DNA from: Mycobacterium sp.
GTDB taxonomy: Bacteria; Actinomycetota; Actinomycetes; Mycobacteriales; Mycobacteriaceae
Assembly: GCF_019247635.1 (NCBI RefSeq)
Contig: NZ_JAFBAR010000104.1
Coordinates: 37,777-101,776, forward strand
Direction: 5' to 3'
Length of the DNA stretch: 64,000 nucleotides
Within the stretch, counting starts at the first letter, position 1. Every line of letters begins with the position of its first letter. Under the pieces are notes generated by a model. It did no database searches, had not been told where the DNA came from, and worked only from the letters and a program-made list of their open reading frames with translations. The position numbers and the translations under genes were made by a program. Positions 1 to 64,000 of the stretch are shown here, in pieces.

Positions 1-141
1 CATCTACTCGAAGGTGGTGCCGACCTGCGGGTCGTGCAGGAACTGCTCGGCCACGCCAGCCTGGCCACCACCCAGCTGTACACCCACGTCGCGGTCTCCC
101 GCCTGCGGGCGGTGCACGATCAGGCCCATCCGCGGGCCTAG
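1..141 (+). CDS. xerC: Tyrosine recombinase XerC/XerD family, C-terminal 46 codons (5' end lies outside the window)
   Basis: Frame +1 from base 1 reads [46 protein letters not shown] then TAG at 139-141. LGHxxxxTTxxYTH is the catalytic-Tyr box of tyrosine recombinases. The choice of xerC over xerD rests only on remembered M. tuberculosis synteny. Confidence 0.75.
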
Positions 142-147
142 TTACCC

Positions 148-206
148 GCGAGCAGCCGCAAAAGCACCCATTTCCTGCCGAAATAAGTGCTTTTGCGTCT
201 GCTCGC
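148..206. repeat. Palindromic hairpin element, copy 1 (59 bp), between convergent xerC and the M23 peptidase gene
   Basis: GCGAGCAGCCGCAAAAGCAC(148-167) ... GTGCTTTTGCGTCTGCTCGC(187-206). The 20-nt arms are inverted repeats with one mismatch, and the centre (ATTTC..GAAAT) is also self-complementary. The same arms occur at 21273, 34879 and 35122. Confidence 0.85.
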
Positions 207-215
207 GAGGCGAAA

Positions 216-710
216 TCAGCCGTACAGAGGCTTGAGCCGGATCGGCGTGGACTTCAGCAGGCCCAGCGGATTGACGTACTCGGCGCGCGACGCCGGACCC
301 CACATCGCTCCCCAATGCAGACACGCCGCGGCCGCGCAGCCGGGATGTCCGGCCACCAACTCGCCGATCACGCTCTGTGCCCTCACCAGTTGGCCGACCC
401 GGACGCCCGCCCGGACCGGCTCATAGCTGGTGTGCAGGCCGCCCGGATGGGCCAGCGAAACGACCGGACGTCCGGCCAGCAGCCCGGCGAACACCACGGT
501 CGCATCGCCCGCGGCGTACACGGGCTGACCTGCGGCGCCGGCCAGGTCCACGCCGCGGTGGCCCGGGTTCCAATTCGGCGCCGGCGCGTCGAATCCCCGC
601 ACGACGGCAGGGCGCGGCCGCAACGGCCAGTCCAGGCGCGCGTCCTCGGCGACGCCGGCGCCGACACAAGACACGCCCCGCAGAGACCCCCGAGAACCCC
701 GAGGACCCAA
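216..710 (-). CDS. M23/LytM-family metallopeptidase; N-terminus uncertain (see findings)
   Basis: The ORF translation contains PGHRGVDLAG and CLHWGAMWG, matching the HxxxD and HxH zinc-ligand motifs of peptidase M23. The tracked start is a TTG and has no signal peptide. Confidence 0.8.
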   Translation of the reverse strand: MGPRGSRGSLRGVSCVGAGVAEDARLDWPLRPRPAVVRGFDAPAPNWNPGHRGVDLAGAAGQPVYAAGDATVVFAGLLAGRPVVSLAHPGGLHTSYEPVRAGVRVGQLVRAQSVIGELVAGHPGCAAAACLHWGAMWGPASRAEYVNPLGLLKSTPIRLKPLYG

Positions 711-980
711 GCCACCCGTCGCATCCGTTCAGTTGAGCGTCACGTCGACGGCCGGGCCAGTCACCAAGACGTGTTCTGTGGACGATGGCGTGTAAGCTTT
801 TCGTCGCAGCTCGTATTTGCGAGTTGACTTCGCGCGCCTGCACCGCGGCCCCGCATTTTAGGGATCCGCAACCAGCTGCCGAGCGGTCCCGCCTTGACAA
901 GCGGGTTCGGCATCCCAGCAGACGCCAGGGCCCGGCTTCACCCGATGCCGGCGAACAACCGATAAAAGTAAGGCACCCGC

Positions 981-1820
981 ATGGCCGTAGTAACCATGAA
1001 GCAGCTGCTTGACAGCGGCACCCACTTCGGGCATCAGACCCGTCGCTGGAATCCCAAAATGAAGCGGTTTATCTTCACCGACCGCAATGGCATCTACATC
1101 ATCGACCTGCAGCAGACGCTGACCTTCATCGACAAGGCGTACGAGTTCGTCAAAGAGACGGTCGCCCACGGTGGCAGCGTGCTGTTCGTCGGAACCAAGA
1201 AGCAGGCCCAGGAGTCGGTTGCGGCCGAAGCGATCCGCGTCGGCATGCCCTACGTGAACCAGCGCTGGCTGGGCGGCATGCTGACCAATTTCTCCACGGT
1301 GCACAAGCGGCTGCAGCGCCTCAAGGAGCTCGAGGCCATGGAGCAGACCGGCGGCTTCGAGGGCCGCACCAAGAAAGAGATTCTGGGCTTGACCCGCGAG
1401 AAGAACAAGCTGGAGCGCAGCCTGGGCGGTATCCGTGACATGGCCAAGGTGCCGTCGGCGATCTGGGTCGTGGACACCAACAAGGAGCACATCGCCGTCG
1501 GCGAGGCCCGCAAGCTGGGCATCCCGGTCATCGCGATCCTGGACACCAACTGCGACCCCGACGAGGTCGACTACCCCATCCCGGGCAACGACGACGCGAT
1601 TCGCTCGGCCGCCCTGCTAACCAAAGTGATCGCCTCCGCCGTCGCCGAGGGCCTTCAGGCCCGCGCCGGCCTGGGTCGCGGGGACGGTAAGCCAGAAGCC
1701 GAATCCGCCGAGCCGCTCGCCGAATGGGAGCAGGAGCTGCTGGCCTCGGCTACGGCATCTGCGGCCCCGGCCGAACAAGCCGCCGCTGTCGCAGCTGAAT
1801 CAACCACAGATGCATCCTAG
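981..1820 (+). CDS. rpsB: 30S ribosomal protein S2
   Basis: N-terminus [32 protein letters not shown] is canonical for S2. The acidic/Ala-rich C-terminal tail is typical of actinobacteria, and tsf follows. Confidence 0.97.
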
Positions 1821-1833
1821 GAAAGGCTGAGCA

Positions 1834-2661
1834 TTGGCGAACTTTACCGCTGCCGACGTCAAGCGACTTCGGGAACTGACCGGTGCCGGAATGCTCGACT
1901 GCAAGAACGCGCTGGCAGCAACCGACGGTGACTTCGACAAGGCCGTCGAGGCACTACGGATCAAGGGTGCCAAGGACGTCGGCAAGCGTGCCGAGCGCGC
2001 CACGGCCGAGGGCCTGGTCGCCGCAAGGGGTGGCGCGCTAATCGAGCTCAACAGCGAGACCGACTTCGTCGCCAAGAACGCGGAGTTCCAGAAGCTGGCC
2101 GACGCGGTGGTCGCGGCGGCTGCCGAGGCCAAGGCCGCCGACGTCGACGCACTCAAGGGAGCTTCGATTTCCGCCAGCCAGACGACAGCTACCGTCGAGC
2201 AGGCCATCGCCGACCTATCGGCGAAGATCGGCGAGAAGCTCGAACTGCGCCGCGTCGCGTTCTTCGACGGAACCGTCGAGACCTACCTGCACAAGCGCGC
2301 GGCCGACCTGCCGCCCGCGGTGGGCGTGTTGGTCGAATACCAGGGCTCCGACGCAGAGGCCGCGCACGCCGTGGCTCTGCAGATCGCCGCGCTCAAGGCC
2401 CGCTACCTGTCCCGCGATGACGTGCCCGAGGACGTGGTGGCCAGCGAGCGCCGCATCGCCGAGGAGACCGCGAAGGCCGAGGGCAAGCCGGAACAGGCGC
2501 TGCCCAAGATCGTCGATGGCCGCCTGAACGGGTTCTTCAAGGACGCGGTGTTGCTCGAGCAGCCGTCGGTGTCGGACAGCAAGAAGACCGTGAAGGCGTT
2601 GCTCGACGAGGCCGGCGTGACGGTGACGCGCTTTGTGCGCTTCGAGGTGGGCCAGGCTTAG
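1834..2661 (+). CDS. tsf: Translation elongation factor Ts
   Basis: TTG start preceded by [34 protein letters not shown] is the UBA-like N-terminus of EF-Ts. The gene lies immediately downstream of rpsB. Confidence 0.97.
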
Positions 2662-2699
2662 GCGCTCGCATGCGATGCGTGCACGCCGACGCCGTCCGG

Positions 2700-3119
2700 C
2701 TAGCCGGATCCAAGCCGGCCGAGCATTCTTTTGAATTCGCGTTGCTGCGCATCGGTCAACTTGGACAGGATGTGGGCGTCTGCGACGCGGACCGCGGCCT
2801 CGGCGCGCCTCAGCAGGGCGCGTCCCTGACTGGTCAGTGTGGCGGGTAGCGCGCGTCCCGAAGACACCGACTCGGGCCGTTCCACCACGCCGTTGTCTTC
2901 CAGCTTGCGCAGCACGGTGTTCATCGCCTGCGGCGTGACGCTTGTGTGCCTTGCTAATTCCGCGCTGGACAGCCCCGGACTCAGCGAAAGCATACGCAGG
3001 CAAACGAATTCGGGAAGAGTGAGGCCGAGCGGCCGCAACATCGCGGAAACCTCCGGCCGCAGAACAGCTGCCACGCGATAGAGCAAGTAACCCAACGGAG
3101 CGTCGTCGTTGTGACCCAT
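2700..3119 (-). CDS. MarR-family transcriptional regulator
   Basis: 139 aa. LTLPEFVCLRMLSLSPGLSSAELARHTSVTPQAMNTVLRKLEDNGVVER shows the winged-HTH pattern of MarR proteins. Confidence 0.85.
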   Translation of the reverse strand: MGHNDDAPLGYLLYRVAAVLRPEVSAMLRPLGLTLPEFVCLRMLSLSPGLSSAELARHTSVTPQAMNTVLRKLEDNGVVERPESVSSGRALPATLTSQGRALLRRAEAAVRVADAHILSKLTDAQQREFKRMLGRLGSG

Positions 3120-3134
3120 GTCAATGATATTGAC
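3120..3134. promoter_or_regulatory. Candidate operator: inverted repeat GTCAAT-gat-ATTGAC abutting the marR start codon
   Basis: 6-bp perfect arms with a 3-bp spacer, read directly at 3120-3134. It lies in the marR / MPT63-like divergent region. Function is inferred only. Confidence 0.3.
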
Positions 3135-3426
3135 ATACGAGGTGGGCCGTGTGGCGCGAGGAAACGCTTTTAGCCACTGGACTAATCACCAGTTGTCCGT
3201 GATTACAGCGGTCTAATGGGGGCAATGATACCGATGTTAACAATGGTGCGAATCGTGCTGTGGCCCAAACTAAATCCAGCGGTTATCGCAGGTAATGCGG
3301 CCGCCGTTAACAATTCATCGACATCAGTGTTTGAGCCAGCGATGGTTTGGTTATGCCGAACGGGTGCGGTTTATCGCCCTGCCAAAGTGGGCGACTGCTA
3401 ACAACACGAGAAGAAAAGGAGTTACC

Positions 3427-3978
3427 GTGAAGTTCACCACTACTGCCGCTAAGACGGCTCTTGGTGCCGCGGGTATAGCGGCGGTAAGCGTTTTCGCCGC
3501 CGGAACAGCCTCGGCTGCACCGAACATCCAAGGATTCGGGGCCAGCGAATCGCTAGTCGACGGGCCATTGGTTACCGCCTACACGGTGAGCAACCTGCAG
3601 CAGAGCACCATTGCTATTCCCGGTTACACGCCGAAGGGGACGCTCTACCAGGCAGACATCACGGTCAGGTCGGACGGCGGAACCGTTACCCCTATGGTGC
3701 GAGACTTCAGTGCTCGCGGGCCTAACGGCCAGACGTACCGTCTGATCGACAAGGTCGAGGTTCCGAATGGCCTGAACCCGGCCCCGATCGCGCAAGGCAA
3801 CGAGTCGACCGGCACGCTGTACTTCGACGTGACCGGCGCGCCGCCGAATGGGATCGTCTACAACGACGGACTGCAGGACATCCTGATGTGGACGTCGAAC
3901 GTGCCGGGGTCCGTGGCGCCCAGTGCGCCGACCTCAAGCCCGGCACCGGGTGCGCTGCCTAGCCCGGCACACACCTAA
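3427..3978 (+). CDS. Secreted MPT63/MPB63-like (DUF1942) immunoglobulin-fold protein
   Basis: GTG at 3427 is preceded by GAAAAGGAG. Signal peptide VKFTTTAAKTALGAAGIAAVSVFAAGTASA. The blocks IPGYTPKG, TVTPMVRDFSARGPNGQTYR, IAQGNESTGTLYFDVTG and DILMW align with the remembered MPT63 (Rv1926c) sequence. Confidence 0.8.
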   Translation: MKFTTTAAKTALGAAGIAAVSVFAAGTASAAPNIQGFGASESLVDGPLVTAYTVSNLQQSTIAIPGYTPKGTLYQADITVRSDGGTVTPMVRDFSARGPNGQTYRLIDKVEVPNGLNPAPIAQGNESTGTLYFDVTGAPPNGIVYNDGLQDILMWTSNVPGSVAPSAPTSSPAPGALPSPAHT

Positions 3979-3993
3979 ACCCGGTTTGACATA

Positions 3994-4026
3994 CCTCCCC
4001 GCGCCACGGCCCGTGGCGCGGGGAGG
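3994..4026 (+). terminator. Perfect GC-rich hairpin downstream of the MPT63-like gene
   Basis: CCTCCCCGCGCCAC ggccc GTGGCGCGGGGAGG gives a 14-bp perfect stem, 16 nt after the stop. There is no U-tract, which is common for mycobacterial terminators. Confidence 0.5.
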
Positions 4027-4066
4027 TGCACGCTTGGGGACGACCGTAGCGGGGTATGCAACGGCC

Positions 4067-5002
4067 ATGAGTGACGCCGATCACAGGACAGCCGCTGTGC
4101 GCGCGCAGGCCGAGCAGCACGCCGAACAGGCGCGGGCGACGATGCGCGACCGACGTGATGAACAGGAAGGTGGGCTCGCCGGCTGGGTCGCCAAGCGCGC
4201 GGGCGAATGGGACCTCGACGGCCAGGACGAGAAAACGCTTCAGCGGCAGAAGTTCTTCTGGAATCTGCTCGTCGACTACTGGTTCCGGATGGAGATAGAC
4301 GGCTGGGACAATATTCCCGACCCGCCGGCGTTGTTGATCGGCATTCATTCCGGCGCTCCATTTGTCTGGGACGCGTGGACCGTGGGTCTGCAATGGTGGC
4401 GGCGATTCGGTCCGGCGCGCCCGTTGCACGGCACGGCTCACGATTCGTTGATGGCGATTCCTGGCATCGGGCGGTACTTCCGATCGATGGGGGTGCTTCC
4501 CGCCGCGCCCGACGCGATTGCCACAGCGCTGGCGGAGGGGCGGGACGTGGCGTTGTGGCCCGGCGGGGAGGTGGACTCACTGCGTCCGTGGACCGAGCGC
4601 GACCGGGCCAACCTCGCGGGTCGAAAAGGCTTCGTGAAGATGGCGATTCGCGCCGGCGTGCCGATCGTGCCGATCGCGACCGTCGGTGGTGCCGACGCGA
4701 TGCCGGTGCTTATCCGCGGTGATTGGCTGTCGCGGGTTCTGCGACTCGATCGCCTGTTCCGGCTCAAGGTGTTCCCGCTGGCTATCTCGTTGCCGTGGGG
4801 GATTGCCCCGGCCGCCCTGCCGCAGCTCCCGTTGCCGGCAAAGATCAGGACCCGCTTCATGCCCGCCATAGAGGTGGATAACGATGCTGCACGCGCCGAT
4901 GACGACGAATACATCGACGGCAAGTACCGCGAGGTCCAGGACAGCATTCAGTGCGGAATGGACGCGCTGGCACGCAGAAGGGCGCTGCCCGTTTTCGGAT
5001 GA
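4067..5002 (+). CDS. PlsC-like lysophospholipid/glycerolipid acyltransferase-family protein
   Basis: I chose ATG at 4067 (MSDADHRT) instead of the tracked upstream start, which would overlap the terminator hairpin. The blocks IGIHSGAPFVWD, LWPGGEVD and VPIVPIATVG resemble acyltransferase motifs I, III and IV. The assignment is approximate. Confidence 0.6.
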   Translation: MSDADHRTAAVRAQAEQHAEQARATMRDRRDEQEGGLAGWVAKRAGEWDLDGQDEKTLQRQKFFWNLLVDYWFRMEIDGWDNIPDPPALLIGIHSGAPFVWDAWTVGLQWWRRFGPARPLHGTAHDSLMAIPGIGRYFRSMGVLPAAPDAIATALAEGRDVALWPGGEVDSLRPWTERDRANLAGRKGFVKMAIRAGVPIVPIATVGGADAMPVLIRGDWLSRVLRLDRLFRLKVFPLAISLPWGIAPAALPQLPLPAKIRTRFMPAIEVDNDAARADDDEYIDGKYREVQDSIQCGMDALARRRALPVFG

Positions 5003-5003
5003 G

Positions 5004-5762
5004 TCACTGCGCGACGGAGTCTGGCGCCGGTGCCGATGCCCAGGCAGGACTCAGGACCGGATCACCGGCGATCCACCGGGGCTGGGGCGGGGTCACCGCC
5101 ATGTAGCCGACGCCGCGCACGGTCTCCACGATCGATTCGTGCCCGCTGCCGAGCTTGCCGCGCAGGCGGCGCACGTGAACGTCGACCGTACGGACCTGAC
5201 CACTGGAGTCGTAGCCCCAGACCTCGTGCATCAACCGGGTTCGAGTGAACGCCCGACCGGCATGCTGCACAAGGAAATTCAGCAATTTGAACTCGGTGAG
5301 TGTGAGGTTGAGATCGCTGCCCGCGAGCGTCGCACCATAGCTCGCCGGGTGAAGGACTAGGTCACCGAACTGCAGCGAGCCCTCTTGCGCGTTGCGCCGA
5401 CGGGCGATCGCCAGCCGTAGCCGAGTCTGCAACTCGGCGGCGCAGGCGGCGGCCAGCAACACGTCGTCGAAGTTCCAGTCGACGTCGACGGCTACAAAGT
5501 CCTCGGGCGCTACGACGGCCACCACGGCGATGGCCGGAGCGGTCGCGGCCAGCTGACGGCATGCGCGGCGCGCCGCCGTGAGATCGCTGCGTGCATCGAT
5601 GATCGCGACATCCACGCTTTGCAGATGACCGTCCGGCCGGTCTTGGTCGTCGGCCAGGGATTCACGGCGGACCGACTCCGCGAACGACCGCAGCGTCGGC
5701 AACACCGCCTCGAAATCGGCTTCATCCGTAAGTAATAGAGCGTCCAAGTCGACATCTCCCAA
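5004..5762 (-). CDS. OmpR/PhoB-type winged-helix regulator with a degenerate receiver domain (orphan; no kinase nearby)
   Basis: The C-terminus LTLTEFKLLNFLVQHAGRAFTRTRLMHEVWGYD...VDVHVRRLRGKL...VRGVGY is a Trans_reg_C domain. The N-terminal region keeps an IID Asp but lacks the usual Thr and Lys receiver positions. Confidence 0.8.
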   Translation of the reverse strand: MGDVDLDALLLTDEADFEAVLPTLRSFAESVRRESLADDQDRPDGHLQSVDVAIIDARSDLTAARRACRQLAATAPAIAVVAVVAPEDFVAVDVDWNFDDVLLAAACAAELQTRLRLAIARRRNAQEGSLQFGDLVLHPASYGATLAGSDLNLTLTEFKLLNFLVQHAGRAFTRTRLMHEVWGYDSSGQVRTVDVHVRRLRGKLGSGHESIVETVRGVGYMAVTPPQPRWIAGDPVLSPAWASAPAPDSVAQ

Positions 5763-5955
5763 CCCTCGCGGGCTCGCCCGCTGCCCCCCTTAGGCGTAGG
5801 TCACCTCCGCGGAGGTGCCTGCAGTACTGCGCTGTTGTACCCCTTTGAACGCGGAACTATTCCAACTGTGTCTAGTTGGCATTTGTCGACAAGCCCCACT
5901 GCGCCGGGAGCTCCCGCACGCAGATTTGCTCAAGATGAGCCTACAAATCGATGGA

Positions 5956-5977
5956 CCCGGTCCGTTTCCAGACCGGG
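5956..5977 (-). terminator. Hairpin downstream of the csbD-like gene
   Basis: CCCGGTC cgtttcca GACCGGG gives a 7-bp stem, about 20 nt after the csbD-like stop on the minus strand. Confidence 0.35.
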
Positions 5978-5995
5978 CCCACCATTTCCGACGAG

Positions 5996-6235
5996 CTATT
6001 GGTTGGACTTCTGGCGTTCCTCCGCGACCTTGGCGCTGCCGCGCGCCGCCTCTGCTTCGGCTTCCTTCTTTGCCGCATCCCGCTGTGCCTCGGCCTTGTC
6101 CTGCTGGGCCTGGCCCTCGCGGGTGAGGTCATCTTGACCTGTCACCGCGCCAACGGCCTCCTTGACCCGGCCCTTGACGTCCTCAACGACGCCCTTCACG
6201 GCCTCGGCAGGTCCCGATTTGTTGTCGTCCGCCAT
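5996..6235 (-). CDS. CsbD-like general stress protein (79 aa)
   Basis: ATG at 6235 is preceded by GGAAAGGAA. MADDNKSGPAEAVKGVVEDVKGRVKEAVGAVTGQDDLTREGQ matches the CsbD KGxxKEaxGxxTGD repeat pattern. The tracked 142-aa ORF is an upstream over-extension. Confidence 0.8.
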   Translation of the reverse strand: MADDNKSGPAEAVKGVVEDVKGRVKEAVGAVTGQDDLTREGQAQQDKAEAQRDAAKKEAEAEAARGSAKVAEERQKSNQ

Positions 6236-6559
6236 GAAATTCCTTTCCGTCGATAGCCTCTGATGGCTGAGCGCCTCGCGCTCAGGGCCGATCTTAGCTA
6301 TCGGCCGGTGCGCGGTGCGTCCCGGTCCTTGTTTCTCAAAACCGTGGATCGCGTGAAAACTCACAGATCGCGGTGCGCCGCGTGGGAGCGGATTCCCGCC
6401 CCGCCGGAGCCTCAAACATCCCACTGGTGATCTCGCTGGCGCCTACTCCAACTGCGCAGACACTGCACCCCGCCCACGGCGCAGCGCGACAATGAGGCAG
6501 GATGTGAAGGGCCGTCCTGGGGGTGGTCGCCGAGATGGCACTCTCATGCGAGGAGTCTG

Positions 6560-7318
6560 ATGACGGAGTCTGATGTCGGGCGCAGCACCAACGGCGTGCA
6601 GGCGTCTTCACCGTCCAGATATTCGCGAGTACTGCTCAAGCTCGGTGGCGAGATGTTCGGTGGCGGCCAGGTCGGGCTTGACCCCGATGTCGTAGCGCAG
6701 GTCGCCCGTCAGATCGCCGAAGTGGTCCGCGGTGGCGTGCAGGTCGCGGTCGTGATCGGCGGCGGCAACTTCTTCCGCGGCGCGCAACTGCAGCAGCGCG
6801 GCATGGAGCGCACCCGGTCGGACTACATGGGCATGCTCGGTACTGTGATGAATAGCCTTGCGCTGCAAGACTTCCTGGAGAAGGAAGGCATCGCCACCCG
6901 AGTTCAGACCGCGATCACCATGGGCCAGGTCGCCGAACCATATATTCCGTTGCGGGCCGTTCGTCACCTGGAGAAAGGTCGGGTGGTGATTTTCGGCGCC
7001 GGCATGGGGCTGCCCTACTTCTCGACTGACACGACGGCCGCGCAGCGGGCCCTGGAGATCGGCGCGGACGTGGTCCTGATGGCAAAGGCGGTCGACGGGG
7101 TGTTCGCCGAGGATCCGCGGGAAAACCCGGAGGCCGAACTGCTCACCGCGATCAGTCACCGTGAGGTGATCGATCGCGGCCTGCGAGTGGCCGACGCGAC
7201 CGCATTCAGCCTGTGTATGGACAATGGCATGCCGATTCTGGTGTTCAATCTGCTGACCGATGGGAATATCGCCCGTGCGGTCGCCGGTGAGAAAATCGGA
7301 ACGCTGGTCACCACTTGA
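6560..7318 (+). CDS. pyrH: Uridylate (UMP) kinase
   Basis: [13 protein letters not shown] and [11 protein letters not shown] are amino-acid-kinase-fold motifs of PyrH. frr follows. Confidence 0.95.
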
Positions 7319-7449
7319 GGAGGAGCGGCGCTGGCGACGATGCAGAGCGTAGCGATGAGGTGGGGCACCTCCCGCTTGCGGGGAATAGCGGCGGCAATGA
7401 TTCGCGCTGGCGACGATGCAGAGCGTAGCGATGAGGAGGAGCGGCGCAG
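7316..7449. repeat. MIRU-like intergenic repeat filling the pyrH-frr gap
   Basis: The 33-bp unit GCGCTGGCGACGATGCAGAGCGTAGCGATGAGG occurs at 7327-7359 and 7403-7435 (period 76 bp). GAGGAGGAGCGGCGC flanks both ends, overlapping the pyrH stop and lying just before the frr ATG. It resembles the remembered MIRU consensus. Confidence 0.7.
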
Positions 7450-8007
7450 ATGATAGATGAGGCTCTCTTCGACGCCGAAGAGAAAATGGAGAAGGCCGTG
7501 TCGGTGGCGCGGGACGATCTGTCGACCATTCGGACCGGCCGGGCGAACCCCGGTATGTTCTCGCGGATCGCCATTGACTACTACGGCGCCACCACCCCGA
7601 TCACGCAGCTTGCCAGCATCAACGTCCCCGAGGCGCGCCACGTCGTCATCAAGCCGTACGAGACCAGCCAGCTGCATGCCATCGAGACCGCGATTCGCAA
7701 CTCCGACCTCGGCGTGAACCCCACCAACGACGGCACCCTGATCCGGGTGGCGGTGCCGCAGCTCACCGAGGAGCGCCGGCGCGAGCTGGTCAAACAGGCC
7801 AAACATAAGGGTGAGGACGCCAAGGTCTCGGTGCGCAACATCCGTCGCAAAGCGATGGAGGAACTGCACCGCATCCGCAAGGACGGCGAGGCGGGGGAGG
7901 ACGACGTCGGCCGCGCGGAGAAGGATCTGGACAAGACCACACATCAGTACGTGACCCAGATTGATGAGTTGGTCAAACACAAAGAAGGCGAGTTGCTGGA
8001 GGTCTAG
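7450..8007 (+). CDS. frr: Ribosome recycling factor
   Basis: 185 aa. [17 protein letters not shown]...NPGMFSRI...[11 protein letters not shown] is canonical for RRF. Confidence 0.97.
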
Positions 8008-8038
8008 CGGCCGCTCAGCAGCTAAGTCCGTTTAGTCC

Positions 8039-8947
8039 GTGGCTACCACCGATGCCGGCGCCGGCAATCCGCCCGACGAGCCGGGGCAGGAAACGGCCAA
8101 GAAAAAGTCGCGGGCGGGTCGCGACCTGCCCGCCGCCATCGCGGTCGGTGCGGGCATCGGCGCCGTCCTCATCGCGGCGTTGGTGTGGGCGCCGCGCTTC
8201 TGGGTGGCGTTCTGCGCTGGAGCGATCCTGATCGCCAGCCACGAGGTGGTGCGGCGCCTGCGGGAAGCCGGGTATCTGATTCCGGTCATCCCACTGCTGA
8301 TCGGCGGGCAGGTGACCGTCTGGCTGACGTGGTGGTTCCACGCCGTCGGCGCCTTGGCGGGATTCGGCGGCATGGTCGTCGTCTGCATGATCTGGCGGCT
8401 GCTCATGCAGGCCCGCGGGCAGGACGGGGCGGCAACCGGCCCGCCGTCGTCGAGTGACTATTTGCGCGATGTGTCGGCCACCGTGTTTTTGGCTGCGTGG
8501 GTGCCGCTGTTCGCGTCGTTCGCCGCGTTGCTGATCTATCCGCCGAACGGCTCGGCGCGGGTATTTTGCATGATGCTCGCGGTCGTGGCGTCCGACGTCG
8601 GCGGCTACGCCGTGGGGGTGTTATTCGGCAGACATCCGATGGTGCCGATGATCAGCCCGAACAAGTCCTGGGAGGGGTTTGTCGGGTCCCTGATCTGCGG
8701 GATCACGACGACAATCCTCACCACGACGTTGCTGGTCCACAAGGCGTGGTGGGTCGGCGCGCTGCTGGGTGTTCTGTTCGTGCTCACCACCACGCTGGGC
8801 GACCTGGTGGAGTCGCAGGTCAAGCGCGATCTCGGGATCAAGGACATGGGCCGGCTGCTGCCCGGTCACGGCGGCCTGATGGATCGCCTCGACGGCATCC
8901 TTCCTTCTTCGGTGGCGGCCTGGACAGTGCTGACGCTGTTGCCCTGA
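8039..8947 (+). CDS. cdsA: Phosphatidate cytidylyltransferase (CDP-diglyceride synthase)
   Basis: Polytopic membrane protein. The C-terminal [27 protein letters not shown] is the CdsA signature. The gene is syntenic after frr. Confidence 0.9.
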
Positions 8948-8960
8948 TACTGGACAGATC

Positions 8961-10049
8961 ATGGTCCAAGAGTTGATGTTCGAGGCACCCCGGCGCGGCA
9001 AGCCGCCGCGCCACCTGGCCGACCTCGACGCGGAGGGCCGCGCGGCCGCCGTCGTCGAACTGGGCCTCCCGGCGTTCCGGGCCAAGCAGCTTGCGCACCA
9101 GTATTACGGCCGCCTGATCGCCGATCCGCGCGAGATGACCGACCTACCGGCAGCCGTCCGCGGCCAGATCGCGCAGACGATGTTCCCGACGCTGCTCTCG
9201 CCGGCAACGGAAATCACCTGCGATGCCGGCGAGACGCGAAAGACGTTGTGGCGGGCTATCGATGGCACCACCTTCGAGTCGGTGCTGATGCGCTACCCGA
9301 AACGCAATACGCTATGCATTTCCTCGCAGGCCGGCTGCGGCATGGCCTGCCCCTTCTGCGCCACCGGCCAGGGCGGTTTGAACCGAAACCTGTCGACCGC
9401 CGAAATCCTCGAACAGGTGCGTCACGGCGCGGCGGGGCTGCGCGACGGCTACGGTGACCGGCTGTCCAACGTGGTCTTCATGGGCATGGGGGAGCCGCTG
9501 GCCAATTACGCCAGGGTGGTCGCGGCGGTGCAACGCATCACCGAACCTTCCGGCTTCGGCATATCGGCGCGCTCAGTGACGGTATCGACGGTGGGACTGG
9601 CACCGGCGATCTGCAAACTCGCCGACGAACGGCTCGGGGTGACGTTGGCGTTGTCGCTGCACGCACCCGACGACGAACTGCGTGACACGCTCGTTCCCGT
9701 CAACACCCGTTGGAACATCGGCGAGGCGCTGGACGCTGCGCGGTACTACGCCGATTGCACCGGTCGGCGGGTGTCCGTCGAGTACGCGTTGATCCGCGAG
9801 GTGAACGACCAACCCTGGCGGGCCGACTTGCTCGGCAAACTGCTGCACCGGGCGCTGGGCGCGCTGGTTCATGTCAACCTGATCCCGCTCAACCCGACCC
9901 CGGGCAGCCGGTGGGATGCCAGCCCAAAGCCGGCCGAGCGCGAGTTCGTGCGGCGGGTTCGCGCCAAAGGGGTGTCGTGCACCGTGCGCGACACCCGCGG
10001 CCGCGAGATCAGCGCCGCTTGTGGGCAGCTGGCGGCGGAAAGCCGGTAA
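8961..10049 (+). CDS. rlmN: 23S rRNA/tRNA (adenine-C2)-methyltransferase, radical SAM
   Basis: [11 protein letters not shown] is the CxxxCxxC radical-SAM cluster motif. GMGEPLAN and the C-terminal [11 protein letters not shown] Cys are typical of RlmN. Confidence 0.92.
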
Positions 10050-10124
10050 ACAGCGCGCCGGCTGAACCGCTGTGCCGGGTAATACGTCTTCAAGGCGTAA
10101 CCCTTAGCAAATGAGGTCAGCCCA

Positions 10125-10640
10125 ATGATTCTTCGCACGTCCTTAACCAGCAGAGTGGTTGCCGCGGCAGCGGCGGCCCTGGTCGCCCTAGTCCTGATCC
10201 TGGCGCTGGGCACCGCGCCGCGAGCCCAGGGCGCCGACGATCGTCTGCAGTTCGCCGGCACCACCCTGAGCGGCGCCCCCTTCAACGGCGCAAGCCTGCA
10301 GGGCAGGCCTGCGGTGCTGTGGTTCTGGACGCCGTGGTGTCCCTTCTGCAACGCCGAGGCGCCCGGCGTCGGCCAGGTCGCGGCGGCCAATCCCGGCGTC
10401 ACCTTCGTCGGCATCGCCGCACATTCGGACGTCGGCGCAATGCAGAGTTTCGTATCGAAGTACGGCCTCAACTTCACCAACCTCAATGACGCGGACGGCT
10501 CAATCTGGGCCCGCTACAACGTGCCCTGGCAACCGGCGTATGTGTTCTATCGCGCCGACGGTTCGTCGACGTTCGTGAACAACCCCACCTCGGCCATGTC
10601 CCAGCAGGAGCTGTCCGGCCGGGTGGCCGCGCTGAAGTGA
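10125..10640 (+). CDS. mpt53: Secreted thioredoxin-fold thiol:disulfide oxidoreductase (MPT53/DsbE-like)
   Basis: Signal peptide followed by WFWTPWCPFCNAEAP, a CxxC thioredoxin active site. The position after rlmN matches remembered Rv2878c. Confidence 0.8.
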   Translation: MILRTSLTSRVVAAAAAALVALVLILALGTAPRAQGADDRLQFAGTTLSGAPFNGASLQGRPAVLWFWTPWCPFCNAEAPGVGQVAAANPGVTFVGIAAHSDVGAMQSFVSKYGLNFTNLNDADGSIWARYNVPWQPAYVFYRADGSSTFVNNPTSAMSQQELSGRVAALK

Positions 10641-11488
10641 ACCAGGGACTGATCGGTCTGGCCTTTGCCGCCGGGTTGGTGGCGGCGCTGAACCCGTGTG
10701 GCTTCGCCATGCTGCCGGCGTACCTGCTTCTTGTGGTGCGCGGCGAACGGTCTCAGGGCCTGGCGCCGCTGGGCCGCGCGCTGGCCGCCACCCTCGGAAT
10801 GGCGCTCGGCTTCCTGACGGTGTTCGGCTTGTTCGGGGCGCTGACCATAGCGGCGGCCACAACGGTGCAGAAGTACGTGCCGTACGTGACGGTGCTGATC
10901 GGCGTATTGCTTGCCGCCCTTGGTCTTTGGTTACTTTCGGGCCGAGAGATCACTGCGCTGACGCCTCGCCCACTGGGCGTGCGCTGGGCGCCCACCTCAC
11001 GGGTGGCGTCGATGTACGGCTACGGCGTCAGCTATGCGATCGCGTCGCTGTCATGCACCATCGGACCGTTTCTCGCGGTTACCGGGGCGGGCCTGCGGGC
11101 CGGCTCGCCGGCCGAGGGGCTCTCGATCTACCTTGCCTACACCGCGGGCCTGACGCTGGTCGTCGGGGTGCTGGCCGTCGCGGCCGCGACCGCAAGCTCG
11201 GCGCTGGCCAAGCGCCTGCGCCGGGTGTTGCCGTTCGTCAACCGGATCAGTGGCGTGCTGCTGGTGCTGGTCGGGTTTTACATTGGCTACTACGGCGTCT
11301 ACGAACTGCGGCTCTTCGGCGGTTTGGTGGCGAATCCGCACGACGGCGTGATCACCGCCGCCGGCCGCGTGCAAGGCGCGCTGGCCGGCTGGGTGCACCA
11401 GCATGGCGGGTGGCCGTGGATTCTGACACTGTTCGCGCTGATCGTCGGGTTGCTCGCGACTTCGTGGTATCGACGGGTGCGACACTGA
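10637..11488 (+). CDS. CcdA/DsbD-family membrane thiol-disulfide electron transporter
   Basis: GTG start overlaps the mpt53-like stop (GTGA). The protein is multi-TM and contains LNPCGFAMLP and SCTIGPF, the two conserved Cys-containing CcdA motifs. Confidence 0.85.
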   Translation: MNQGLIGLAFAAGLVAALNPCGFAMLPAYLLLVVRGERSQGLAPLGRALAATLGMALGFLTVFGLFGALTIAAATTVQKYVPYVTVLIGVLLAALGLWLLSGREITALTPRPLGVRWAPTSRVASMYGYGVSYAIASLSCTIGPFLAVTGAGLRAGSPAEGLSIYLAYTAGLTLVVGVLAVAAATASSALAKRLRRVLPFVNRISGVLLVLVGFYIGYYGVYELRLFGGLVANPHDGVITAAGRVQGALAGWVHQHGGWPWILTLFALIVGLLATSWYRRVRH

Positions 11489-11536
11489 CACCATTAGGTC
11501 TTGCAGATGACATCAATATAGTGTCATCATGACACT

Positions 11537-12028
11537 ATGGATTTGCAACCATACGTCGACGCGGTCCGTCACGAGCTGAACCTGGCCGCCGCGGCCGCCG
11601 GCGTGGACGCGCAGGACTTGGCCGACCGGCTGAGTGCCCCCCTGGAGTCGGCCATCCGGCTGGCACTGCTGGAAGCGCTGTCGGCGGCCGCCGAAGAGAT
11701 CACCGGCGAACTGGCACCTCGATCCGTCGAGGTTCGCCTGCGGGGCCGTGATCCGGAGTTCATCGTCAGCGCCCCGATCGACGAGCCGGCCTGGGAAGAC
11801 CCCGCCGACGCGGACAAGGTGTTCATTGCTCAATACGACGACGACGGCGGCACCTGGCGGGTGACCCTCCGCCTCCCCGAGGGTCTGCGGGCGTCCGTCG
11901 AGGCCGCCGCCCGCAGGGAGGGCGCCTCGCTCAACTCCTGGCTGGTGCGCGCCGCCGCTGCCGCCAGCCAGCCCGCATCCCACCCCACCCGTAGCACCGG
12001 CCACCGGATAACCGGTTGGGTGCGCTGA
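11537..12028 (+). CDS. Hypothetical protein with a C-terminal ribbon-helix-helix (Arc/CopG/HicB-like) motif
   Basis: WRVTLRLPEGLRASVEAAARREGASLNSWLVRAAAAA fits an RHH beta-strand plus two helices. The N-terminal part is an Ala-rich helical region of unknown function. Confidence 0.5.
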   Translation: MDLQPYVDAVRHELNLAAAAAGVDAQDLADRLSAPLESAIRLALLEALSAAAEEITGELAPRSVEVRLRGRDPEFIVSAPIDEPAWEDPADADKVFIAQYDDDGGTWRVTLRLPEGLRASVEAAARREGASLNSWLVRAAAAASQPASHPTRSTGHRITGWVR

Positions 12029-12045
12029 TTCCCAAGGAGAAAGAA

Positions 12046-12852
12046 ATGCCGACCTTCCCGACTCCCGAGCCGATCGCCGTGCGCATCGAAGCCGGCGGTG
12101 GCTCGATCCGACTCGTCGCGACTGACCGCACCGACACCGTCGTCGAGGTGCGCCCGCGCGACGAATCGTGTAGCTCCGACGTCTGGGCGGCGGAGCACAC
12201 GCGCGTGGAGTTCCGCAACGGCAAGCTGGACGTGACCGCCGCGAGGTGCGGCTTACCCCTCTTCCGAGGCGGGGCCGTCGACCTTCACCTCGCGCTGCCG
12301 TCGCGGTCGCGGTTGCACGCCTCCTTGGCGTCGGCCGATTTGCACGCCGAGGGGGAATTCGCCGACGTCAAGGTGGCCGGGGCAAGCGGCGACGTCGACA
12401 TCGACGTCGTCACCGGAAAGCTCAAGGCCGCCAACGCATCTGGATCTTTGACCGTCCGCCGGGTCGAGGGTGGCGTCTCAGTCGCGACCGCATCGGGTGA
12501 CGTGACTATCGGCGATCTCGACGGTGATCTGAAGTTCAAGGCAGCCAGCGGCTCGCTCGCCGTCGCCCGGCTGTGTGGCGACGTGAAAGCGCGCTCTGCC
12601 TCGGGATCGGTGACGCTTGCCACGGCCATCTGCGGTTCGGTATCGGCGCACACCAGCAGCGGTAATGTCACGCTCGGGGTGAGCGAGGGCACCGCGGTCC
12701 GGCTCGACATCGTCACCGGATCTGGTGTCGTCACCAACGACCTGCGGCCGTCGGACGGCCCAGAGCGGGGCGACCAAACGCTGGCCCTACAGGTGCGCAG
12801 TGGCTCCGGAGACGTCAGCATCCATCGTGCTGAGCAGGTAGCTGCTACCTGA
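12046..12852 (+). CDS. DUF4097-like beta-strand-repeat protein (putative cell-envelope stress/adhesin-like)
   Basis: ATG at 12046 is preceded by AAGGAGAAAG. The sequence has degenerate repeats (ASGDVDIDVV, ASGSLTVRRV, ASGDVTIGDL, ASGSLAVARL, ASGSVTLATA, SSGNVTLGV, GSGDVSIHR) of the type I associate with DUF4097. Confidence 0.6.
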   Translation: MPTFPTPEPIAVRIEAGGGSIRLVATDRTDTVVEVRPRDESCSSDVWAAEHTRVEFRNGKLDVTAARCGLPLFRGGAVDLHLALPSRSRLHASLASADLHAEGEFADVKVAGASGDVDIDVVTGKLKAANASGSLTVRRVEGGVSVATASGDVTIGDLDGDLKFKAASGSLAVARLCGDVKARSASGSVTLATAICGSVSAHTSSGNVTLGVSEGTAVRLDIVTGSGVVTNDLRPSDGPERGDQTLALQVRSGSGDVSIHRAEQVAAT

Positions 12853-13099
12853 GCCAGCCGCGGCGTCGGCCCCACAAGTCGCGCACGAGCACAACGAGCA
12901 CGAACGCGGCGAATCCGATCAGGAACCAGTCCTCGATGTGACCGACATGGTTGCCGCGCAGCATCGCCAGCAGAAAGAGAAACGCGAACGCGCCCACGCC
13001 GTGCCAGGTGCGGTGATTGATTCTGCTCCACCCCCACGCTGCCGACGGCACCTCAGCGGCGTCGACACCGCTGAAGGGCTCCACCTCGGTACTGGCCAC
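12845..13099 (-). CDS. Small two-TM membrane protein (DUF2631-like; Rv2876-like by position)
   Basis: GTG at 13099 is preceded by GAAAGGA. VASTEVEPFSGVDAAEVPSAAWGW...GAFAFLFLLAMLRGNHVGHIEDWFLIGFAAFVLVVLV. Only the last 84 codons of the tracked 328-aa ORF are credible, because the rest is antisense to dxr. Confidence 0.6.
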   Translation of the reverse strand: MASTEVEPFSGVDAAEVPSAAWGWSRINHRTWHGVGAFAFLFLLAMLRGNHVGHIEDWFLIGFAAFVLVVLVRDLWGRRRGWLR

Positions 13100-13172
13100 G
13101 GCGATTCCTTTCGGAGACGTTCGCAACATTCTGGCACACGCTCGGCATTGCAAAGCGGGGCACAATGTGTAG

Positions 13173-14342
13173 GTGACCAAACAGACCGCCGAGCGCGTAC
13201 GGGTGCTGGTCCTGGGCAGCACCGGATCGATCGGCACCCAGGCGCTGGAGGTCATCGCCGCCAACCCCCACCGGTTCGAGGTGGTGGGGCTGGCGGCCGG
13301 CGGCGGCAACCCGGAGACGCTCCTGCGCCAGCGTGCCGACACGGGCGTGAACAACGTCGCCGTCGCCGACGATCGTGCAGCCGAGATCGTCGGCGACGTC
13401 CCGTTCCGCGGACCCGACGCGGCCACCCGGTTGGTCGAGGAGACCGAGGCCGACGTCGTGCTCAATGCGCTGGTCGGGGCGCTGGGATTGCGGCCTACGC
13501 TGGCCGCGCTGGAGTCGGGCGCCCGATTGGCGCTGGCCAACAAGGAATCGCTGGTTGCCGGCGGTCCGCTGGTGCTGCGCAGGGCGCGGCCCGGCCAGAT
13601 CGTGCCCGTCGACTCCGAACATTCCGCGCTGGCCCAGTGCCTCCGCGGCGGCAGCCCCGACGAGATCGCCAAGCTGGTGCTGACCGCCTCGGGCGGTCCG
13701 TTTCGGGGTTGGTCAGCCGCCGACCTAGAGCACGTCACGCCGGACCAGGCCGGTGCCCATCCGACCTGGTCGATGGGGCCGATGAACACGCTGAACTCCG
13801 CCTCGCTGGTCAACAAGGGGCTCGAGCTCATCGAGACTCACCTGCTGTTCGGCGTGGACTACGACCGCATCGAAGTCGTCGTGCACCCCCAGTCGATTGT
13901 TCATTCGATGGTCACCTTCATCGACGGTTCGACCCTGGCCCAGGCCAGCCCGCCGGACATGAAACTGCCCATCGCGCTGGCGCTCGGCTGGCCGCACCGG
14001 GTCGCCGGCGCGGCCGCGTCCCTCGACTTCTCTACCGCTTCGACCTGGGAGTTTGAGCCGCTGGACAGCGACGTGTTCCCCGCCGTCGATCTAGCCCGGC
14101 AGGCCGGCAAGGCCGGCGGTTGCTTGACTGCCGTCTACAACGCCGCCAATGAAGAAGCCGCGGCGGCATTCCTGCAGGGCCGGATCGAATTCCCCGCCAT
14201 CGTGGGCACTATCGCCGAGGTATTGCGCGCTGCCGACCAATGGGCCGTCGAACCCGCTACCGTGGATGACGTACTCGAAGCGCAGCGCTGGGCCCGCCAG
14301 CGAGCGCAGCGCGCCTCCGGAATGGTTTTGGAAAGGTCCTGA
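13173..14342 (+). CDS. dxr: 1-deoxy-D-xylulose-5-phosphate reductoisomerase
   Basis: [17 protein letters not shown] is the NADPH-binding motif. LANKESLV and DSEHSA are Dxr catalytic motifs. Confidence 0.95.
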
Positions 14343-14349
14343 CGGCAAG

Positions 14350-15564
14350 ATGATGTTCGCTCTCGGCATTGTGCTGTTTGCGCTGGCCATCCTGATCTCG
14401 GTCGCGCTGCACGAATGCGGCCACATGTGGGCCGCACGCGTGACCGGCATGAAGGTGCGTCGGTATTTCGTCGGCTTCGGTCCCACGCTGTGGTCGACCC
14501 GGCGCGGTGAAACCGAATACGGCGTCAAGGCCGTTCCGGCCGGCGGCTTCTGCGATATCGCCGGCATGACCTCGGTCGAGGAGCTGGCACCCGACGAGAC
14601 CGAGCGCGCGATGTACAAGCAGGCGACGTGGAAGCGCGTTGCCGTCTTGTTCGCCGGGCCCGGCATGAACTTTGTGATCTGCCTGGTGTTGATCTATGTC
14701 GTCGCGATCATCTGGGGACTGCCCAACCTGCATCCTCCGACCAACGCGGTAATTGGCGAAACCGGTTGTGTTGCACCGGAAATGACCGCAGGTAAGCTGG
14801 ACAAGTGTGACGGTCCCGGTCCGGCGGCACAGGCCGGAATCCGAACCGGGGACGTGGTGGTCAGGGTCGGTGACACCCCGGTGTCCAGTTTCGACGAGAT
14901 GGCCGCCGCGGTGCGCAAGCAGCACGGCACCGTTCCGGTCGTCGTGCAGCGCGACGGCAAAACAATTACTACGTATGTTCAGGTCGAACCGACCCGCCGC
15001 TGGGTCGCCAACGGGCAGGGCAGCCAACCTCAACCCGCCACCGTGGGGGCCATCGGCGTCGGTGCTCCCAGGCTTGCGCCCACGCAGTACGGTCTCTTCT
15101 CCGCCGTGCCCGCTACCTTCGCATTCACCGCCGATCTGACCGTCCAGGTGGGCAAGTCACTGGTCACGATCCCGACCAAGGTCGGTGCGCTGGTGCACGC
15201 CATTGGCGGCGGACAGCGTGACCCGCAGACGCCAATGAGTGTCGTCGGCGCCAGCATCATCGGTGGTGACACCGTGGATCACGGTCTGTGGGTGGCGTTC
15301 TGGTTCTTCCTGGCGCAGCTGAACCTCATCCTGGGGGCCATCAACCTGGTCCCCCTGCTGCCGTTCGACGGCGGCCACATCGCCATCGCGGTGTTCGAGA
15401 AGATCCGCAATGCCATCCGCTCGGCTCGCGGCATGGTCGCCGCGGCGCCGGTGAACTACCTCAAGCTCATGCCGGCGACTTACGTGGTGTTGGTGTTTGT
15501 GGTCGGGTACATGCTGTTGACCGTGACCGCCGATCTGGTCAACCCGATCAGGCTGTTTCAGTGA
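14350..15564 (+). CDS. rip1: Site-2 (RseP/Rip1-type) membrane zinc metalloprotease with a PDZ domain
   Basis: I chose ATG at 14350 ([15 protein letters not shown]). HECGH is the HExxH motif within TM1. A central PDZ-like segment is present, and the C-terminal [12 protein letters not shown] is the LDG motif. The 404-aa length matches remembered Rv2869c. Confidence 0.9.
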
Positions 15565-15586
15565 GCCATGCTGAGGAGCGGCGCCA

Positions 15587-16756
15587 ATGACCATTGGCCT
15601 GGGCATGCCGCAGCCGCCGGTGCCAACTCTCGCCCCTCGACGCACCACGCGCCAGCTCATGGTGCGCGATGTCGGGGTCGGCAGCGACTATCCGATCTCG
15701 GTGCAGTCGATGTGCACCACCAAGACCCATGACGTCAACTCGACGCTGCAGCAGATCGCCGAACTGACCGCAACCGGCTGTGACATTGTCCGGGTTGCGT
15801 GCCCGCGGCAGGAGGACGCTGACGCGCTGGCGGAGATCGCCCGGCACAGCCAGATCCCGGTGATCGCCGACATCCACTTCCAGCCGAAGTACATCTTCGC
15901 CGCCATCGACGCCGGCTGCGCCGCGGTGCGGGTAAACCCGGGCAACATCAAGGAATTCGACGGACGGGTCGGCGAGGTCGCCAAGGCAGCCGGGGAGGCC
16001 GGCATCCCGATCCGGATCGGCGTCAACGCCGGCTCGCTGGACAAGCGATTCATGGAGAAGTACGGCAAGGCCACCCCCGAGGCGCTGGTCGAGTCGGCGC
16101 TGTGGGAGGCGTCGCTGTTCGAGGAGCACGGCTTCGGCGACATCAAGATCAGTGTCAAGCACAACGATCCGGTGGTCATGGTCGCCGCCTACGAACAGCT
16201 CGCCGCGCGCTGCGACTACCCGCTGCACTTGGGCGTCACCGAGGCGGGTCCCGCGTTTCAGGGCACGATCAAGTCGGCAGTCGCGTTCGGCGCGCTGCTG
16301 TCCAAGGGCATAGGTGACACCATCCGGGTGTCGCTGTCGGCGCCGCCGGTCGAAGAGGTCAAGGTCGGCACCCAGATCCTGGAGTCGCTGAACCTGCGGC
16401 CACGTTCGCTCGAGATCGTGTCCTGTCCGTCCTGCGGCCGCGCCCAGGTCGACGTCTACACCCTGGCCAACGAGGTGACCGCCGGGTTGGACGGCCTGGA
16501 CGTACCGCTGCGGGTGGCCGTGATGGGCTGCGTCGTCAATGGCCCGGGTGAGGCCCGCGAGGCCGACCTGGGCGTCGCGTCGGGCAACGGCAAGGGCCAG
16601 ATCTTCGTCAAGGGCGAGGTGATCAAGACCGTCCCCGAAGCCCAGATCGTCGAGACGCTGATCGAAGAGGCCATGCGACTCGCCGGCGAAATGGGTGAAG
16701 GCGAGGGGACGGAAGAAGGAACACCGAGCGGTTCGCCTGTTGTGACCGTAAGCTGA
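15587..16756 (+). CDS. ispG: 4-hydroxy-3-methylbut-2-enyl diphosphate synthase
   Basis: VRVAVP-type TIM-barrel blocks are present. The C-terminal CPSCGR...[10 protein letters not shown] provides the [4Fe-4S] Cys ligands of IspG/GcpE. Confidence 0.95.
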
Positions 16757-16814
16757 TGGGGGCCAATCAAGTCACGTTCTAGGTTGTCGGTTCGCTACCA
16801 CAGAGAGTTCTGAG

Positions 16815-17669
16815 ATGTCGGCTGCGCCCATCTTTCGCCTGATTGGCGAGCGACGGGTGTCCGTGGTGCGTGATGCCGCAGCCGTGTGGCGGGTACTCGA
16901 CGACGATCCGATCGGGTCTTGCATGGTCGCCGCCCGGGTTGCCGACTATGGCATCGACGCCAATTCGATTGGCGGAGAGCTGTGGACGCTTCGTGGCGCA
17001 CAGGAGTCCCTGTGCTTTGCCGGCGCTAATCTCATCCCGCTGCGCGGCGGTCTGATCGATCTCAACGCTTTTGCCGACGAGGCGATGAGCGCATCGAGGC
17101 GCTGTTCGTCGCTGGTGGGTAGGGCCGACTTGGTATTGCCGATGTGGCATCGGCTGGAGTCGGCCTGGGGCCCGGCGCGCGACGTGCGTGACAACCAGCC
17201 GCTGATGGCACTGACCGCCCACCCGAATTGCGCGCTCGACACAGGCGTGCGTCAGGTGCGGCCCGACGAGCTGGACGCCTACCTGGTGGCCGCCGTTGAC
17301 ATGTTCATCGGCGAGGTGGGCGTCGACCCGCGCCTCGGCGACGGAGGTCGTGGCTATCGTCGTCGGGTCGCCAGCCTGATCGCGGCCGGACGTGCGTGGG
17401 CCCGCTTCGAGCACGGGCAGGTCGTCTTCAAGGCCGAGGTGGGATCGCAGTCGCCGACGGTCGGTCAGATTCAAGGGGTCTGGGTTCATCCGGAGTGGCG
17501 CGGCCTGGGGTTGGGCACCACCGGCACCGCAACGCTGGCGGCGGTGATCGTCGGCACGGGCCGCATCGCCAGCCTGTATGTGAACAGCTTCAACGCGGTG
17601 GCCCGGGCGGCCTACGCCCGCGTCGGCTTCAGGGAGGTCGGCACGTTCGCGACGGTCCTGTTGGACTGA
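16815..17669 (+). CDS. GNAT-family N-acetyltransferase with an N-terminal extension (Rv2867c-like)
   Basis: The C-terminal VWVHPEWRGLGLGTTG is the acetyl-CoA-binding R/QxxGxG/A motif, and YARVGF is also present. Confidence 0.75.
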   Translation: MSAAPIFRLIGERRVSVVRDAAAVWRVLDDDPIGSCMVAARVADYGIDANSIGGELWTLRGAQESLCFAGANLIPLRGGLIDLNAFADEAMSASRRCSSLVGRADLVLPMWHRLESAWGPARDVRDNQPLMALTAHPNCALDTGVRQVRPDELDAYLVAAVDMFIGEVGVDPRLGDGGRGYRRRVASLIAAGRAWARFEHGQVVFKAEVGSQSPTVGQIQGVWVHPEWRGLGLGTTGTATLAAVIVGTGRIASLYVNSFNAVARAAYARVGFREVGTFATVLLD

Positions 17670-17754
17670 CGCGCGCGAAAGTACGCGTTCGTAACGGTTG
17701 CATCTCGGTGTGTCTGCGCCGGTGTGTAGGCCACAGTTCTTAACATCAGCACCG

Positions 17755-19578
17755 ATGGCAACTCGAACAACACTGGCCTCAACTGCCGCCTGCGTCTTGC
17801 TGCTGGTGGCTTTCGCCCTGACGGGGTGTACCCCGCGGCCTGAGGGGCCGGGTCCGGCAGCCGAAAAGTTCCTCGCCGCGTTGTCCGTCGGCGACACCGC
17901 ATCGGCTGCCCAGGCCAGCGACAGCCCCAACGAAGCGCGGGCAGCGCTTAACGCCGCCTGGGCCGGACTGCAGGCCACCCACCTGGACGCGCAGGTTCTC
18001 AGCACGAAGTACGCGGAGGACACCGGCACCGTGGCCTATCGCTTCACCTGGCATCTGCCCAAGAACCGAACCTGGAGCTACGACGGCCAGCTGAAGATGG
18101 CCCGCAACGAGGGGCACTGGCAGGTGCGTTGGACCGCCACCGGGCTGCATCCCAAGCTGGGGGAGCATCAGACCTTCGCGCTGCGGGCCGACCCGCCGCG
18201 GCGCGCCTCGGTGAACGAGTTGGGCGGTACCGACGTGCTGGCGCCGGGCTACCTGTACCACTACTCGCTGGACGCCACCGCAGCCGGGCCCGCGTTGATC
18301 GGAACGGCATTCGCCGTGGTTCAGGCCCTGCACCCGTTCAATCCCGCGCTGGACGCGCTCAACGACCCGCAGCTGCTCGCCGAGCGGGCCAGCTCCTCGA
18401 CCCAACCCGTGGACCTGGGGGTCACGCTGCACCCCGAAGACAACGACAAGGTCTTTCCGGTGATCGGCCAGCTGCCCGGCGTGGTGATCACGCCGCAGGC
18501 CGACGTGCTGCCGACCGATCCGCACTTCGCCCCGGCCGTCGTCGCCGAGATCAAGAAGGCCGTGATGGACCAACTCGACGGCCAGGCCGGTTGGCGGGTG
18601 GTCAGCGTTAACCAGAATGGCGTCGACGTCGCCGTGCTGCACGAGGTCGAGCCGTCGCCGGCACCGTCGGTGTCGATCACCCTGGACCGGGTCGTGCAGA
18701 ACGCCGCGCAACACGCGGTGGACACCCGGGGCGGCAAGGCCATGATCGTCGTGATCAAACCGTCGACCGGGGAGATCCTGGCGATCGCACAGAACGCCGG
18801 GGCCGACGCCGACGGGCCGCTGGCCACCACCGGCCTGTATCCACCCGGGTCGACGTTCAAGATGATCACGGCAGGCGCGGCCATCGACCGCGACATGGCC
18901 ACCCCGAGCACCATGCTGGGCTGCCCGGGCCACATCGATATCGGCCACCGCACCATCCCCAACTACGGCGGGTTCGACCTGGGCGTGGTGCCGATGTCGC
19001 GGGCCTTCGCGAGTTCGTGCAACACCACCTTCGCCGAGTTGAGCAGCAGACTGCCGCCGCGCGGCCTGACCCAGGCGGCCAGCCGGTACGGGATCGGGCT
19101 GGACTATCAGGTGGATGGCATCAGCACCGTGACCGGGTCGGTCCCGCCGACGGTAGACCTGGCCGAGCGCACCGAGGACGGCTTCGGCCAGGGCAAAGTG
19201 CTGACCACCCCGTTCGGCATGGCGCTGGTGGCGGCCACGGTGGCCGCCGGCAAGACCCCGGTTCCGCAGCTGATCGCGGGCCGGCCGACGACGGTCGAAG
19301 GGGACAACACCCCGATTTCCCCGAAGATGATCGACGCGCTGCGGCCCATGATGCGGCTGGTGGTGACCAACGGAACCGCCAAGGAGATCGCTCGCTGTGG
19401 CGAGGTGTACGGAAAGACCGGTGAGGCCGAGTTCCCGGGTGGATCGCATTCCTGGTTTGCCGGGTATCGCGGTGATCTGGCGTTCGCGGCGCTGATCGTC
19501 GGGGGTGGCAGCTCGGAGTATGCGGTGCGGATGACCAGGACCATGTTCGAGTTGCTGCCGCCTGGCTATCTCGCGTAG
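17755..19578 (+). CDS. Penicillin-binding transpeptidase lipoprotein (PBP-lipo, Rv2864c-like)
   Basis: I chose ATG at 17755. The lipobox is VAFALTGC. STFK is the SxxK active site, and SSCN and KTG motifs are present. Confidence 0.85.
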   Translation: MATRTTLASTAACVLLLVAFALTGCTPRPEGPGPAAEKFLAALSVGDTASAAQASDSPNEARAALNAAWAGLQATHLDAQVLSTKYAEDTGTVAYRFTWHLPKNRTWSYDGQLKMARNEGHWQVRWTATGLHPKLGEHQTFALRADPPRRASVNELGGTDVLAPGYLYHYSLDATAAGPALIGTAFAVVQALHPFNPALDALNDPQLLAERASSSTQPVDLGVTLHPEDNDKVFPVIGQLPGVVITPQADVLPTDPHFAPAVVAEIKKAVMDQLDGQAGWRVVSVNQNGVDVAVLHEVEPSPAPSVSITLDRVVQNAAQHAVDTRGGKAMIVVIKPSTGEILAIAQNAGADADGPLATTGLYPPGSTFKMITAGAAIDRDMATPSTMLGCPGHIDIGHRTIPNYGGFDLGVVPMSRAFASSCNTTFAELSSRLPPRGLTQAASRYGIGLDYQVDGISTVTGSVPPTVDLAERTEDGFGQGKVLTTPFGMALVAATVAAGKTPVPQLIAGRPTTVEGDNTPISPKMIDALRPMMRLVVTNGTAKEIARCGEVYGKTGEAEFPGGSHSWFAGYRGDLAFAALIVGGGSSEYAVRMTRTMFELLPPGYLA

Positions 19579-19635
19579 TGGCGACCGCAAGCGCGGCGGC
19601 AGCCGGGCCTGCGGAGCAGCGGGTAAATTGCGAGC

Positions 19636-20238
19636 ATGACGGATACCGGCGGCGACCGCGCGGCTCCGGCGGCACTGAGGGTCTCCGACGCCGACCGCAA
19701 CGGGACCATGCGGCGACTGCACAACGCCGTCGCGCTGGGACTGATCGACATCGACGAGTTCGAGCAGCGCTCGTCGCGGGTTTCCTACGCGCGCACCCGA
19801 ATCGAGCTCGACGGTCTGGTCGGCGACCTGCCGGGCCCGGGCGCGATCGTCACGTCCGCAACCGATCGCGTCGAGTTGCGCGGCTGGGCCGGCTCGCTGA
19901 AGCGGCACGGCGAATGGACGGTCCCCACGCGTCTTGCGTTGGTGCGACGGCTGGGGTCGATCGACCTGGACCTGACGAAGGCCCGGTTCGCCGGACCGGT
20001 GGTGGTCATTGAGCTCGACATGAAGTTCGGCTCACTGGACCTCCGACTCCCCGACGGCGCCAGCGCCTCGCTCGACGACGTCGAGGTCTACGTGGGCAGC
20101 GCCAGCGATCGCCGCAAAGATCCGCCGGCGGATGGCCGGCCGCACGTGGTGTTGACGGGCCAGGTGACCTGCGGCTCCGTGGTCATCCGCGGACCGCACC
20201 GGGCATTTCGACGTCGGCTGGGCAGATTCGCCGGTTGA
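19636..20238 (+). CDS. DUF1707-domain protein
   Basis: The N-terminal LRVSDADRNGTMRRLHNAVALGLIDIDEFEQR is the pattern I associate with DUF1707. Function is unknown. Confidence 0.6.
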   Translation: MTDTGGDRAAPAALRVSDADRNGTMRRLHNAVALGLIDIDEFEQRSSRVSYARTRIELDGLVGDLPGPGAIVTSATDRVELRGWAGSLKRHGEWTVPTRLALVRRLGSIDLDLTKARFAGPVVVIELDMKFGSLDLRLPDGASASLDDVEVYVGSASDRRKDPPADGRPHVVLTGQVTCGSVVIRGPHRAFRRRLGRFAG

Positions 20239-20341
20239 CTCTGCGCCCAGGGTGCAAAAGTGCGAGAAGACCCCGCCCTCAGCGCAGAACCAACGCCTCG
20301 ACGGCGCGTCGCCCGCACGGCCACACCCGTAAGCTGACGGG

Positions 20342-21199
20342 ATGCCTGTTCGTACCGCGCTTTCTCCCGGCGTGCTGTCTTCGACGCTGCCGGTGCCCAG
20401 CCTCATCCCGCGTCCGGAATACGTCGGGAAGTCAACGGCGCAGGAGGGCACCGAGCCGTGGGTGCAGACGCCCGAGGTGATTGAGAAGATGCGCGTCGCC
20501 GGCCGAATCGCCGCGGGCGCGCTAGCCGAGGCGGGCAAGGCCGTCGCACCCGGCGTCACCACCGACGAACTCGACCGGATCGCGCACCACTACATGGTCG
20601 ACCATGGCGCCTACCCGTCGACCCTGGGCTACAAGGGTTACCCGAAGTCGTGCTGCACGTCGCTCAACGAGGTCATCTGCCACGGCATACCGGACTCGAC
20701 GGTGATCGCCGACGGCGACATCGTCAACATCGACGTCACCGCCTACATCGACGGGGTGCACGGCGACACCAATGCGACGTATCTGGCCGGCGATGTCTCC
20801 GAGGAGCACCGGCTGCTCGTCGAGCGGACCCGTGAGGCGACGATGCGGGCAATCAACGCCGTCAAACCGGGCCGCGCCCTGTCGGTTATTGGCCGCGTCA
20901 TCGAATCGTATGCAAACCGGTTCGGATACAACGTGGTTCGCGACTTTACCGGCCACGGCATCGGCACCACGTTCCACAACGGCCTGGTTGTGCTGCACTA
21001 CGACCAGCCGTCCGTGGCGACCGTCCTGCAGCCGGGAATGACGTTCACCATCGAACCGATGATCAACCTCGGTTCGCTGGACTACGAGATCTGGGACGAC
21101 GGCTGGACCGTGGTCACCAGAGACCGCAAGTGGACCGCGCAGTTCGAGCACACGCTGCTGGTCACCGATTCCGGCGTCGAGATCCTGACATTGCCGTGA
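20342..21199 (+). CDS. map: Type I methionine aminopeptidase
   Basis: The metal-ligand context CHGIPD, NIDVT, GHGIG, TIEPM and QFEHT is present. The proline-rich N-terminal extension is typical of the actinobacterial MapB type. Confidence 0.95.
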
Positions 21200-21200
21200 C

Positions 21201-21272
21201 GCCCCCGGCGCGAGCTGCCGCGAGGTCCCCGGCGCGAGCTGCCGTGAGGCCCCCGGCCGCGAGGTCCCCGGC
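21201..21272. repeat. Tandem 24-bp repeat (about 3 units, one truncated) leading into palindromic element copy 2
   Basis: Units are GCCCCCGGCGCGAGCTGCCGCGAG (21201-21224), GTCCCCGGCGCGAGCTGCCGTGAG (21225-21248), truncated GCCCCCGGCCGCGAG (21249-21263), and then GTCCCCGGCGCGAGC running into the element. CCCCGGCGCGAGC occurs three times. Confidence 0.85.
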
Positions 21273-21332
21273 GCGAGCAGACGCAAAAGCACCATTTTCG
21301 GCCCGAAAATGGGGGCTTTTGCGTCTGCTCGC
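21273..21332. repeat. Palindromic hairpin element, copy 2 (60 bp), in the map-cobQ intergenic region
   Basis: GCGAGCAGACGCAAAAGCACC ATTTTCGG C CCGAAAAT GGGGGCTTTTGCGTCTGCTCGC. The arms and the centre are both self-complementary. Confidence 0.9.
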
Positions 21333-21341
21333 CGTAGCAGG

Positions 21342-22853
21342 GTGAGCGGCGCGCTGCTGGTCGCGGGCACCAGCTCAGACGCGGGGAAGTCCGTGGTGGT
21401 GGCCGGGCTGTGCCGGTTGCTGGCATGCCGCGGTGTGCGGGTCGCACCGTTTAAGGCGCAGAACATGTCCAACAATTCGATGGTCACCGTCGAGGGCGGG
21501 GAGATCGGGCGAGCGCAGGCGATCCAGGCCCGGGCGGCGGGCCTGGAACCCAGCGTGCGGTTCAACCCCGTCCTGCTCAAACCGGGCAGTGACCGGACCT
21601 CGCAGCTGGTGATCCGTGGGCACGTCGCCGAATCGGTCACCGCGGCCGGCTACCACCAGCATCGGGATCGGCTCGCGGGCATCGTCAACACCGAATTGTC
21701 TTGTCTGCGTAAGGAATTCGATGCGGTGATCTGCGAGGGCGCTGGTTCGCCGGCCGAGATCAACTTGCGGGCGACGGATCTGGCCAACATGGGACTGGCC
21801 AGGGCGGGCAACCTGCCGGTAGTCCTGGTCGGCGACATCGACCGCGGCGGCCTGCTGGCTCACCTGTTCGGGACGGTCGCGGTGCTCGAACCCGACGACC
21901 AAGCGTTGATCGCGGGCTTCATCGTGAACAAATTCCGCGGCGACCCCACCCTGCTGCAACCGGGCCTAAAGCAACTGCAAGCCATGACCGGTCGACCGAC
22001 GTACGGCGTGCTGCCCTACTCCGACCAGCTCTGGCTGGACGCCGAGGACTCGCTGTCGGTGATCGCGCACCGCGTCGTCGGAACGCCGGCGCCACCGCGC
22101 GGCGACCAGTGGTTGCGCGTGGCCGCGGTCCGGCTGCCCCGGATCTCCAACTCCACCGATGTCGAGGCGCTGGCCTGCGAACCGGGTGTGCTGGTGCGCT
22201 GGATCACCGAAGCCGCCGATCTGGCCGACACCGACCTGATCGTGATCCCGGGCAGCAAGTCTACCGTCGCCGACCTGACCTGGCTTCGCGAGCGTGGGCT
22301 GGCGGATGGGATCGTCGAGCACGCGCGGGCGGGCAAGCCGGTCCTGGGTCTGTGCGGGGGGTTCCAGATGCTCTGCGAACGCATCGAGGACGCCGTCGAG
22401 TCCGGGGCCGGGACGGTCGAGGGGCTGGGGCTGTTCGACGCCGATGTCGTGTTCGCCGCGGACAAGGTGTTGCGCCGCTGGCAGCTGCCGTTGAGCGGGT
22501 ACGAAATCCATCACGGCCGCCTGGCGCGCAGCGCCGATGCGGCGTGGTTCGAGGTCGATTCTGAGGCCGGGCCGCAGGGAATAGTTCGCGGCCCGGTTTT
22601 CGGCACCCATTGGCACGGCCTGCTCGACAACGACGATTTCCGCCGCGCCTGGCTCGCCGAGGCGGCGAAGGCGGCCCACAGGACCGGATTCGTCGTCGCC
22701 GACGATGTGAGCGTGTCGGCGCGCCGCGACGCGCAACTGGATCTGATCGCCGATTTGCTAGCGGCCCATCTCGACATCGACGCGCTCAGCGGCCTGCTGA
22801 GCGGCGGACCGCCGCGGCGACCGTATGTCGTAAGCACTTTGCGCCAGGGTTGA
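21342..22853 (+). CDS. cobQ: Cobyric acid synthase
   Basis: [25 protein letters not shown] is a CobQ/CobB P-loop-like N-terminus. The C-terminal GATase domain has GLCGGFQML (nucleophile Cys) and GYEIHHG. I prefer the GTG at 21342, because the tracked ATG at 21309 lies inside the hairpin element. Confidence 0.88.
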
Positions 22854-22935
22854 ACCGGCGCCGGCAAAACTGGCAGAGCCGTGAGAACGCACGAAAACCA
22901 TCCCCAAGCAGGACCATTGCCGGTAGCTTGCGAAA

Positions 22936-23496
22936 GTGCCCACGATGATGACCACGCTCGACGGGTTTCCGGTTCCAGTAGGCGTCAGCGGTCCGGAAAA
23001 GGGCGTCGTCGTGGTCATTCTCGGTGCCGAGCACCGCGCCCCCGCCGCCTACGACGCGGTGTGCGAACGTTTGCATACCGCCGCGCTCCGGACCGTCGTT
23101 ATCGCCCCCGAGCCGCGGCTGACGCCCAAGTCGGTGATCGGCATCCTCGACGTCCTGGGAATCGGCTGGGCGGTCGTTGTCGGCGACCGCGCCGGCGGCG
23201 AACTCGCCTGGCAGCTCGCCGCGACCAGGGTGGGCAGGTTCGTCGGATTGGTGGTGATCGACCGCGGACACCCCCGCGCGCCCGACGCCAACGGTGTGAT
23301 CGGCGACAGCGAATGCCCGCCGGTGGAGGTCGGCACCACCGTCTTGACCAGCTCGGCCGCCGCACGGGCGGTGGCCCGCGAAAGCCAGCGGTTCGTGTAC
23401 GCCGACTACCGCGTCGTCGAGCTCGGGCGACGCAACGCGCAGGAATCCACCGCCCAGCTGGCCGCCGAGATCGTGTTGCGCACCAGTACCTGGTAG
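22936..23496 (+). CDS. Hypothetical protein, alpha/beta-hydrolase-like but apparently lacking the nucleophile
   Basis: VVVGDRAGGELAWQLAA aligns to the GxSxG nucleophile elbow, with Arg in place of Ser. Strands precede it (VVVVILGAEH). The assignment is weak. Confidence 0.4.
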   Translation: MPTMMTTLDGFPVPVGVSGPEKGVVVVILGAEHRAPAAYDAVCERLHTAALRTVVIAPEPRLTPKSVIGILDVLGIGWAVVVGDRAGGELAWQLAATRVGRFVGLVVIDRGHPRAPDANGVIGDSECPPVEVGTTVLTSSAAARAVARESQRFVYADYRVVELGRRNAQESTAQLAAEIVLRTSTW

Positions 23497-23516
23497 ACCC
23501 TGGTTGACTAACGGTC

Positions 23517-24911
23517 ATGGGCCACGAGAAAAGCGCCGTGACCGGTCCGGGTTCCCCGACGTTGTCAACGACCGAGCTGGAACAACTGGTCGGCGTTGGT
23601 GAAGTCGACACCGTCATCGTCGCGTTCACCGACATGCAGGGCCGGCTGGTCGGCAAACGAGTGGATGGCCGCCTGTTCGTCGACGAAGTCGCCGCGCACG
23701 GCGCCGAATGCTGCAGCTACCTGCTGGCCGTCGATGTCGACATGAACACCGTGTCCGGCTACGCGATGTCGAGCTGGGACACCGGGTACGGCGACATGGT
23801 GATGGTGCCCGACCTCGACACGCTGCGGCTGATTCCCTGGCTGCCGGCCACGGCGCTGGTGTTGGCCGACCTGAACTGGGCCGACGGCAGCGCGGTCCCC
23901 GTCTCGCCGCGCGCCGTCCTGCGCCGCCAGCTGGATCGGCTCGGCGCGCGGGGACTGGCCGCCTGCGTCGCCACCGAGCTGGAGTTCATCGTGTTCGACC
24001 AGTCCTACCGGCAGGCGTGGGCCGACGGCTACCGCGGGCTGACCCCCGCCAGCGACTACAACATCGACTACGCGATCCTGGCGTCGTCGCGAATGGAACC
24101 GCTGCTGCGCGACATCCGCAGGGGTATGCAGGGCGCGGGTCTGCGGTTCGAAGCCGTCAAGGGCGAATGCAACAGGGGCCAGCAGGAACTCGGGTTCCGG
24201 TACGGCGATGCGCTGGTCACCTGCGACAACCACGCGATCTACAAGAACGGCGCCAAGGAGATCGCCGACCAACACGGCAAGAGCCTGACATTCATGGCGA
24301 AATACGATGAGCGCGAGGGCAACAGCTGTCATATCCACCTCTCGCTGCGCGGTGAGGACGGACGACCGGTGTTCGCCGACAGCGGTGGCGCACACGGCAT
24401 GTCGGAGTCATTCGCCGGCTTCGTCGCCGGCGTGTTGGTCACATTGCGCGAGTTGACATTGTTCTACGCGCCGAACATCAACTCCTACAAGAGATTTGCC
24501 GACGGCAGCTTCGCGCCCACGGCCTTGGCATGGGGGCTCGACAACCGCACGTGTGCACTCCGGGTGGTGGGGCACGGGCCCGGCATGCGCGTCGAGTGCC
24601 GGGTTCCCGGCGGCGATGTCAACCAATACCTCGCCGTCGCTGCGCTGATCGCCGGCGGCCTATACGGTATCGAGCAAGGCCTGCGGCCGCCGGACCCCCA
24701 CGCCGGCAACGCCTATGAGGCCACGGATGTCGAGCGGTTGCCAACGACGCTGACCGAGGCCGCCGCGGCGTTCGGGGCGTCGAAGCTCGCGCGTGAGGCG
24801 TTCGGTGACCAGGTGGTCGCGCACTACCTGAACAACGCCCGCGTGGAGCTGGCGGCCTACAACGCCGCGGTCACCGACTGGGAAAGGATGCGGGGTTTTG
24901 AACGCCTCTGA
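23517..24911 (+). CDS. glnA4: Glutamine synthetase-family gamma-glutamyl-amine ligase (GlnA4-like)
   Basis: The GS catalytic-domain blocks FMAKY...EGNSCHIHLSL, NSYKR and ALRV are present. The position upstream of an amidotransferase and aldC matches remembered Rv2860c. Confidence 0.85.
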   Translation: MGHEKSAVTGPGSPTLSTTELEQLVGVGEVDTVIVAFTDMQGRLVGKRVDGRLFVDEVAAHGAECCSYLLAVDVDMNTVSGYAMSSWDTGYGDMVMVPDLDTLRLIPWLPATALVLADLNWADGSAVPVSPRAVLRRQLDRLGARGLAACVATELEFIVFDQSYRQAWADGYRGLTPASDYNIDYAILASSRMEPLLRDIRRGMQGAGLRFEAVKGECNRGQQELGFRYGDALVTCDNHAIYKNGAKEIADQHGKSLTFMAKYDEREGNSCHIHLSLRGEDGRPVFADSGGAHGMSESFAGFVAGVLVTLRELTLFYAPNINSYKRFADGSFAPTALAWGLDNRTCALRVVGHGPGMRVECRVPGGDVNQYLAVAALIAGGLYGIEQGLRPPDPHAGNAYEATDVERLPTTLTEAAAAFGASKLAREAFGDQVVAHYLNNARVELAAYNAAVTDWERMRGFERL

Positions 24912-25644
24912 GCCAATCCTGAGCAAGCCGGTCGTCGGCCTGACCACCTACCTGGACCGCGCGCAGACCGGTATCTGGGACGTCTCGGCGAGCTTTCTGC
25001 CCGCCCAGTATTTTCACGGTGTCACCATGGCCGGCGGGATCGCGGTCCTACTCCCCCCGCAACCGGTGGATCCCGCGATGGCCGAGCGGGTGCTCGACAG
25101 CCTGGACGGCTTGGTGCTCACCGGCGGCAAAGATGTCGACCCCGTCGTCTATGGCCAGCCGGCGCATCCGGAGACCGACTCGCCGGGCGCCGCGCGCGAC
25201 GCGTGGGAGTTGACGCTGTTGAATGGTGCGCTGCAGCGCGGTCTACCCGTGCTGGGCATCTGCCGCGGCGCGCAGGTGCTCAACGTCGCCTTCGGCGGGA
25301 CGCTGCATCAACATCTGCCGGATGTGTTGGGCCACAACGGGCATCGGGCCGGCAACGCGGTGTTCACCGCGCTGCCGGTGCGCACGGTGGCCGGCACTCG
25401 GCTGGCCCAGCTGATCGGGGAGTCCACCGAGGTGCGCTGCTACCACCATCAGGCGGTCGCCGAAGTGGGCACGGGCCTGGTGGTGAGTGCCTGGGATGCC
25501 GACGGAGTGGTGGAGGCGCTGGAGTTGCCCGGGGAAAGCTTTGTGCTCGCCGTGCAATGGCACCCGGAGGAGACGCTGGACGACCTGCGGTTGTTCGCGG
25601 CCGTGGTGGACGCCGCGCGGTCGTACGCGGGCAAGGCGAAATGA
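24898..25644 (+). CDS. Class-I glutamine amidotransferase / gamma-glutamyl-GABA hydrolase-like peptidase C26 (PuuD-like)
   Basis: LGICRGAQVLNVAFGGTL carries the nucleophile Cys, and VQWHPE carries the catalytic His and Glu. The gene overlaps the end of glnA4. Confidence 0.85.
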   Translation: MNASEPILSKPVVGLTTYLDRAQTGIWDVSASFLPAQYFHGVTMAGGIAVLLPPQPVDPAMAERVLDSLDGLVLTGGKDVDPVVYGQPAHPETDSPGAARDAWELTLLNGALQRGLPVLGICRGAQVLNVAFGGTLHQHLPDVLGHNGHRAGNAVFTALPVRTVAGTRLAQLIGESTEVRCYHHQAVAEVGTGLVVSAWDADGVVEALELPGESFVLAVQWHPEETLDDLRLFAAVVDAARSYAGKAK

Positions 25645-27005
25645 CCGCGGTCGAGTTGATCAATCCGGCGACCGAGGAAGTCCTGGGGTCGGTCGAGCAC
25701 GCCGATGCCGCGGCCGTCGACGACGCGGTACAGCGGGGGCGGGATGCCCAGCGGCGGTGGGCGCGTTCGTCGCCGGCGGAAAGGGCCGCCGGCCTAAGAG
25801 CTTTTGCGACGGTGGTCGAGGCGCACGTCGACGAACTGGCCGCACTCGAAGTGGCCAATTCGGGACATCCGATCGCTTCGGCGGAATGGGAGGCCGGCCA
25901 CGTCCGCGACGTGCTGCGGTTCTATGCGGCCAGCCCGGAACGATTGTCCGGCAAGCAGATTCCCGTCGCCGGCGGGCTCGACGTCACGTTCAACGAACCG
26001 ATGGGTGTGGTCGGGGTGATCACGCCGTGGAATTTCCCGATGATGATCGCGTCGTGGGGGATCGCTCCGGCATTGGCAGCCGGCAACGCCGTGCTGGTCA
26101 AGCCCGCCGAAGCGACTCCGTTGACCACGATCCGGCTCGGTGAGTTGGCGGTCGAGGCCGGACTGGACGAAGACCTGCTGCAGGTGCTGCCGGGCAAAGG
26201 CGCGGTGGTCGGGGAGCGCTTCGTGAGACACCCCGACGTGCGCAAGATCGTCTTCACGGGTTCCACCGAAGTCGGCAGGAACGTGATGGCCGCCGCGGCG
26301 GCTCAGGTCAAGCGGGTGACCCTGGAGCTGGGTGGCAAGAGTGCCAACATCGTCTTTGCCGACTGCGACCTGGAGCGCGCGGCGGCCAACGCACCGGCGG
26401 GGGTTTTCGACAACGCCGGGCAGGACTGCTGTGCGCGCAGCCGAATCCTGGTGCAGCGCAGCGTATACGACCGATTCATGGAGCTCCTCGAGCCGGCGGT
26501 CAAACGCATCGTCGTCGGCGACCCGGCGTCCCGCAGCACCGAGATGGGTCCGCTGGTATCGGCCGCGCATCGCGACAAGGTGGCCTCCTACGTGCCCGAC
26601 GACGCTCCGGTCGCGTTTCGCGGCACGGCGCCGTCCGGGCGTGGGTTCTGGTTTCCGCCAACGGTTCTGACGCCGGGGCGCACGGAGCGTACCGTCACGG
26701 ACGAGATCTTCGGACCGGTGGTCACCGTGTTGGCGTTCGAGGACGAGGACGACGCGATCGAGCTGGCCAACGACACCGCCTACGGGCTGTCCGGTTCGAT
26801 CTGGACCGACGACCTGTCCCGTGCGCTGCGCGTGTCGCGGGCGGTGGAAGCCGGCAATCTGTCGGTGAATTCGCATTCGTCGGTGCGGTTCAACACGCCG
26901 TTTGGTGGCTTCAAGCAATCCGGTCTGGGCCGCGAGCTCGGGCCGGACGCGCCGTTGCAGTTCACCGAGACTAAAAACGTGTTCATTGCCATCAAGGAGG
27001 ATTAG
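25641..27005 (+). CDS. aldC: NAD(P)-dependent aldehyde dehydrogenase (AldC-like)
   Basis: I chose ATG at 25641, which forms an ATGA overlap with the upstream stop. LELGGKSA and NAGQDCCA (catalytic Glu and Cys) and FGGFKQSGLGRE are present. The tracked 600-aa ORF is an over-extension. Confidence 0.9.
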   Translation: MTAVELINPATEEVLGSVEHADAAAVDDAVQRGRDAQRRWARSSPAERAAGLRAFATVVEAHVDELAALEVANSGHPIASAEWEAGHVRDVLRFYAASPERLSGKQIPVAGGLDVTFNEPMGVVGVITPWNFPMMIASWGIAPALAAGNAVLVKPAEATPLTTIRLGELAVEAGLDEDLLQVLPGKGAVVGERFVRHPDVRKIVFTGSTEVGRNVMAAAAAQVKRVTLELGGKSANIVFADCDLERAAANAPAGVFDNAGQDCCARSRILVQRSVYDRFMELLEPAVKRIVVGDPASRSTEMGPLVSAAHRDKVASYVPDDAPVAFRGTAPSGRGFWFPPTVLTPGRTERTVTDEIFGPVVTVLAFEDEDDAIELANDTAYGLSGSIWTDDLSRALRVSRAVEAGNLSVNSHSSVRFNTPFGGFKQSGLGRELGPDAPLQFTETKNVFIAIKED

Positions 27006-27778
27006 TGGACCTCACCCGACGGCTGGCCGGCCGGGTCGCGGTGGTCACCGGCGCCGGCGGCGGCATCGGCCTGGCCGCCGCCCGGCGGATGCACGCGGAG
27101 GGTGCGAGGATCGTGGTCGGCGACGTCGACACAACTGCCGGTGCGGCGGCCGCCGACGAGTTGTCCGGATTGTTTGTGCCAGTGGATGTTTCCGACGAGG
27201 ATGCGGTTAACGCGTTGTTCGACACCGCGGCCGATACCTGCGGCTCGGTCGATATCGCGTTCAACAACGCGGGCATCTCACCGCCGGAGGATGATCTGAT
27301 CGAGAACACCGGCGTGGCGGCGTGGCAGCGGGTGCAAGACGTCAACCTCACATCGGTGTACCTGTGTTGCCGGGCGGCGTTGCGGCACATGGTGCCCCGC
27401 GGCAGCGGCTCGATCATCAACACGGCGTCGTTCGTTGCGGTGCTGGGCTCGGCGACATCGCAGATCTCCTACACCGCCTCCAAAGGCGGGGTGCTGGCCA
27501 TGTCACGCGAGCTGGGTGTGCAGTTCGCCCGGCAGGGCATCCGGGTAAACGCGTTGTGCCCCGGCCCGGTCAACACCCCACTGCTGCAGGAGCTCTTCGC
27601 CAAGGACCCCGAGCGGGCCGCGCGTCGATTGGTGCACGTGCCGGTGGGCCGCTTCGCCGAGCCCGACGAAATCGCCGCCGCGGTGGCGTTTCTCGCCAGC
27701 GACGACGCGTCGTTCATCACCGCCTCGACGTTCCTGGTGGACGGCGGCATCAGCTCTGCTTACGTCACTCCCCTCTGA
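27005..27778 (+). CDS. Short-chain dehydrogenase/reductase (Rv2857c-like)
   Basis: VTGAGGGIG is a Rossmann TGxxxGxG motif. NNAG and YTASK (YxxxK) are present. Confidence 0.9.
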   Translation: MDLTRRLAGRVAVVTGAGGGIGLAAARRMHAEGARIVVGDVDTTAGAAAADELSGLFVPVDVSDEDAVNALFDTAADTCGSVDIAFNNAGISPPEDDLIENTGVAAWQRVQDVNLTSVYLCCRAALRHMVPRGSGSIINTASFVAVLGSATSQISYTASKGGVLAMSRELGVQFARQGIRVNALCPGPVNTPLLQELFAKDPERAARRLVHVPVGRFAEPDEIAAAVAFLASDDASFITASTFLVDGGISSAYVTPL

Positions 27779-27834
27779 GCGCATCGACGAGTTCGTTGAG
27801 GTCGGCCCGCCGGGGTGAGCGTCATTGAACACCG

Positions 27835-28983
27835 CTAACCGCGATTGAAGATAATCAGGGGAATCACCATTTCGGCGGCCGTGGTCGCACCGTGAAAACC
27901 TATGAGGCGAGCCGTTTCCGGGGGCTCGTGTCCGGTGGCCAGCACCGCTGCATCGCCGGTGCATACGACGACGACGTCGCCGATGCGGCGCAGATGTCTG
28001 GGGCTGACCGGGCCGAACATCCCGGTGGCCACGGCCTGTTCGCGGGTATAGACCTCGGCCCGCCCGTCCAGCACCTCGCTCCAGGTGGCGTGTACATCCG
28101 TCGCGGCGCCCGGCTCGACGTGCAGATAGCGCACCCGCGGTTCCCCGGCGATCACGCGCACCCCCGCGGCCAACCGGGGGTCCAGGTCGAGATCGAAACG
28201 TGCGTCTGGCGGAACGTTGAGGCCGCCGTGATCGGCGGTCACCAGCAGCGCTACAGCCGGGGGCAGGGTATCGACCAATCGGGTCAACAGCGCATCGACG
28301 CGGGTCGCCGCCTCATGCCAACGCTCCGAACCGATTCCCCACACGTGCGCGGCGATGTCCAGATCGGCGATATAGCCGTAGACCAGTCCCGGACTCGCGC
28401 GTAGCTCGTCGATCAACTGCTGGGGATAGTCGTCGCCGGGACGCGCCGGACAAAAGCGTGCGCCGCGATAGGCCGCGTCGGTGAGGCCGCTGCCGGCAAA
28501 CGATTCCGGCAGCACGGTGCGCACGCTGATTCCGGCCCACCCCATCCGCTCGAACCAGGTTGGCAGCGGCTGCCATTGGCGGTACGGCGGGTCGTCGCGC
28601 CACCGGATGTGATTGACCACCCGGTCGGTGCCGGGGATGTTGAGGGTGAAGCCCAAGATGCCGTGCTGGCCGGGCGGCGCGCCGGTCCCCAGCGACACCA
28701 GGCTGGTCGGCGTGGTGGACGGGAACGTGCAGACGAGCTGGCTCAGGCGCCCCGTGTCACCCGTCAAAACCGAGGCGAGCAGCGGTGCGTGACGCGTGAG
28801 CTCCGGTAGCAGGTGCCAACCCATCCCGTCGACGAGCACCACCGCGACGCGGTCAACGTCGCCGACCGAGTCCGCCACCGCCAGCCGGTCTGGCGCACCC
28901 GGGACACCAAGCAGCGCGGCCGCCGCGGGTAACACGTCGCAGATCGAAGCCGGCACATCATCAGTTTGGGGTCGGCGTGGCAC
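27835..28983 (-). CDS. Alkaline-phosphatase-superfamily (nucleotide pyrophosphatase/phosphodiesterase-like) protein; last gene of the hydrogenase block
   Basis: VVLVDGMGW, FPSTTPTSL (nucleophile Thr region), TADHGG and GFHGA are AlkP/NPP-core motifs. The GTG start is uncertain, since it overlaps the upstream gene by 23 nt. Confidence 0.7.
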   Translation of the reverse strand: MPRRPQTDDVPASICDVLPAAAALLGVPGAPDRLAVADSVGDVDRVAVVLVDGMGWHLLPELTRHAPLLASVLTGDTGRLSQLVCTFPSTTPTSLVSLGTGAPPGQHGILGFTLNIPGTDRVVNHIRWRDDPPYRQWQPLPTWFERMGWAGISVRTVLPESFAGSGLTDAAYRGARFCPARPGDDYPQQLIDELRASPGLVYGYIADLDIAAHVWGIGSERWHEAATRVDALLTRLVDTLPPAVALLVTADHGGLNVPPDARFDLDLDPRLAAGVRVIAGEPRVRYLHVEPGAATDVHATWSEVLDGRAEVYTREQAVATGMFGPVSPRHLRRIGDVVVVCTGDAAVLATGHEPPETARLIGFHGATTAAEMVIPLIIFNRG

Positions 28984-29689
28984 TTCGCGCCAGCCGCTGG
29001 GTTGTCACCCGCAGTTGGCGATTGGTGCTGTCGATCAGGGCGACGACCTGCTCGGGCTGTAGGCGCCCGCACAGCCGGTCCCAGTGCACGGCCACCTCGT
29101 CGCCGACCGCCACATCGGGCACCGCGCTGTAGCCGTCGGCCCAGACGTCCAGCCGGCGCGCGCCGGGCGGCGACAAACCCAGCGCCTCCCCGTCCCAGGC
29201 AAGTCGCTGACACAGCACCTCGATGTCGTCACCATCGCGGGAAAGCACTGTCCCCCAGCTGATTCGGCAATGGTCCAGCACGCCCAGCGGGTGCTCGTCC
29301 ATACCGCGCCCCAAAAAGCGGGTCCACGGATACACCCCGAACACGTGGAAGCAGTGGTTGCCGGCCGCCTCGCAGGCCAACTCGTCGGTCAGATGCGACC
29401 AATAGTGACCGGCTTGCGGGCCGATGATGGCCAGCAGCTCGTCGAAGAACTTCTTTGGGTCCAGTTCGGCGCCGACACCACCGCCCAGCCAATATGATTC
29501 AACGAGACGGTAATCCAGTGGGTCAGCGATCCCGGTCAGCGCGGACAGCACCCGCAAATACGGCCATGCCCCGGAGAATCCCGTCGCCGCCCTCCGCACG
29601 TCGTCGACCGAGCCGTCGCGCAGCGTCGCTCCCAGAGGGGGACCGCAATAGCCCAAGGCGTTGGGGGCGTAGGCGTAGCGGGCGAACAT
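28961..29689 (-). CDS. Conserved hypothetical protein (I recall this family being annotated DUF6390 in actinobacterial hydrogenase clusters)
   Basis: The ORF runs from ATG at 29689 (MFARYAYAPNALGYCGPP...); an alternative GTG lies at 29725. The upstream part of the tracked 357-aa ORF overlaps hypD in another frame and is rejected. Confidence 0.55.
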   Translation of the reverse strand: MFARYAYAPNALGYCGPPLGATLRDGSVDDVRRAATGFSGAWPYLRVLSALTGIADPLDYRLVESYWLGGGVGAELDPKKFFDELLAIIGPQAGHYWSHLTDELACEAAGNHCFHVFGVYPWTRFLGRGMDEHPLGVLDHCRISWGTVLSRDGDDIEVLCQRLAWDGEALGLSPPGARRLDVWADGYSAVPDVAVGDEVAVHWDRLCGRLQPEQVVALIDSTNRQLRVTTQRLARSATPTPN

Positions 29690-29729
29690 CTCCGCGCCGG
29701 CGACGCCAAACGGGGTGGTGGACACGCTG

Positions 29730-30866
29730 CTAGCCCCGCCCGGAAGACCCCACCAGCTTGGCCGCCTCGCGGTGCATGCGGCCGAAGTTGTAATAGGCCG
29801 CACACGCCCCCTCGGGCGACACCATGCACGTCCCGATCGGGGTCTCCGGGGTGCAAGCCGTCCCGAAAACCTTGCATTCCCAAGGCTTGAGCACGCCCTT
29901 GAGCACCTCACCGCATTGGCAGGCCTTTGGGTCGGCGACCCGCACCCCTGGCAGCGCGAATCGCAGTTCGGCGTCGAACTCCGCGAAGTCGTCGTGCAGA
30001 CGCAACGCGCTCTGCGAAATGAAGCCCAGTCCACGCCATTCGAAGTGCGGGCGCAACGCGAACACCTTGCCCATCAGCGCCAAGGCCGCGGGGTTGCCCT
30101 GTTCGGGTACGACGCGCTTGTATTGGTTCTCCACCTCGCAGCGGCCTTCGCGGATCTGACGCAGCAGCATCGCGACCGAGGCCAGGATATCCAGCGGCTC
30201 GAAACCCGCCACCACCAATGGTTTTCGGTACACCTCCGGCACGAAGCGGTAGGGCCGGTTGCCCACCACGGTCGAGACGTGCCCGGGACCGATGAAGCCG
30301 GACAGGCGCAGGTCCGGCGACTCGAGGATGGCCTTGATCGGCGGCACGATCGTGACGTGGTTGCAGAACACACTGAAGTTGGGCAGCCCCAGATCCCTTG
30401 CCCGCACCAATGTCACGGCGGTCGACGGGGCGGTGGTCTCGAATCCGATGGCGAAGAACACCACCTGGCGATCCGGGTTGTCCGTGGCGATCTTCAGCGC
30501 GTCCAGCGGGGAGTAGACGAACCGCACGTCGGCGCCGCGCGCCTTTGCGTCCAGCAGGCTGCCGGACGAACCCGGCACGCGCATCATGTCGCCGAAGCAG
30601 GTGAAGATCACGCCCGGTTGGCTCGCCAGCCACATCGCGTCGTCGACGCGTCCCATTGGGATCACGCACACCGGACAGCCGGGGCCGTGCACGAGTTCGA
30701 CGTTGTCCGGCAACAGGTGTTCGATGCCGTGGCGGTAAATCGTGTGGGTGTGTCCGCCGCACACCTCCATGAACTTGAAATGGTCACCCTCGCCGGCCAA
30801 GTGCTCGATGGCGCCGAGCAGCTTGCGCGCCGCGGCCGGATCACGGAATTCTTCAACGAATTTCAT
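29730..30866 (-). CDS. hypD: Hydrogenase maturation protein HypD
   Basis: MKFVEEFRD, CGGHTH, GPGCPVCV and FETTAP are HypD signature motifs. Confidence 0.95.
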   Translation of the reverse strand: MKFVEEFRDPAAARKLLGAIEHLAGEGDHFKFMEVCGGHTHTIYRHGIEHLLPDNVELVHGPGCPVCVIPMGRVDDAMWLASQPGVIFTCFGDMMRVPGSSGSLLDAKARGADVRFVYSPLDALKIATDNPDRQVVFFAIGFETTAPSTAVTLVRARDLGLPNFSVFCNHVTIVPPIKAILESPDLRLSGFIGPGHVSTVVGNRPYRFVPEVYRKPLVVAGFEPLDILASVAMLLRQIREGRCEVENQYKRVVPEQGNPAALALMGKVFALRPHFEWRGLGFISQSALRLHDDFAEFDAELRFALPGVRVADPKACQCGEVLKGVLKPWECKVFGTACTPETPIGTCMVSPEGACAAYYNFGRMHREAAKLVGSSGRG

Positions 30867-30875
30867 TGCGGTTCC

Positions 30876-31148
30876 TCACACAATCGCCGACGAGTCGAAG
30901 GCTGCTATTTCGGTGGCATACGCATCACCGAGCTTCTTGATGGCCGCCAGCGTGAGCAACGCTTCGGTTTCGTCGATCTTGGCCATCGCGAAGCCGACGT
31001 GGACCAACACCCAGTCGTCGGGCTCGGGCATGTCGTTTTCCAGTAGGCGCACGCTGATGGTCCGCCGCACCCCGCTGACGTCGACCTTCGCCAGATAGTT
31101 TGCCGGGTCCGTGATCTCGACGATCCGGCCCGGAATGCCCAGGCACAT
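30876..31148 (-). CDS. hypC: HypC/HybG/HupF-family hydrogenase chaperone (paralogue 2, 90 aa)
   Basis: ATG at 31148 is preceded by GAAGGAGAAG. The N-terminal MCLGIPG carries the essential Cys2, and DWVLVHVGFA is present. Confidence 0.9.
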   Translation of the reverse strand: MCLGIPGRIVEITDPANYLAKVDVSGVRRTISVRLLENDMPEPDDWVLVHVGFAMAKIDETEALLTLAAIKKLGDAYATEIAAFDSSAIV

Positions 31149-31161
31149 GAGCTTCTCCTTC

Positions 31162-32274
31162 CTAACAGATCCGGGGCAGCGGATCGCCGACGAGCATGTC
31201 GACGATGCGGGTCCCGCCGAATCCGGTACGTAGCACGACGCTTTCGGCCGGCTCGGTGACGATCTCCCCAACTTCGGCGGCGTCGGCGCCCAACGGATGT
31301 GACCGCACCGCGGCCAGCCCCGCGTCGGCTTCCTCGGGCGCGACGACCGCCACGAATTTGCCCTCGTTGGCCACATACAACGGGTCGATACCGAGCAGCT
31401 CGCACGCGCCGTTGACCATGGGCCGCACCGGAAGTCGATCCTCGAAGAGCAGGACCCCGAGGCCGCAGGCCTGAGCCAGTTCGTTGCAGACCGTGCCCAC
31501 CCCGCCCCGGGTCGCGTCGCGCAGCCAACGGGTGGATGGCGCGGCCGCCATCAGGATTTCTACCAGCGGGCTCACCGACGCGGTGTCCGAATCGATGTCG
31601 GCCTCGATGGCAAGATCACCCCGGGCGAGCATGACGGCCATCCCGTGATCGCCCATGGTGCCGGACAGCAGTACCTTGTCCCCGGTGCGCACGGATTCGG
31701 CCGACAACCGCCGGCCCGCGGGTATGACGCCCGCGCCCGTGGTGGTGATGAACAATCCGTCGGCCGCGCCCCTGGGCACCACCTTGGTGTCGCCCGTGAC
31801 GATCTGCACGCCGGCCTTAGCGGCCGCGGTCGCCATGTCGGCGACGATCTCCTTCAGCTCGGCGATGGGGAAGCCTTCTTCGAGGACGAACGCCGCCGAG
31901 ATCCAGGACGGCACCGCGCCCGTCATCGCCAGGTCGTTGCACGTTCCGTGCACGGCGAGTTCCCCGATCGAGCCCCCGGGAAAACGCCTGGGCTGCACCA
32001 CAAATGAGTCGGTGGACATCGCGATCCGTTCGCCGCCCGGCAGGGTGAGCACCGCGCCGTCGCCGAGCGACTCCAGTTGTGGATTGCGGAACGCCTCCAG
32101 GAACACCGCATCGACCAGCGCGGCCGAGGCCTTGCCGCCCGCTCCGTGGGCGAGGGTGACATGGTCGTCCAGCAACCGAGGGCGCCGCCGGCGGAACGAC
32201 TCGATGCGCTCGATTACCTGACCCTCGCCGAAACGTGGCCCTGAGGAGAGGTATCCGTCTGCTGACTTGCTCAT
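31162..32274 (-). CDS. hypE: Hydrogenase maturation protein HypE (carbamoyl dehydratase)
   Basis: ATG at 32274 forms an ATGA overlap with the upstream stop. The AIR-synthase-like fold is indicated by LAHGAGG, and the C-terminal PRIC motif is present. Confidence 0.93.
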   Translation of the reverse strand: MSKSADGYLSSGPRFGEGQVIERIESFRRRRPRLLDDHVTLAHGAGGKASAALVDAVFLEAFRNPQLESLGDGAVLTLPGGERIAMSTDSFVVQPRRFPGGSIGELAVHGTCNDLAMTGAVPSWISAAFVLEEGFPIAELKEIVADMATAAAKAGVQIVTGDTKVVPRGAADGLFITTTGAGVIPAGRRLSAESVRTGDKVLLSGTMGDHGMAVMLARGDLAIEADIDSDTASVSPLVEILMAAAPSTRWLRDATRGGVGTVCNELAQACGLGVLLFEDRLPVRPMVNGACELLGIDPLYVANEGKFVAVVAPEEADAGLAAVRSHPLGADAAEVGEIVTEPAESVVLRTGFGGTRIVDMLVGDPLPRIC

Positions 32275-32939
32275 GCGGCCCCCATACCTCGCTCGCCGAG
32301 GTGCTCGTGCGTAGCCAACCACAGCCGATAACCCACCAGGGCTTGCGCTTCCTGGATCCGATGCACGCTTTGCGAGCGAACGACGAAGCAGGCGTCCACA
32401 TTCGGGTTGTCTACGAACGCGCCCCCGTCGTAGCCGGCAAAGCCGACCGTGTAGAGGCCGCGTCGCCGCGCCTCGGCCAGCGCCGTCAGCAGGTTGGGCG
32501 AGTTGCCACTGGTCGACATCGCGATGGCAATGTCCCCTTCTTTGGCGCGCGCGATCAACTGCCGGGCGAACACCAGCTCGAACCCGACGTCGTTGCCCAG
32601 CGCGGTGAGGATCGCCTGGTCGGCCGTCAGCGACCAGGCGGGTAAAGGCTTGCCAATCGGTGGCCGGGCGAACAGTCCCGCCAAGGTGGTGGAATCGGTG
32701 CTGCTGCCGCCATTTCCGAACGTGAACAGCCGTCCGCCGGCCGCGAAGCGGTGCGCCAGCTCGGCGCCGGCCGTCTGCAGCCGTTGGGCGTTGGCGTCCA
32801 GGGTGGAGCGGCGCAGCGCCAGGCTTTCGGCCGCCTTCGCCTGCGCGGACGCGGCCAAGTCGGCGAGCAGCGATTCAGCGTCGTCTTCCCGAGCGTCGAT
32901 GAACGGGTACAGGAAGTCGGTGGGCTCTTGCTGCGTCAC
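32271..32939 (-). CDS. SIS-domain (GmhA/phosphoheptose-isomerase-like) protein
   Basis: GTG at 32939 forms a GTGA overlap. FGNGGSSTDS, LGNDVGFE, AMSTSGNSPN and HRIQEAQ match the GmhA-type SIS pattern. Confidence 0.8.
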   Translation of the reverse strand: MTQQEPTDFLYPFIDAREDDAESLLADLAASAQAKAAESLALRRSTLDANAQRLQTAGAELAHRFAAGGRLFTFGNGGSSTDSTTLAGLFARPPIGKPLPAWSLTADQAILTALGNDVGFELVFARQLIARAKEGDIAIAMSTSGNSPNLLTALAEARRRGLYTVGFAGYDGGAFVDNPNVDACFVVRSQSVHRIQEAQALVGYRLWLATHEHLGERGMGAA

Positions 32940-33712
32940 TCGTCCTCCTCGACAACTCGGCTCGATGGCGCCGCTCCTGCGATCCCGGCGATGCCGGGAT
33001 CTTCGTCGTCGACGCGTGCGAGCGCCGTTCCGGCATGCACCAGCACCAGATCGCCGGACTTGACCGGCTCGATCAGCGTCGTCACCACGTTCTCGATGCC
33101 CCGTGCGGTCCGTATGGGGGCCAACCCGTCGACCGCGGGTGTCATCACCTCGCCCAGACGGCCCTCGTCGCTGCAGGTGACGCACACGGGTTCGGCACAT
33201 TCGGGTTTCAGCAACCCCGCGTGCTCGAAACAAACGTGCGTCAGCTCCCACAACAAGTGGTAGAACAACACGAAGCCACCGGTTGCTGGCACCTGCGGAT
33301 CTGGGTCGTCGAGCCACAGAACGTGTTCTGCCGCACCTGCTTTGGGGCGCTCGCCGCTGCCGATCCAGATCGTGGTGGCGCCCCAGGCCGGGCTGCGGCG
33401 CAGCACCGAGCGCACCTCGGGCTGGTCCGCCCCGGACACGGCGACGACAATGTCACCGGGCCGCACCGACACTCGTGCCAGATCCACCAGATCGGGCCCG
33501 GTAAGCGCAACCGCCGGCAGCGCCCGTTTGCCCATGATCACCGGATGCACGAACTCGACCGCGATGTGCAGCGCGTGCGGCTCCAACGACGGCGCGATGG
33601 ACCACATGGTGGCGCCCGCTGCGAATCGCCGAGCCAATGTGAAAGCAGCCGCGGCCAGGTCGGCCACCAGCTCGGCGCTCAATCCGCGATCGATCGCGTT
33701 CGCGGTGCTCAC
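32936..33712 (-). CDS. Fusion protein: degenerate SIS-like N-domain plus HypC/HupF-like C-domain
   Basis: GTG at 33712 forms a GTGA overlap with the hypF stop. The N-terminal part ([32 protein letters not shown]) is SIS-like but lacks the SGNS motif. The C-terminal part ([13 protein letters not shown]...[17 protein letters not shown]) resembles the HypC OB-fold. Confidence 0.6.
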
Positions 33713-36198
33713 GAATGCTCCTCTTCGCATGCCCGCAGCATGGAGATGGCAGCCTGACCCAGCGCCAGACCGCCGTCGTTGGGTGGAACCACACAGTGGG
33801 TCAACACCTCGAACCCGGCCAACTGCAACCGCTTACGGCACGCTCGCAACAGCAGCACGTTCTGGAACACGCCACCGGTGAGCCCCACCAATCGCACCGA
33901 CCCGGCCACCTCGCTGACCACGTCGGCCACGGCTTGCGCGACCGCGTGATGGAAACCCGCCGCCAGCGCCGCCGGCTGCGCCCCGGCACGCAGCGCCGAG
34001 ACCACCGAGCGCACGACGGGCGACGGATCGATCACCCCGTCGGGGCGCACCGTGAAACTCAATGGCTCGGCAACGCGGGCCGATTCGGCCAGCACCTCGA
34101 GTTCAATAGCGGCCTGGCCTTCGTAGTCGATGCGGTGCCGAACTCCCAGTAGGGAAGCCAGCGCGTCGAACAGCCGCCCCATGCTCGAGCACGGGACGCA
34201 TCGTGCACCGCTGTCCAATTGCGAACGGACAAGCCGCAATTCCGCGGGTGTCACCGCCGCAACCGGCGCCAGGTCCGCCGACCAGTCGATGCCGGCCATC
34301 CAGAGTTGCGACAGCGCCATCCGCCACGGATTGCGCACCGCGGTGTCGCCTCCGGGCAGTGGCACCGGCAGCAGGTGGCCGGCGCGGACAAAGCGATGAC
34401 TATCGCGGCCCAGGGTGAGAACCTCGCCGCCCCAGATCGTCCCGTCGCAGCCGTAACCCGTCCCGTCGAAGGCGACGCCGACGATGGGTTCGCAGAGGCG
34501 CCCGTGCTCGGCCAGCAGCGATACCACATGCGCGTGGTGGTGCTGGACCAGATCCAGGGGGCGATCGCCGACATGGCGCTCCGCCCAGCCGCGGATGTGA
34601 TACCCCGGGTGCAGGTCGGCGGCCAATCGAACTGGTGTGCCGCGTATTTCGGTGAGCTGGCGCACGGCCTGTTCGAAGGCGCGCAGCGTTTCCCAGCTGC
34701 CCATGTCGCCGATGTGCCCCGACGTGTAGGCGCGCGAGCCGTCGGTGAGGCAGAAGGTGTTCTTCAGCTCGCCGCCCACGGCAAGCACAGCGGGGCCCGG
34801 CCGCGTGAGCTCGATCGGCAGCGGCGCATATCCGCGCGACCGGCGGACCGGTAAGGTGGCGCGGACCGGCACGGTGGCGCGAGCAGACGCAAAAGCACCC
34901 GACACGCCGTGCGTGCGGGTGCTTTTGCGTCTGCTCGCGGAATCAAAGTCGACCACGCGTACCACCGAGTCGTCACAGGGCACGTGGATGGGACGGTCAT
35001 GATCGAGGACCGCATCGCACAGCGCCGAAAGGCGTTCTGCCGCATCCTCGCTGGTAAAGCAAATGGGCTCGTCGGACCGGTTGGCGCTGGTCAGCACCAG
35101 CGCGTCGGGAACGTCGACGGCGCGAGCAGACGCGAAAGCACCCGACACGCCGTGCGTGCGGGTGCTTTCGCGTCTGCTCGCGGCCGTATCGGAGACGCGC
35201 GCCAGCAGCAGGTGATGGACGGGGGAGTAGGGCAGCATGAGCCCCAGCAGCGGGCTGCCCGGCGCGACGGCGTCGGCGACGGGCGCGTCCGGGCGTCGGC
35301 GCAGCAACACGATCGGCCGGGCCGGGTCGGACAGCACCGCGGCCTCGGTGTCGTCCAGATACGCGAAGCGGCGCGCCACATCGAGGTCGCGGACGAGCAC
35401 CGCGAACGGCTTGGCACCGCGCGCCTTTCGGGCCCGCAGCGCGCGAACCGCCGCTTCGTCGGCGACGGCACACGCCAGGTGGTACCCGCCGATCCCCTTG
35501 ATCGCGACGACGGACCCGGCCGTCAACGCTTGTTGGGCTGCGGCCAGCGCAGGATCGGATCCGGTGATCCGCCCGGCCGCCGACCGGAACCACAGCGACG
35601 GTCCGCAGTCCGGACAGGCGATCGGCTGGGCGTGGAACCGGCGGTCGGCCGGATCGTGGTATTCGGCGGCGCACCGCTCACACATGGCGAAGCCGGACAT
35701 GGTGGTGGCGGGACGGTCGTAAGGCAACGCGCGGATGATGGTGAAGCGCGGCCCACAGTTGGTGCACGTCACGAACGGGTGGCGGTAACGGCGGTCGTGG
35801 GGGTCGAACAACTCGGCGACGCAGGCGTCGCACACCGCTATGTCCGGGGGAATGGGTGTTGCGACCCCGGCGACGGCCTCACTGGCGACGATCCGGAACT
35901 CACCCTCATGCACGGTCGGGACATCGACGATGCGCACGCGGCTTATCCGCGCCAGCGGTGGGGCCTCGCCCCGCAGGCGATGCCCGAATTCCTCGACGCG
36001 TGCACCGTCCCCCTGGACCTCGAGAAAGACTGCGCCGGAATCGTTCCCGACGAACCCGGTCAAGCCCAACTCGCTGGCCATACGGTGGATGAACGGGCGA
36101 AACCCAACTCCCTGCACGACACCGGTCACCGTGAAACGCTGCCGAACGTCGTCGGACCGCACGGGCGGGGGGCTGGACTGGGTTATCTCAACGGTCAT
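33709..36198 (-). CDS. hypF: Carbamoyltransferase HypF, carrying two 20-codon in-frame repeat insertions
   Basis: An acylphosphatase domain (VQGVGFRPF) is present. There are two zinc-finger pairs ([12 protein letters not shown] and CERC..CPDCGP). YrdC-like and Kae1-like blocks are present ([26 protein letters not shown]). The 829-aa length includes the two insertions. Confidence 0.93.
34879..34938. repeat. Palindromic hairpin element, copy 3 (60 bp), inside hypF codons ~421-440
   Basis: GCGAGCAGACGCAAAAGCACCC GACACGCCGTGCGTG CGGGTGCTTTTGCGTCTGCTCGC. It is read through in frame as [20 protein letters not shown]. Confidence 0.92.
35122..35181. repeat. Palindromic hairpin element, copy 4 (60 bp), inside hypF codons ~340-359
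   Basis: It is identical to copy 3 except for A>G in the left arm and the paired T>C in the right arm. It is read through as [20 protein letters not shown] and lies 243 bp (81 codons) from copy 3. Confidence 0.92.
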
Positions 36199-36199
36199 C

Positions 36200-36454
36200 T
36201 CAACCGTCTCCCGGATCCATGCGGCCCCGGCCCATTAGCTCCAGGCCGGCCAGCGCCTGCTCGGCCCCGTCCCGGTCGGTCTTCTCGACAACGAAACCCA
36301 TGTGGATGATCACCCAGTCGCCGGGTTCGAACGTCTCGTCCGGCAGCATGCCTACGTTGACCCTGCGCGGCTCGCCGGTGACCTCGACCAGAGCCAATTG
36401 CCCTTCGTAACCCTCCAGCATCCGGATCACTTGACCGGGTATGCCCAGGCACAT
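36200..36454 (-). CDS. hypC: HypC/HybG/HupF-family hydrogenase chaperone (paralogue 1, 84 aa)
   Basis: MCLGIPGQV and [10 protein letters not shown] are present. The stop lies 1 nt before the hypF ATG. Confidence 0.9.
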
Positions 36455-36457
36455 GAT

Positions 36458-36943
36458 TCAGCACTCCTCGCGCGCCGGAGCCTGCAACGCGGTGACGATC
36501 TCCTCGACCGCGCGCACGGCCCGGGGGATGGCGTTGGCGACGGGTTCGGTGAGACCGATGCCCTCCTCGACGCTTTTCGCCTCGCATCCGACGACGACCG
36601 TGTAGGGCGGGGTGCCGCCCAGCGCCCGCAGGCTGGCGAACACAGTTGCCGGGTCCATGCTGTGACCGTCCAGATCGGTTGTGCCAGAGTCTGATTCGTG
36701 ATCGGCTTGAAAGACATGCAAGGCGCCCGGGCTGCCGCGACTGGGTATCGCGTCGACGAGCACCAGCGTGTCCCAGCCATCGAGCAGATCGTAGGCCAGG
36801 TGCATGCCTCGGATGCCATAGTCGGTGACGCGCACACTCGAATCGTCCTGCGGGATCTCGGCGTGCCGGACCACCTCGGAGCCAAATCCGTCGTCCCCGA
36901 GGAAGATATTGCCGATCCCGGCCACCAAGATGCGAGCTGTCAT
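36458..36943 (-). CDS. Hydrogenase large-subunit C-terminal maturation endopeptidase (HybD/HupD family)
   Basis: I chose ATG at 36943. VAGIGNIFLGDDGFG is the GxGNxxxxDDGxG motif. LVLVDA is present, and HSMDP carries the metal-binding His. Confidence 0.88.
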   Translation of the reverse strand: MTARILVAGIGNIFLGDDGFGSEVVRHAEIPQDDSSVRVTDYGIRGMHLAYDLLDGWDTLVLVDAIPSRGSPGALHVFQADHESDSGTTDLDGHSMDPATVFASLRALGGTPPYTVVVGCEAKSVEEGIGLTEPVANAIPRAVRAVEEIVTALQAPAREEC

Positions 36944-36959
36944 GGCCCTGCCCGGCGGA

Positions 36960-37079
36960 CTACATCCGTCGGAGCTTGAGGTAGCGGCGCGCATCCGGCA
37001 GGGAAGCGACTCCCATCAGCACCGCTGCCCCGAGGACCAACGCGACGATGCCGATGAATATCCAACCTAAGATATCCAT
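36960..37079 (-). CDS. Small single-TM protein (39 aa), hypothetical
   Basis: ATG at 37079 is preceded by a strong GAAGGAG. MDILGWIFIGIVALVLGAAVLMGVASLPDARRYLKLRRM is one hydrophobic helix with a basic tail. It overlaps the upstream gene end by 13 nt. The rest of the tracked 258-aa ORF is rejected. Confidence 0.45.
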   Translation of the reverse strand: MDILGWIFIGIVALVLGAAVLMGVASLPDARRYLKLRRM

Positions 37080-38404
37080 GTCGAACTCCTTCCAGGTGTT
37101 TGTTGAGTTTCCAGCGGTTCGATCTCGTCGGGGGAGAAGTAGAGATACCGGCCGTACCAGTCGTGCAACTCCGCGGCCGGGTCGTCGTCGACTACCACCG
37201 CGACGTGTTTGTTGCCCTCGACGTCTTCGTGAACCGAGGTGACCTTGGCGGTCTTGCCCGCGACGAAGATGTCCTGCGCATCGGCGTTGCGTCTCGGGCG
37301 CAGCCGGACCCGGCTGCCGCGGGCCACCGCGGTTCCGTTGACCAGCACCGCGTCGATCTCGGGGCGAACCGCGTTGTCGGCCAGCGGATCCCACCAGTCG
37401 AGCCCCTCGGGGATCTCCGGGACCAAGCCCGCAACGCCGTGCGGATCGCGCAGCACGCCGTGCAACCGCGCCATGTCGTCGGGCGACATCGCATCGCACC
37501 GGTCGATGATTCGGGCAGCCCGGGGGTCGGTGGCCCGCGCCTGCGCCTTCTCTTCGTCGGTCATCGTCATCACACGTAGCGTCAGGATCTCGTCGATCTC
37601 GGTGCAGTCGTACAGGGCGGTGTTGCTCTGTTCGGCCACCTCGGGATGGTCGTACAGGATGATCGGCGACACCAGCAGGATGTCCCGGGTCCCCGGCGGC
37701 CCGGCCAGCACCGGGAAGCAGCGGTGCTGGCTGCACCGGGATGCCGCACCGACGGCGCCGTCCCCCGGCTCGAGCAGCGAGACGAACTGTCCCCCAACCA
37801 CTTCAGCGATGAGATGCGCCCCGATCATGGACCGGGCAATCGCGTCCTGCTTGTCGGATGCCTCGGCCCCCACGTTGGCAAGCCGCACCGAAACGCGCCA
37901 TAGGTCGCCGTCCGGTTCGCTGGAGACCCTCAGCTCGCCACGGACCTCCTGGCGTTCGCGCACCAGACGACCACCGTCCAGGCGTTCGATGTCGGTCGAT
38001 GTGGCCGCCGCAACCGGCATCGTGTGGGGCGTGTCGAATGCCAGGGGACCGAAAGACATTTCACATTCGACGGCCTCGTCCCAGGTCAGCCACGAGCCGG
38101 ACGGGGTTTTCAGTTCGTCGACGACTTCGAAGCCGCCACCGGATGATTCGCGTTCGGCCCGGCGGTGCTGCAGCTGCAGAAACCGCACCACCACGGTGAG
38201 CGCCCGGGCACCGTCGACCAAGAACTCGGCCCCCAGGGAGTCGTCTTCGCCCAGGCCGGCCGCGGCTGCCCCGGGCGGCCCTAAAACGCCGAATTGCCAA
38301 CGGGATTGGTTCTTGCTCGACGTCCCGCGGTAGGGGTACAGCAGGTACCCTTCGTACAACACCGCGTCGGCGACGGCACGGGCACGGTCCCAGGTCGACG
38401 TCAT
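37067..38404 (-). CDS. Conserved hypothetical protein (445 aa), hydrogenase-cluster associated, no recognisable domain
   Basis: The long ORF has a non-repetitive composition. Its ATG forms an ATGA overlap with the upstream gene. I recognise no motif. Confidence 0.7.
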   Translation of the reverse strand: MTSTWDRARAVADAVLYEGYLLYPYRGTSSKNQSRWQFGVLGPPGAAAAGLGEDDSLGAEFLVDGARALTVVVRFLQLQHRRAERESSGGGFEVVDELKTPSGSWLTWDEAVECEMSFGPLAFDTPHTMPVAAATSTDIERLDGGRLVRERQEVRGELRVSSEPDGDLWRVSVRLANVGAEASDKQDAIARSMIGAHLIAEVVGGQFVSLLEPGDGAVGAASRCSQHRCFPVLAGPPGTRDILLVSPIILYDHPEVAEQSNTALYDCTEIDEILTLRVMTMTDEEKAQARATDPRAARIIDRCDAMSPDDMARLHGVLRDPHGVAGLVPEIPEGLDWWDPLADNAVRPEIDAVLVNGTAVARGSRVRLRPRRNADAQDIFVAGKTAKVTSVHEDVEGNKHVAVVVDDDPAAELHDWYGRYLYFSPDEIEPLETQQTPGRSSTWIS

Positions 38405-39060
38405 TGCGCCGGCTCCCGCTGGGACGCTTCGGACAGCAGCGCGCCGACGGCATGGTCGAGGTCGAGCAGCCCACGCGCCGACTTGTAATCGGCCAGCGCG
38501 GCGATGGTTTCGTGGCTCAGCCGCACCCAGCCGGAGTTCGGATAGTGCTGGGCGATCAGGTCGCGCCAGACCGCGACGGGCATGTTGTAGCGGTCCTCGC
38601 AGTCCCAGGACACCTGTTGGACGGAGAACCCGCGTTCGGACTTCACGAAGATCGTGCCACTGAACAGGAATTGCAGCGGCAGCACGCCGTCGCGCAGCGC
38701 ATGCAGGTACTTAGCGGCCGCGACTTCGAAATCGTAGGTGCAGTCGAGGGGCAACGCGACCGTGGTGTTGCCGGCGAATCCCGGGACCATCGCGGTGCAG
38801 TGCTGCCACAGAAAGGTGCGTTGGGTGCTCGCCCACCGTTCCCGCGGGCCGAACAGGTCGGCCAGGCCGATGGCCTCGTCGTCGGTGTAGGAACGGCGCA
38901 GCGGTTCGATGCGGACCTGGCAGCGCAGCGCGATGGCGTGCACCGGGTCCTCCCCGTCGGTGGCGACGCGTACCCGAGCGGTCAGGACCGGGCTGACGGC
39001 GTAGGGTTCGGGCGCCACGTCCACTACGGCGAAGCGCACCTCCATCGGCTGCTCGCTCAT
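38401..39060 (-). CDS. Conserved hypothetical protein (219 aa; I recall the label DUF6084 for this position in Hhy clusters)
   Basis: It has ATGA overlaps at both ends. There are no catalytic motifs I can name. Confidence 0.7.
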   Translation of the reverse strand: MSEQPMEVRFAVVDVAPEPYAVSPVLTARVRVATDGEDPVHAIALRCQVRIEPLRRSYTDDEAIGLADLFGPRERWASTQRTFLWQHCTAMVPGFAGNTTVALPLDCTYDFEVAAAKYLHALRDGVLPLQFLFSGTIFVKSERGFSVQQVSWDCEDRYNMPVAVWRDLIAQHYPNSGWVRLSHETIAALADYKSARGLLDLDHAVGALLSEASQREPAQ

Positions 39061-39683
39061 CCGCGTGTCTCCGTGGCACGAGTCGCGAGTTGGGAAAAGA
39101 AGCCGTCAATGAACTGCCGCGCCTCCTGACCACCGTCGAAGCCGCGCCACAGCATGCGCAACCGCCCGACGAACTCGTAGCAGGCGTCGATCGGTACCAG
39201 ATAGGTTTGCGGATCACCGGTTTCAGGCATTCGGACCAGCAGCGCCTCGACGTCATCGGCCAGCAGCCCAACGCGGGGGTCGGCGCCGCCGATCGCGTGC
39301 CATGCGTCGAGGTCCAGCTCGGACTCGGTCGCGCCCGCCGGACCGGGGTAGAAGGCGACCGTGCGCTTCAGCTCGGAGTTGGTGAAGAAGAACGCCACGC
39401 CGACGGGGATCTGGAGTGCCTCCCAGGCGCGGCGATCCAACGCGAAGTCAGGGAATGCCAGATACCGGTCGGGCACCGCCCGGTAGCGCAGCTGCGCGTT
39501 GGTGTCGGTGAACAGGAGATAGCATGCGCGGCACACGCACATCAGTTGCCGGCCAGCCACATTCACGACGTGCTGATGCTCGTCCGCGATCGCCTCCGCG
39601 CACATCTCACACCGCTCCCCGGCGGGCTCCGGGGAGCGCGGGTTGCTGGTGATCCGGGCCAGCACGTCGTAAGGACTCGTCAC
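39057..39683 (-). CDS. Conserved hypothetical Cys-rich protein (208 aa; I recall the label DUF5947)
   Basis: GTG at 39683 forms a GTGA overlap with the NifU-like stop. CEMCAEAI...LMCVCRAC gives two CxxC pairs near the N-terminus, suggesting a metal site. Confidence 0.7.
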   Translation of the reverse strand: MTSPYDVLARITSNPRSPEPAGERCEMCAEAIADEHQHVVNVAGRQLMCVCRACYLLFTDTNAQLRYRAVPDRYLAFPDFALDRRAWEALQIPVGVAFFFTNSELKRTVAFYPGPAGATESELDLDAWHAIGGADPRVGLLADDVEALLVRMPETGDPQTYLVPIDACYEFVGRLRMLWRGFDGGQEARQFIDGFFSQLATRATETRG

Positions 39684-40606
39684 GCCGGGGCTCCCATCGC
39701 TTCGGGCAGCGCCACCGCCAGCTCTCCGTCGCGGACCAGCAGCGGCAGCGGCTCCAAGTGCGCGCCGTCGGGCCCGGCGCCGGCGTGTACCACGTCGAAA
39801 TGCCCATGACAGCGCGGGCATTGGAGCAGTGCGTCGCGCAACGTCGCACCCGCCAGCGAGTCGTCGCACACCGGACAGTGATCGCGATAGGCGAACGTCC
39901 GATCGCTGACCCGGCACGCCAGCAGGGCGTTGCCGGCCACCGAGAACCCCGCGACCTCACCCGGCTGCAGCGCGGCCACCTCGGGCAGCGGATGCCAGTT
40001 GGCGGGGCGGTGTCCGTTCGAATGCAGCTGCGCCAGCAGCGATTCGGCGGGAATCACGGTGGCGCTGGGTGCGGTATCGACTGCAGCCGCCACCACGTCG
40101 ATCGAGGTGATTTCCGGCGCCGCGGCGCGCACCGCGTCCTGCACGGCAAGTTCCAGCGTCACCGCCGAGGAGGGGCAGCTCTTGCAACTGCCTTTAAAAG
40201 CCAGCAGCACGCCGGTGCCTTCGGGTCCGTCGGTGATCTCGAGCAGGTCGACGTCGCCGCCGTGTGAGCCAAGGTACGGCCGCACCCGGTCCAGCGCGTC
40301 CGACACCCGCCGGTGCACGTCGTGCGGATGCAGTCCGTGCACCAGGAGCAGGCTGGCCACCAGGTCGTCGGTGGCCAGCCGCTCGGCCAGGCCGGGGTCG
40401 GCAGTCAACGCCAGGATCCTCTCCAGCCCTGCGCCGTAGAGCCCGACTACCTCGCGCACCAGTTGCTGGGCGCGCTCATGCGTCGCGGCCCCAGCCGCCG
40501 CGCAGGAGTCCAGAAGTGTCTGGATCCGATCGCCCGCCGTACGCCACTGCGTGTCACCCTCGGGGCTTTTCGAGGGGCCCGAGGAAATGGTCGGGCGATC
40601 CGCCAT
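39680..40606 (-). CDS. NifU-C-terminal-domain protein fused to a Rieske-fold-like CxxC/CxxC domain
   Basis: The central LGSHGGDVDLLEI...FKGSCKSCPSS is the NifU-like/Nfu CxxC motif. The C-terminal HCPVCDD-(17 aa)-CPRCHGHFDV resembles a Rieske motif with Cys in place of the first His. Confidence 0.78.
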   Translation of the reverse strand: MADRPTISSGPSKSPEGDTQWRTAGDRIQTLLDSCAAAGAATHERAQQLVREVVGLYGAGLERILALTADPGLAERLATDDLVASLLLVHGLHPHDVHRRVSDALDRVRPYLGSHGGDVDLLEITDGPEGTGVLLAFKGSCKSCPSSAVTLELAVQDAVRAAAPEITSIDVVAAAVDTAPSATVIPAESLLAQLHSNGHRPANWHPLPEVAALQPGEVAGFSVAGNALLACRVSDRTFAYRDHCPVCDDSLAGATLRDALLQCPRCHGHFDVVHAGAGPDGAHLEPLPLLVRDGELAVALPEAMGAPA

Positions 40607-40609
40607 GAG

Positions 40610-42409
40610 TCACTCCCCGACGGGCGACTGCGTTGGTGTGTGCAGTCTCTCCAGCGTCTTGCCCTTCCCCAGGTACATGTGCACGCCGCACGGCAGGCAC
40701 GGGTCGAAGCTGCGTACCGTGCGCATGACGTCGATGCCCTTGAAGTGCTCCCGGTCGTTCTCTTCGAAGATCGGTTGACCCTGCACCGCGTCCTCGTAGG
40801 GGCCCGGCGTGCCGTAGCTGTCACGGGGGTTGGCGTTCCACGGGGTGGGCGGATACGGGTGGTAGTTGGCGATCTTGCCGTCCCGGATCACCAGGTGGTG
40901 GCTGAGCACGCCGCGAACCGCTTCGGTGAAGCCGCACCCGATGCCCTCGTCGGGGACCTCGAACTTCTCCCATGTCTTGGTGCGCCCGGCCCGGATCTCC
41001 GCCAACGCCTTCTCGGCGAAGTGCAGCGCGCATGCCGCCGCATAGGCCTGGAAGTAGGTGCGCGCCCGATCACGCTCGATCGTGTTGCTGCCGTGCTGAG
41101 GGATTTTCCACTCCAACTCCACCGGAGGTTTCAGGACGGTCTTGGGCAGGTTGATCTTCACGCTGGTACCGGTCGCCTTGACGTAACCGATGTCGACCAG
41201 GCCGGCCAGTGCGGTCGACCACAGCCGGGCCAGCGGGCCGCCGCCGGTGTCCAGCGCCAGGTGATCCTTGCCGTCGAACCAGCGGGGCGACATCACCCAG
41301 CTGTACCTGCCGCCGTCCATGTCCCGCTTCTGCGGGTGCGGGTTGGTGTGCTGGTTCCACGGGTGGCGCCGGTCCACCGAGTTGCCCAGCGGGTCGGTCT
41401 TGACGAACATTTCCTGGTCGGTCCAGTCGTCGTAATACGAACTGCCCAAAAGGATCCGGATGCCGAGGTTGATATCGACCAGCGAATGGGTGTGCAGCTT
41501 GCCGTCGACCACCACGCCCGGGGTGACGAACATGGCGTTACCCCAGCGCTCCATGTCTTTGTATTCGAAGTTACACACCTCGGGGTCCTGGAAAGAGCCC
41601 CAGCAGCCGAGCAGGGTGCGGCGCAGGCCGACCTTCTCGTAGCCGGGCAGCGCGTCGTAGAAGAAGTCGAACAGATCGTCGTGCATGGGCACGACCTTTT
41701 TCATGAACTCCACATAGCGCATCAGCCGGGTCATGTAGTCGGTCATCAGTTGGATGGTCGCGACCGTGCCGACCCCGCCGGGGTACAGCGTGGAGGGGTG
41801 CACGTGGCGGCCCTCCATGAGGCAGAACATCTCTCGCGTCCACCGGCTGACCGCCAGCGCCTCCCGGTAGAACTCGCCGCTGAAGGGGTTGAGCGAGCGC
41901 ATGATGTCCGCGATCGTCTTGTAGCCGTGCGCGTCGGCGTGCGGTGCCTCGGTTTTCTCTGCCTTGGCCAGCGCGCCCGGGTTGGTCTCGGCGACCATCT
42001 TCTCGCAGAAGTCAACGCCAACCAGGTTCTCCTGGAAGATGTTGTGGTCGAACATGTATTCCGCCGCTTCGCCCAGGTTGACGATCCACTCGCCGAGGTG
42101 TGGCGGCTTGACACCGTAGGCCATGTTCTGCGCGTAGCAGGAACAGGTCGCGTGGTTGTCGCCGCAGATGCCGCAGATGCGGCTGGTGATGAAGTGCGCG
42201 TCGCGCGGATCCTTGCCCTTCATGAAGATCGAGTAACCGCGGAAAATCGACGACGTGCTGTGGCACTCGACGACCTCGCGGTTCTCGAAGTCGATCTTGG
42301 TGTAGATGCCGAGGCTGCCGACGATCCTGGTGATGGGGTCCCACGCCATTTCGACGAGTTGGCCGGGCTCCCGCTTTGATGTTGTCGGCTCGGGAATGAT
42401 GGTTGTCAT
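40610..42409 (-). CDS. hhyL: [NiFe]-hydrogenase large subunit, group 1h/5 (Hhy type)
   Basis: The N-terminal active-site motif is TSRICGICGDNH, and the C-terminal motif is DPCLPCGVH followed by a cleavable extension. The L1 variant ICGICGDNH is characteristic, as I recall, of actinobacterial high-affinity group 5/1h enzymes. Confidence 0.95.
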   Translation of the reverse strand: MTTIIPEPTTSKREPGQLVEMAWDPITRIVGSLGIYTKIDFENREVVECHSTSSIFRGYSIFMKGKDPRDAHFITSRICGICGDNHATCSCYAQNMAYGVKPPHLGEWIVNLGEAAEYMFDHNIFQENLVGVDFCEKMVAETNPGALAKAEKTEAPHADAHGYKTIADIMRSLNPFSGEFYREALAVSRWTREMFCLMEGRHVHPSTLYPGGVGTVATIQLMTDYMTRLMRYVEFMKKVVPMHDDLFDFFYDALPGYEKVGLRRTLLGCWGSFQDPEVCNFEYKDMERWGNAMFVTPGVVVDGKLHTHSLVDINLGIRILLGSSYYDDWTDQEMFVKTDPLGNSVDRRHPWNQHTNPHPQKRDMDGGRYSWVMSPRWFDGKDHLALDTGGGPLARLWSTALAGLVDIGYVKATGTSVKINLPKTVLKPPVELEWKIPQHGSNTIERDRARTYFQAYAAACALHFAEKALAEIRAGRTKTWEKFEVPDEGIGCGFTEAVRGVLSHHLVIRDGKIANYHPYPPTPWNANPRDSYGTPGPYEDAVQGQPIFEENDREHFKGIDVMRTVRSFDPCLPCGVHMYLGKGKTLERLHTPTQSPVGE

Positions 42410-42473
42410 CGCAATTCTGCTCTCTTCGCCGGATGGCTTCGTAGGTGGAAACGCGCGTTGGCCAGCAGGTGAC

Positions 42474-43529
42474 CTACCAGGTGCGGCGGGCTCCGGTGGT
42501 GAGTTCGGTGCCTTTGTGGCGCCAACGCGGTTCCTTGTCGACCGTGCGCTCGGTGATGCCGCGCAGGCCGCGGATCATGGACCCGTAAAGACCCGACGCG
42601 GTGCTCGACAACTTGCCGCCGGGCGGCTCGTCCATGAACGGCATGAACTTGTCCGGGAAGCCCGGCATCGTGCACCCGATGCAGATGCCGCCGACGTTCG
42701 GGCAGCCCCCGATGCCGTTGATCCAGCCGCGTTTGGGTACGTTGCACTTCACCACCGGGCCCCAACAGCCAAGTTTGACAATGCATTTCGGTGACCCGTA
42801 TTCGGTGGCGAAGTCGCCCTGCTCGTAGTAGCCGGCTCGGTCGCACCCCTCGTGCACGGTGTTGCCGAACAACCACTTGGGACGCAACGCGTCGTCGAGG
42901 GGGATCATCGGCGCCTGGCCGGTGGCCATGTACAGGAGGTAGGTCAGGGTCTCGGACAGGTTGTCCGGATGGATCGGGCAGCCGGGAACGCAGACGATGG
43001 GGATGCCGGCCTTGCTCTTCCAACCCCAGCCAAGGTAGTCGGGCACCCCCATCGCGCCGGTCGGATTGCCGGCCATCGCGTGGATGCCGCCGTAGGTGGC
43101 GCACGTCCCTACCGCAACGATCGCGGTGGCCTTGGGGGCCAGCCGGTCCAGCCATTCGCTGGTGGTCATCGGCTGGCCGGTCGCGGGGTCGTTGCCGAAC
43201 CCGCACCAGTAGCCCTCGTCCTTGAGCTTCTCGTTGGGAATCGAACCCTCGACGACGAGCACGAACGGTTCCAATTCGCCGCGATCGGCTTTGAAGAACC
43301 AAGAGAGGAAGTCGTCCGCCCCACCGTTGGGGCCGCACTCGAAGTCGATCAGGGGCCAGTGGACGGCGACCTTCGGGAGTCCGGGCAGCGCGCCCAGCGC
43401 GATCTCCTCGACGGTGGGCTGGGTGGCGGCAGTCAACGCCACCGAATCGCCGTCACAACTAAGACCCGCGTTGATCCACAGCACATGGATCAATGTTTCT
43501 TCTGCTTTGACTGCTGCTTCTGTTGGCAT
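42474..43529 (-). CDS. hhyS: [NiFe]-hydrogenase small subunit, group 1h/5, without a Tat signal
   Basis: FeS-cluster Cys motifs are present (GLSCDGDS, GTCATYGG, CVPGCP, CPNVGGICIGC). The N-terminus MPTEAAVKAEETLIHVLW has no RRxF twin-arginine motif. Confidence 0.95.
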   Translation of the reverse strand: MPTEAAVKAEETLIHVLWINAGLSCDGDSVALTAATQPTVEEIALGALPGLPKVAVHWPLIDFECGPNGGADDFLSWFFKADRGELEPFVLVVEGSIPNEKLKDEGYWCGFGNDPATGQPMTTSEWLDRLAPKATAIVAVGTCATYGGIHAMAGNPTGAMGVPDYLGWGWKSKAGIPIVCVPGCPIHPDNLSETLTYLLYMATGQAPMIPLDDALRPKWLFGNTVHEGCDRAGYYEQGDFATEYGSPKCIVKLGCWGPVVKCNVPKRGWINGIGGCPNVGGICIGCTMPGFPDKFMPFMDEPPGGKLSSTASGLYGSMIRGLRGITERTVDKEPRWRHKGTELTTGARRTW

Positions 43530-43786
43530 GCTGCAGCTTTCCGGGGACGGGCTGATGACCCCTACACCGCCGGAGTCGATCGTCGGCCCGCTTGCGCGGC
43601 GCTGTTTTCAGGCCTACTCCCGCCATTTGGAGTTGTCAACGGTTCGCCGCCGGCGGTCTAGTAGACAGGTGTTGCACAGTGGGTTGCCCTCGGCCTAATG
43701 ACGTTGTCCCGCAGAGCATTTAGATCATCAGCAGCTGTGTCTGCGCCGAGGTCGGATCGGGCTGTCCGCAATGATGATTTGTTGTA

Positions 43787-43803
43787 CTGCAAGCGATTTG
43801 CAG
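43787..43803. promoter_or_regulatory. Nur-box-like inverted repeat 1 (CTGCAA-gcgat-TTGCAG) upstream of hhyS
   Basis: Read directly from the sequence. It lies in the 312-bp hypB-hhyS gap and matches the remembered Streptomyces Nur-box consensus tTGCaa-N5-ttGCAA at 10 of 12 core positions. Confidence 0.4.
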
Positions 43804-43813
43804 GAGCAGGGTT

Positions 43814-43830
43814 CTGCAAACCACTTGCAA
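43814..43830. promoter_or_regulatory. Nur-box-like inverted repeat 2 (CTGCAA-accac-TTGCAA) upstream of hhyS
   Basis: Read directly from the sequence. Its centre lies 27 bp from box 1, and it matches the remembered consensus at 11 of 12 positions. Confidence 0.4.
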
Positions 43831-43841
43831 CTGTGTGTCGG

Positions 43842-44633
43842 TCAGGCCGTGGCGTGGCCCGCGGGCAGGTCTGCCATGAACCGTCGCAGCCAACCGAACC
43901 ACGCCGCCATGCCGGCTCCCGTGCGGGCGCTGATGGGCAGGATTGTTGCCGTCGCGTTGACCTCGCGCACCCCCGCGACATAGGCGTCGACGTCAGTGTC
44001 GAGGTAGGGGACCAGGTCAATCTTGTTGAGTAGCACCACTTCTACGGATCGAAACATCACCGGGTATTTCAGCGGCTTGTCCTCACCCTCGGTGATGGAG
44101 TAGACCATGGCCTTCGCATGCTCGCCAACGTCGAATTCCGCCAGGCAGACCAGGTTGCCGACGTTTTCGATAATCACCAGGTCCAGGTTCGGCAGGTCCA
44201 AAGCGGGCAGTGCGCGGCTGACCATGGGCGCGTCCAGGTGACACTCACCGCCGAACCCGTTGCTGGTGTTGAGGAGTGACACCTGGGCCCCGCGGCCGCT
44301 GAGCTTGGCGGCGTCCAGATCCGTAGCGATGTCGCCCTCGATCACCCCGATCGAGAACTCGGCGGCCAGCGCCTCGAGCGTCGCCTGCAGCACGGTCGTC
44401 TTGCCCGATCCGGGCGAGCTCATCAGGTTCAGGGTGCGGATGCCGTTGCTCTCGAACGCCGCCCGGTTCGCGTTCGCCAGAACGTCGTTCTCGGCGAAGA
44501 TGGCCTCCAACACCTCGACGCGCTGTGTCCCGGTGCGGTAGGCCCCAAAGTCCCCGTGATCCCCATGAGGGCCGTGGTCATGGTGTTCGTGTTCGTGCGC
44601 GGTGCCGTCGTCGTGGCGATGAAATCGACCCAT
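43842..44633 (-). CDS. hypB: Hydrogenase nickel-incorporation GTPase HypB
   Basis: The His-rich N-terminus is HRHDDGTAHEHEHHDHGPHGDHGD. The P-loop is SSPGSGKTT, and NKID is present. I prefer ATG at 44633 (GAAAGG sits 8 nt upstream); an alternative GTG lies at 44642. Confidence 0.93.
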   Translation of the reverse strand: MGRFHRHDDGTAHEHEHHDHGPHGDHGDFGAYRTGTQRVEVLEAIFAENDVLANANRAAFESNGIRTLNLMSSPGSGKTTVLQATLEALAAEFSIGVIEGDIATDLDAAKLSGRGAQVSLLNTSNGFGGECHLDAPMVSRALPALDLPNLDLVIIENVGNLVCLAEFDVGEHAKAMVYSITEGEDKPLKYPVMFRSVEVVLLNKIDLVPYLDTDVDAYVAGVREVNATATILPISARTGAGMAAWFGWLRRFMADLPAGHATA

Positions 44634-44698
44634 TCTGAACACCTTTCACGGGAGCTTGTCAGGACGCGGACACCCCGTGCACCTGGAGGGATCCTCTA

Positions 44699-45034
44699 TC
44701 ATGAGACGTCCAGTGACGTCACCAAGAACTCGTTGCCGTGCAGCACCTCGACGTCGGTGCTGTCGCACTGCGGGCACCAGATCGACCAGGCCGACGTGAT
44801 CGCCGACTGCCGGCCGCAGGCGCGACAGCGCACCTCGGCGGTGATGCACTCGAGCTCCAACTCGGCATCGGGCATGTCCTCGGAATCCCGGACCAGGGTC
44901 CAGCAGAACGACAGCGATTCGGGAACCACCTGACGAAGAGCGCCGATCCGGACCCGGACCACGTCGACATGGCGGCCGTCGGCGTGCGTTTTGACGACGT
45001 CGGCGATGGCTTCGCACAGCGAGAGTTCATGCAC
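44699..45034 (-). CDS. hypA: Hydrogenase nickel-insertion protein HypA
   Basis: MHELSL is the Ni-binding N-terminal MHE motif. CRACG...CPQCDS is the zinc site. Confidence 0.92.
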   Translation of the reverse strand: MHELSLCEAIADVVKTHADGRHVDVVRVRIGALRQVVPESLSFCWTLVRDSEDMPDAELELECITAEVRCRACGRQSAITSAWSIWCPQCDSTDVEVLHGNEFLVTSLDVS

Positions 45035-45089
45035 TGCCGGTCACCGCCATGAAAACGTTTCTACACCCGTTTCTAGACCCGAATCGGCG

Positions 45090-46202
45090 CTACCCAGAAG
45101 CTCGCGACATCCACCTGTCCTCGATCCGGCCCCAGTGCCAGACGAGCAGCGCGAGGGCCCAGGTGAAGACGAACATGCCGACGACCACGAAACCGACGGT
45201 GTTGAGGTCGAGACCGGCAAGCCAGTCCCAGAACGGTCCCCGCCACCCCAGCTGGCCCGCGAACAGGCCCAACAGTTCGACGCTGCCGATGAGCAGGGCG
45301 ACGGCCACCGACAGAGCGGTGATGGTGATGTTGTAGTAGATCTTGCGCACAGGGTTGGCGAAGGCCCACCCGTAGGCGAAGTTCATGAACGAGCCGTCGA
45401 TGGTGTCCAGCAGGCACATGCCGGCGGTGAACAGCACCGGCAGGCACAGGATGGCGTACCAAGGCAGCCCCGCCGCCGCGCTCGTCCCCGCCAGCACCAG
45501 CAGCGCGATCTCGGTGGCCGTGTCGAAGCCCAGCCCGAACAGCAAGCCGACCGGGTACATGTGCCAGGACTTGGTAATCGACTTGGTGACCCGGCCCAGA
45601 AACCGGTTGATCAACCCGCGACTGTTGAGTTGCTGTTCGAGTTCGGCCTCGACGTACTCCCCCCGGCGCAGTCGCGCGAATACGCGCAGGATACCGACCA
45701 GGACGACGATGTTAAGGATGGCAATCAGATAGAGGAACACCCCGGACACCGAAGTGCCGATCAACCCGGTGTAGTGATGCAGCGTGGAGGAGTCATCCTC
45801 GACCGGGCCGACGATGGCCTTGACCCCGATCGCCAGCAACAGCGCGAGCCCGAAGACCACCGTGGAGTGGCCGAGTGAGAAGAAGAACCCGACGGCCAGC
45901 GGGCGTTGTCCGTCGCTCATCAGCTTGCGGGTGGTGTTGTCGATGGCCGCGATATGATCGGCGTCGAACGCGTGCCGCATGCCCAAGGTGTAGGCGGTGA
46001 GGCCCACGCCCACGCCAAACGCTTTGCCGCCCAGGCTGAGCCGTTCGGGTTCGACGACGCAGACCAGGATGATCCAGCCGATCAGGTGGAGCGCGACAAT
46101 GACCGCCGCCATCGATGCGAGCCGCCACCACTCCGCCGGCGACAAGGCATCGCGCAATTGCGACCACCGCGACGACGGGCGGGCTAGCTCACTGCTGGTC
46201 AT
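45090..46202 (-). CDS. nicT: NiCoT (HoxN/HupN/NixA)-family nickel/cobalt permease
   Basis: I chose ATG at 46202, preceded by GGAAGGA. RHAFDADHIAAIDN is the HX4DH NiCoT signature, and LGFDTATE is also present. The protein has 8 TM segments, and its 370-aa length is close to remembered Rv2856. The tracked 459-aa ORF is over-extended. Confidence 0.9.
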   Translation of the reverse strand: MTSSELARPSSRWSQLRDALSPAEWWRLASMAAVIVALHLIGWIILVCVVEPERLSLGGKAFGVGVGLTAYTLGMRHAFDADHIAAIDNTTRKLMSDGQRPLAVGFFFSLGHSTVVFGLALLLAIGVKAIVGPVEDDSSTLHHYTGLIGTSVSGVFLYLIAILNIVVLVGILRVFARLRRGEYVEAELEQQLNSRGLINRFLGRVTKSITKSWHMYPVGLLFGLGFDTATEIALLVLAGTSAAAGLPWYAILCLPVLFTAGMCLLDTIDGSFMNFAYGWAFANPVRKIYYNITITALSVAVALLIGSVELLGLFAGQLGWRGPFWDWLAGLDLNTVGFVVVGMFVFTWALALLVWHWGRIEDRWMSRASG

Positions 46203-46265
46203 GTCGGTCCTTCCAACATCGGAGAGAACACAACAGTGCCGACTGTAGGTTCGTTGCGACGCTGG

Positions 46266-46282
46266 ATGCAAGTAGCTCGCAA
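46266..46282. promoter_or_regulatory. Nur-box-like repeat (ATGCAA-gtagc-TCGCAA) at the exact centre of the divergent nicT / fur-family intergenic region
   Basis: Read directly from the sequence. Its centre (46274) falls at the midpoint of the gap 46203-46344. A further half-site TTGCGA lies 6 nt upstream at 46254-46259. Confidence 0.4.
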
Positions 46283-46344
46283 GACGGGCTGCGAGGCCGA
46301 AAGCCAGACTGGCAATCGCGGGTGTCCGGCGCGACACTGAACGG

Positions 46345-46836
46345 GTGACGTCGAAGCCGTCGGCTCTGGACCCGGCCGTCACCGAACGCATCGGTGATCT
46401 GCTGCGCGCCCGTGGGCTGCGGCGGATGGCCTCGCGGATCCAGGTGTTAGCTGTTCTCGAGCCGGTCAACGGCCATCTGCCCGTGGCGGAAATCCATCAG
46501 CGGCTGCGCGCGGAGCTGCCACCCGGCGCCCAGCTCCCGGACCTGGCGACCATTTACCGGACGGTGACCACTCTGGTCGAGCAGGGGGTGCTGCACGCGT
46601 TGACCCTGGACGGCGGTGTGACCACCTACGGGTTGGCGACCGCCCCGCACCACCATGCGGTGTGCACCCGCTGCGGCTCGATCATCGAGGTGCCGGCGGG
46701 CCGGCTCAGCTCGGCACTGGAGCACGCCATGGCGGGTAGTTCGTTCGCGCTGTCGGAACGGGCCGGCCTGACGCTGCACGGCCTGTGTCCGCAGTGCCAG
46801 GACCTGGGCAACGATCCGCGGCCGCGTAGCGGCTAG
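46345..46836 (+). CDS. Fur-family metalloregulator (candidate nickel-responsive, Nur-like)
   Basis: A winged HTH (RIQVLAVL...IYRTVTTLVEQGVL) is present. The metal-site residues are APHHHAVCTRCG and HGLCPQC (HHH plus two CxxC). The gene is divergent from nicT. Metal specificity is inferred from context only. Confidence 0.85.
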   Translation: MTSKPSALDPAVTERIGDLLRARGLRRMASRIQVLAVLEPVNGHLPVAEIHQRLRAELPPGAQLPDLATIYRTVTTLVEQGVLHALTLDGGVTTYGLATAPHHHAVCTRCGSIIEVPAGRLSSALEHAMAGSSFALSERAGLTLHGLCPQCQDLGNDPRPRSG

Positions 46837-48212
46837 CGCAGCCCCAGCAAGGCGTTTTCCACCACCTCGGGCAGTGCCGGGTGGATCCAGTACTGGCCGC
46901 GGGCCATTTCCGGGGCAGTGAGCCCAAAGCTCATCGCTTGGATCAGCGGCTGGATGATCGAGGATGCCTGGTGGCCCATGATATGCGCACCCAGCAGGCA
47001 TCCGCTGTTGCGTTCGGCGACGAGCTTCACGATCCCGATGGTGTCTTCCATCGCCCAGCCGTATGCCACGTCGGAATAGTCTTGTATCGTGACAGACACG
47101 TCGAAACCCCTTGCAATGGCCTGATTTTCGGTCAGTCCCACGCTGGCGATCTGGGGATCGGTGAACACGGCCGAGGGCACGAATCGGTGGTCGGTGGCCG
47201 CCATCGACTCGGTGTCGTCCCAGTCGCAGAACAGATTGTGCTGCACGACGCGGGCCTCGTGGTTGGCGACGTGCTTGAGCTGATACGGCGAAGAGACGTC
47301 GCCCAGCGCGAAAACCCCACGTGCCGAGGTCCTTTGGTATTCATCGACCACAATGCGGCCGTCCGCGAGCTGCACGCCGGCCTGCTCGGCATTCAGCAGA
47401 TCGGCGTTGGACATCCGGCCGGTGGCCACCAGCAACAGGTCGGCATCCAGCGTGGAACCGTCGTCGAGCTCCAGCGCCAGGCCGGAACCGCGATCGGTGG
47501 CGCCGACGACAGTGCGGTGGGTGCGCAGCTCCCACTTGCTCGAGGCGATGCGGGTGAACCGCTCGCAGATGGTGTCATCAGAGTGCCGCAGCATCGTTCC
47601 GCCCCGGATCACCAAGGTCACCCGCGTTCCCAGCGCGGAGAAGATGTGCGCGAATTCGGCTGCTATGTAACCACTCCCGATGATCACCAGGTGTTCGGGC
47701 AACTCCGCGATCCGCATGACGGTGTCGCTGGTGTGGTAGGCGACGCCGGAGGCGCGGATGGCCGGTGGGATGACGGCGCGCGTGCCCGCCGCGATGACAA
47801 CCTGGTCGGCGGTGAACTCTTCACCGGCATCGGTGCGCAACAGATAGCGACCGTCGGGCTGAACCGGCCCGAAGTCGGTGTGCTGCCCGTACACGTCGAC
47901 ATTCGGCGTGGAGCGGCGATAATCCTCCCCGGCCATGGCGATTGGGTCGATCCGCCCGAAGACCCGCGAGACGATGTCGCTCCAGCGCACCCGGTCGATG
48001 CGCGCGTCGACGCCGTAGCGCGACGCCTCGCGGATGGTTGTGGCGACCTCGGCGGCGTAGACAAACATCTTCGTCGGGATGCATCCGACGTTGAGGCAGG
48101 TGCCACCGAATGTGCCCTGCTCGCAGATGGCGACCCTCTTGCCGGCATAGCGCTCGTTGAGAATGCTGTTGCCCGAACCGGTTCCGATGATCGCGATGTC
48201 GTAGGTCTCCAC
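46833..48212 (-). CDS. mtr: Mycothione (mycothiol disulfide) reductase / pyridine-nucleotide-disulfide oxidoreductase
   Basis: I chose GTG at 48212 (VETYDIAIIGTGSGN). The redox-active disulfide is GGTCLNVGCIPTK, and the C-terminal HPALPE carries the catalytic His. The 459-aa length equals remembered Rv2855. Confidence 0.88.
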   Translation of the reverse strand: METYDIAIIGTGSGNSILNERYAGKRVAICEQGTFGGTCLNVGCIPTKMFVYAAEVATTIREASRYGVDARIDRVRWSDIVSRVFGRIDPIAMAGEDYRRSTPNVDVYGQHTDFGPVQPDGRYLLRTDAGEEFTADQVVIAAGTRAVIPPAIRASGVAYHTSDTVMRIAELPEHLVIIGSGYIAAEFAHIFSALGTRVTLVIRGGTMLRHSDDTICERFTRIASSKWELRTHRTVVGATDRGSGLALELDDGSTLDADLLLVATGRMSNADLLNAEQAGVQLADGRIVVDEYQRTSARGVFALGDVSSPYQLKHVANHEARVVQHNLFCDWDDTESMAATDHRFVPSAVFTDPQIASVGLTENQAIARGFDVSVTIQDYSDVAYGWAMEDTIGIVKLVAERNSGCLLGAHIMGHQASSIIQPLIQAMSFGLTAPEMARGQYWIHPALPEVVENALLGLR

Positions 48213-48216
48213 GCTG

Positions 48217-49251
48217 TCACCCCTTCCCAGACGACGCGGGCGCGTCGGTGTTATCGGTGTTGAGGTAGCCGTCCAGCCAGAGGTCCAGTACCCGATAGGC
48301 CATCCGGCGTGGCTCGGGCAGTGACAGGAACACGTCGTGTTTTGCATCGGTTACCGGAATGATGGTGGAGCGGTTGCCAATACAGCCCGCCCATCTGGCG
48401 ATCTGGGTGACGTCGAGAACCGCGTCACCGCTTTGCATGGCCGTCGGGTCGGTGGTTTCCCGCACGCTGTGGTCCGACCGCAGGATTAGATTGGGCACAC
48501 CGACGTCAAGCCCGCGATGCAGCCGCATCTGGCCGCGCCGCACGGCATGCAGCCAGCCCAGGGTGATCGGGAAGCCGCCCAACGGTTTCCACTGCAGGTT
48601 GTAGTCGAATTCACCGCCGTAGTCGCGGTGCAGGGTGGTGCCGTAACCGCCTTCGGAGGGCGGCCGGACCACGCCCTTGGAGCGCACCCGCGACAGGCCG
48701 GCAATCATCGCCGAGGTCACCGGCAGGCGCAGGATCGCCGGGCCATGGAGATCCAGGAACGGGCTGTTGAGAACCAGGCCGCGCACGCCGGCGGGTGCGC
48801 TGGGGCGCCGCCGGCGCAACCGGTCCAGCCATAACGACACGATCAGTCCACCGGCGGAGTGGCCGTACACCAGGACCGTGACGGGACGGCCCGGACGAGT
48901 TTGCTCGCCGATCACCTCCAGCGCGCGTTCGAGTTCCGCGTCGTAGTGCGACAGGTCGGTGATGAAGTGCGGGGTTTGCCCCTCGCGCCGCGACCGGCCG
49001 CACTTCTGCAGGTCCAGTGCATAGAAGGTGAAGCCGCGGGCGGCGAAGTGATCGGCCAGCGCGGTGTTGAAGAAGTAGTCGGTGTAGCCGTGCACCGCGA
49101 GGACCGCGTGATCGCCCCCGGCGATGGGGTCGCGTCGGATCAGGGTTGCGGCGACGTCGCCCTCGCCGGCGGGATCGGGTCCCAGCGGGATGGTGCACTG
49201 CCAGTAGCCAGGCAGGACGTCGGGCACCCAGCCAGTCACCCCAGCGGTCAC
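48217..49251 (-). CDS. Alpha/beta hydrolase (lysophospholipase/monoglyceride-lipase-like, Rv2854-like)
   Basis: AVHGYTDYFF is present. VYGHSAGG is the GxSxG nucleophile elbow, and the C-terminal DAKHDVF carries the catalytic His. Confidence 0.8.
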   Translation of the reverse strand: MTAGVTGWVPDVLPGYWQCTIPLGPDPAGEGDVAATLIRRDPIAGGDHAVLAVHGYTDYFFNTALADHFAARGFTFYALDLQKCGRSRREGQTPHFITDLSHYDAELERALEVIGEQTRPGRPVTVLVYGHSAGGLIVSLWLDRLRRRRPSAPAGVRGLVLNSPFLDLHGPAILRLPVTSAMIAGLSRVRSKGVVRPPSEGGYGTTLHRDYGGEFDYNLQWKPLGGFPITLGWLHAVRRGQMRLHRGLDVGVPNLILRSDHSVRETTDPTAMQSGDAVLDVTQIARWAGCIGNRSTIIPVTDAKHDVFLSLPEPRRMAYRVLDLWLDGYLNTDNTDAPASSGKG

Positions 49252-49407
49252 GGGGCCAGCTTAAAGGGTGGGCCGGCTCTGCCTAGTGTGTTCGGGCGCG
49301 CCCGGTCAGCCGGGCGCGCCGGCCAGGTCGGCGAAGCCCCGGGGCTGCGGTCGACACGAGGGCCCACCTCGGCCGGGATAACCTGACATCGGCACAGCAA
49401 AGGAAGG

Positions 49408-50904
49408 GTGCAAAATCCGGTGACACAGCGAGCCAGGACCGCTGACGTCGTGCTGGTCGGCGCGGGCATCATGAGCGCCACGCTGGGAGCGTTGCTGCGA
49501 CGGCTGGAGCCGGACTGGTCGATCACCCTGATCGAGCGACTGGACGCGGTCGGTGCCGAAAGCAGCAATGCCTGGAACAACGCCGGAACCGGGCACGCCG
49601 GGCTGTGCGAGATGAACTACACCCCGCAGCTTCCGGACGGTTCGATCGACATCAGCAAAGCGGTGCAGATCAACGAGCAGTTCCAGGTGACGCGGCAGTT
49701 CTGGGCCTACGCCGTCGAGAACGGCATCCTGACCGACGTGCGCGGCTTCCTGCGCCCCGTCCCGCACGTCAGTTTCGTGCATGGGGCGCAGCGGGTCGAC
49801 TATCTGCGGCGCCGACAACGTGCGCTGGCGCACAATCCGCTGTTTGCCGGCACCGAGTTCATCGACGATCCGGACGAGTTTGCCCGTCGGCTGCCGTTCA
49901 TGGCCGCCAAGCGTGACTTCCGCGAGCCGGCCGCCCTCAACTGGGCCGCCGACGGCACCGACGTCGACTTCGGCGCGCTGGCCCGACAGCTCGTCGCGTT
50001 CTGTGTGCGCGACGGCGCGACCGCGCTCTTCGGGCACGAGGTGCGTAACTTGTCGCGCCGGCCCGACGGCCGCTGGACGTTGGCCGTCGCCAATCGTCGT
50101 ACCGGCGAAAGGTGCGACCTGAACGCAAAATTCGTGTTCGTCGGTGCCGGGGGTGCCGCGCTGCCGTTGCTGCAGAAGTCCGACATCGGGGAAATCAGGG
50201 GTTTCGCGGGCTTCCCGATCGGCGGCCGGTTCCTCCGCACCCGCAACCCCACATTCACCGCCGCGCACCGGGCCAAGGTGTACGGCTCGCCGTCGCCGGG
50301 AGCCCCGCCGCTGGGGGCGCTGCACCTGGATCTGCGTTTCGTCGACGGTAAGGAGTGGCTGGTGTTCGGTCCGTTTGCGGGCTGGTCACCGAAGTTCTTG
50401 AAGCATGGCCACCGCACCGATCTGCCCAGGTCGGTCAGGTCCGCCAACCTGCGGTCGATGCTCGGCGTGGGCGTCACCGAGTTGGCGCTGCTCAACTATC
50501 TGATCGGCCAATTGCGGCTTTCCCAAGCCGATCGGGTCGACGTGTTGCGCGAATTCGCGCCCGGCGCAACCGATTCGGACTGGGAGCCGACGGTGGCCGG
50601 TCAGCGCGTGCAGGTGATCCGCCGCGACAAACGCCGCGGCGGTGTGCTCGACTTCAGCACTACCGTGGTGGGATCGGCCGACGGCAGCATCGCCGGGCTG
50701 CTCGGCGGCTCGCCGGGCGCCTCGACCGCGGTGCCGATCATGCTCGACGTGCTGCACGGCTGCTTTGCCGACCGGTATCAGGCCTGGCTGCCCACGCTCA
50801 GAGACATGGTTCCGTCATTGGGAGCCAAGCTGTCTCACGAGCCGGCCCTATATGAGGAGGTGCGCACTTGGAGCGCCAAGGTGTTGGAGCTAGGCACGTT
50901 ATGA
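49408..50904 (+). CDS. mqo: Malate:quinone oxidoreductase
   Basis: The N-terminal FAD-binding motif is [26 protein letters not shown] and RFLRT blocks are typical of Mqo. Confidence 0.93.
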
Positions 50905-51371
50905 CCGAATCGCTGCGCCGCGTCTGGGCCAAAGACCTCGACGTCCCAACCCTTTACGAGCTGCTCAAGCTCAGGGTGGAGGTCTTCGTGGTCGAACAGG
51001 CCATCCCCTACCCGGAGCTAGACGGACGCGACCTACTCGCCGAGACTCGGCACTTCTGGCTGGAAACGGCAGAGGGCGAGGTCATTTGCACCCTGCGGCT
51101 GATGGAGGAGCACGCGGGAGGCGAGAAGGTGTTCCGGATCGGCCGGCTGTGCACCAAACGCGAGGCGCGCGGCAAAGGGCACACCACGCGGCTGCTGCGC
51201 GCCGCCCTGGCCGAGGTGGGCGACTACCCATGCCGGATCAACGCGCAGACCTATCTGGCGGAGATGTACGCACAGCACGGTTTCGTCCGTGACGGGGAGG
51301 ATTTTCTCGACGACGGAGTCCCGCACGTGCCGATGCTGCGGCCGGGCAGCCGTCGGTTGGCGAAGCCGTGA
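50901..51371 (+). CDS. GNAT-family acetyltransferase (ElaA-like, Rv2851c-like)
   Basis: ATG at 50901 forms an ATGA overlap with the mqo stop. [16 protein letters not shown] and [10 protein letters not shown] are present. Confidence 0.8.
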
Positions 51372-53062
51372 AGCCGTATCCGTTTAGCGCGATCGTCGGG
51401 CACGACCAGCTGCGGTTGGCGCTGCTGCTGTGTGCCGTGCGTCCTGAGATCGGCGGGGCCCTGGTCCGCGGCGAAAAGGGCACTGCGAAATCGACGGCCG
51501 TGCGCGGGCTCGCCGCGTTGCTGGCCGCGGCGACCGGTGGCCCGGACAGCGGCCTGGTCGAGATGCCCCTGGGTGCCACCGAGGACCGGGTGATCGGATC
51601 GTTGGATCTGCAGCGGGTGCTGCGCGACGGGGAGCACGCGTTTTCGCCCGGGCTGCTGGCCCGTGCTCACGGCCGCGTGCTCTATGTCGACGAGGTCAAC
51701 CTGCTGCACGACCATCTCGTCGACGTGCTGCTCGACGCCGCCGCGATGGGTCGGGTGCACATCGAGCGTGACGGCATCTCCCATTCACACGAGTCCCGGT
51801 TCGTGCTGATCGGCACGATGAATCCGGAGGAGGGCGAACTGCGCCCACAGCTGCTGGACCGGTTTGGTCTTACTGTCGACGTGCACGCCTCCCGCGACGT
51901 CGACGTGCGGGTGCAGGTCATCCGGCAGCGGATGGCCTACGAGGCCGACCCGGACGGGTTCGCCGACCGCTACGCCGACGCCGACGCCGAGCTGGCCCGC
52001 CGGATCGCCGCCGCGCGGGCACTTGTCGACGATGTGGTGTTGCCGGACAACGAGTTACGCCGCATCGCGACGCTGTGCGCGGCGTTTGACGTCGACGGCA
52101 TGCGGGCCGATCTGGTGGTGGCACGCACCGCGGCCGCGCACGCCGCATGGCGGGCTGCCGACACCGTCGAGGAGCAGGACATCCGGGTGGCCGCCGAGCT
52201 GGCCTTGCCGCACCGACGGCGCCGCGACCCGTTCGACGACCACGGCATCAACCGCGACGAGTTGGATGAGGCGCTGGCGCGGGCCGGCGAATCCCAGGGT
52301 GACCCCGAGCCCGAACCCGACCCGCCGGGCGGCGGTGGCCAGTCCGCCAATGAATCAGCGCCGCAATCGAATTCGCATCCCACCTCGCAGCCTCCTAGCG
52401 CCCCGCGTCCCAGCGCACCGCCGTCGAAGACCTTCCGCACCCGCGCACTGACCGTGCCGGGGGTGGGTGAGGGCGCGCCGGGGCGGCGGTCGCGGGCCCG
52501 CAACAACTCCGGGAGCGTGGTGGCGGCCGCCGACGCCAGCGACCCAAACGCACACGGGCTGCACCTATTCGCCACGCTGCTCGCCGCCGCCGAGCGCGCG
52601 GCGGGTGCCGGGCCGCTGCGTCCCCATCGGGGCGACGTGCGCCGAGCAGTCCGCGAGGGACGCGAGGGCAACCTGGTGATCTTCGTCGTCGACGCGTCCG
52701 GCTCGATGGCAGCGCGGGATCGGATGGCCGCCGTCGGCGGTGCCACGCTGTCGCTGTTGCGCGACGCCTACCAGCGGCGGGACAAGGTGGCGGTGATCAC
52801 CTTCCGCCAGCGCGAGGCGCGGCTGTTGCTTCCGCCGACGTCGTCGGCGCACATCGCCGGCCGGCGACTGGCGCGGTTCGACACTGGCGGCAGAACGCCC
52901 CTCGCCGAGGGCCTGCTGGCCGCGCGCGCACTGATCGTCCGGGAAAGGGTGCGCGACAAGGCCCGGCGCCCGCTGGTGGTGGTGCTCACCGATGGCCGAG
53001 CCACCGCGGGGCCGGATCCGTTGGGCCGCAGCCGAATCGCGGCGGCCCGACTGGTCGCCTAG
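51368..53062 (+). CDS. ChlI/ChlD-type AAA+ magnesium/cobalt-chelatase subunit fusion with a C-terminal vWA domain (Rv2850c-like)
   Basis: The Walker A motif is GEKGTAKST and the Walker B motif is [11 protein letters not shown] Pro/acidic linker follows, and then a vWA MIDAS motif VVDASGSM. Confidence 0.85.
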
Positions 53063-53233
53063 GGCGTGGCCGCGGTGGTGGTGGACTGTGAGACGTCGCA
53101 TGTGCGGCTGGGGCTGGCCGGGCAGCTGGCCCGCCAGCTTGGCGCGCCGACCGTGCGGCTCGGGCAGTTGCACGCCGACCATCTCACGCGGGCCGTGCGC
53201 AGCGTGGCCTGAGCAAGCGAGAGATAACCGTCC

Positions 53234-53857
53234 ATGCCCCAGGGAAATCCGCTCCAGGTGCCCGACGACGGCTTGACCACCCGGGCTCGGCGCAACGCGC
53301 CGATCCTGGCGGTGCACACCGGTGCGGGCAAGGGCAAGTCGACCGCGGCGTTCGGGATGGCGTTGCGGGCGTGGAACATCGGATTGGACATCGCGGTCTT
53401 TCAGTTCGTCAAGAGCGCCAAGTGGAAGGTGGGTGAGGAGGCGGCGTTTCGCCAACTCGGCCAGCTGCACGACCAGAACGGGGTCGGCGGCGCGGTGGAA
53501 TGGCACAAGATGGGTGCGGGCTGGTCCTGGACGCGTAAGCCGCACACGGCCGGCGGCGACGCCGACCACGCCGCCGTGGCTGCCGACGGCTGGGCGGAGA
53601 TCGCGCGCCGGCTGGCCGCGCAACGCCACGACTTCTATGTGCTCGACGAATTCACCTACCCGCTGAAGTGGGGCTGGATCGACGTCGACGACGTGGTGGA
53701 CGTCCTGCTGGCAAGGCCCGGCCACCAGCATGTGGTGATCACCGGGCGCGACGCCCCACCGCGGCTTGTGGAGGCCGCCGACCTGGTCACCGACATGACC
53801 AAGGTCAAGCACCCGATGGACGCCGGCCGCAAGGGGCAGAAGGGCATCGAGTGGTGA
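53234..53857 (+). CDS. cobO: Cob(I)yrinic acid a,c-diamide adenosyltransferase
   Basis: The P-loop HTGAGKGKSTAAFG is present, together with LDEFTY and ITGR motifs. Confidence 0.92.
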   Translation: MPQGNPLQVPDDGLTTRARRNAPILAVHTGAGKGKSTAAFGMALRAWNIGLDIAVFQFVKSAKWKVGEEAAFRQLGQLHDQNGVGGAVEWHKMGAGWSWTRKPHTAGGDADHAAVAADGWAEIARRLAAQRHDFYVLDEFTYPLKWGWIDVDDVVDVLLARPGHQHVVITGRDAPPRLVEAADLVTDMTKVKHPMDAGRKGQKGIEW

Positions 53858-53969
53858 GCGCGGTCTCGCCTCCTGGCGAGCTGGGGGCACCTCCCGCTTG
53901 CGAGGGAGCGTGTCGGTGCGACGACACGCCGTGTCGCGTGGCATTGGGCGCACGCTCGCGGGTCGTGAC
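53858..53969. repeat. MIRU-related intergenic segment between cobO and cobB
   Basis: It shares the 20-nt core TGGGGCACCTCCCGCTTGCG (53882-53901) with the pyrH-frr repeat (7359-7378). The remainder is only loosely similar. Confidence 0.4.
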
Positions 53970-55355
53970 GTGACACCCGCGGTGGTGATTGCCGCACCCG
54001 CGTCGGGCAGCGGAAAGACCACGATCGCAACGGGTTTGATCGGCGCGCTGCGTCAGGCGGGCCACGCGGTCGCGCCGTTCAAGGTCGGCCCGGACTTCAT
54101 CGACCCCGGCTACCACGCCCTGGCCGCCGGGCGGCCCGGCCGCAACCTCGACCCCGTATTGGTCGGGGACGGGCTCATCGGCCCGCTCTACGCGCACGGC
54201 ACCCGCGACGCGGACGTCGCCGTGATCGAGGGCGCGATGGGCCTGTTCGACGGGCGCATCGATCCGTCCGCGACCATCCCGGCGACAGGCTCCACCGCGC
54301 ACGTCGCGGGCCTGCTGGGCGCGCCGGTGCTGCTGGTGGTCGATGCGCGCGGCCAGAGCCACAGCATCGCCGCACTGCTGCAGGGCTTTGCCACGTTCGA
54401 CAACACCATCCGGATAGCCGGGGTGATCCTCAACCGGGTCGGGTCGCAACGGCATGAGCAAGTGCTGCGACAGGCGTGCGAGCAGACCGGAGTGCCGGTG
54501 CTGGGTGCCATTCCCCGCACCGACGAATTGCAGCTTCCGACAAGGTATCTGGGTCTGGTGACCGCAGCGGAGTACGGCCGTCATGCGCAACTGGCGGTCG
54601 AGGCGATGACGGCGCTGGTGGCCCGCCACGTCGACCTCGGCGCGGTCATCAGGGCCGCCGGTGCCCGCTCGGTTGGCCCGTCGTGGGATCCCGCGGTAGC
54701 CGAGGTGCCGGGCCGGCGACCCACCGTCGCGCTGGCGGCGGGAAAGGCATTCAGCTTCGGCTACGCCGAGCACGCCGAGCTGTTGCGGGCCGCCGGTGCC
54801 GAAGTCGTCGAGTTCGACCCGCTGAGCGAAACACTGCCCGACGGGACGAGCGCGGTGCTGTTGCCGGGCGGTTTCCCCGAGCAGTTCGCCGCGGAGCTGT
54901 CCGGCAACGACGCGGTGCGCCGACAGATCAACGAGCTGGCGGCCAACGGCGCGCCGGTGCACGCCGAATGCGCCGGGCTCATTTATTTGGTCTCCGAACT
55001 CGACGGCTATCCGATGTGCGGTGTGCTGGGCGGGACGGCGCGGTTCACCCCGCACCTGAGGTTGGGGTACCGCGACGCCGTCGCGGTCGCGGACTCGGCG
55101 CTGTACTCGGTGGGGCAGCGGGTCGTGGGACACGAATTCCACCGCACCGCAGTCACATTCACCGAGAGCTACCAGCCAGCGTGGGTTTATCGGGGACACG
55201 ACGTGGATTCCGTTCGCGACGGCTTGCTAGAAGGGGCGGTGCACGCCGGCGTGCACGCGGCGTACCTGCACACCCACCCCGCCGCGACCCCCGAGGCGGT
55301 GGCCCGCTTCGTCGCAAACGCCGCGGCTCACCCTCGCACTAAGCTTGCCCGGTGA
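53970..55355 (+). CDS. cobB: Cobyrinic acid a,c-diamide synthase
   Basis: I prefer GTG at 53970 (VTPAVVIAAPASGSGKTT, a P-loop). The C-terminal GATase has ECAGLIYL (nucleophile Cys) and GHEFH. The tracked upstream start lies in the repeat. Confidence 0.9.
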   Translation: MTPAVVIAAPASGSGKTTIATGLIGALRQAGHAVAPFKVGPDFIDPGYHALAAGRPGRNLDPVLVGDGLIGPLYAHGTRDADVAVIEGAMGLFDGRIDPSATIPATGSTAHVAGLLGAPVLLVVDARGQSHSIAALLQGFATFDNTIRIAGVILNRVGSQRHEQVLRQACEQTGVPVLGAIPRTDELQLPTRYLGLVTAAEYGRHAQLAVEAMTALVARHVDLGAVIRAAGARSVGPSWDPAVAEVPGRRPTVALAAGKAFSFGYAEHAELLRAAGAEVVEFDPLSETLPDGTSAVLLPGGFPEQFAAELSGNDAVRRQINELAANGAPVHAECAGLIYLVSELDGYPMCGVLGGTARFTPHLRLGYRDAVAVADSALYSVGQRVVGHEFHRTAVTFTESYQPAWVYRGHDVDSVRDGLLEGAVHAGVHAAYLHTHPAATPEAVARFVANAAAHPRTKLAR

Positions 55356-56545
55356 CCGAGAGCCCCTATCTGGTCGGATTGCGGCTGGCGGGCAAGAAGG
55401 TGGTCGTGGTCGGCGGGGGCACGGTCGCCCAGCGCCGGCTCCCGCTGCTCATCGCCAGCGGCGCGGACGTGCACGTCATCTCCCGCAGCGCCACCCGCGC
55501 GGTCGAGGCGATGGACGGCATCACGCTGTCGGTTCGCGAATACCGCGACGGCGACCTCGACGGAGCCTGGTATGCGATCGCGGCCACCGACGACCCGAAA
55601 GTGAACGCGGCCGTCGTCACCGAGGCCGATCGTCGCCGAATCTATTGCGTCCGCGCCGACATCGCGGTCGAGGGGAGTGCTGTTACTCCGGCGTCGTTCG
55701 CGTACGCAGGGTTGTCCGTGGGCGTGCTGGCCGGCGGCGAGCACCGACGGTCCGCGGCGATCCGATCGGCGATCCGCGAGGCATTGCAGCACGGCCTGAT
55801 AACCGCCGAGAGCGCCGAAGACGCCGCGCGGGGCGGCGTAGCGCTGGTGGGCGGTGGCCCTGGCGATCCCGAGCTGATCACCGTCCGTGGCCGTCGCCTG
55901 TTGGCTCAGGCCGACGTCGTGGTCGCCGATCGACTGGCCCCACCCGAACTGCTCGCCGAACTGCCGCCGCACGTCGAAGTCATCGACGCCGCCAAGATCC
56001 CGTACGGCCGGGCCATGGCGCAGGACGCGATCAACGAGGCCATGATCGAGCGCGCCCGGTCCGGCAAGTTTGTGGTCCGCCTCAAGGGGGGTGATCCCTT
56101 CGTGTTCGCGCGGGGCTATGAGGAAGTGCTGGCGTGCGCTGAGGCCGGCGTCCCGGTCACCGTGGTGCCAGGTGTGACAAGCGCCATAGCCGTGCCGGCG
56201 ATGGCCGGCGTTCCGGTCACACATAGGGCGACAAATCACGAGTTCGTGGTGGTCAGCGGACATCTGGCACCGGATCATCCCGAATCGTTAGTGAATTGGA
56301 ATGCGCTGGCCGCCCTGAGCGGCACGATTGTTTTGCTGATGGCAGTGGAACGCATCGAACTTTTTGTCGAAGTTCTGCTAAAGGGGGGCCGACCTGCGGA
56401 TACGCCGGTGCTCGTGGTCCAACACGGAACTACCGCAGCTCAGCAGACGTTGCGGGCGACTCTTGCCGACACGCCGGGGAAGGTCCGTGCGGAGGGGATC
56501 CGACCTCCGGCGATCGTCGTCATCGGGCCGGTAGCGGGCCTGTAA
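55352..56545 (+). CDS. cysG: Siroheme-synthase-like bifunctional protein: precorrin-2 dehydrogenase domain plus uroporphyrinogen-III C-methyltransferase domain
   Basis: The N-terminal [13 protein letters not shown] is a Rossmann motif. The C-terminal [12 protein letters not shown] and LKGGDPFVF are SUMT signatures. Confidence 0.85.
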
Positions 56546-56605
56546 ACGGGACGAGTGGCGTTCGCCGTTTAAACAATTCTTAAGATTACTGTAAGGTAAC
56601 CCGCT

Positions 56606-58201
56606 ATGACGGCTCTCAACGACACAGAGCGAGCAGCCCAGAATTGGACCTCTGCTGCCCGCCCCGATCGTCCAGCCCCGATGCGCCAGGAGCGCCCGGC
56701 GGAGGCCGCTTCAGATCGTATGAGCAGGTACTACCCCACGTGGCTGCCCTCTCGACGCTTCATCGCAGCAGTCATCGCGATCGGTGGCATGCAGCTGCTG
56801 GCCACCATGGACAGCACCGTCGCCATCGTCGCGCTTCCTAAGATCCAGAACGAGCTGAGCCTGTCCGACGCCGGTCGTAGCTGGGTGATCACCGCCTACG
56901 TGCTGACCTTCGGCGGACTGATGCTGCTCGGCGGGCGCCTCGGCGACACCATCGGGCGCAAGCGGACGTTCATCGTCGGCGTCGCGCTGTTCACCATCTC
57001 GTCGGTGTTGTGCGCGGTGGCCTGGGACGAGGTGACGCTGGTCATCGCCCGGCTCTCGCAGGGCATCGGTTCGGCCATCGCCTCGCCCACCGGTCTCGCA
57101 CTGGTGGCCACCACGTTCTCGAAGGGACCGGCCCGCAATGCCGCCACCGCGGTGTTCGCCGCGATGACTGCCATCGGTTCGGTGATGGGCCTGGTGGTCG
57201 GCGGAGCGCTCACCGAGGTGTCCTGGCGGTTGGCGTTCCTGGTGAACGTCCCCATCGGGCTGGTGATGATCTACCTGGCCCGGACCGCACTGCGGGAAAC
57301 CAACCGCGAGCGGATGAAGCTCGACGCCACCGGCGCCGTGCTGGCCACGCTCGCCTGCACCGCCGCCGTTTTCGCCTTCTCGATGGGGCCGGAAAAGGGC
57401 TGGATCTCGGTCACCACCATCGGCTCGGGCCTGATTGCCTTGGCCGCAGCCATCGCCTTCGCCGTCGTGGAACGCACCGCCGAAAACCCCGTCATCCCAT
57501 TCGACCTGTTCCGCGACCGCAACAGGCTGGTCACGTTCTGCGCAATCTTCCTGGCCGGTGGCGTCATGTTCAGCCTGACCGTGTGCATCGGCCTGTACGT
57601 GCAGGACATCCTGGGATACAGCGCGCTGCGCGCCGGCGTCGGCTTCATCCCGTTCGTCATCGCCATGGGCATCGGGCTGGGTCTGTCGTCGCAGCTGGTG
57701 TCGCGATTTTCGCCGCGGGTGCTGACGATCGGCGGTGGCTGGCTGCTGCTGGGGGCGATGGTGTACGGATCGGTGTGCATGCACCGCGGTGCCCCCTACT
57801 TCCCGAACCTGGTCATGCCGATCGTCGTCGGCGGCATCGGCATCGGCATGGTGGTGGTCCCGCTGACGCTCTCGGCGATCGCGGGCGTCGGATTCGACCA
57901 GATCGGCCCGGTGTCCGCGCTCACCCTGATGCTGCAGAGCCTGGGCGGGCCCCTGGTGCTGGCCGTCATCCAGGCAGTGATCACCTCGCGGACCCTGTAC
58001 CTGGGCGGCACCACCGGCCCGGTGAAGTTCATGACCGACGGTCAGCTACACGCGCTCGACCACGGCTACACCTACGGGTTGCTGTGGGTCGCCGGAGCGG
58101 CCGTCATCGTCGGCTGCGCGGCGCTGTTCATCGGCTACACGCCTGAGCAGGTCGCGCACGCGCAGGAAGTCAAGGAAGCGATCGACGTCGGCGAGCTGTA
58201 G
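56606..58201 (+). CDS. efpA: MFS (DHA2, 14-TMS) efflux transporter EfpA-like
   Basis: 531 aa. GGRLGDTIGRKR is MFS motif A. The position and length match remembered Rv2846c. Confidence 0.85.
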   Translation: MTALNDTERAAQNWTSAARPDRPAPMRQERPAEAASDRMSRYYPTWLPSRRFIAAVIAIGGMQLLATMDSTVAIVALPKIQNELSLSDAGRSWVITAYVLTFGGLMLLGGRLGDTIGRKRTFIVGVALFTISSVLCAVAWDEVTLVIARLSQGIGSAIASPTGLALVATTFSKGPARNAATAVFAAMTAIGSVMGLVVGGALTEVSWRLAFLVNVPIGLVMIYLARTALRETNRERMKLDATGAVLATLACTAAVFAFSMGPEKGWISVTTIGSGLIALAAAIAFAVVERTAENPVIPFDLFRDRNRLVTFCAIFLAGGVMFSLTVCIGLYVQDILGYSALRAGVGFIPFVIAMGIGLGLSSQLVSRFSPRVLTIGGGWLLLGAMVYGSVCMHRGAPYFPNLVMPIVVGGIGIGMVVVPLTLSAIAGVGFDQIGPVSALTLMLQSLGGPLVLAVIQAVITSRTLYLGGTTGPVKFMTDGQLHALDHGYTYGLLWVAGAAVIVGCAALFIGYTPEQVAHAQEVKEAIDVGEL

Positions 58202-58240
58202 GCCACGTTTCCTCCGCATCCCCAGCTAGGCTTGCCGCCT

Positions 58241-59989
58241 GTGATCACCCGGATGTCCGAGCTGTTCCTGCGCACTTTGCGCGACGATCCCGCCGAGGCC
58301 GAAGTGGCCAGCCACAAATTGCTCGTTCGCGCCGGATACGTCCGACCCGTCGCGCCGGGCCTGTACAGCTGGTTGCCGCTGGGGCTGCGGGTGCTGCGCA
58401 ACATCGAACGCGTGGTCCGCGACGAGATGAACGCCATCGGCGGGCAGGAGATCCTGTTTCCGGCCCTGCTGCCGCGCGGGCCGTACGAGACGACCAACCG
58501 GTGGACGGAGTACGGCGACGGGGTGTTCCGGCTCAAGGATCGTCGCGCCAACGACTACCTGCTGGGTCCCACGCATGAAGAGCTGTTCACCCTGACCGTC
58601 AAGGGCGAGTACAGCTCCTACAAGGACTTCCCGCTGGTCCTCTACCAAATCCAGAGCAAGTACCGCGACGAGGCGCGGCCCCGCGCCGGCATCCTGCGGG
58701 CCAGAGAATTCGTCATGAAGGACTCCTACTCCTTCGACGTCGACTCCGCCGGACTCAAAGCCGCCTACCACGCGCACCGGGAGGCTTACCAACGCATCTT
58801 CGAACGCCTCCAAGTCCGCTACGTCATCGTCTCGGCGATGTCGGGCGCGATGGGCGGGAGCGCCTCGGAAGAGTTTCTGGCCGAGAGCCCGATCGGCGAG
58901 GACACCTTTGTGCGCTGCCTCGAGTCCGGGTATGCGGCCAACGTCGAGGCGGTCGTCACCGCGCGACCGGAGACACTGCCGTACGACGGGCTGCCCGAGG
59001 CGGTGGTGCACGACACCGGCGACACCCCGTCCATCGCCAGGCTGGTGGCCTGGGCCAACGAGGCCGGCCTGGGCCGCAGCGTCACCCCCGCGGACACCCT
59101 GAAGAACGTGCTGGTCAAGGTCCGCCAGCCCGGTGGTGACTGGGAACTGCTGGCCATCGGAGTGCCGGGCGACCGAGAGGTCGACGACAAGCGGCTGGCC
59201 GCGGCGCTGGAACCGGCCGAATATGCCCTACTCGATGACACCGACTTCGCCAAGTACCCGTTCCTGGTCAAAGGTTACATCGGGCCGAAAGCTTTGCGGG
59301 ACAACGAGGTTCGCTATCTCGTCGACCCACGCGTGGTCGACGGCACCAGCTGGATCACCGGCGCGGACGAGCCCGGCCGCCATGTCGTGGGCCTGGTGGC
59401 CGGTCGCGATTTCACCGCCGACGGCACCATCGAGGCCGCCGAGGTGCGCGCGGGCGATCCCTCCCCGGACGGCGCCGGGCCGCTGGTCATGGCGCGCGGC
59501 ATCGAGATCGGGCACATCTTCCAGCTCGGCCGCAAATACACCGACGCCTTCGCCGCCGACGTGCTCGGCGAGGACGGCAAGCCGGTGCGGTTGATCATGG
59601 GGTCCTACGGCATAGGGGTGTCGCGGCTGGTGGCTGTCGTCGCAGAACAACACCACGACGAGCTGGGCCTGCGCTGGCCCTCGGCGATCGCGCCGTTCAC
59701 CCTGCACCTGGTGATCGCCAACAAGGACGCCGCGGCCCGCGCGGGCGCCACCGAGCTGGCGGGAGACCTGGACCGGTTGGGGTTCGAGGTGCTGCTCGAC
59801 GACCGCCAGGCCTCGCCCGGCGTCAAGTTCAAGGACGCTGAGCTACTGGGCGTGCCCTGGATCGTCGTGGTGGGGCGGGGCTGGGCGGACGGCGTGGTCG
59901 AACTGCGCGACCGGTTTGGTGGCCAGACCCGCGAACTGGCTGTCGGCGCGTCGCTGGCCGCCGATATCGCGGCCCTGGTCACGGCCTAG
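58241..59989 (+). CDS. proS: Prolyl-tRNA synthetase (bacterial type with an editing insertion)
   Basis: I chose GTG at 58241 ([17 protein letters not shown]). Class II motifs are present ([23 protein letters not shown]). The 582-aa length equals the remembered Mtb ProS. Confidence 0.95.
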
Positions 59990-60010
59990 CTACTCCGAGC
60001 TATTCGCGGG

Positions 60011-60502
60011 CTATTCGTTCCCGCCCGGGAAGGACGTGGTGATCGGCCACGCGCCCAGTACGTGGTTCCAGCGCGCCGCCAGCACCGCGCTCTGGGTCAG
60101 GGCCGTCGCGGCGAACGCCCGGTCATCCGCGGTGTCCGCGTGCTCGATCACGGCCCGCCACGCCGTCGCACCGTCGTTTTCCATCCGCACGGCCAGGCGT
60201 ACCGCATCGGCCGGGCTGGCCACTTGCATCGGCAACTGGTAGCCGGCGGCGGCGACCGGGGCGGTAACGGAGCGTGCGGTCAGCATCGTGATGACGTCGT
60301 CGCGGCGTTGCCGGTGTTGCTCCAGCGCCTCGGCGACCATCCCGTTGACGCTGGGCGGCGACAGCGCGGACACGATGCCATAGCCGTAGATGGTCGCGTG
60401 TTCGACGGCCAACGCGTCGGACAGCGCGCTGTTGTCGGCGTCCTTGCCGCCGGCGGGAGCCAGCTTGGGGGTGGCGACCGGAGTCGGTTCGAACGACGTC
60501 AT
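60011..60502 (-). CDS. Ferritin-like (DUF4439-type) protein, Rv2844-like
   Basis: ATG at 60502 forms an ATGA overlap with the upstream gene. LAVEHATIYGYG is the pattern I associate with DUF4439 ferritin-like proteins. Confidence 0.6.
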   Translation of the reverse strand: MTSFEPTPVATPKLAPAGGKDADNSALSDALAVEHATIYGYGIVSALSPPSVNGMVAEALEQHRQRRDDVITMLTARSVTAPVAAAGYQLPMQVASPADAVRLAVRMENDGATAWRAVIEHADTADDRAFAATALTQSAVLAARWNHVLGAWPITTSFPGGNE

Positions 60503-61077
60503 ATCGACGGCCCGCCGGGCACCAGCGCCACCGTGTAGGACGCCATACAGGAGGCGGCGATCGAACCGAGCAGCCCCGCGCGGTAGCCCGACGTCGTGGC
60601 AACCAGGCGTGTGGCGCTGTCCGCGGAGGTGCGCAGGGCGTTGATCACATCGGACACGGCCGGCGGTGGTGGCGCCGGCTCGGTGGAAGTCGCGGCGGCA
60701 CTCGCACTGCTCGACTCGCTGGTCGACGTGCCCCTGCCGGCCACCCGGAAGATCTCCGCGGCCAGCGTGGTGGCGTGCGCGGCGCGCTGGGTGGCGACCA
60801 CGGTCAGCGCAGCGGCGATCTGCGGAGCGAGGCCGACGGCCCCCGCGGCCGCGGTGGCGAGGGCGCTGTCGCTCCTGGCCTGATCGAACGGCCCGCGCAG
60901 CTCTTCGACGGTGGACTGCTTGGACGCCGGGGTCCGTTCGCCGCAGGCCGACACCAAGCCCACAGCGCCCGCGAGCGCCCCCAGCACGCCAAGGGTCGCA
61001 CCACCTGCGAGTACACCCCGCCTGCTGACGACGGGTTCTGGGCTGGGCACAGCAACATCCTGCCATTGCAACGACAC
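60499..61077 (-). CDS. Tat-signal lipoprotein, Ala/Ser-rich (Rv2843-like)
   Basis: SRRGVLAGGATLGVLGALAGAVGLVSAC combines a twin-arginine-like motif with a lipobox (LVSAC). The exact start is uncertain. Confidence 0.6.
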   Translation of the reverse strand: MSLQWQDVAVPSPEPVVSRRGVLAGGATLGVLGALAGAVGLVSACGERTPASKQSTVEELRGPFDQARSDSALATAAAGAVGLAPQIAAALTVVATQRAAHATTLAAEIFRVAGRGTSTSESSSASAAATSTEPAPPPPAVSDVINALRTSADSATRLVATTSGYRAGLLGSIAASCMASYTVALVPGGPSI

Positions 61078-61237
61078 CGGGGAGCGGTAGGCACGAGGGG
61101 GCGCGATCGCCCGACCTTGACTACGCGATCACGCCGTAAGGCGTGTTTCCTGGCGTATCGTTGGTAGCTAGATCTTTCGGATGCTCGCGGAGCACCATCC
61201 CGCAGACGACCGGACAACTCAAGATGAGGAGCTCGCC

Positions 61238-61789
61238 GTGACCACCGGGCTACCTTCCCAGACGCAGGTGATCGAGCTGCTCGGTGCAGAATTCGCGCGC
61301 GCCGGCTACGAGATCGAAGACGTGGTCATCGACAGCCGGGCCCGGCCCCCGCGGATTGCTGTCGTCGTCGACGGCGACACCGCGCTGGACCTGGACACCA
61401 TCGCCCACCTCTCGCGTTCGGCCTCGGCTTTGCTGGATGGCTCGGACGTGCTTGACGGCATGCGGGACCAGTACGTCCTTGAGGTCAGTTCGCCCGGTGT
61501 GGAGCGGCCGCTGACCAGCGAGAAACACTTCCGTCGGGCCCGCGGCCGCAAGGTAGACCTGGTGCTGTCGGACGGATCCGCGCTCACCGGCCGCGTTGGC
61601 GAGACGCGCGGCGAGACGGTGGCGCTGGTGATCCGGGCTGGCCGGGGCTGGGCTGTCCGCGGGATCCCGATCAACGACATCGTCAAAGGTGTTGTCCAGG
61701 TTGAGTTTTCGCCACCAGCCCGAGCCGAGATGGAATTGTCGGGATTTTCCGAGGCGGGCCGAGTCACAGGGACGGAGGCCGGAACATGA
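61238..61789 (+). CDS. rimP: Ribosome maturation factor RimP
   Basis: GTG at 61238 is preceded by [18 protein letters not shown] is the RimP signature. The gene lies immediately upstream of nusA with a 4-nt overlap. Confidence 0.88.
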
Positions 61790-62829
61790 ACATCGACATG
61801 GCCGCGCTGCACGCGATCGTCGTGGATCGGGGCATCTCCGTGGACGATTTGCTCGAGGATGTTAAGGCGGCGCTGCTTACTGCGTACCGCCACACCCGCG
61901 GACACCAGAACGACGCGCGTATCGAGATTGACCGCAAAACGGGCGTGGCCCGTGTGGTGGCCACCGAAGTGGACGAAGACGGCCGAGTGATCAGTGAATG
62001 GGATGACACTCCCGACGACTTCGGCCGTATCGCCGCCACCACCGCCCGACAGGTGATGCTGCAGCGCTTTCGCGACGCCGAGAACGAGCGTACCTACGGC
62101 GAGTTCTCCACGCGGGAGGGCGAAATCGTCGCCGGGGTCATCCAGCGCGACAGCCGGGCCAACGCCCGCGGCCTGGTGGTTGTCCGGATGGGCAGTGAGA
62201 CCAAGGCCTCCGAAGGGGTGATCCCGGCGGCCGAACAGGTTCCCGGCGAGAGCTACGAGCACGGCAACCGGCTGCGCTGCTACGTGGTCGGGGTGACGCG
62301 CGGGTCCCGCGAGCCGATGATCACGCTGTCGCGGACCCACCCCAACTTGGTGCGCAAGCTGTTCTCGCTGGAAGTGCCGGAGATCGCCGACGGGTCCGTG
62401 GAGATCGTCGCGGTTGCCCGCGAGGCAGGCCACCGCTCCAAGATCGCGGTGACGTCGCACGTGCCCGGCCTGAACGCCAAGGGCGCGTGCATCGGGCCCA
62501 TGGGGCAACGGGTGCGCAACGTGATGAGTGAGCTTTCCCAGGAGAAGATCGACATCATCGATTACGACGAGGACCCGGCCCGGTTCGTCGCCAACGCGTT
62601 GTCGCCCGCGAAGGTGGTCTCGGTGTCCGTGATCGACCAGGCCGCCCGCGCCGCGCGTGTGGTCGTCCCCGACTTCCAGTTGTCACTGGCCATCGGCAAG
62701 GAGGGCCAAAACGCCCGATTGGCGGCACGGCTCACCGGGTGGCGCATCGACATCCGCGGTGATTCGCCGGAAACTTCGGCGGACCAGCCCGCGCACGGCG
62801 CCAGCCACGGGATCGCCCACAAGGGCTAG
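61786..62829 (+). CDS. nusA: Transcription termination/antitermination factor NusA
   Basis: The N-terminal domain, the S1 domain ([10 protein letters not shown]) and two KH domains ([24 protein letters not shown]) are present. Confidence 0.96.
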
Positions 62830-62924
62830 CCGGCAGGAGGGCGGGCCCGACGAGCTGCGCGCGGCGCCGCGTGCCGACATCACGGGCGGTTCGGACCATC
62901 GGGTCGGTGGCGCTAGACTGAGCC

Positions 62925-63305
62925 GTGATCCAGCGCGAGCCTTCGGCGTCGGCGCATCGTCACCCGGATTACCCCCGTGGACCGGTGCGGACATGTGTCG
63001 GGTGCCGGAAGCGAGAGTTGGCCGTCGAGCTGCTTCGAGTGGTGGCCGCGTCGACCGGGAACGGCACATACGCCGTAATCGTTGACACAGCCGGTAGCCT
63101 GCCGGGGCGGGGTGCGTGGCTGCATCCCGCGTCGCAGTGTGCGCAACAAGCGATTCGGCGGCGGGCTTTCACCAAAGCGCTGCGCATCGCCGGTTTACCG
63201 GACACCTCCGCGGTGGTCGAGCACATCGAGTTCCTCGGTGCGCCCGATCGCCCAGGCAACAGAACAGGTAGCGAAGAACATGAGCACACCGTGAAGTCCC
63301 GATGA
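62925..63305 (+). CDS. ylxR: YlxR/DUF448-family RNA-binding protein
   Basis: RTCVGCRKRE and GRGAWLH are YlxR motifs. The gene lies between nusA and infB. The start codon is uncertain. Confidence 0.8.
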   Translation: MIQREPSASAHRHPDYPRGPVRTCVGCRKRELAVELLRVVAASTGNGTYAVIVDTAGSLPGRGAWLHPASQCAQQAIRRRAFTKALRIAGLPDTSAVVEHIEFLGAPDRPGNRTGSEEHEHTVKSR

Positions 63306-63377
63306 CCCCCATCGCCATGCGTTACAGCTAAACCCGAGGCGCGGCCCACGACTGTCGCCTCATAGACAGGAGATGTA

Positions 63378-64000
63378 GTGGCAGGTAAGGCCCGCGTACA
63401 CGAGTTGGCTAAGGAACTCGGTGTCACCAGCAAGGAAGTCCTCGCCCGGCTGAATGAACAGGGCGAATTCGTAAAATCCGCATCGTCGACGGTGGAGGCG
63501 CCCGTCGCTCGCCGGCTGCGCGAGTCGTTCGGCGGCGGCAAGCCCGCCAAGGCCGCCGAGCGGGGCCCGGCGAAGGCCCCTGCCGCGGGCCCGGGCGGCT
63601 TGGACAAGTCCCTGGATAGAGCCCTCGACAAAGCGCTCGACAAGGCGACGGGCAACGGCGCGGGGGCGCCCGCCAAGCCCGCGGACACCGGCGTGACCGC
63701 TGCTTCCCGGGCCGCGGAGCTGGCCGCCGGTGACGCACCGGCGCGACCGGGCCCCGCGCCGGGCCGGGTGCCCGGCCCGGCCACCCCGCCGCCCGGACAG
63801 GCCCCCGCACCAGCGCCGACCCACGGACAGCCACCTGGCCATCCGGTGCCCCAGCCTGGCATGGCGCCCGGACCGCGCCCGGGCCCGGCGCCGAAGCCGG
63901 GTGTTCGCACACCCCGCGTCGGCAACAACCCGTTCTCCTCGGCTCAGCCGATCGACCGCCCCATCCCGCGCCCGCCGGCGCCGCGCCCTGGCGCGCCCCG
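63378..64000 (+). CDS. infB: Translation initiation factor IF-2, N-terminal part (3' end outside the window)
   Basis: GTG at 63378 is preceded by [42 protein letters not shown] is the IF2 N-domain, followed by the Pro/Ala/Gly-rich linker. The frame is open to the window end, so it is absent from the ORF track. Confidence 0.93.

What the first reader, a model, noticed from the sequence alone, without database searches (positions are those of the whole stretch)
34879..35181. Two in-frame copies of a dispersed 60-bp palindromic element inside the hypF coding sequence
Seen in sequence:
- 34879-34938 and 35122-35181 are near-identical 60-bp units: GCGAGCAGACGC(A/G)AAAGCACCC-GACACGCCGTGCGTG-CGGGTGCTTT(T/C)GCGTCTGCTCGC.
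- The outer ~22 nt are perfect inverted repeats and the centre is also largely self-complementary, so each unit can fold into one long hairpin.
- Each unit is exactly 20 codons and begins on a codon boundary. The two are 243 bp (81 codons) apart.
- The 829-aa HypF ORF reads straight through both, adding ASRR(E/K)[15 protein letters not shown] twice.
- The insertions fall between conserved HypF blocks: HHLLLARV | insert | [13 protein letters not shown], and DDSVVRVV.. | insert | ..RRSRGYAP.
- The same arms occur in intergenic DNA at 148-206 and 21273-21332, so this is a dispersed element and not HypF-specific sequence.

Established analogy: Rickettsia palindromic elements (RPEs) insert in frame into protein genes. 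I do not recognise this sequence as MIRU or any other named mycobacterial repeat.

Inference: this is a mobile or recombinogenic hairpin element tolerated in surface loops of HypF. At the RNA level it could act as an internal pause, terminator or RNase site that modulates hydrogenase maturation.
Basis: partly seen in the sequence, partly recalled or inferred. Interest (0 to 1): 0.85.

Follow-up and report, generated by a model that had tools for sequence, protein, structure and literature searches.

The report
Terminator-type hairpin repeats inside hypF
Two copies of a 60-bp hairpin repeat that mycobacteria normally carry just after stop codons (very probably the known 'TRIT' terminator motif) sit in frame inside the hydrogenase-maturation gene hypF, adding two 20-residue loops; their stems are still kept paired by compensating mutations, an unusual context for a known repeat family rather than a new kind of element.

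Summary
Window 34879-34938 and 35122-35181 are two 60-bp perfect-stem palindromes, in frame in an intact 829-aa hypF (minus strand). Two more copies lie outside genes, at 148-206 and 21273-21332. The unit belongs to a sharply bounded repeat family found across Mycobacteriaceae. About 88% of 232 sampled copies are exactly 60 bp, and about 80% lie 1-20 nt after a stop codon. The same arm flanks M. tuberculosis sahH, relA and tuf. This fits the published 'TRIT' terminator motif, though I could not compare directly with its consensus. Coding copies are rare: 0 of about 228 sampled copies elsewhere, plus one found separately in pcaG. Copy A occurs only in this lineage (1 of 120 HypF representatives) and is closest to copy B. 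Copy B sits at the same linker in 7 of 120 HypFs, spread over six lineages, with the loop flipped in two. Both inserts fall at breaks in the alignment to HypF crystal structures. An independent assembly (7 differences in 8,490 nt) carries both inserts, so they are not an artefact. It also preserves an intermediate of a compensatory series in copy A (A-T, then A·C, then G-C, the last step changing Lys to Glu). Arms are 96% identical across species, against 61.5% at flanking third-codon positions. Function within hypF is untested.

The parts
35122..35181 (-). Copy A: a 60-bp palindromic element in frame in hypF (codons 340-359, [20 protein letters not shown]). It is specific to this lineage.
   Evidence: 79 bits. 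Absent from 119 of 120 HypF representatives. DNA alignment shows a clean net insertion of 63 nt. Its nearest relative among all sampled copies is copy B, at 2 differences that form one compensated pair. Also present in the independent assembly L128.
34879..34938 (-). Copy B: a 60-bp palindromic element in frame in hypF (codons 421-440, [20 protein letters not shown]), in the connector between the YrdC-like and Kae1-like domains.
   Evidence: 80.6 bits. The same site is filled in 7 of 120 HypF representatives. The alignments to 3VTH and 4G9I break here.
33709..36198 (-). hypF coding sequence (829 aa, carbamoyltransferase HypF), intact and full length despite both inserts.
   Evidence: ORF. (full-length homologues with the five HypF Pfam domains). 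(E = 6.5e-172 to PDB 3VTH). Operon neighbours are hycI and hypC-like genes (L128 annotation).
35169..35169 (-). Arm position 13 of copy A on the gene strand: G in the window, A in strain L128. This is the compensating substitution (AAA to GAA, K344E).
   Evidence: one of only 7 differences in 8,490 aligned nt; the only amino-acid difference in 829 residues..
35134..35134 (-). Arm position 48 of copy A on the gene strand: C in both strains, T in copy B. A synonymous TTT to TTC change; it is the pairing partner of 35169.
148..206 (.). Extragenic family copy (59 bp), 9 nt beyond the stop codon of a minus-strand M23 peptidase gene (216-710).
   Evidence: 60.5 bits, although it was not in the training alignment.
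21273..21332 (.). Extragenic family copy (60 bp) between map (M24 peptidase, 20342-21199, plus strand) and a CobQ/CobB-like gene. It overlaps that ORF's first ATG at 21309.
   Evidence: 73 bits.
34846..34878 (-). Imperfect tandem duplication with an 18-nt period, directly next to copy B (gene strand: [11 protein letters not shown]). It shows how prone this linker is to insertions and deletions.
   Evidence: Read. Compared with orthologues.

Best explanation
What it is. The two units are genuine copies of a discrete 60-bp palindromic repeat family found across Mycobacteriaceae. It is very probably the 'TRIT' (Tuberculosis Rho-independent terminator) motif. The family's normal position is the first 20 nt or so after a stop codon, often between convergent genes. 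There the transcript folds into a long hairpin whose inner part (AAAAGCCCCC-loop-GGGGGCUUUU) looks like a bidirectional intrinsic terminator or 3'-end hairpin.

How it came to be in hypF. In this lineage the unit has been copied into hypF twice. The gene survives for two reasons. The unit is 20 codons long (net +21 codons at site A), and its arms contain no stop codon in any frame. Both copies also landed at permissive connector positions: a short turn in the YrdC-like domain, and the YrdC-to-Kae1 linker, which is already an indel hotspot. The element is therefore translated as an extra peptide, ASRR(K/E)[15 protein letters not shown]. Copy B is older, or recurs at this site: it is at the same position in seven HypF lineages. 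Copy A is recent and was most likely copied from copy B.

What keeps it. The peptides are most likely tolerated passengers. The hairpin itself is actively maintained at the nucleic-acid level, either by selection on an RNA or DNA structure or by arm-to-arm templated correction. That maintenance overrides the amino-acid sequence.

Shown and inferred. Shown: family membership, insertion polymorphism, insert positions, maintenance of the stem. Inferred: the direction of copying (B to A), that the peptides are neutral, and what maintains the stem.
For: Family and boundaries
- 232 full copies came from two independent collection scans. 205 are exactly 60 bp.
- Conservation falls to background within 2 nt of the unit's ends.
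- Across 98 copies, 92.9% of stem cells are paired, against 36-50% in slid controls. There are 57 double-sided changes against 19.6 in shuffles, reached by 0 of 500 shuffles.

Position
- 81 of 105 and 100 of 127 copies lie just after a coding stop codon.
- Candidate read-through cases turned out to be spurious ORFs.

Link to TRIT
- The published description (palindromic, sequence-conserved, restricted to Mycobacterium, 147 copies, at gene ends) matches.
- The arm is at the 3' ends of M. tuberculosis sahH, relA and tuf, and upstream of pks3.
- TRIT is associated with defined mRNA 3' ends.

Insertion polymorphism
- Shown by protein and DNA alignments.

Permissive sites
- Alignments to 3VTH and 4G9I break exactly at both inserts.
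- The site-B linker varies from 9 to 17 aa even without the element.

Open frames
- 88% of frame and strand readings of the 60-mers have no stop codon.

Copy A derived from copy B
- B is A's nearest neighbour at 2 differences; the next nearest copies differ at 4.

Not an artefact
- The independent assembly L128 carries both inserts.

Active maintenance of the stem
- The series A-T (copy B), A·C (copy A in L128), G-C (copy A in the window) is completed by 1 of only 7 differences in 8,490 nt. The chance of that is about 3e-4.
- Arms are 96% identical, and arm third-codon positions 97.6%, against 61.5% at flanking third positions.
- 6 of 8 arm substitutions in hypF copies form compensated pairs, and each pair includes a non-synonymous change.

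Second gene
- pcaG carries a perfect in-frame copy in two independent assemblies.
Against: - I could not compare with the published TRIT consensus, because the figure and model are not held. The RNIE paper places TRIT starts around -8 relative to the stop codon, whereas my 60-mers start 1-16 nt after it.
- No mechanism of spread was identified. There is no target-site duplication, no target motif, and no copy in plasmids or phages.
- Nucleotide-level conservation inside the ORF could equally mean the hairpins have a function in hyp expression, so 'passenger' may be wrong.
- Filled site-B alleles are scattered over six lineages with no excess flank similarity. A single old insertion therefore needs many clean losses.
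- Surface exposure was not shown by a structure: the AlphaFold model had mean pLDDT 47.5.
- No expression or proteomic data were available.
Confidence: 0.8

Rival explanations
1. The in-ORF hairpins have been co-opted as regulators of the hyp operon. In the mRNA, the 28-bp duplexes would act as an internal attenuator or pause site, an RNase III-type cleavage site, or a barrier to 3'-to-5' exonucleases. Any of these would set different levels for the upstream genes (hycI, hypC, the 5' part of hypF) and the downstream genes (hypC-like, SIS-domain, hypE, hypD). This is why the stem is conserved.
For: - Nucleotide-level constraint inside the ORF: arms 96% and arm third positions 97.6% identical, against 61.5% at flanking third positions.
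- A compensatory substitution that costs an amino-acid change.
- Extremely stable hairpins on the gene strand.
- TRIT is associated with defined mRNA 3' ends in M. tuberculosis.
- REP hairpins are known to set differential mRNA stability within operons (general knowledge; Delihas review).
Against: - Most HypF orthologues lack both inserts, so any such role is dispensable and lineage-specific.
- The full hairpin has no trailing U-tract, and the consensus terminator scan does not call it.
- TRIT predictions overlap only 2-4% of mapped termination sites in M. tuberculosis.
- Stem maintenance can also be explained mechanistically, without any function.
- No expression data were available.
Confidence: 0.22
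2. The stem is kept paired by a mutational mechanism, not by selection. When the palindrome extrudes as a hairpin or cruciform, or during template switching at replication, one arm serves as template to correct the other. Alternatively the copy is converted from other genomic copies. On this view the hypF copies are neutral DNA that simply cannot decay.
For: - Compensated pairs arise quickly: one within a strain pair that differs at only 7 of 8,490 nt.
- The correction ignores the protein: K to E, A to T, S to I and A to D.
- The loop flips in place. P0004's element is the exact reverse complement of the window's copy B, with the same left junction. That implies arm-to-arm interactions in DNA.
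- Slippage duplications lie right next to the element.
Against: - Single unpaired changes persist (P0005 position 11, and L128 position 48).
- The outer-arm sequence, not just its pairing, is nearly invariant across genera. Arm-to-arm correction alone does not explain that. It needs conversion from other copies, or selection for a sequence-specific partner.
Confidence: 0.35
3. Site B is an insertion hotspot that the element has entered independently several times, in both orientations. It is not one old insertion followed by losses and loop inversion.
For: - Filled alleles fall in six separate lineages of the HypF tree, each with empty-site nearest neighbours.
- There is no excess flank similarity among filled alleles.
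- Junctions differ between groups: VVSG| and VVYS| versus xFxx|.
- Both loop orientations occur.
- Out-of-frame TGA or TAG triplets lie 4-8 nt upstream in 5 of 7 alleles, the same spacing as real stop codons at extragenic copies.
Against: - Five filled alleles share the xFxx| left junction, which also occurs in some empty alleles (P0009, P0054). That points to common descent of the junction.
- Flipped and unflipped elements share junctions (P0004 with the window, P0105 with P0006).
- The tree is a neighbour-joining tree without support values.
- No target motif was found across the family.
Confidence: 0.3
4. The element is a classical MITE mobilised in trans by a DDE transposase.
For: It is short, dispersed, has inverted-repeat ends, and shows presence/absence polymorphism.
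Against: - No target-site duplication of 1-5 nt at any boundary offset above chance.
- The whole unit is one hairpin rather than terminal inverted repeats around a core.
- Its fixed 60-bp length and position next to stop codons are not typical of MITEs.
- No copies in plasmids or phages.
Confidence: 0.05
5. The 20-aa blocks are ancestral or functional HypF protein sequence, or an assembly artefact.
For: None beyond the open reading frame.
Against: - 113 to 119 of 120 orthologues lack them.
- Where present, they keep perfect nucleotide palindromy and match extragenic copies.
- An independent assembly carries both.
Confidence: 0.02

Closest known systems
TRIT (Tuberculosis Rho-independent terminator) motif, Gardner et al. 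2011, NAR 39:5845 (PMC3152330)
   Same: A palindromic hairpin conserved in both sequence and structure. Many copies per genome, restricted to mycobacteria, tightly associated with stop codons and gene ends, and mostly bidirectional. The same arm sequence is at M. tuberculosis gene 3' ends.
   Different: TRIT was described as an extragenic or stop-codon-overlapping terminator. In-frame internal coding copies, insertion polymorphism, loop inversion and compensatory maintenance inside an ORF are not described in the papers I could read. The reported offset from the stop codon (about -8) differs from what I measured. The consensus could not be compared directly.
Rickettsia palindromic elements (RPE), Ogata et al. 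2000
   Same: Palindromic repeats inserted in frame into protein genes, adding peptide segments at permissive positions without destroying the protein (general knowledge; listed in PMC3184786).
   Different: The sequence is unrelated, RPEs are longer (about 105-146 bp), and they occur in a different phylum. In-gene copies are a well-known feature of the RPE family, whereas here 0 of about 228 sampled copies outside hypF are in frame. RPEs are not terminator-like and are not tied to stop codons.
SPRITE (Streptococcus pneumoniae Rho-independent-terminator-like element), with BOX and RUP; Croucher et al. 2011
   Same: A dispersed small repeat that looks like an intrinsic terminator. Small repeats of this class are sometimes fused in frame within genes or extend their 3' ends (PMC3184786).
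   Different: The sequence is unrelated, the size differs (about 105 bp) and the host is a Firmicute. I did not examine SPRITE sequences here.
REP/BIME elements of Enterobacteria and Pseudomonas
   Same: Extragenic GC-rich palindromes downstream of genes that form mRNA 3' hairpins. They have no target-site duplication and show stem covariation.
   Different: REPs are about 35 nt, imperfect, and often clustered as BIMEs. They are linked to RAYT (Y1 HUH) transposases, and no such association was tested or seen here. The unit here is a single, strictly 60-bp, near-perfect hairpin.
MIRU (mycobacterial interspersed repetitive units)
   Same: A small dispersed repeat in mycobacterial operons that is translated or transcribed through.
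   Different: MIRUs are 40-100 bp direct tandem units, not palindromes, and the sequence is unrelated.

Membership tests
TRIT (Gardner et al. 2011) | Palindromic hairpin with strong conservation of both sequence and structure | tested here: met
   98-copy alignment: outer arm nearly invariant, 92.9% of stem cells paired, covariation above all 500 shuffles. Hairpin energies of -37 to -58 kcal/mol with z below -8.
TRIT (Gardner et al. 2011) | Closely associated with the ends of genes, with a narrow distribution of distance to the stop codon | tested here: met
   81 of 105 and 100 of 127 copies lie just after a coding stop, with the stop's first base mostly 4-19 nt upstream. The two hypF copies themselves do not meet this feature. 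The published offset (about -8) differs from mine.
TRIT (Gardner et al. 2011) | Restricted to Mycobacterium in the broad sense, with many copies per genome | tested here: met
   Full two-arm elements were found only in Mycobacterium, Mycolicibacter, Mycolicibacterium and unclassified Actinomycetota MAGs. Loci from other phyla had single-arm matches only.
TRIT (Gardner et al. 2011) | Present in M. tuberculosis at gene 3' ends | tested here: met
   Published M. tuberculosis primers and probes for the sahH 3' end, relA 3' end, tuf 3' hairpin and the region upstream of pks3 contain the arm TTTTGCGTCTGCTCG.
TRIT (Gardner et al. 2011) | Match to the published TRIT covariance model or sequence logo | not testable with these tools
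   The figure and supplement are not held. There is no TRIT family in Rfam 15.
TRIT (Gardner et al. 2011) | Acts as a transcription terminator | not testable with these tools
   Literature only: TRIT is associated with defined 3' ends of a subset of mRNAs, but overlaps only 2-4% of Term-seq termination sites. The hypF copies lack a U-tract after the full stem.
Rickettsia palindromic elements (RPE) | Sequence homology to RPE families in Rickettsia | tested here: not met
   The scans recovered full copies only from Mycobacteriaceae and related Actinomycetota, and the unit is 60 bp rather than about 105-146 bp. It behaves like an RPE in hypF and pcaG but is not a member.
Rickettsia palindromic elements (RPE) | In-frame insertion in protein genes as a recurrent habit of the family | tested here: not met
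   0 of about 228 sampled copies outside hypF are in-frame coding insertions. The only coding cases found are hypF (two sites) and pcaG.
MITE (DDE-transposase-dependent) | Target-site duplication flanking the element | tested here: not met
   Direct repeats of 1-5 nt at boundary offsets from -2 to +2 are no more frequent than with shuffled partners, across 112 copies.
REP/RAYT system | Association with a REP-associated tyrosine transposase (RAYT) gene flanked by the repeats | not tested
   No genome-wide search for RAYT or IS200-like genes was possible. None was noticed among the window ORFs I examined.
HypF carbamoyltransferase (host gene) | Full domain set (acylphosphatase, two zinc fingers, YrdC-like, Kae1-like) and an intact ORF | tested here: met
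   Five HypF Pfam domains. E = 6.5e-172 to PDB 3VTH, covering residues 21-819 apart from the two inserts.

The most novel reading that the evidence does not exclude
TRIT is not only a terminator motif. It is a self-propagating 60-bp hairpin with its own maintenance mechanism. On this reading it can enter coding sequence at preferred sites (the HypF linker was hit independently several times). Its loop can invert in place. Its stem is restored within very short evolutionary times even when that changes the encoded protein. If so, a dedicated sequence-specific factor recognises the conserved outer arm, whether that is a nuclease or recombinase, or the dsRNA-binding factor that Gardner et al. suggested. 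The in-ORF copies would then be natural reporters of that factor's activity.
Probability: 0.25. Interest if true: 0.7.

Novelty: new variant of a known kind. Interest (0 to 1): 0.48.

Why it matters
TRIT is the only conserved terminator-like motif described in mycobacteria, and its role is disputed. It marks some mRNA 3' ends, yet it overlaps few mapped termination sites, and nobody has explained why its sequence is so conserved.

- **The family behaves like a copied unit.** Presence/absence polymorphism with sharp 60-bp ends shows this is more than a locally evolved terminator.
- **Copies inside an essential-domain gene are a natural experiment.** Here the needs of the protein and of the hairpin can be separated. 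In hypF the hairpin wins: arms are 96-98% conserved against 61.5% at neighbouring synonymous sites, and a Lys-to-Glu change restores a base pair.
- **It is directly testable.** One can ask what reads the hairpin (RNA polymerase with NusG, RNase III, a DNA-repair nuclease) and whether translation through a hairpin of about -57 kcal/mol affects HypF and hydrogenase maturation.
- **Practical consequences.** Annotators should expect TRIT-derived peptides as C-terminal tails and, rarely, as internal loops. Mycobacterial protein alignments may contain 20-aa 'ASRRKS...AFASAR' inserts of non-protein origin.

Tried and rejected
- **Structure prediction of the window HypF** (16-sequence alignment): mean pLDDT 47.5, unusable. 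I relied on sequence alignment to PDB 3VTH and 4G9I instead.
- **Rfam**: no family at gathering thresholds, only sub-threshold matches to generic long hairpins.
- **RNIE supplement** for the TRIT consensus: not held.
- **Literature searches** for the sequence and for TRIT: they gave M. tuberculosis primers and probes carrying the arm, but no paper describing mobility or in-frame copies. The library is limited to open-access papers.
- **22-aa peptide profile search**: The 186-aa composite query had low sensitivity and did not even recover the HypFs, but it did reveal pcaG and many C-terminal tails.
- **Apparent read-through ORFs** in L005, L009, L058, L067, L070 and L081: rejected as spurious or start-side ORFs after inspection.
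- **Target-site duplication and target motif**: none found.
- **Plasmid and phage collections**: no copy.
- **Recent lateral exchange of the site-B segment**: no excess flank similarity among filled alleles.
- **Looking up the window's own HypF on its source contig**: not on record, so the organism is known only as a Mycobacterium-like actinobacterium, with the best named HypF hits at 77-78% identity.
Full report
**1. The observation**

Window 34879-34938 and 35122-35181 are 60-bp units, 243 bp apart and identical at 58 of 60 positions. The arm GCGAGCAGACGCRAAAGCAC gives eight arm hits in the window, at four loci, where 0.02 are expected by chance. On the gene strand each hypF unit folds as RNA into a single hairpin of -56.2 or -58.0 kcal/mol, with z-scores of -13.0 and -11.5.

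hypF is the minus-strand ORF 33709-36198 (829 aa). Both units begin on codon boundaries, at codons 340 and 421. They are translated as [20 protein letters not shown] and [21 protein letters not shown] covariance model built from 98 family members finds exactly four copies in the window (56-81 bits). The next hit scores 14.5 bits.

**2. The blocks are insertions, not HypF sequence**

The 120 closest HypF cluster representatives are all from Mycobacterium or unnamed sources, at 73-78% identity. Among them, the site-A block occurs only in the window's protein. The site-B block occurs in seven.

I aligned hypF DNA from nine orthologues. Site A is a clean net insertion of 63 nt. Site B holds an exact 60-mer at the same position in seven genomes and is empty in the rest.

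Alignments to the HypF crystal structures 3VTH and 4G9I break precisely at the two inserts. Site A replaces a two-residue turn between chain residues 321 and 324 of 3VTH. Site B lies in the short connector between the YrdC-like and Kae1-like domains. The site-B linker varies from 9 to 17 residues even without the element, so it tolerates indels. My AlphaFold model was too poor to add anything (mean pLDDT 47.5).

**3. Not an artefact, and a substitution series caught in progress**

A second assembly from other source databases (L128, ENA ERZ27313880) aligns to window 30709-39198 without gaps, with seven differences in 8,490 nt. It carries both inserts.

The only amino-acid difference in the whole HypF is K344E, at arm position 13 of copy A. 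The states are:
- Copy B has A-T at this stem pair.
- Copy A in L128 has A·C. The partner changed T to C, a synonymous TTT to TTC.
- Copy A in the window has G-C.

Taking copy B as the reference, the pair was first broken by a silent change. It was then restored by a change that alters the protein. The chance that one of seven differences hits that exact position with the right base is about 3e-4.

**4. The family**

Full two-arm elements came only from Mycobacterium, Mycolicibacter, Mycolicibacterium and unclassified Actinomycetota MAGs. Loci from other phyla had single-arm matches only. A metagenome scan gave 127 more elements.

| Property | Result |
|---|---|
| Length | 205 of 232 copies exactly 60 bp |
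| Boundaries | Conservation falls to background within 2 nt of the unit |
| Outer arm (18 nt) | Nearly invariant |
| Inner stem | Covaries: 92.9% of cells paired; 57 double-sided changes against 19.6 in shuffles (0 of 500 reach it); slid controls 36-50% |
| Central 16 nt | Two main types: an asymmetric GACACGCCG type found in either orientation, and an A/T-rich near-palindrome |
| Target-site duplication or target motif | None above chance |
| Plasmids and phages | No copy |

**5. Where the family normally sits**

Copies lying immediately after a coding stop codon number 81 of 105 in the first sample and 100 of 127 in the second. The stop's first base is mostly 4-19 nt upstream, and the copies are often between convergent genes. 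Every apparent read-through ORF outside hypF proved spurious on inspection. So none of about 228 sampled copies elsewhere is an in-frame coding insertion.

The window's other two copies fit the rule. The copy at 148-206 lies 9 nt beyond the stop of an M23 peptidase gene. The copy at 21273-21332 lies between map and a CobQ-like gene.

A composite peptide search found many proteins whose C-terminus runs into the element, including a TetR-family cluster of 663 sequences. It also found one further genuine internal insertion, in the alpha subunit of protocatechuate 3,4-dioxygenase (pcaG). That copy is a perfect 60-mer, sits on a codon boundary, uses the same reading frame as in hypF, and falls in a loop relative to PDB 1EO2. 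It is present in two independent assemblies.

**6. What it is called**

Gardner et al. (2011, PMC3152330) described TRIT. It is a previously unpublished, well-conserved palindromic motif with 147 copies in M. tuberculosis. It is mostly bidirectional, narrowly positioned at stop codons and restricted to Mycobacterium. Published M. tuberculosis primers and probes for the 3' ends of sahH, relA and tuf, and for the region upstream of pks3, contain the arm TTTTGCGTCTGCTCG. [quoted passage not shown]

I therefore identify the element as TRIT with about 85% confidence. Two caveats apply. The published logo or model was not available. The paper's offset from the stop codon (about -8) differs from mine.

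On function the literature is divided. A subset of mRNAs have defined 3' ends at TRITs. TRIT predictions overlap only 2-4% of Term-seq termination sites.

**7. History of the hypF copies**

Copy A's nearest relative among all sampled copies is copy B, at two differences that form one compensated pair; the next nearest differ at four. The two also share 2-3 flanking nucleotides on each side. A recent copy from B to A is therefore the simplest reading. This is an inference.

Site B is harder to read:
- On a neighbour-joining tree of 120 HypFs, the seven filled alleles fall in six lineages whose nearest neighbours are empty.
- Filled alleles share no excess similarity in their flanks.
- Five of them share an xFxx| left junction that also occurs in some empty alleles (P0009, P0054).

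Either one old insertion was lost cleanly many times, or this linker is a recurrent target. I cannot decide between these.

The loop is flipped in P0004 and P0105 relative to relatives that share their junctions. P0004's element is the exact reverse complement of the window's copy B apart from its own compensated pair. This argues that the loop inverted in place.

**8. Constraint**

Across the seven site-B alleles, the arms are 96% identical and their third-codon positions 97.6%. The flanking hypF DNA is 84% identical and its third positions 61.5%. Of eight arm substitutions in hypF copies, six form three compensated pairs, and each pair includes a non-synonymous change. The nucleic-acid hairpin, not the peptide, is what is being preserved.

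**9. How it most likely works**

*Shown.* A discrete 60-bp hairpin unit of a stop-codon-associated mycobacterial family has been copied into hypF at two permissive connectors. It remains translated, and its stem is actively maintained.

*Inferred.* The gene survives because the unit is a whole number of codons and its arms are open in all frames; 88% of frame and strand readings have no stop. The peptides are tolerated passengers.

*Open.* What maintains the stem is not resolved. It may be selection on an RNA or DNA structure: a pause site, an RNase III-type site, or a stabiliser within the hycI-hypC-hypF-...-hypE-hypD operon. Or it may be arm-to-arm templated correction or conversion from other copies. 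The full hairpin has no trailing U-tract and is not called by a consensus terminator scan. Translation through it should oppose folding. Strong termination inside hypF is therefore unlikely, though this was not tested.

**10. Comparison and verdict**

By membership this is TRIT. By behaviour the hypF and pcaG copies resemble Rickettsia RPEs. They also resemble the in-frame fusions reported for other small repeats, including the terminator-like SPRITE element (PMC3184786). It is not an RPE, a MIRU, or a classical MITE (no target-site duplication). A link to REP/RAYT systems was not tested.

The element is known. The coding context, the insertion polymorphism, the loop inversion and the compensatory series inside an ORF were not described in the papers I could search. 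I rate it a new variant of a known kind, of moderate interest.

Noticed in passing
window 43531-43603 (-): A full-length match to the Rfam hya RNA (RF02992), 81.7 bits against a gathering score of 56.8. It lies in the hydrogenase region of the window.
   Followed up: no
window 21273-21357: The extragenic copy overlaps the first ATG (21309) of a CobQ/CobB-like ORF (CbiA and GATase_3 domains). If that ATG is used, the protein would begin MGAFASAR..., encoded by the element's right arm. An in-frame GTG about 10 nt after the element is an alternative start.
   Followed up: partly
window 34846-34878; L119 about 1690-1715: Slippage-type tandem duplications lie right next to the site-B element. In the window it is an imperfect duplication with an 18-nt period ([11 protein letters not shown]). 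In P0002 it is a 12-nt duplication spanning the left junction that includes the element's first 5 nt.
   Followed up: partly
Site-B left junctions: window 34939-34947; L119, L120, L122, L124: Five of seven filled alleles have an out-of-frame TGA or TAG 4-8 nt upstream of the element (TGATTCC|, TGACTGC|, TGAGTGGC|, TAGC|). This is the same spacing as real stop codons at extragenic copies. It could be chance or a hint of target preference.
   Followed up: no
P0131, P0121, P0125, P0130, P0138, P0142: Many annotated mycobacterial proteins end inside the element, with a C-terminal tail ...REQTQKPP..GGFCVCSR. They include a TetR-family cluster of 663 sequences. All three internal coding copies use the other frame (ASRRKS...AFASAR).
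   Followed up: partly
L070:3343-3402: The first arm is mutated to ATGAGCAG, so the TGA stop of the upstream CobS-like gene lies inside the element. The convergent ilvE-like gene stops 4 nt beyond the other end.
   Followed up: partly
window 3993-4027: An unrelated perfect 17-nt inverted repeat with a 1-nt spacer (ACCTCCCCGCGCCACGG / CCGTGGCGCGGGGAGGT).
   Followed up: no
window 37067-38404 (-) and neighbours; L128:1-2240: The hydrogenase cluster upstream of hycI encodes a 445-aa protein with no Pfam match, next to DUF5947, DUF6084 and DUF6893 proteins.
   Followed up: no

What the first reader, a model, noticed from the sequence alone, without database searches (positions are those of the whole stretch)
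43787..43830. Two tandem TGCAA-N5-TTGCA inverted repeats (Nur-box-like) in the long gap upstream of the hydrogenase structural genes
Seen in sequence: CTGCAAgcgatTTGCAG (43787-43803) and CTGCAAaccacTTGCAA (43814-43830) lie 27 bp apart centre to centre. They sit in the 312-bp non-coding gap between the hypB stop (43842) and the hhyS start (43529). I found the full dyad pattern nowhere else in the window except in the nicT/fur-family intergenic region (46266-46282).

Established knowledge (from memory, to be verified): the Streptomyces coelicolor nickel regulator Nur recognises tTGCaa-N5-ttGCAA.

Inference: the Fur-family protein encoded at 46345-46836 may bind here and couple expression of the nickel-dependent hydrogenase to nickel availability. 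The boxes lie 258-301 nt upstream of hhyS, which implies either a long 5' leader or a distal operator.
Basis: partly seen in the sequence, partly recalled or inferred. Interest (0 to 1): 0.65.

Follow-up and report, generated by a model that had tools for sequence, protein, structure and literature searches.

The report
Nickel-regulator operator sites upstream of hydrogenase
Two short DNA palindromes in front of a mycobacterial hydrogen-oxidising enzyme are real, conserved binding sites of the same kind that sit on the promoter of the neighbouring nickel-uptake gene. This suggests that the local Fur-family regulator ties production of this nickel enzyme to the nickel supply.

Summary
TGCAA-N5-TTGCA occurs exactly twice in 64 kb (0.02 expected), at 43788-43802 and 43815-43829. 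The nicT/regulator intergenic site (46267-46281) is a one-base variant.

With the motif relaxed to TGCRA-N5-TYGCA, I found 97 exact matches in about 1.46 Mb of related DNA. Ninety-six lie either in hypB-hhyS gaps or just upstream of nicT; one lies in an unrelated low-GC contig. Flanking sequence has fully diverged. The variable palindrome positions do not covary, so this is a protein site and not an RNA hairpin.

At nicT the box overlaps the -35 of a conserved promoter, which is repressor geometry. At hhyS the boxes lie about 190 and 220 bp upstream of a predicted start. That start is defined by a conserved promoter and the known hya leader RNA, so the boxes are distal operators.

The remembered Nur consensus is correct. 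However, the neighbouring Fur-family protein is not a Nur orthologue. It lacks at least two of the three nickel-site histidines and belongs to a separate actinobacterial subfamily. Members only 47-50% identical again sit beside NicO transporters and Fe-SOD genes with similar palindromes.

Binding, the nickel response and the direction of hhyS control are untested; I favour activation. This is a new variant of a known kind.

The parts
43788..43802 (.). Box A, the one nearer hhyS: TGCAAgcgatTTGCA. Its centre is about -191 from the predicted hhyS transcription start.
   Evidence: Exact match. Orthologous boxes are present in 30 of 33 hypB-hhyS gaps of the clade.
43815..43829 (.). Box B, 12 nt after the hypB stop: TGCAAaccacTTGCA. 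Its centre is about -218 and lies 27 bp from box A.
   Evidence: Exact match. Tandem boxes 25-27 bp apart recur in L015, L087, L090, L092, L101 and L111.
46267..46281 (.). nicT operator. It reads TGCGAgctacTTGCA in the nicT direction, and its promoter-side half-site overlaps the nicT -35.
   Evidence: A box is present upstream of nicT in essentially all loci that carry the regulator next to nicT.
46242..46271 (-). Predicted nicT promoter: -35 TTGCAT (46266-46271), an 18-nt spacer, and -10 TACAGT (46242-46247).
   Evidence: TTGCAT-N17/18-TA(C/G/A)AGT is conserved at fixed spacing in 12 mycobacterial loci. This is a prediction from sequence; no TSS has been mapped.
43611..43639 (-). Predicted hhyS promoter: -35 TTGACA (43634-43639), a 17-nt spacer, and a -10-like TAGGCC (43611-43616).
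   Evidence: The block CGTTGACA-N17-(G)AGTA(G/A)AC is also conserved in Mycolicibacterium, Gordonia and Rhodococcus loci that have no boxes. It ends 7-8 nt before the 5' end of the hya RNA match. This is a prediction from sequence.
43531..43603 (-). hya RNA (Rfam RF02992), a known structured cis-regulatory leader directly upstream of the hhyS ATG.
   Evidence: 81.7 bits against a gathering score of 56.8, E 1.5e-13, full-length match.
46345..46836 (+). Fur-family regulator (163 aa), divergent from nicT. It is the candidate protein that binds the boxes.
   Evidence: PF01475, E 4.5e-17. Orthologues 79-99% identical are found in many Mycobacterium species and MAGs, always named generically. The subfamily was analysed.
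45090..46202 (-). nicT, a NiCoT-family nickel transporter.
   Evidence: NCBIfam NicT equivalog, 617 bits against a cut-off of 450. Pfam NicO, E 1e-104.
44699..45034 (-). hypA, a nickel metallochaperone.
   Evidence: PF01155, E 1.9e-29. The longer ORF 44646-45017 is in the wrong frame.
43842..44642 (-). hypB, the nickel-insertion GTPase.
   Evidence: TIGR00073 hypB, 238 bits against a cut-off of 121.
42474..43529 (-). hhyS, the [NiFe]-hydrogenase small subunit. It is the first gene downstream of the boxes.
   Evidence: Pfam Oxidored_q6 and NiFe_hyd_SSU_C. 84-98% identical to the HhyS homologues of the 80 actinobacterial and other loci retrieved.
40610..42409 (-). hhyL, the [NiFe]-hydrogenase large subunit.
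   Evidence: PF00374, E 6e-65.

Best explanation
The two palindromes are operator sites for a dimeric Fur-family metalloregulator. The most likely binder is the protein encoded at 46345-46836, and the sites belong to a small nickel regulon.

The family motif is TGCRA-N5-TYGCA, with added preference for T at -10 and A at +10 (TCnTGCRA-N5-TYGCAnGA). It matches the footprinted Nur box of Streptomyces coelicolor.

At nicT the box overlaps the -35 hexamer. The metal-loaded regulator should therefore shut off nicT, and probably the co-directional hypA-hypB, when nickel is sufficient.

The two boxes after the hypB stop lie about 190 and 220 bp upstream of the predicted hhyS start, which itself lies just ahead of the hya leader RNA. 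I infer that two dimers bound there make hhySL transcription depend on nickel status. The favoured direction is activation or anti-repression when nickel is available, so that the nickel enzyme is made only when its cofactor can be supplied.

Shown here: the reality of the motif, its conservation, its restriction to two contexts, the promoter overlap at nicT, and the subfamily's recurrent link to NicO and sodF.

Inferred: which protein binds, that nickel is the signal, and the sign of the effect on hhyS.
For: 1. Chance is excluded: 2 exact matches against 0.02 expected.

2. Phylogenetic footprint. Of 97 exact TGCRA-N5-TYGCA matches in about 1.46 Mb, 37 lie in hypB-hhyS gaps, 57 upstream of mycobacterial nicT, 2 in Acidimicrobiia nicT/nur intergenic regions and 1 in an unrelated low-GC contig; none lie elsewhere. 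Positions beyond +/-11 carry about 0 bits. The unselected positions +/-10 and +/-1 carry 1-2 and about 0.9 bits.

3. Gap boxes are present in 30 of 33 clade loci. None occurs upstream of hhyS in any of the 62 non-clade loci. In the 19 of those checked for near-matches within 600 nt of hhyS, which include Streptomyces and Acidimicrobiia, none has even a one-mismatch box.

4. At nicT the box overlaps the -35 of the conserved TTGCAT-N18-TACAGT promoter. In Acidimicrobiia the same motif lies 8-10 nt ahead of the nicT -10, next to a true Nur-like gene.

5. Natural variants. L010 lost the regulator and both of its boxes are gone or decayed. L055 and L121 kept the regulator, lost the adjacent nicT, and still have the gap box.

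6. Subfamily members only 47-50% identical to the window's regulator sit beside NicO and/or Sod_Fe, and three of those four loci carry similar extended palindromes in the relevant intergenic regions: L156 ccTTGTTGCAAggcacTTGCAACAAgg, plus L158 and L155.

7. There is no covariation at the variable palindrome positions, which argues against a selected RNA hairpin.

8. Precedent. Fur-activated genes have their boxes about 100-200 bp upstream of the TSS, and S. coelicolor Zur activates zitB from an upstream box (PMC5472717).
Against: - No binding, expression or TSS data exist for this organism or a close relative. No usable RNA-seq was found.
- The regulator lacks the nickel site that An et al. 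consider the basis of both nickel sensing and 6-5-6 box recognition in Nur.
- The distance from box to -35 varies from 45 to 185 bp with no helical phasing. That does not fit a contact-type activator.
- No sigma-A -10 follows the gap boxes, so simple promoter occlusion is not available either.
- Five loci (L006, L012, L014, L015, L017) keep a gap box with no regulator within the DNA held, and L113 has the regulator but no gap box.
- The gap boxes always lie 12-68 nt after the hypB stop, so they could serve the upstream operon and not hhyS.
Confidence: 0.68

Rival explanations
1. The palindromes act at the RNA level. They would form a stem-loop at the 3' end of the nicT-hypA-hypB transcript, serving as a terminator, stabiliser or processing site, and would not be a protein operator.
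For: The boxes always lie 12-68 nt after the hypB stop. In the window the two boxes pair with each other into a 17-bp hairpin of -24.6 kcal/mol, z = -5.2. Single boxes with extended arms in L055, L013 and L011 fold at -13 to -15 kcal/mol.
Against: - The same sequence sits 5' of nicT, overlapping its -35.
- The stem sequence itself is conserved, not merely the pairing.
- Variable positions show no covariation: Watson-Crick counts at +/-1, 2, 4, 8, 9 and 10 never exceed shuffles, 9 of 36 sites have an A-C clash at +/-4, and only 6 of 36 pair at +/-8.
- The L006-type boxes fold at only -0.9 kcal/mol yet are conserved in four loci.
- There is no U-tract, and the terminator scan found nothing at the boxes.
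Confidence: 0.08
2. The boxes are genuine operators but are bound by a different Fur-family protein encoded elsewhere in the genome, such as a true Nur or Zur/FurB, and not by the neighbouring gene product.
For: The neighbouring protein lacks Nur's nickel-site histidines. Some loci carry gap boxes with no regulator in the DNA held. From memory and not verified here, actinobacterial Zur boxes (TGAAAAT-n-ATTTTCA) differ from some of these boxes at only one position per half-site.
Against: - No other Fur-family gene is in the window.
- The regulator and box are lost or kept together in L010, L055 and L121.
- Members of the same subfamily 47-50% identical to the window's regulator sit beside NicO and sodF, and three of those four loci carry like palindromes.
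- The divergent arrangement of regulator and nicT around a shared box is the standard layout for a local regulator.
Confidence: 0.12
3. The gap boxes are auxiliary operators for the nicT-hypA-hypB operon. They would act by looping to the nicT operator 2.45 kb away, or as a roadblock to read-through, and would have no direct role at the hhyS promoter.
For: Their position is tied to the hypB stop, whereas their distance to the hhyS -35 varies from 45 to 185 bp. The same tandem spacing of 26 bp is also used upstream of nicT in some lineages (L112).
Against: L006, L012, L014, L017, L055 and L121 keep the gap box although nicT and its operator are not adjacent. A roadblock would be redundant, because the nicT promoter is already shut under the same condition.
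Confidence: 0.1
4. The palindromes are a chance occurrence or a non-functional repeat.
For: None beyond the shortness of the motif.
Against: 0.02 expected against 2 observed. The boxes are conserved amid fully diverged flanks, and 96 of 97 matches fall in two contexts.
Confidence: 0.01

Closest known systems
Nur and the Nur box of Streptomyces coelicolor (An et al. 2009, PMC2691836; Kim et al. 2014, PMC3919588)
   Same: Both involve a Fur-family regulator. Both use a 6-5-6 palindrome tTGCaa-N5-ttGCAA that overlaps promoters of nickel-uptake genes. Diverged members of the present subfamily are also linked to Fe-SOD genes.
   Different: - The regulator is 29.6% identical to Nur. It has at most one of the three nickel-site histidines (His84, one position off His70), and Nur is not its best structural relative.
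- Position 4 of each half-site is R/Y, and T(-10)/A(+10) and the centre carry information.
- The target includes a [NiFe]-hydrogenase operon, which is not a reported Nur target, and Streptomyces hhyS loci have no box.
- At hhyS the site is about 200 bp upstream instead of on the promoter.
Fur-family proteins acting as activators from upstream boxes: S. coelicolor Zur at zitB, and Fur at Salmonella hilD and at Neisseria and Helicobacter genes (PMC5472717)
   Same: The same regulator represses an uptake gene at its promoter and acts at a second gene from a box upstream of the -35. Fur-activated genes have their boxes about 100-200 bp upstream of the TSS, and hilD has them at -147 to -219. Several dimers are involved.
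   Different: The zitB box lies only 8 nt from the -35 and contacts RNA polymerase. Here the distance is 45-185 bp and varies. Activation is my inference, not an observation.
NikR of Helicobacter pylori and H. mustelae (as summarised in PMC3919588)
   Same: The regulatory logic is the same. One nickel sensor represses nickel uptake or the nickel-independent isoenzyme, and directly activates the operon of a nickel enzyme.
   Different: NikR is a ribbon-helix-helix protein from an unrelated family with a different operator. The enzyme it controls is urease, not hydrogenase.
hya RNA motif (Rfam RF02992)
   Same: It is a known cis-regulatory leader upstream of actinobacterial hydrogenase genes, and it is present here at 43531-43603.
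   Different: It is a separate element about 185 bp downstream of the boxes, and it also occurs in lineages that have no boxes. Its ligand or function is not established.

Membership tests
Nur box (operator of S. coelicolor Nur) | Two 6-bp inverted half-sites tTGCaa / ttGCAA separated by 5 bp | tested here: met
   Both boxes read cTGCAA-N5-TTGCA(g/a). The consensus was verified in PMC2691836.
Nur box (operator of S. coelicolor Nur) | Overlaps the core promoter of a nickel-uptake gene or sodF (repressor geometry) | tested here: met
   Met for the nicT site, where the half-site coincides with the -35 of the conserved TTGCAT-N18-TACAGT promoter. Not met for the two hhyS-side boxes: no -10 follows them, and they lie about 150-185 bp upstream of the predicted -35.
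Nur box (operator of S. coelicolor Nur) | The central five bases are not conserved (6-5-6, not n-1-n) | tested here: inconclusive
   Positions +/-1 prefer T/A (about 0.9 bits) and position 0 carries none. The site can also be read as 7-1-7, TGCRAnT-n-AnTYGCA.
Nur box (operator of S. coelicolor Nur) | Nickel-dependent protection by the regulator in footprinting or EMSA | not testable with these tools
   This needs purified protein.
Nur subfamily of Fur proteins | Nickel-specific site His70, His72 and His126, conserved only in Nur orthologues (An et al. 2009) | tested here: not met
   The alignment with 3EYY gives His70->Ala85 (with His84 one position earlier), His72->Thr87 and His126->Gly141. 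Acidimicrobiia proteins from L064, L074 and L078 keep all three.
Nur subfamily of Fur proteins | M-site His33, His86, His88 and His90 | tested here: inconclusive
   His44, His103 and His104 align with His33, His88 and His90. His86 aligns with Pro101. His88 and His90 are the two residues whose loss abolished binding.
Nur subfamily of Fur proteins | Nur is the closest characterised or solved relative | tested here: not met
   3EYY ranks 16th (E 6e-7), behind Fur, Zur and PerR structures. For the Acidimicrobiia protein 3EYY ranks first (E 1.7e-28). Relatives at 35-55% identity share LVHxL...PHHHAVC...GLCxxC and none of those read has the HxH.
Nur subfamily of Fur proteins | Genomic or regulatory link to nickel importers and Fe-SOD | tested here: met
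   nicT is adjacent in most mycobacterial loci. NicO and/or Sod_Fe lie next to members 47-50% identical to the window's regulator.
Fur family (PF01475) | Winged-helix plus dimerisation domain matching the Pfam model above its threshold; TxYR recognition helix; two CxxC motifs | tested here: met
   62.7 bits against a cut-off of 23.1. Tyr71-Arg72 and Cys107, 110, 148 and 151 are present.
Intrinsic (rho-independent) terminator | G+C-rich stem followed by a U-tract, with pairing maintained by compensatory change | tested here: not met
   The terminator scan found nothing at the boxes. There is no T-run after them. There is no covariation.
hya RNA (RF02992) | Covariance-model score above the Rfam gathering threshold, upstream of a hydrogenase gene | tested here: met
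   81.7 bits against 56.8 at 43531-43603 (-), ending 2 nt before the hhyS ATG. This applies to the leader, not to the boxes.

The most novel reading that the evidence does not exclude
A widespread, uncharacterised actinobacterial Fur subfamily lacks the histidine triad thought to define nickel sensing and 6-5-6 box recognition in Nur, yet is a nickel sensor that uses a Nur-type box. In one Mycobacterium clade it would act as a direct, nickel-dependent activator of the atmospheric-H2 hydrogenase Hhy from tandem distal operators. That would be a cofactor-availability checkpoint for a [NiFe]-hydrogenase and the first transcription factor site tied to hhy in this clade.
Probability: 0.3. Interest if true: 0.75.

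Novelty: new variant of a known kind. Interest (0 to 1): 0.62.

Why it matters
How high-affinity Hhy hydrogenases are switched on is described as an open question in a 2026 paper (PMC13098282). Full-text searches found no paper linking a Nur box to hydrogenase regulation, and none naming Nur, NicT and mycobacteria together.

These boxes give a concrete, testable cis-element and a candidate regulator for a large group of Mycobacterium species, including M. kansasii, M. gastri, M. lacus and M. seoulense.

The result also bears on the accepted structural account of Nur. In that account, the nickel-site histidines explain both metal specificity and the 6-5-6 operator. Here a subfamily without that site is associated with the same operator type and the same regulon members (NicO, sodF).

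Orthologues of this regulator are currently annotated only as generic 'Fur family' or 'PerR' proteins.

Tried and rejected
- RNA evidence for the hhyS start. The window is held only by three DNA metagenome runs. Soil metatranscriptome contigs cover hhyS coding sequence of relatives but nothing in the non-conserved gap. No TSS could be mapped.
- Supplementary alignment of the Nur paper. It is not held. I obtained the Nur sequence instead from the PDB alignment with an Acidimicrobiia homologue.
- A promoter directly downstream of the gap boxes, on either strand. No TANNNT recurs at any fixed offset in 37 sites. The idea that the boxes overlap a second hhyS promoter was dropped.
- Helical phasing of the box-to-promoter distance. 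None was found.
- An M. smegmatis TSS for MSMEG_2720. No TSS was found in the papers held. Only expression ratios consistent with a separate hhyS promoter were found.
- The ORF 44646-45017 as hypA. It is in the wrong frame. My early 'hypA' tblastn identities therefore reflect DNA conservation only, and were redone.
- Distant metagenome hits with 28-35% identity (L136-L154). They are another Fur subgroup picked up through the shared APHHHAVC pattern, have no boxes and were not used.

Full report
**Observation**

CTGCAAgcgatTTGCAG lies at 43787-43803 and CTGCAAaccacTTGCAA at 43814-43830, with centres 27 bp apart. Both are in the 312-bp gap between the hypB stop (43842) and the hhyS ATG (43529).

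The strict dyad TGCAA-N5-TTGCA occurs twice in the 64-kb window against 0.02 expected. It fits the consensus that emerges from relatives, TGCRA-N5-TYGCA, which has 3 matches against 0.41 expected. One-mismatch matches to that consensus are at background and lie inside genes.

**Gene context**

These genes were checked with Pfam and NCBIfam:
- hhyL 40610-42409 and hhyS 42474-43529
- hypB 43842-44642 and hypA 44699-45034 (the ORF 44646-45017 is in the wrong frame)
- nicT 45090-46202

All of these are on the minus strand. A Fur-family gene lies at 46345-46836 on the plus strand, divergent from nicT. Further downstream on the minus strand are a NifU-like gene, DUF5947, DUF6084, hycI, hypF, two hypC-like genes, hypD and DUF6390. 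The HhyS protein is 98% identical to that of Mycobacterium ahvazicum.

**Remembered knowledge**

The Nur box of Streptomyces coelicolor is given as tTGCaa-N5-ttGCAA, a 6-5-6 motif derived from DNase I footprints at sodF, sodF2, nikA and nikM (PMC2691836).

**Conservation**

A scan of one genome per species with HhyS returned 80 loci. Eighteen of them share the window's arrangement, with hypA, a hypB about 80% identical, and then hhyS. These are Mycobacterium species or MAGs, plus one short contig (L046) labelled Rhodospirillaceae.

The distal part of the hypB-hhyS gap in these loci cannot be aligned and varies in length. Nearly every one nevertheless carries a TGCRA-N5-TYGCA box 12-68 nt after the hypB stop. 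A second, independent set of 71 metagenome loci found with the regulator protein shows the same pattern.

There are 97 exact matches in about 1.46 Mb:
- 37 in hypB-hhyS gaps
- 57 directly upstream of mycobacterial nicT
- 2 in the nicT/regulator intergenic regions of Acidimicrobiia
- 1 in an unrelated low-GC contig

Thirty of 33 clade loci that span the gap have at least one box. The exceptions are:
- L005, which has a 1-nt deletion in the spacer
- L010, which has lost the regulator
- L113

None of the 62 non-clade loci has a box upstream of hhyS. In the 19 of those checked for near-matches within 600 nt of hhyS, none has even a one-mismatch box. That set includes Streptomyces, Nocardia, Mycolicibacterium, Gordonia, Rhodococcus, Arthrobacter and Acidimicrobiia.

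In a logo of all sites, positions beyond +/-11 carry about 0 bits, so the sites are not conserved merely through recent ancestry. Positions the search pattern did not fix do carry information: T at -10 and A at +10 carry 1-2 bits, and T/A at +/-1 carry about 0.9 bits.

Tandem boxes 25-27 bp apart, as in the window, recur in six other loci.

**Protein site or RNA hairpin?**

The hairpin reading has some support:
- The boxes follow a stop codon.
- In the window the two boxes can pair into a 17-bp stem (-24.6 kcal/mol, z = -5.2).

The evidence against it is stronger:
- The same sequence lies 5' of nicT.
- The bases themselves are conserved, not merely the pairing.
- In 36 unique gap sites, Watson-Crick pairing at the variable positions (+/-1, 2, 4, 8, 9, 10) never exceeds shuffled controls. 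Nine sites have an A-C clash at +/-4.
- One conserved box type folds at only -0.9 kcal/mol.
- No U-tract or terminator-like site is present.

I give the RNA reading 0.08.

**The nicT site**

In 12 mycobacterial loci, the half-site on the nicT side is the -35 hexamer (TTGCAT) of a promoter with a conserved 17-18-nt spacer and a TACAGT -10. In the window these are at 46266-46271 and 46242-46247 on the minus strand.

In three Acidimicrobiia loci, the box lies 8-10 nt ahead of a TANNNT -10 of nicT (exact in two loci, with one mismatch in the third). This is textbook repressor geometry at a nickel importer (NicT equivalog, 617 bits).

In M. kansasii a WhiB gene has been inserted between nicT and the regulator, and the box stays with nicT. 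Regulator genes that are not next to nicT have no box upstream. The site therefore belongs to nicT and is not an autoregulatory site.

**The hhyS side**

The 73 nt before the hhyS ATG match the Rfam hya RNA, a known cis-regulatory leader of actinobacterial hydrogenase genes (81.7 bits).

Immediately upstream is a block CGTTGACA-N17-(G)AGTA(G/A)AC. It is also conserved in Mycolicibacterium, Gordonia and Rhodococcus, where the gap is short and holds no boxes. I read this as the hhyS promoter, with the -35 at 43634-43639, the -10-like element at 43611-43616 and a start near 43604.

Published M. smegmatis arrays fit a separate hhyS promoter: hhyS was induced 27.8-fold, hypB 7.9-fold and hypA 1.5-fold (PMC2799521).

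On this reading the boxes are centred at about -191 and -218. Among relatives the distance from box to -35 ranges from 45 to 185 bp without helical phasing, and no -10-like element follows the boxes on either strand.

**The regulator**

It is a Fur-family protein (PF01475). Its orthologues, 79-99% identical, occur in many Mycobacterium species and carry only generic names.

It is not a Nur orthologue:
- Nur (3EYY) is the 16th-ranked solved structure.
- Identity to Nur is 29.6%.
- In the alignment, Nur's nickel-site residues His70, His72 and His126 correspond to Ala85, Thr87 and Gly141, with a His one position before the first. His33, His88, His90, Glu101, Tyr56-Arg57 and the four cysteines are kept.

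By contrast, the Acidimicrobiia proteins next to nicT have 3EYY as their best hit (E 1.7e-28) and keep all three nickel-site histidines.

A search of 1.8 billion representatives shows that the window's protein belongs to a broad subfamily, with 379 clusters below 1e-10. Members at 35-55% identity share LVHxL...PHHHAVC...GLCxxC, and none of the 38 sequences read has the Nur HxH.

The contexts of diverged members are telling:
- P0141 (50% identical) is divergent from a NicO gene, with the perfect palindrome ccTTGTTGCAAggcacTTGCAACAAgg between them.
- P0135 (47%) lies between NicO and an Fe-SOD gene, next to an SBP_bac_5-type ABC importer. It has cTTGTTGCCAggagtTGGCAACAAg ahead of the SOD gene.
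- P0142 (49%) precedes an Fe-SOD gene with a similar palindrome.
- P0144 (47%) overlaps a NicO gene.

Nickel importers and sodF are the classic Nur regulon. The subfamily therefore looks like a functional counterpart of Nur that is built differently.

**Link between regulator and gap boxes**

- L010 (M. numidiamassiliense) has lost the regulator and the nicT intergenic region, and its gap box has decayed to one half-site.
- L055 and L121 kept the regulator, have no adjacent nicT, and retain the gap box.
- Against this, five loci keep a gap box with no regulator in the 13 kb held. L113 has the regulator and the nicT box but no gap box.

**Mechanism**

The metal-loaded dimer most likely represses nicT at its -35.

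For hhyS I favour nickel-dependent activation or anti-repression, at roughly 0.4 within the main explanation. The reasons are:
- The sites are upstream of the promoter.
- A nickel enzyme is sensibly made only when nickel is available.
- Fur-activated genes typically have their boxes 100-200 bp upstream of the start (hilD at -147 to -219), and S. coelicolor Zur both represses znuA and activates zitB (PMC5472717).
- NikR does the same for urease (PMC3919588).

The variable distance argues against a fixed contact with RNA polymerase. Oligomerisation, looping or displacement of a nucleoid protein would have to be invoked, and none of these was tested. The gap is somewhat AT-richer than the neighbouring genes, at 53-59% G+C against 65-73%.

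Repression, or a role as an auxiliary operator for nicT-hypAB, remains possible.

**Novelty**

Full-text searches found no paper linking a Nur box to hydrogenase regulation, and none naming Nur, NicT and mycobacteria together. A 2026 paper lists Hhy induction as unresolved.

The operator type and the regulatory logic are known. Three things are new:
- the hydrogenase target
- the distal tandem arrangement
- a regulator subfamily that lacks the defining Nur nickel site

I rate the finding a new variant of a known kind, with interest 0.62.

Noticed in passing
window 43531-43603 (-) and 43611-43639 (-): A full-length match to the Rfam hya RNA leader lies directly before hhyS. It is preceded by a promoter-like block, CGTTGACA-N17-GAGTAGRC, conserved across Mycobacteriales. 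Relatives show compensatory changes in the leader stems by eye (CTGCGC/GCGCAG, GTCACAC/GTGGCAC, ACATCA/TGATGT).
   Followed up: partly
window 43662-43676: A semi-conserved element reads TGCAAcacctGTCTA in the hhyS direction and is centred about 30 bp upstream of the -35. Its first half equals a box half-site and its second half is degenerate. It recurs as (C)TATGCAAC-N4-TGTCTA in L001, L002, L005 and L008. It could be a weak proximal half-operator or the site of another factor.
   Followed up: no
L141 3146-3204: In a low-GC (46%), non-actinobacterial metagenome contig, two perfect palindromes (TGCAAATGATTTGCA and TGCAAATGGTTTGCA, 44 bp apart) lie upstream of a transporter that looks ZIP-type from its sequence motifs. 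A Fur-family gene with the same APHHHAVC motif is nearby. The same box type may therefore be used outside Actinobacteria.
   Followed up: no
L064 3130, L078 986, L074 3003: Acidimicrobiia hydrogenase clusters carry a true Nur-like gene (nickel-site histidines kept; 3EYY is the best PDB hit) divergent from nicT. The same box overlaps the nicT promoter, but there is no box upstream of hhyS.
   Followed up: partly
L010 (M. numidiamassiliense) 3380-3450 and 5736: This is a natural deletion of the regulator and the nicT intergenic region, so nicT now follows the pyridine-nucleotide oxidoreductase gene directly. The gap box has decayed to one half-site (TGCAAacgccACGCG).
   Followed up: partly
L081 (M. 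kansasii) 9294-9632: A WhiB-family gene is inserted between nicT and the regulator. About ten metagenome loci (L110-L128) show a similar insert of about 1.4 kb and carry a second, upstream box at nicT.
   Followed up: no
window 46331-46347: The sequence GACACTGAACGG-GTG before the regulator's start codon is conserved among orthologues; it appears as 'RDTE.V' in read-through translations. A -10-like GACACT lies 6 nt before the GTG, which suggests a leaderless mRNA.
   Followed up: no
window 37067-38404 (-): A 445-aa ORF inside the hydrogenase cluster, between DUF6084 and hycI, has no Pfam match at 1e-5. M. kansasii has a gene of similar size (437 aa) at the same place, also with no Pfam family on record.
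   Followed up: no
window 42900-43555: Soil and rhizosphere metatranscriptome assemblies hold hundreds of contigs 85-99% like hhyS, with high word depth. Homologues of this hydrogenase small subunit are abundantly transcribed in soils.
   Followed up: no
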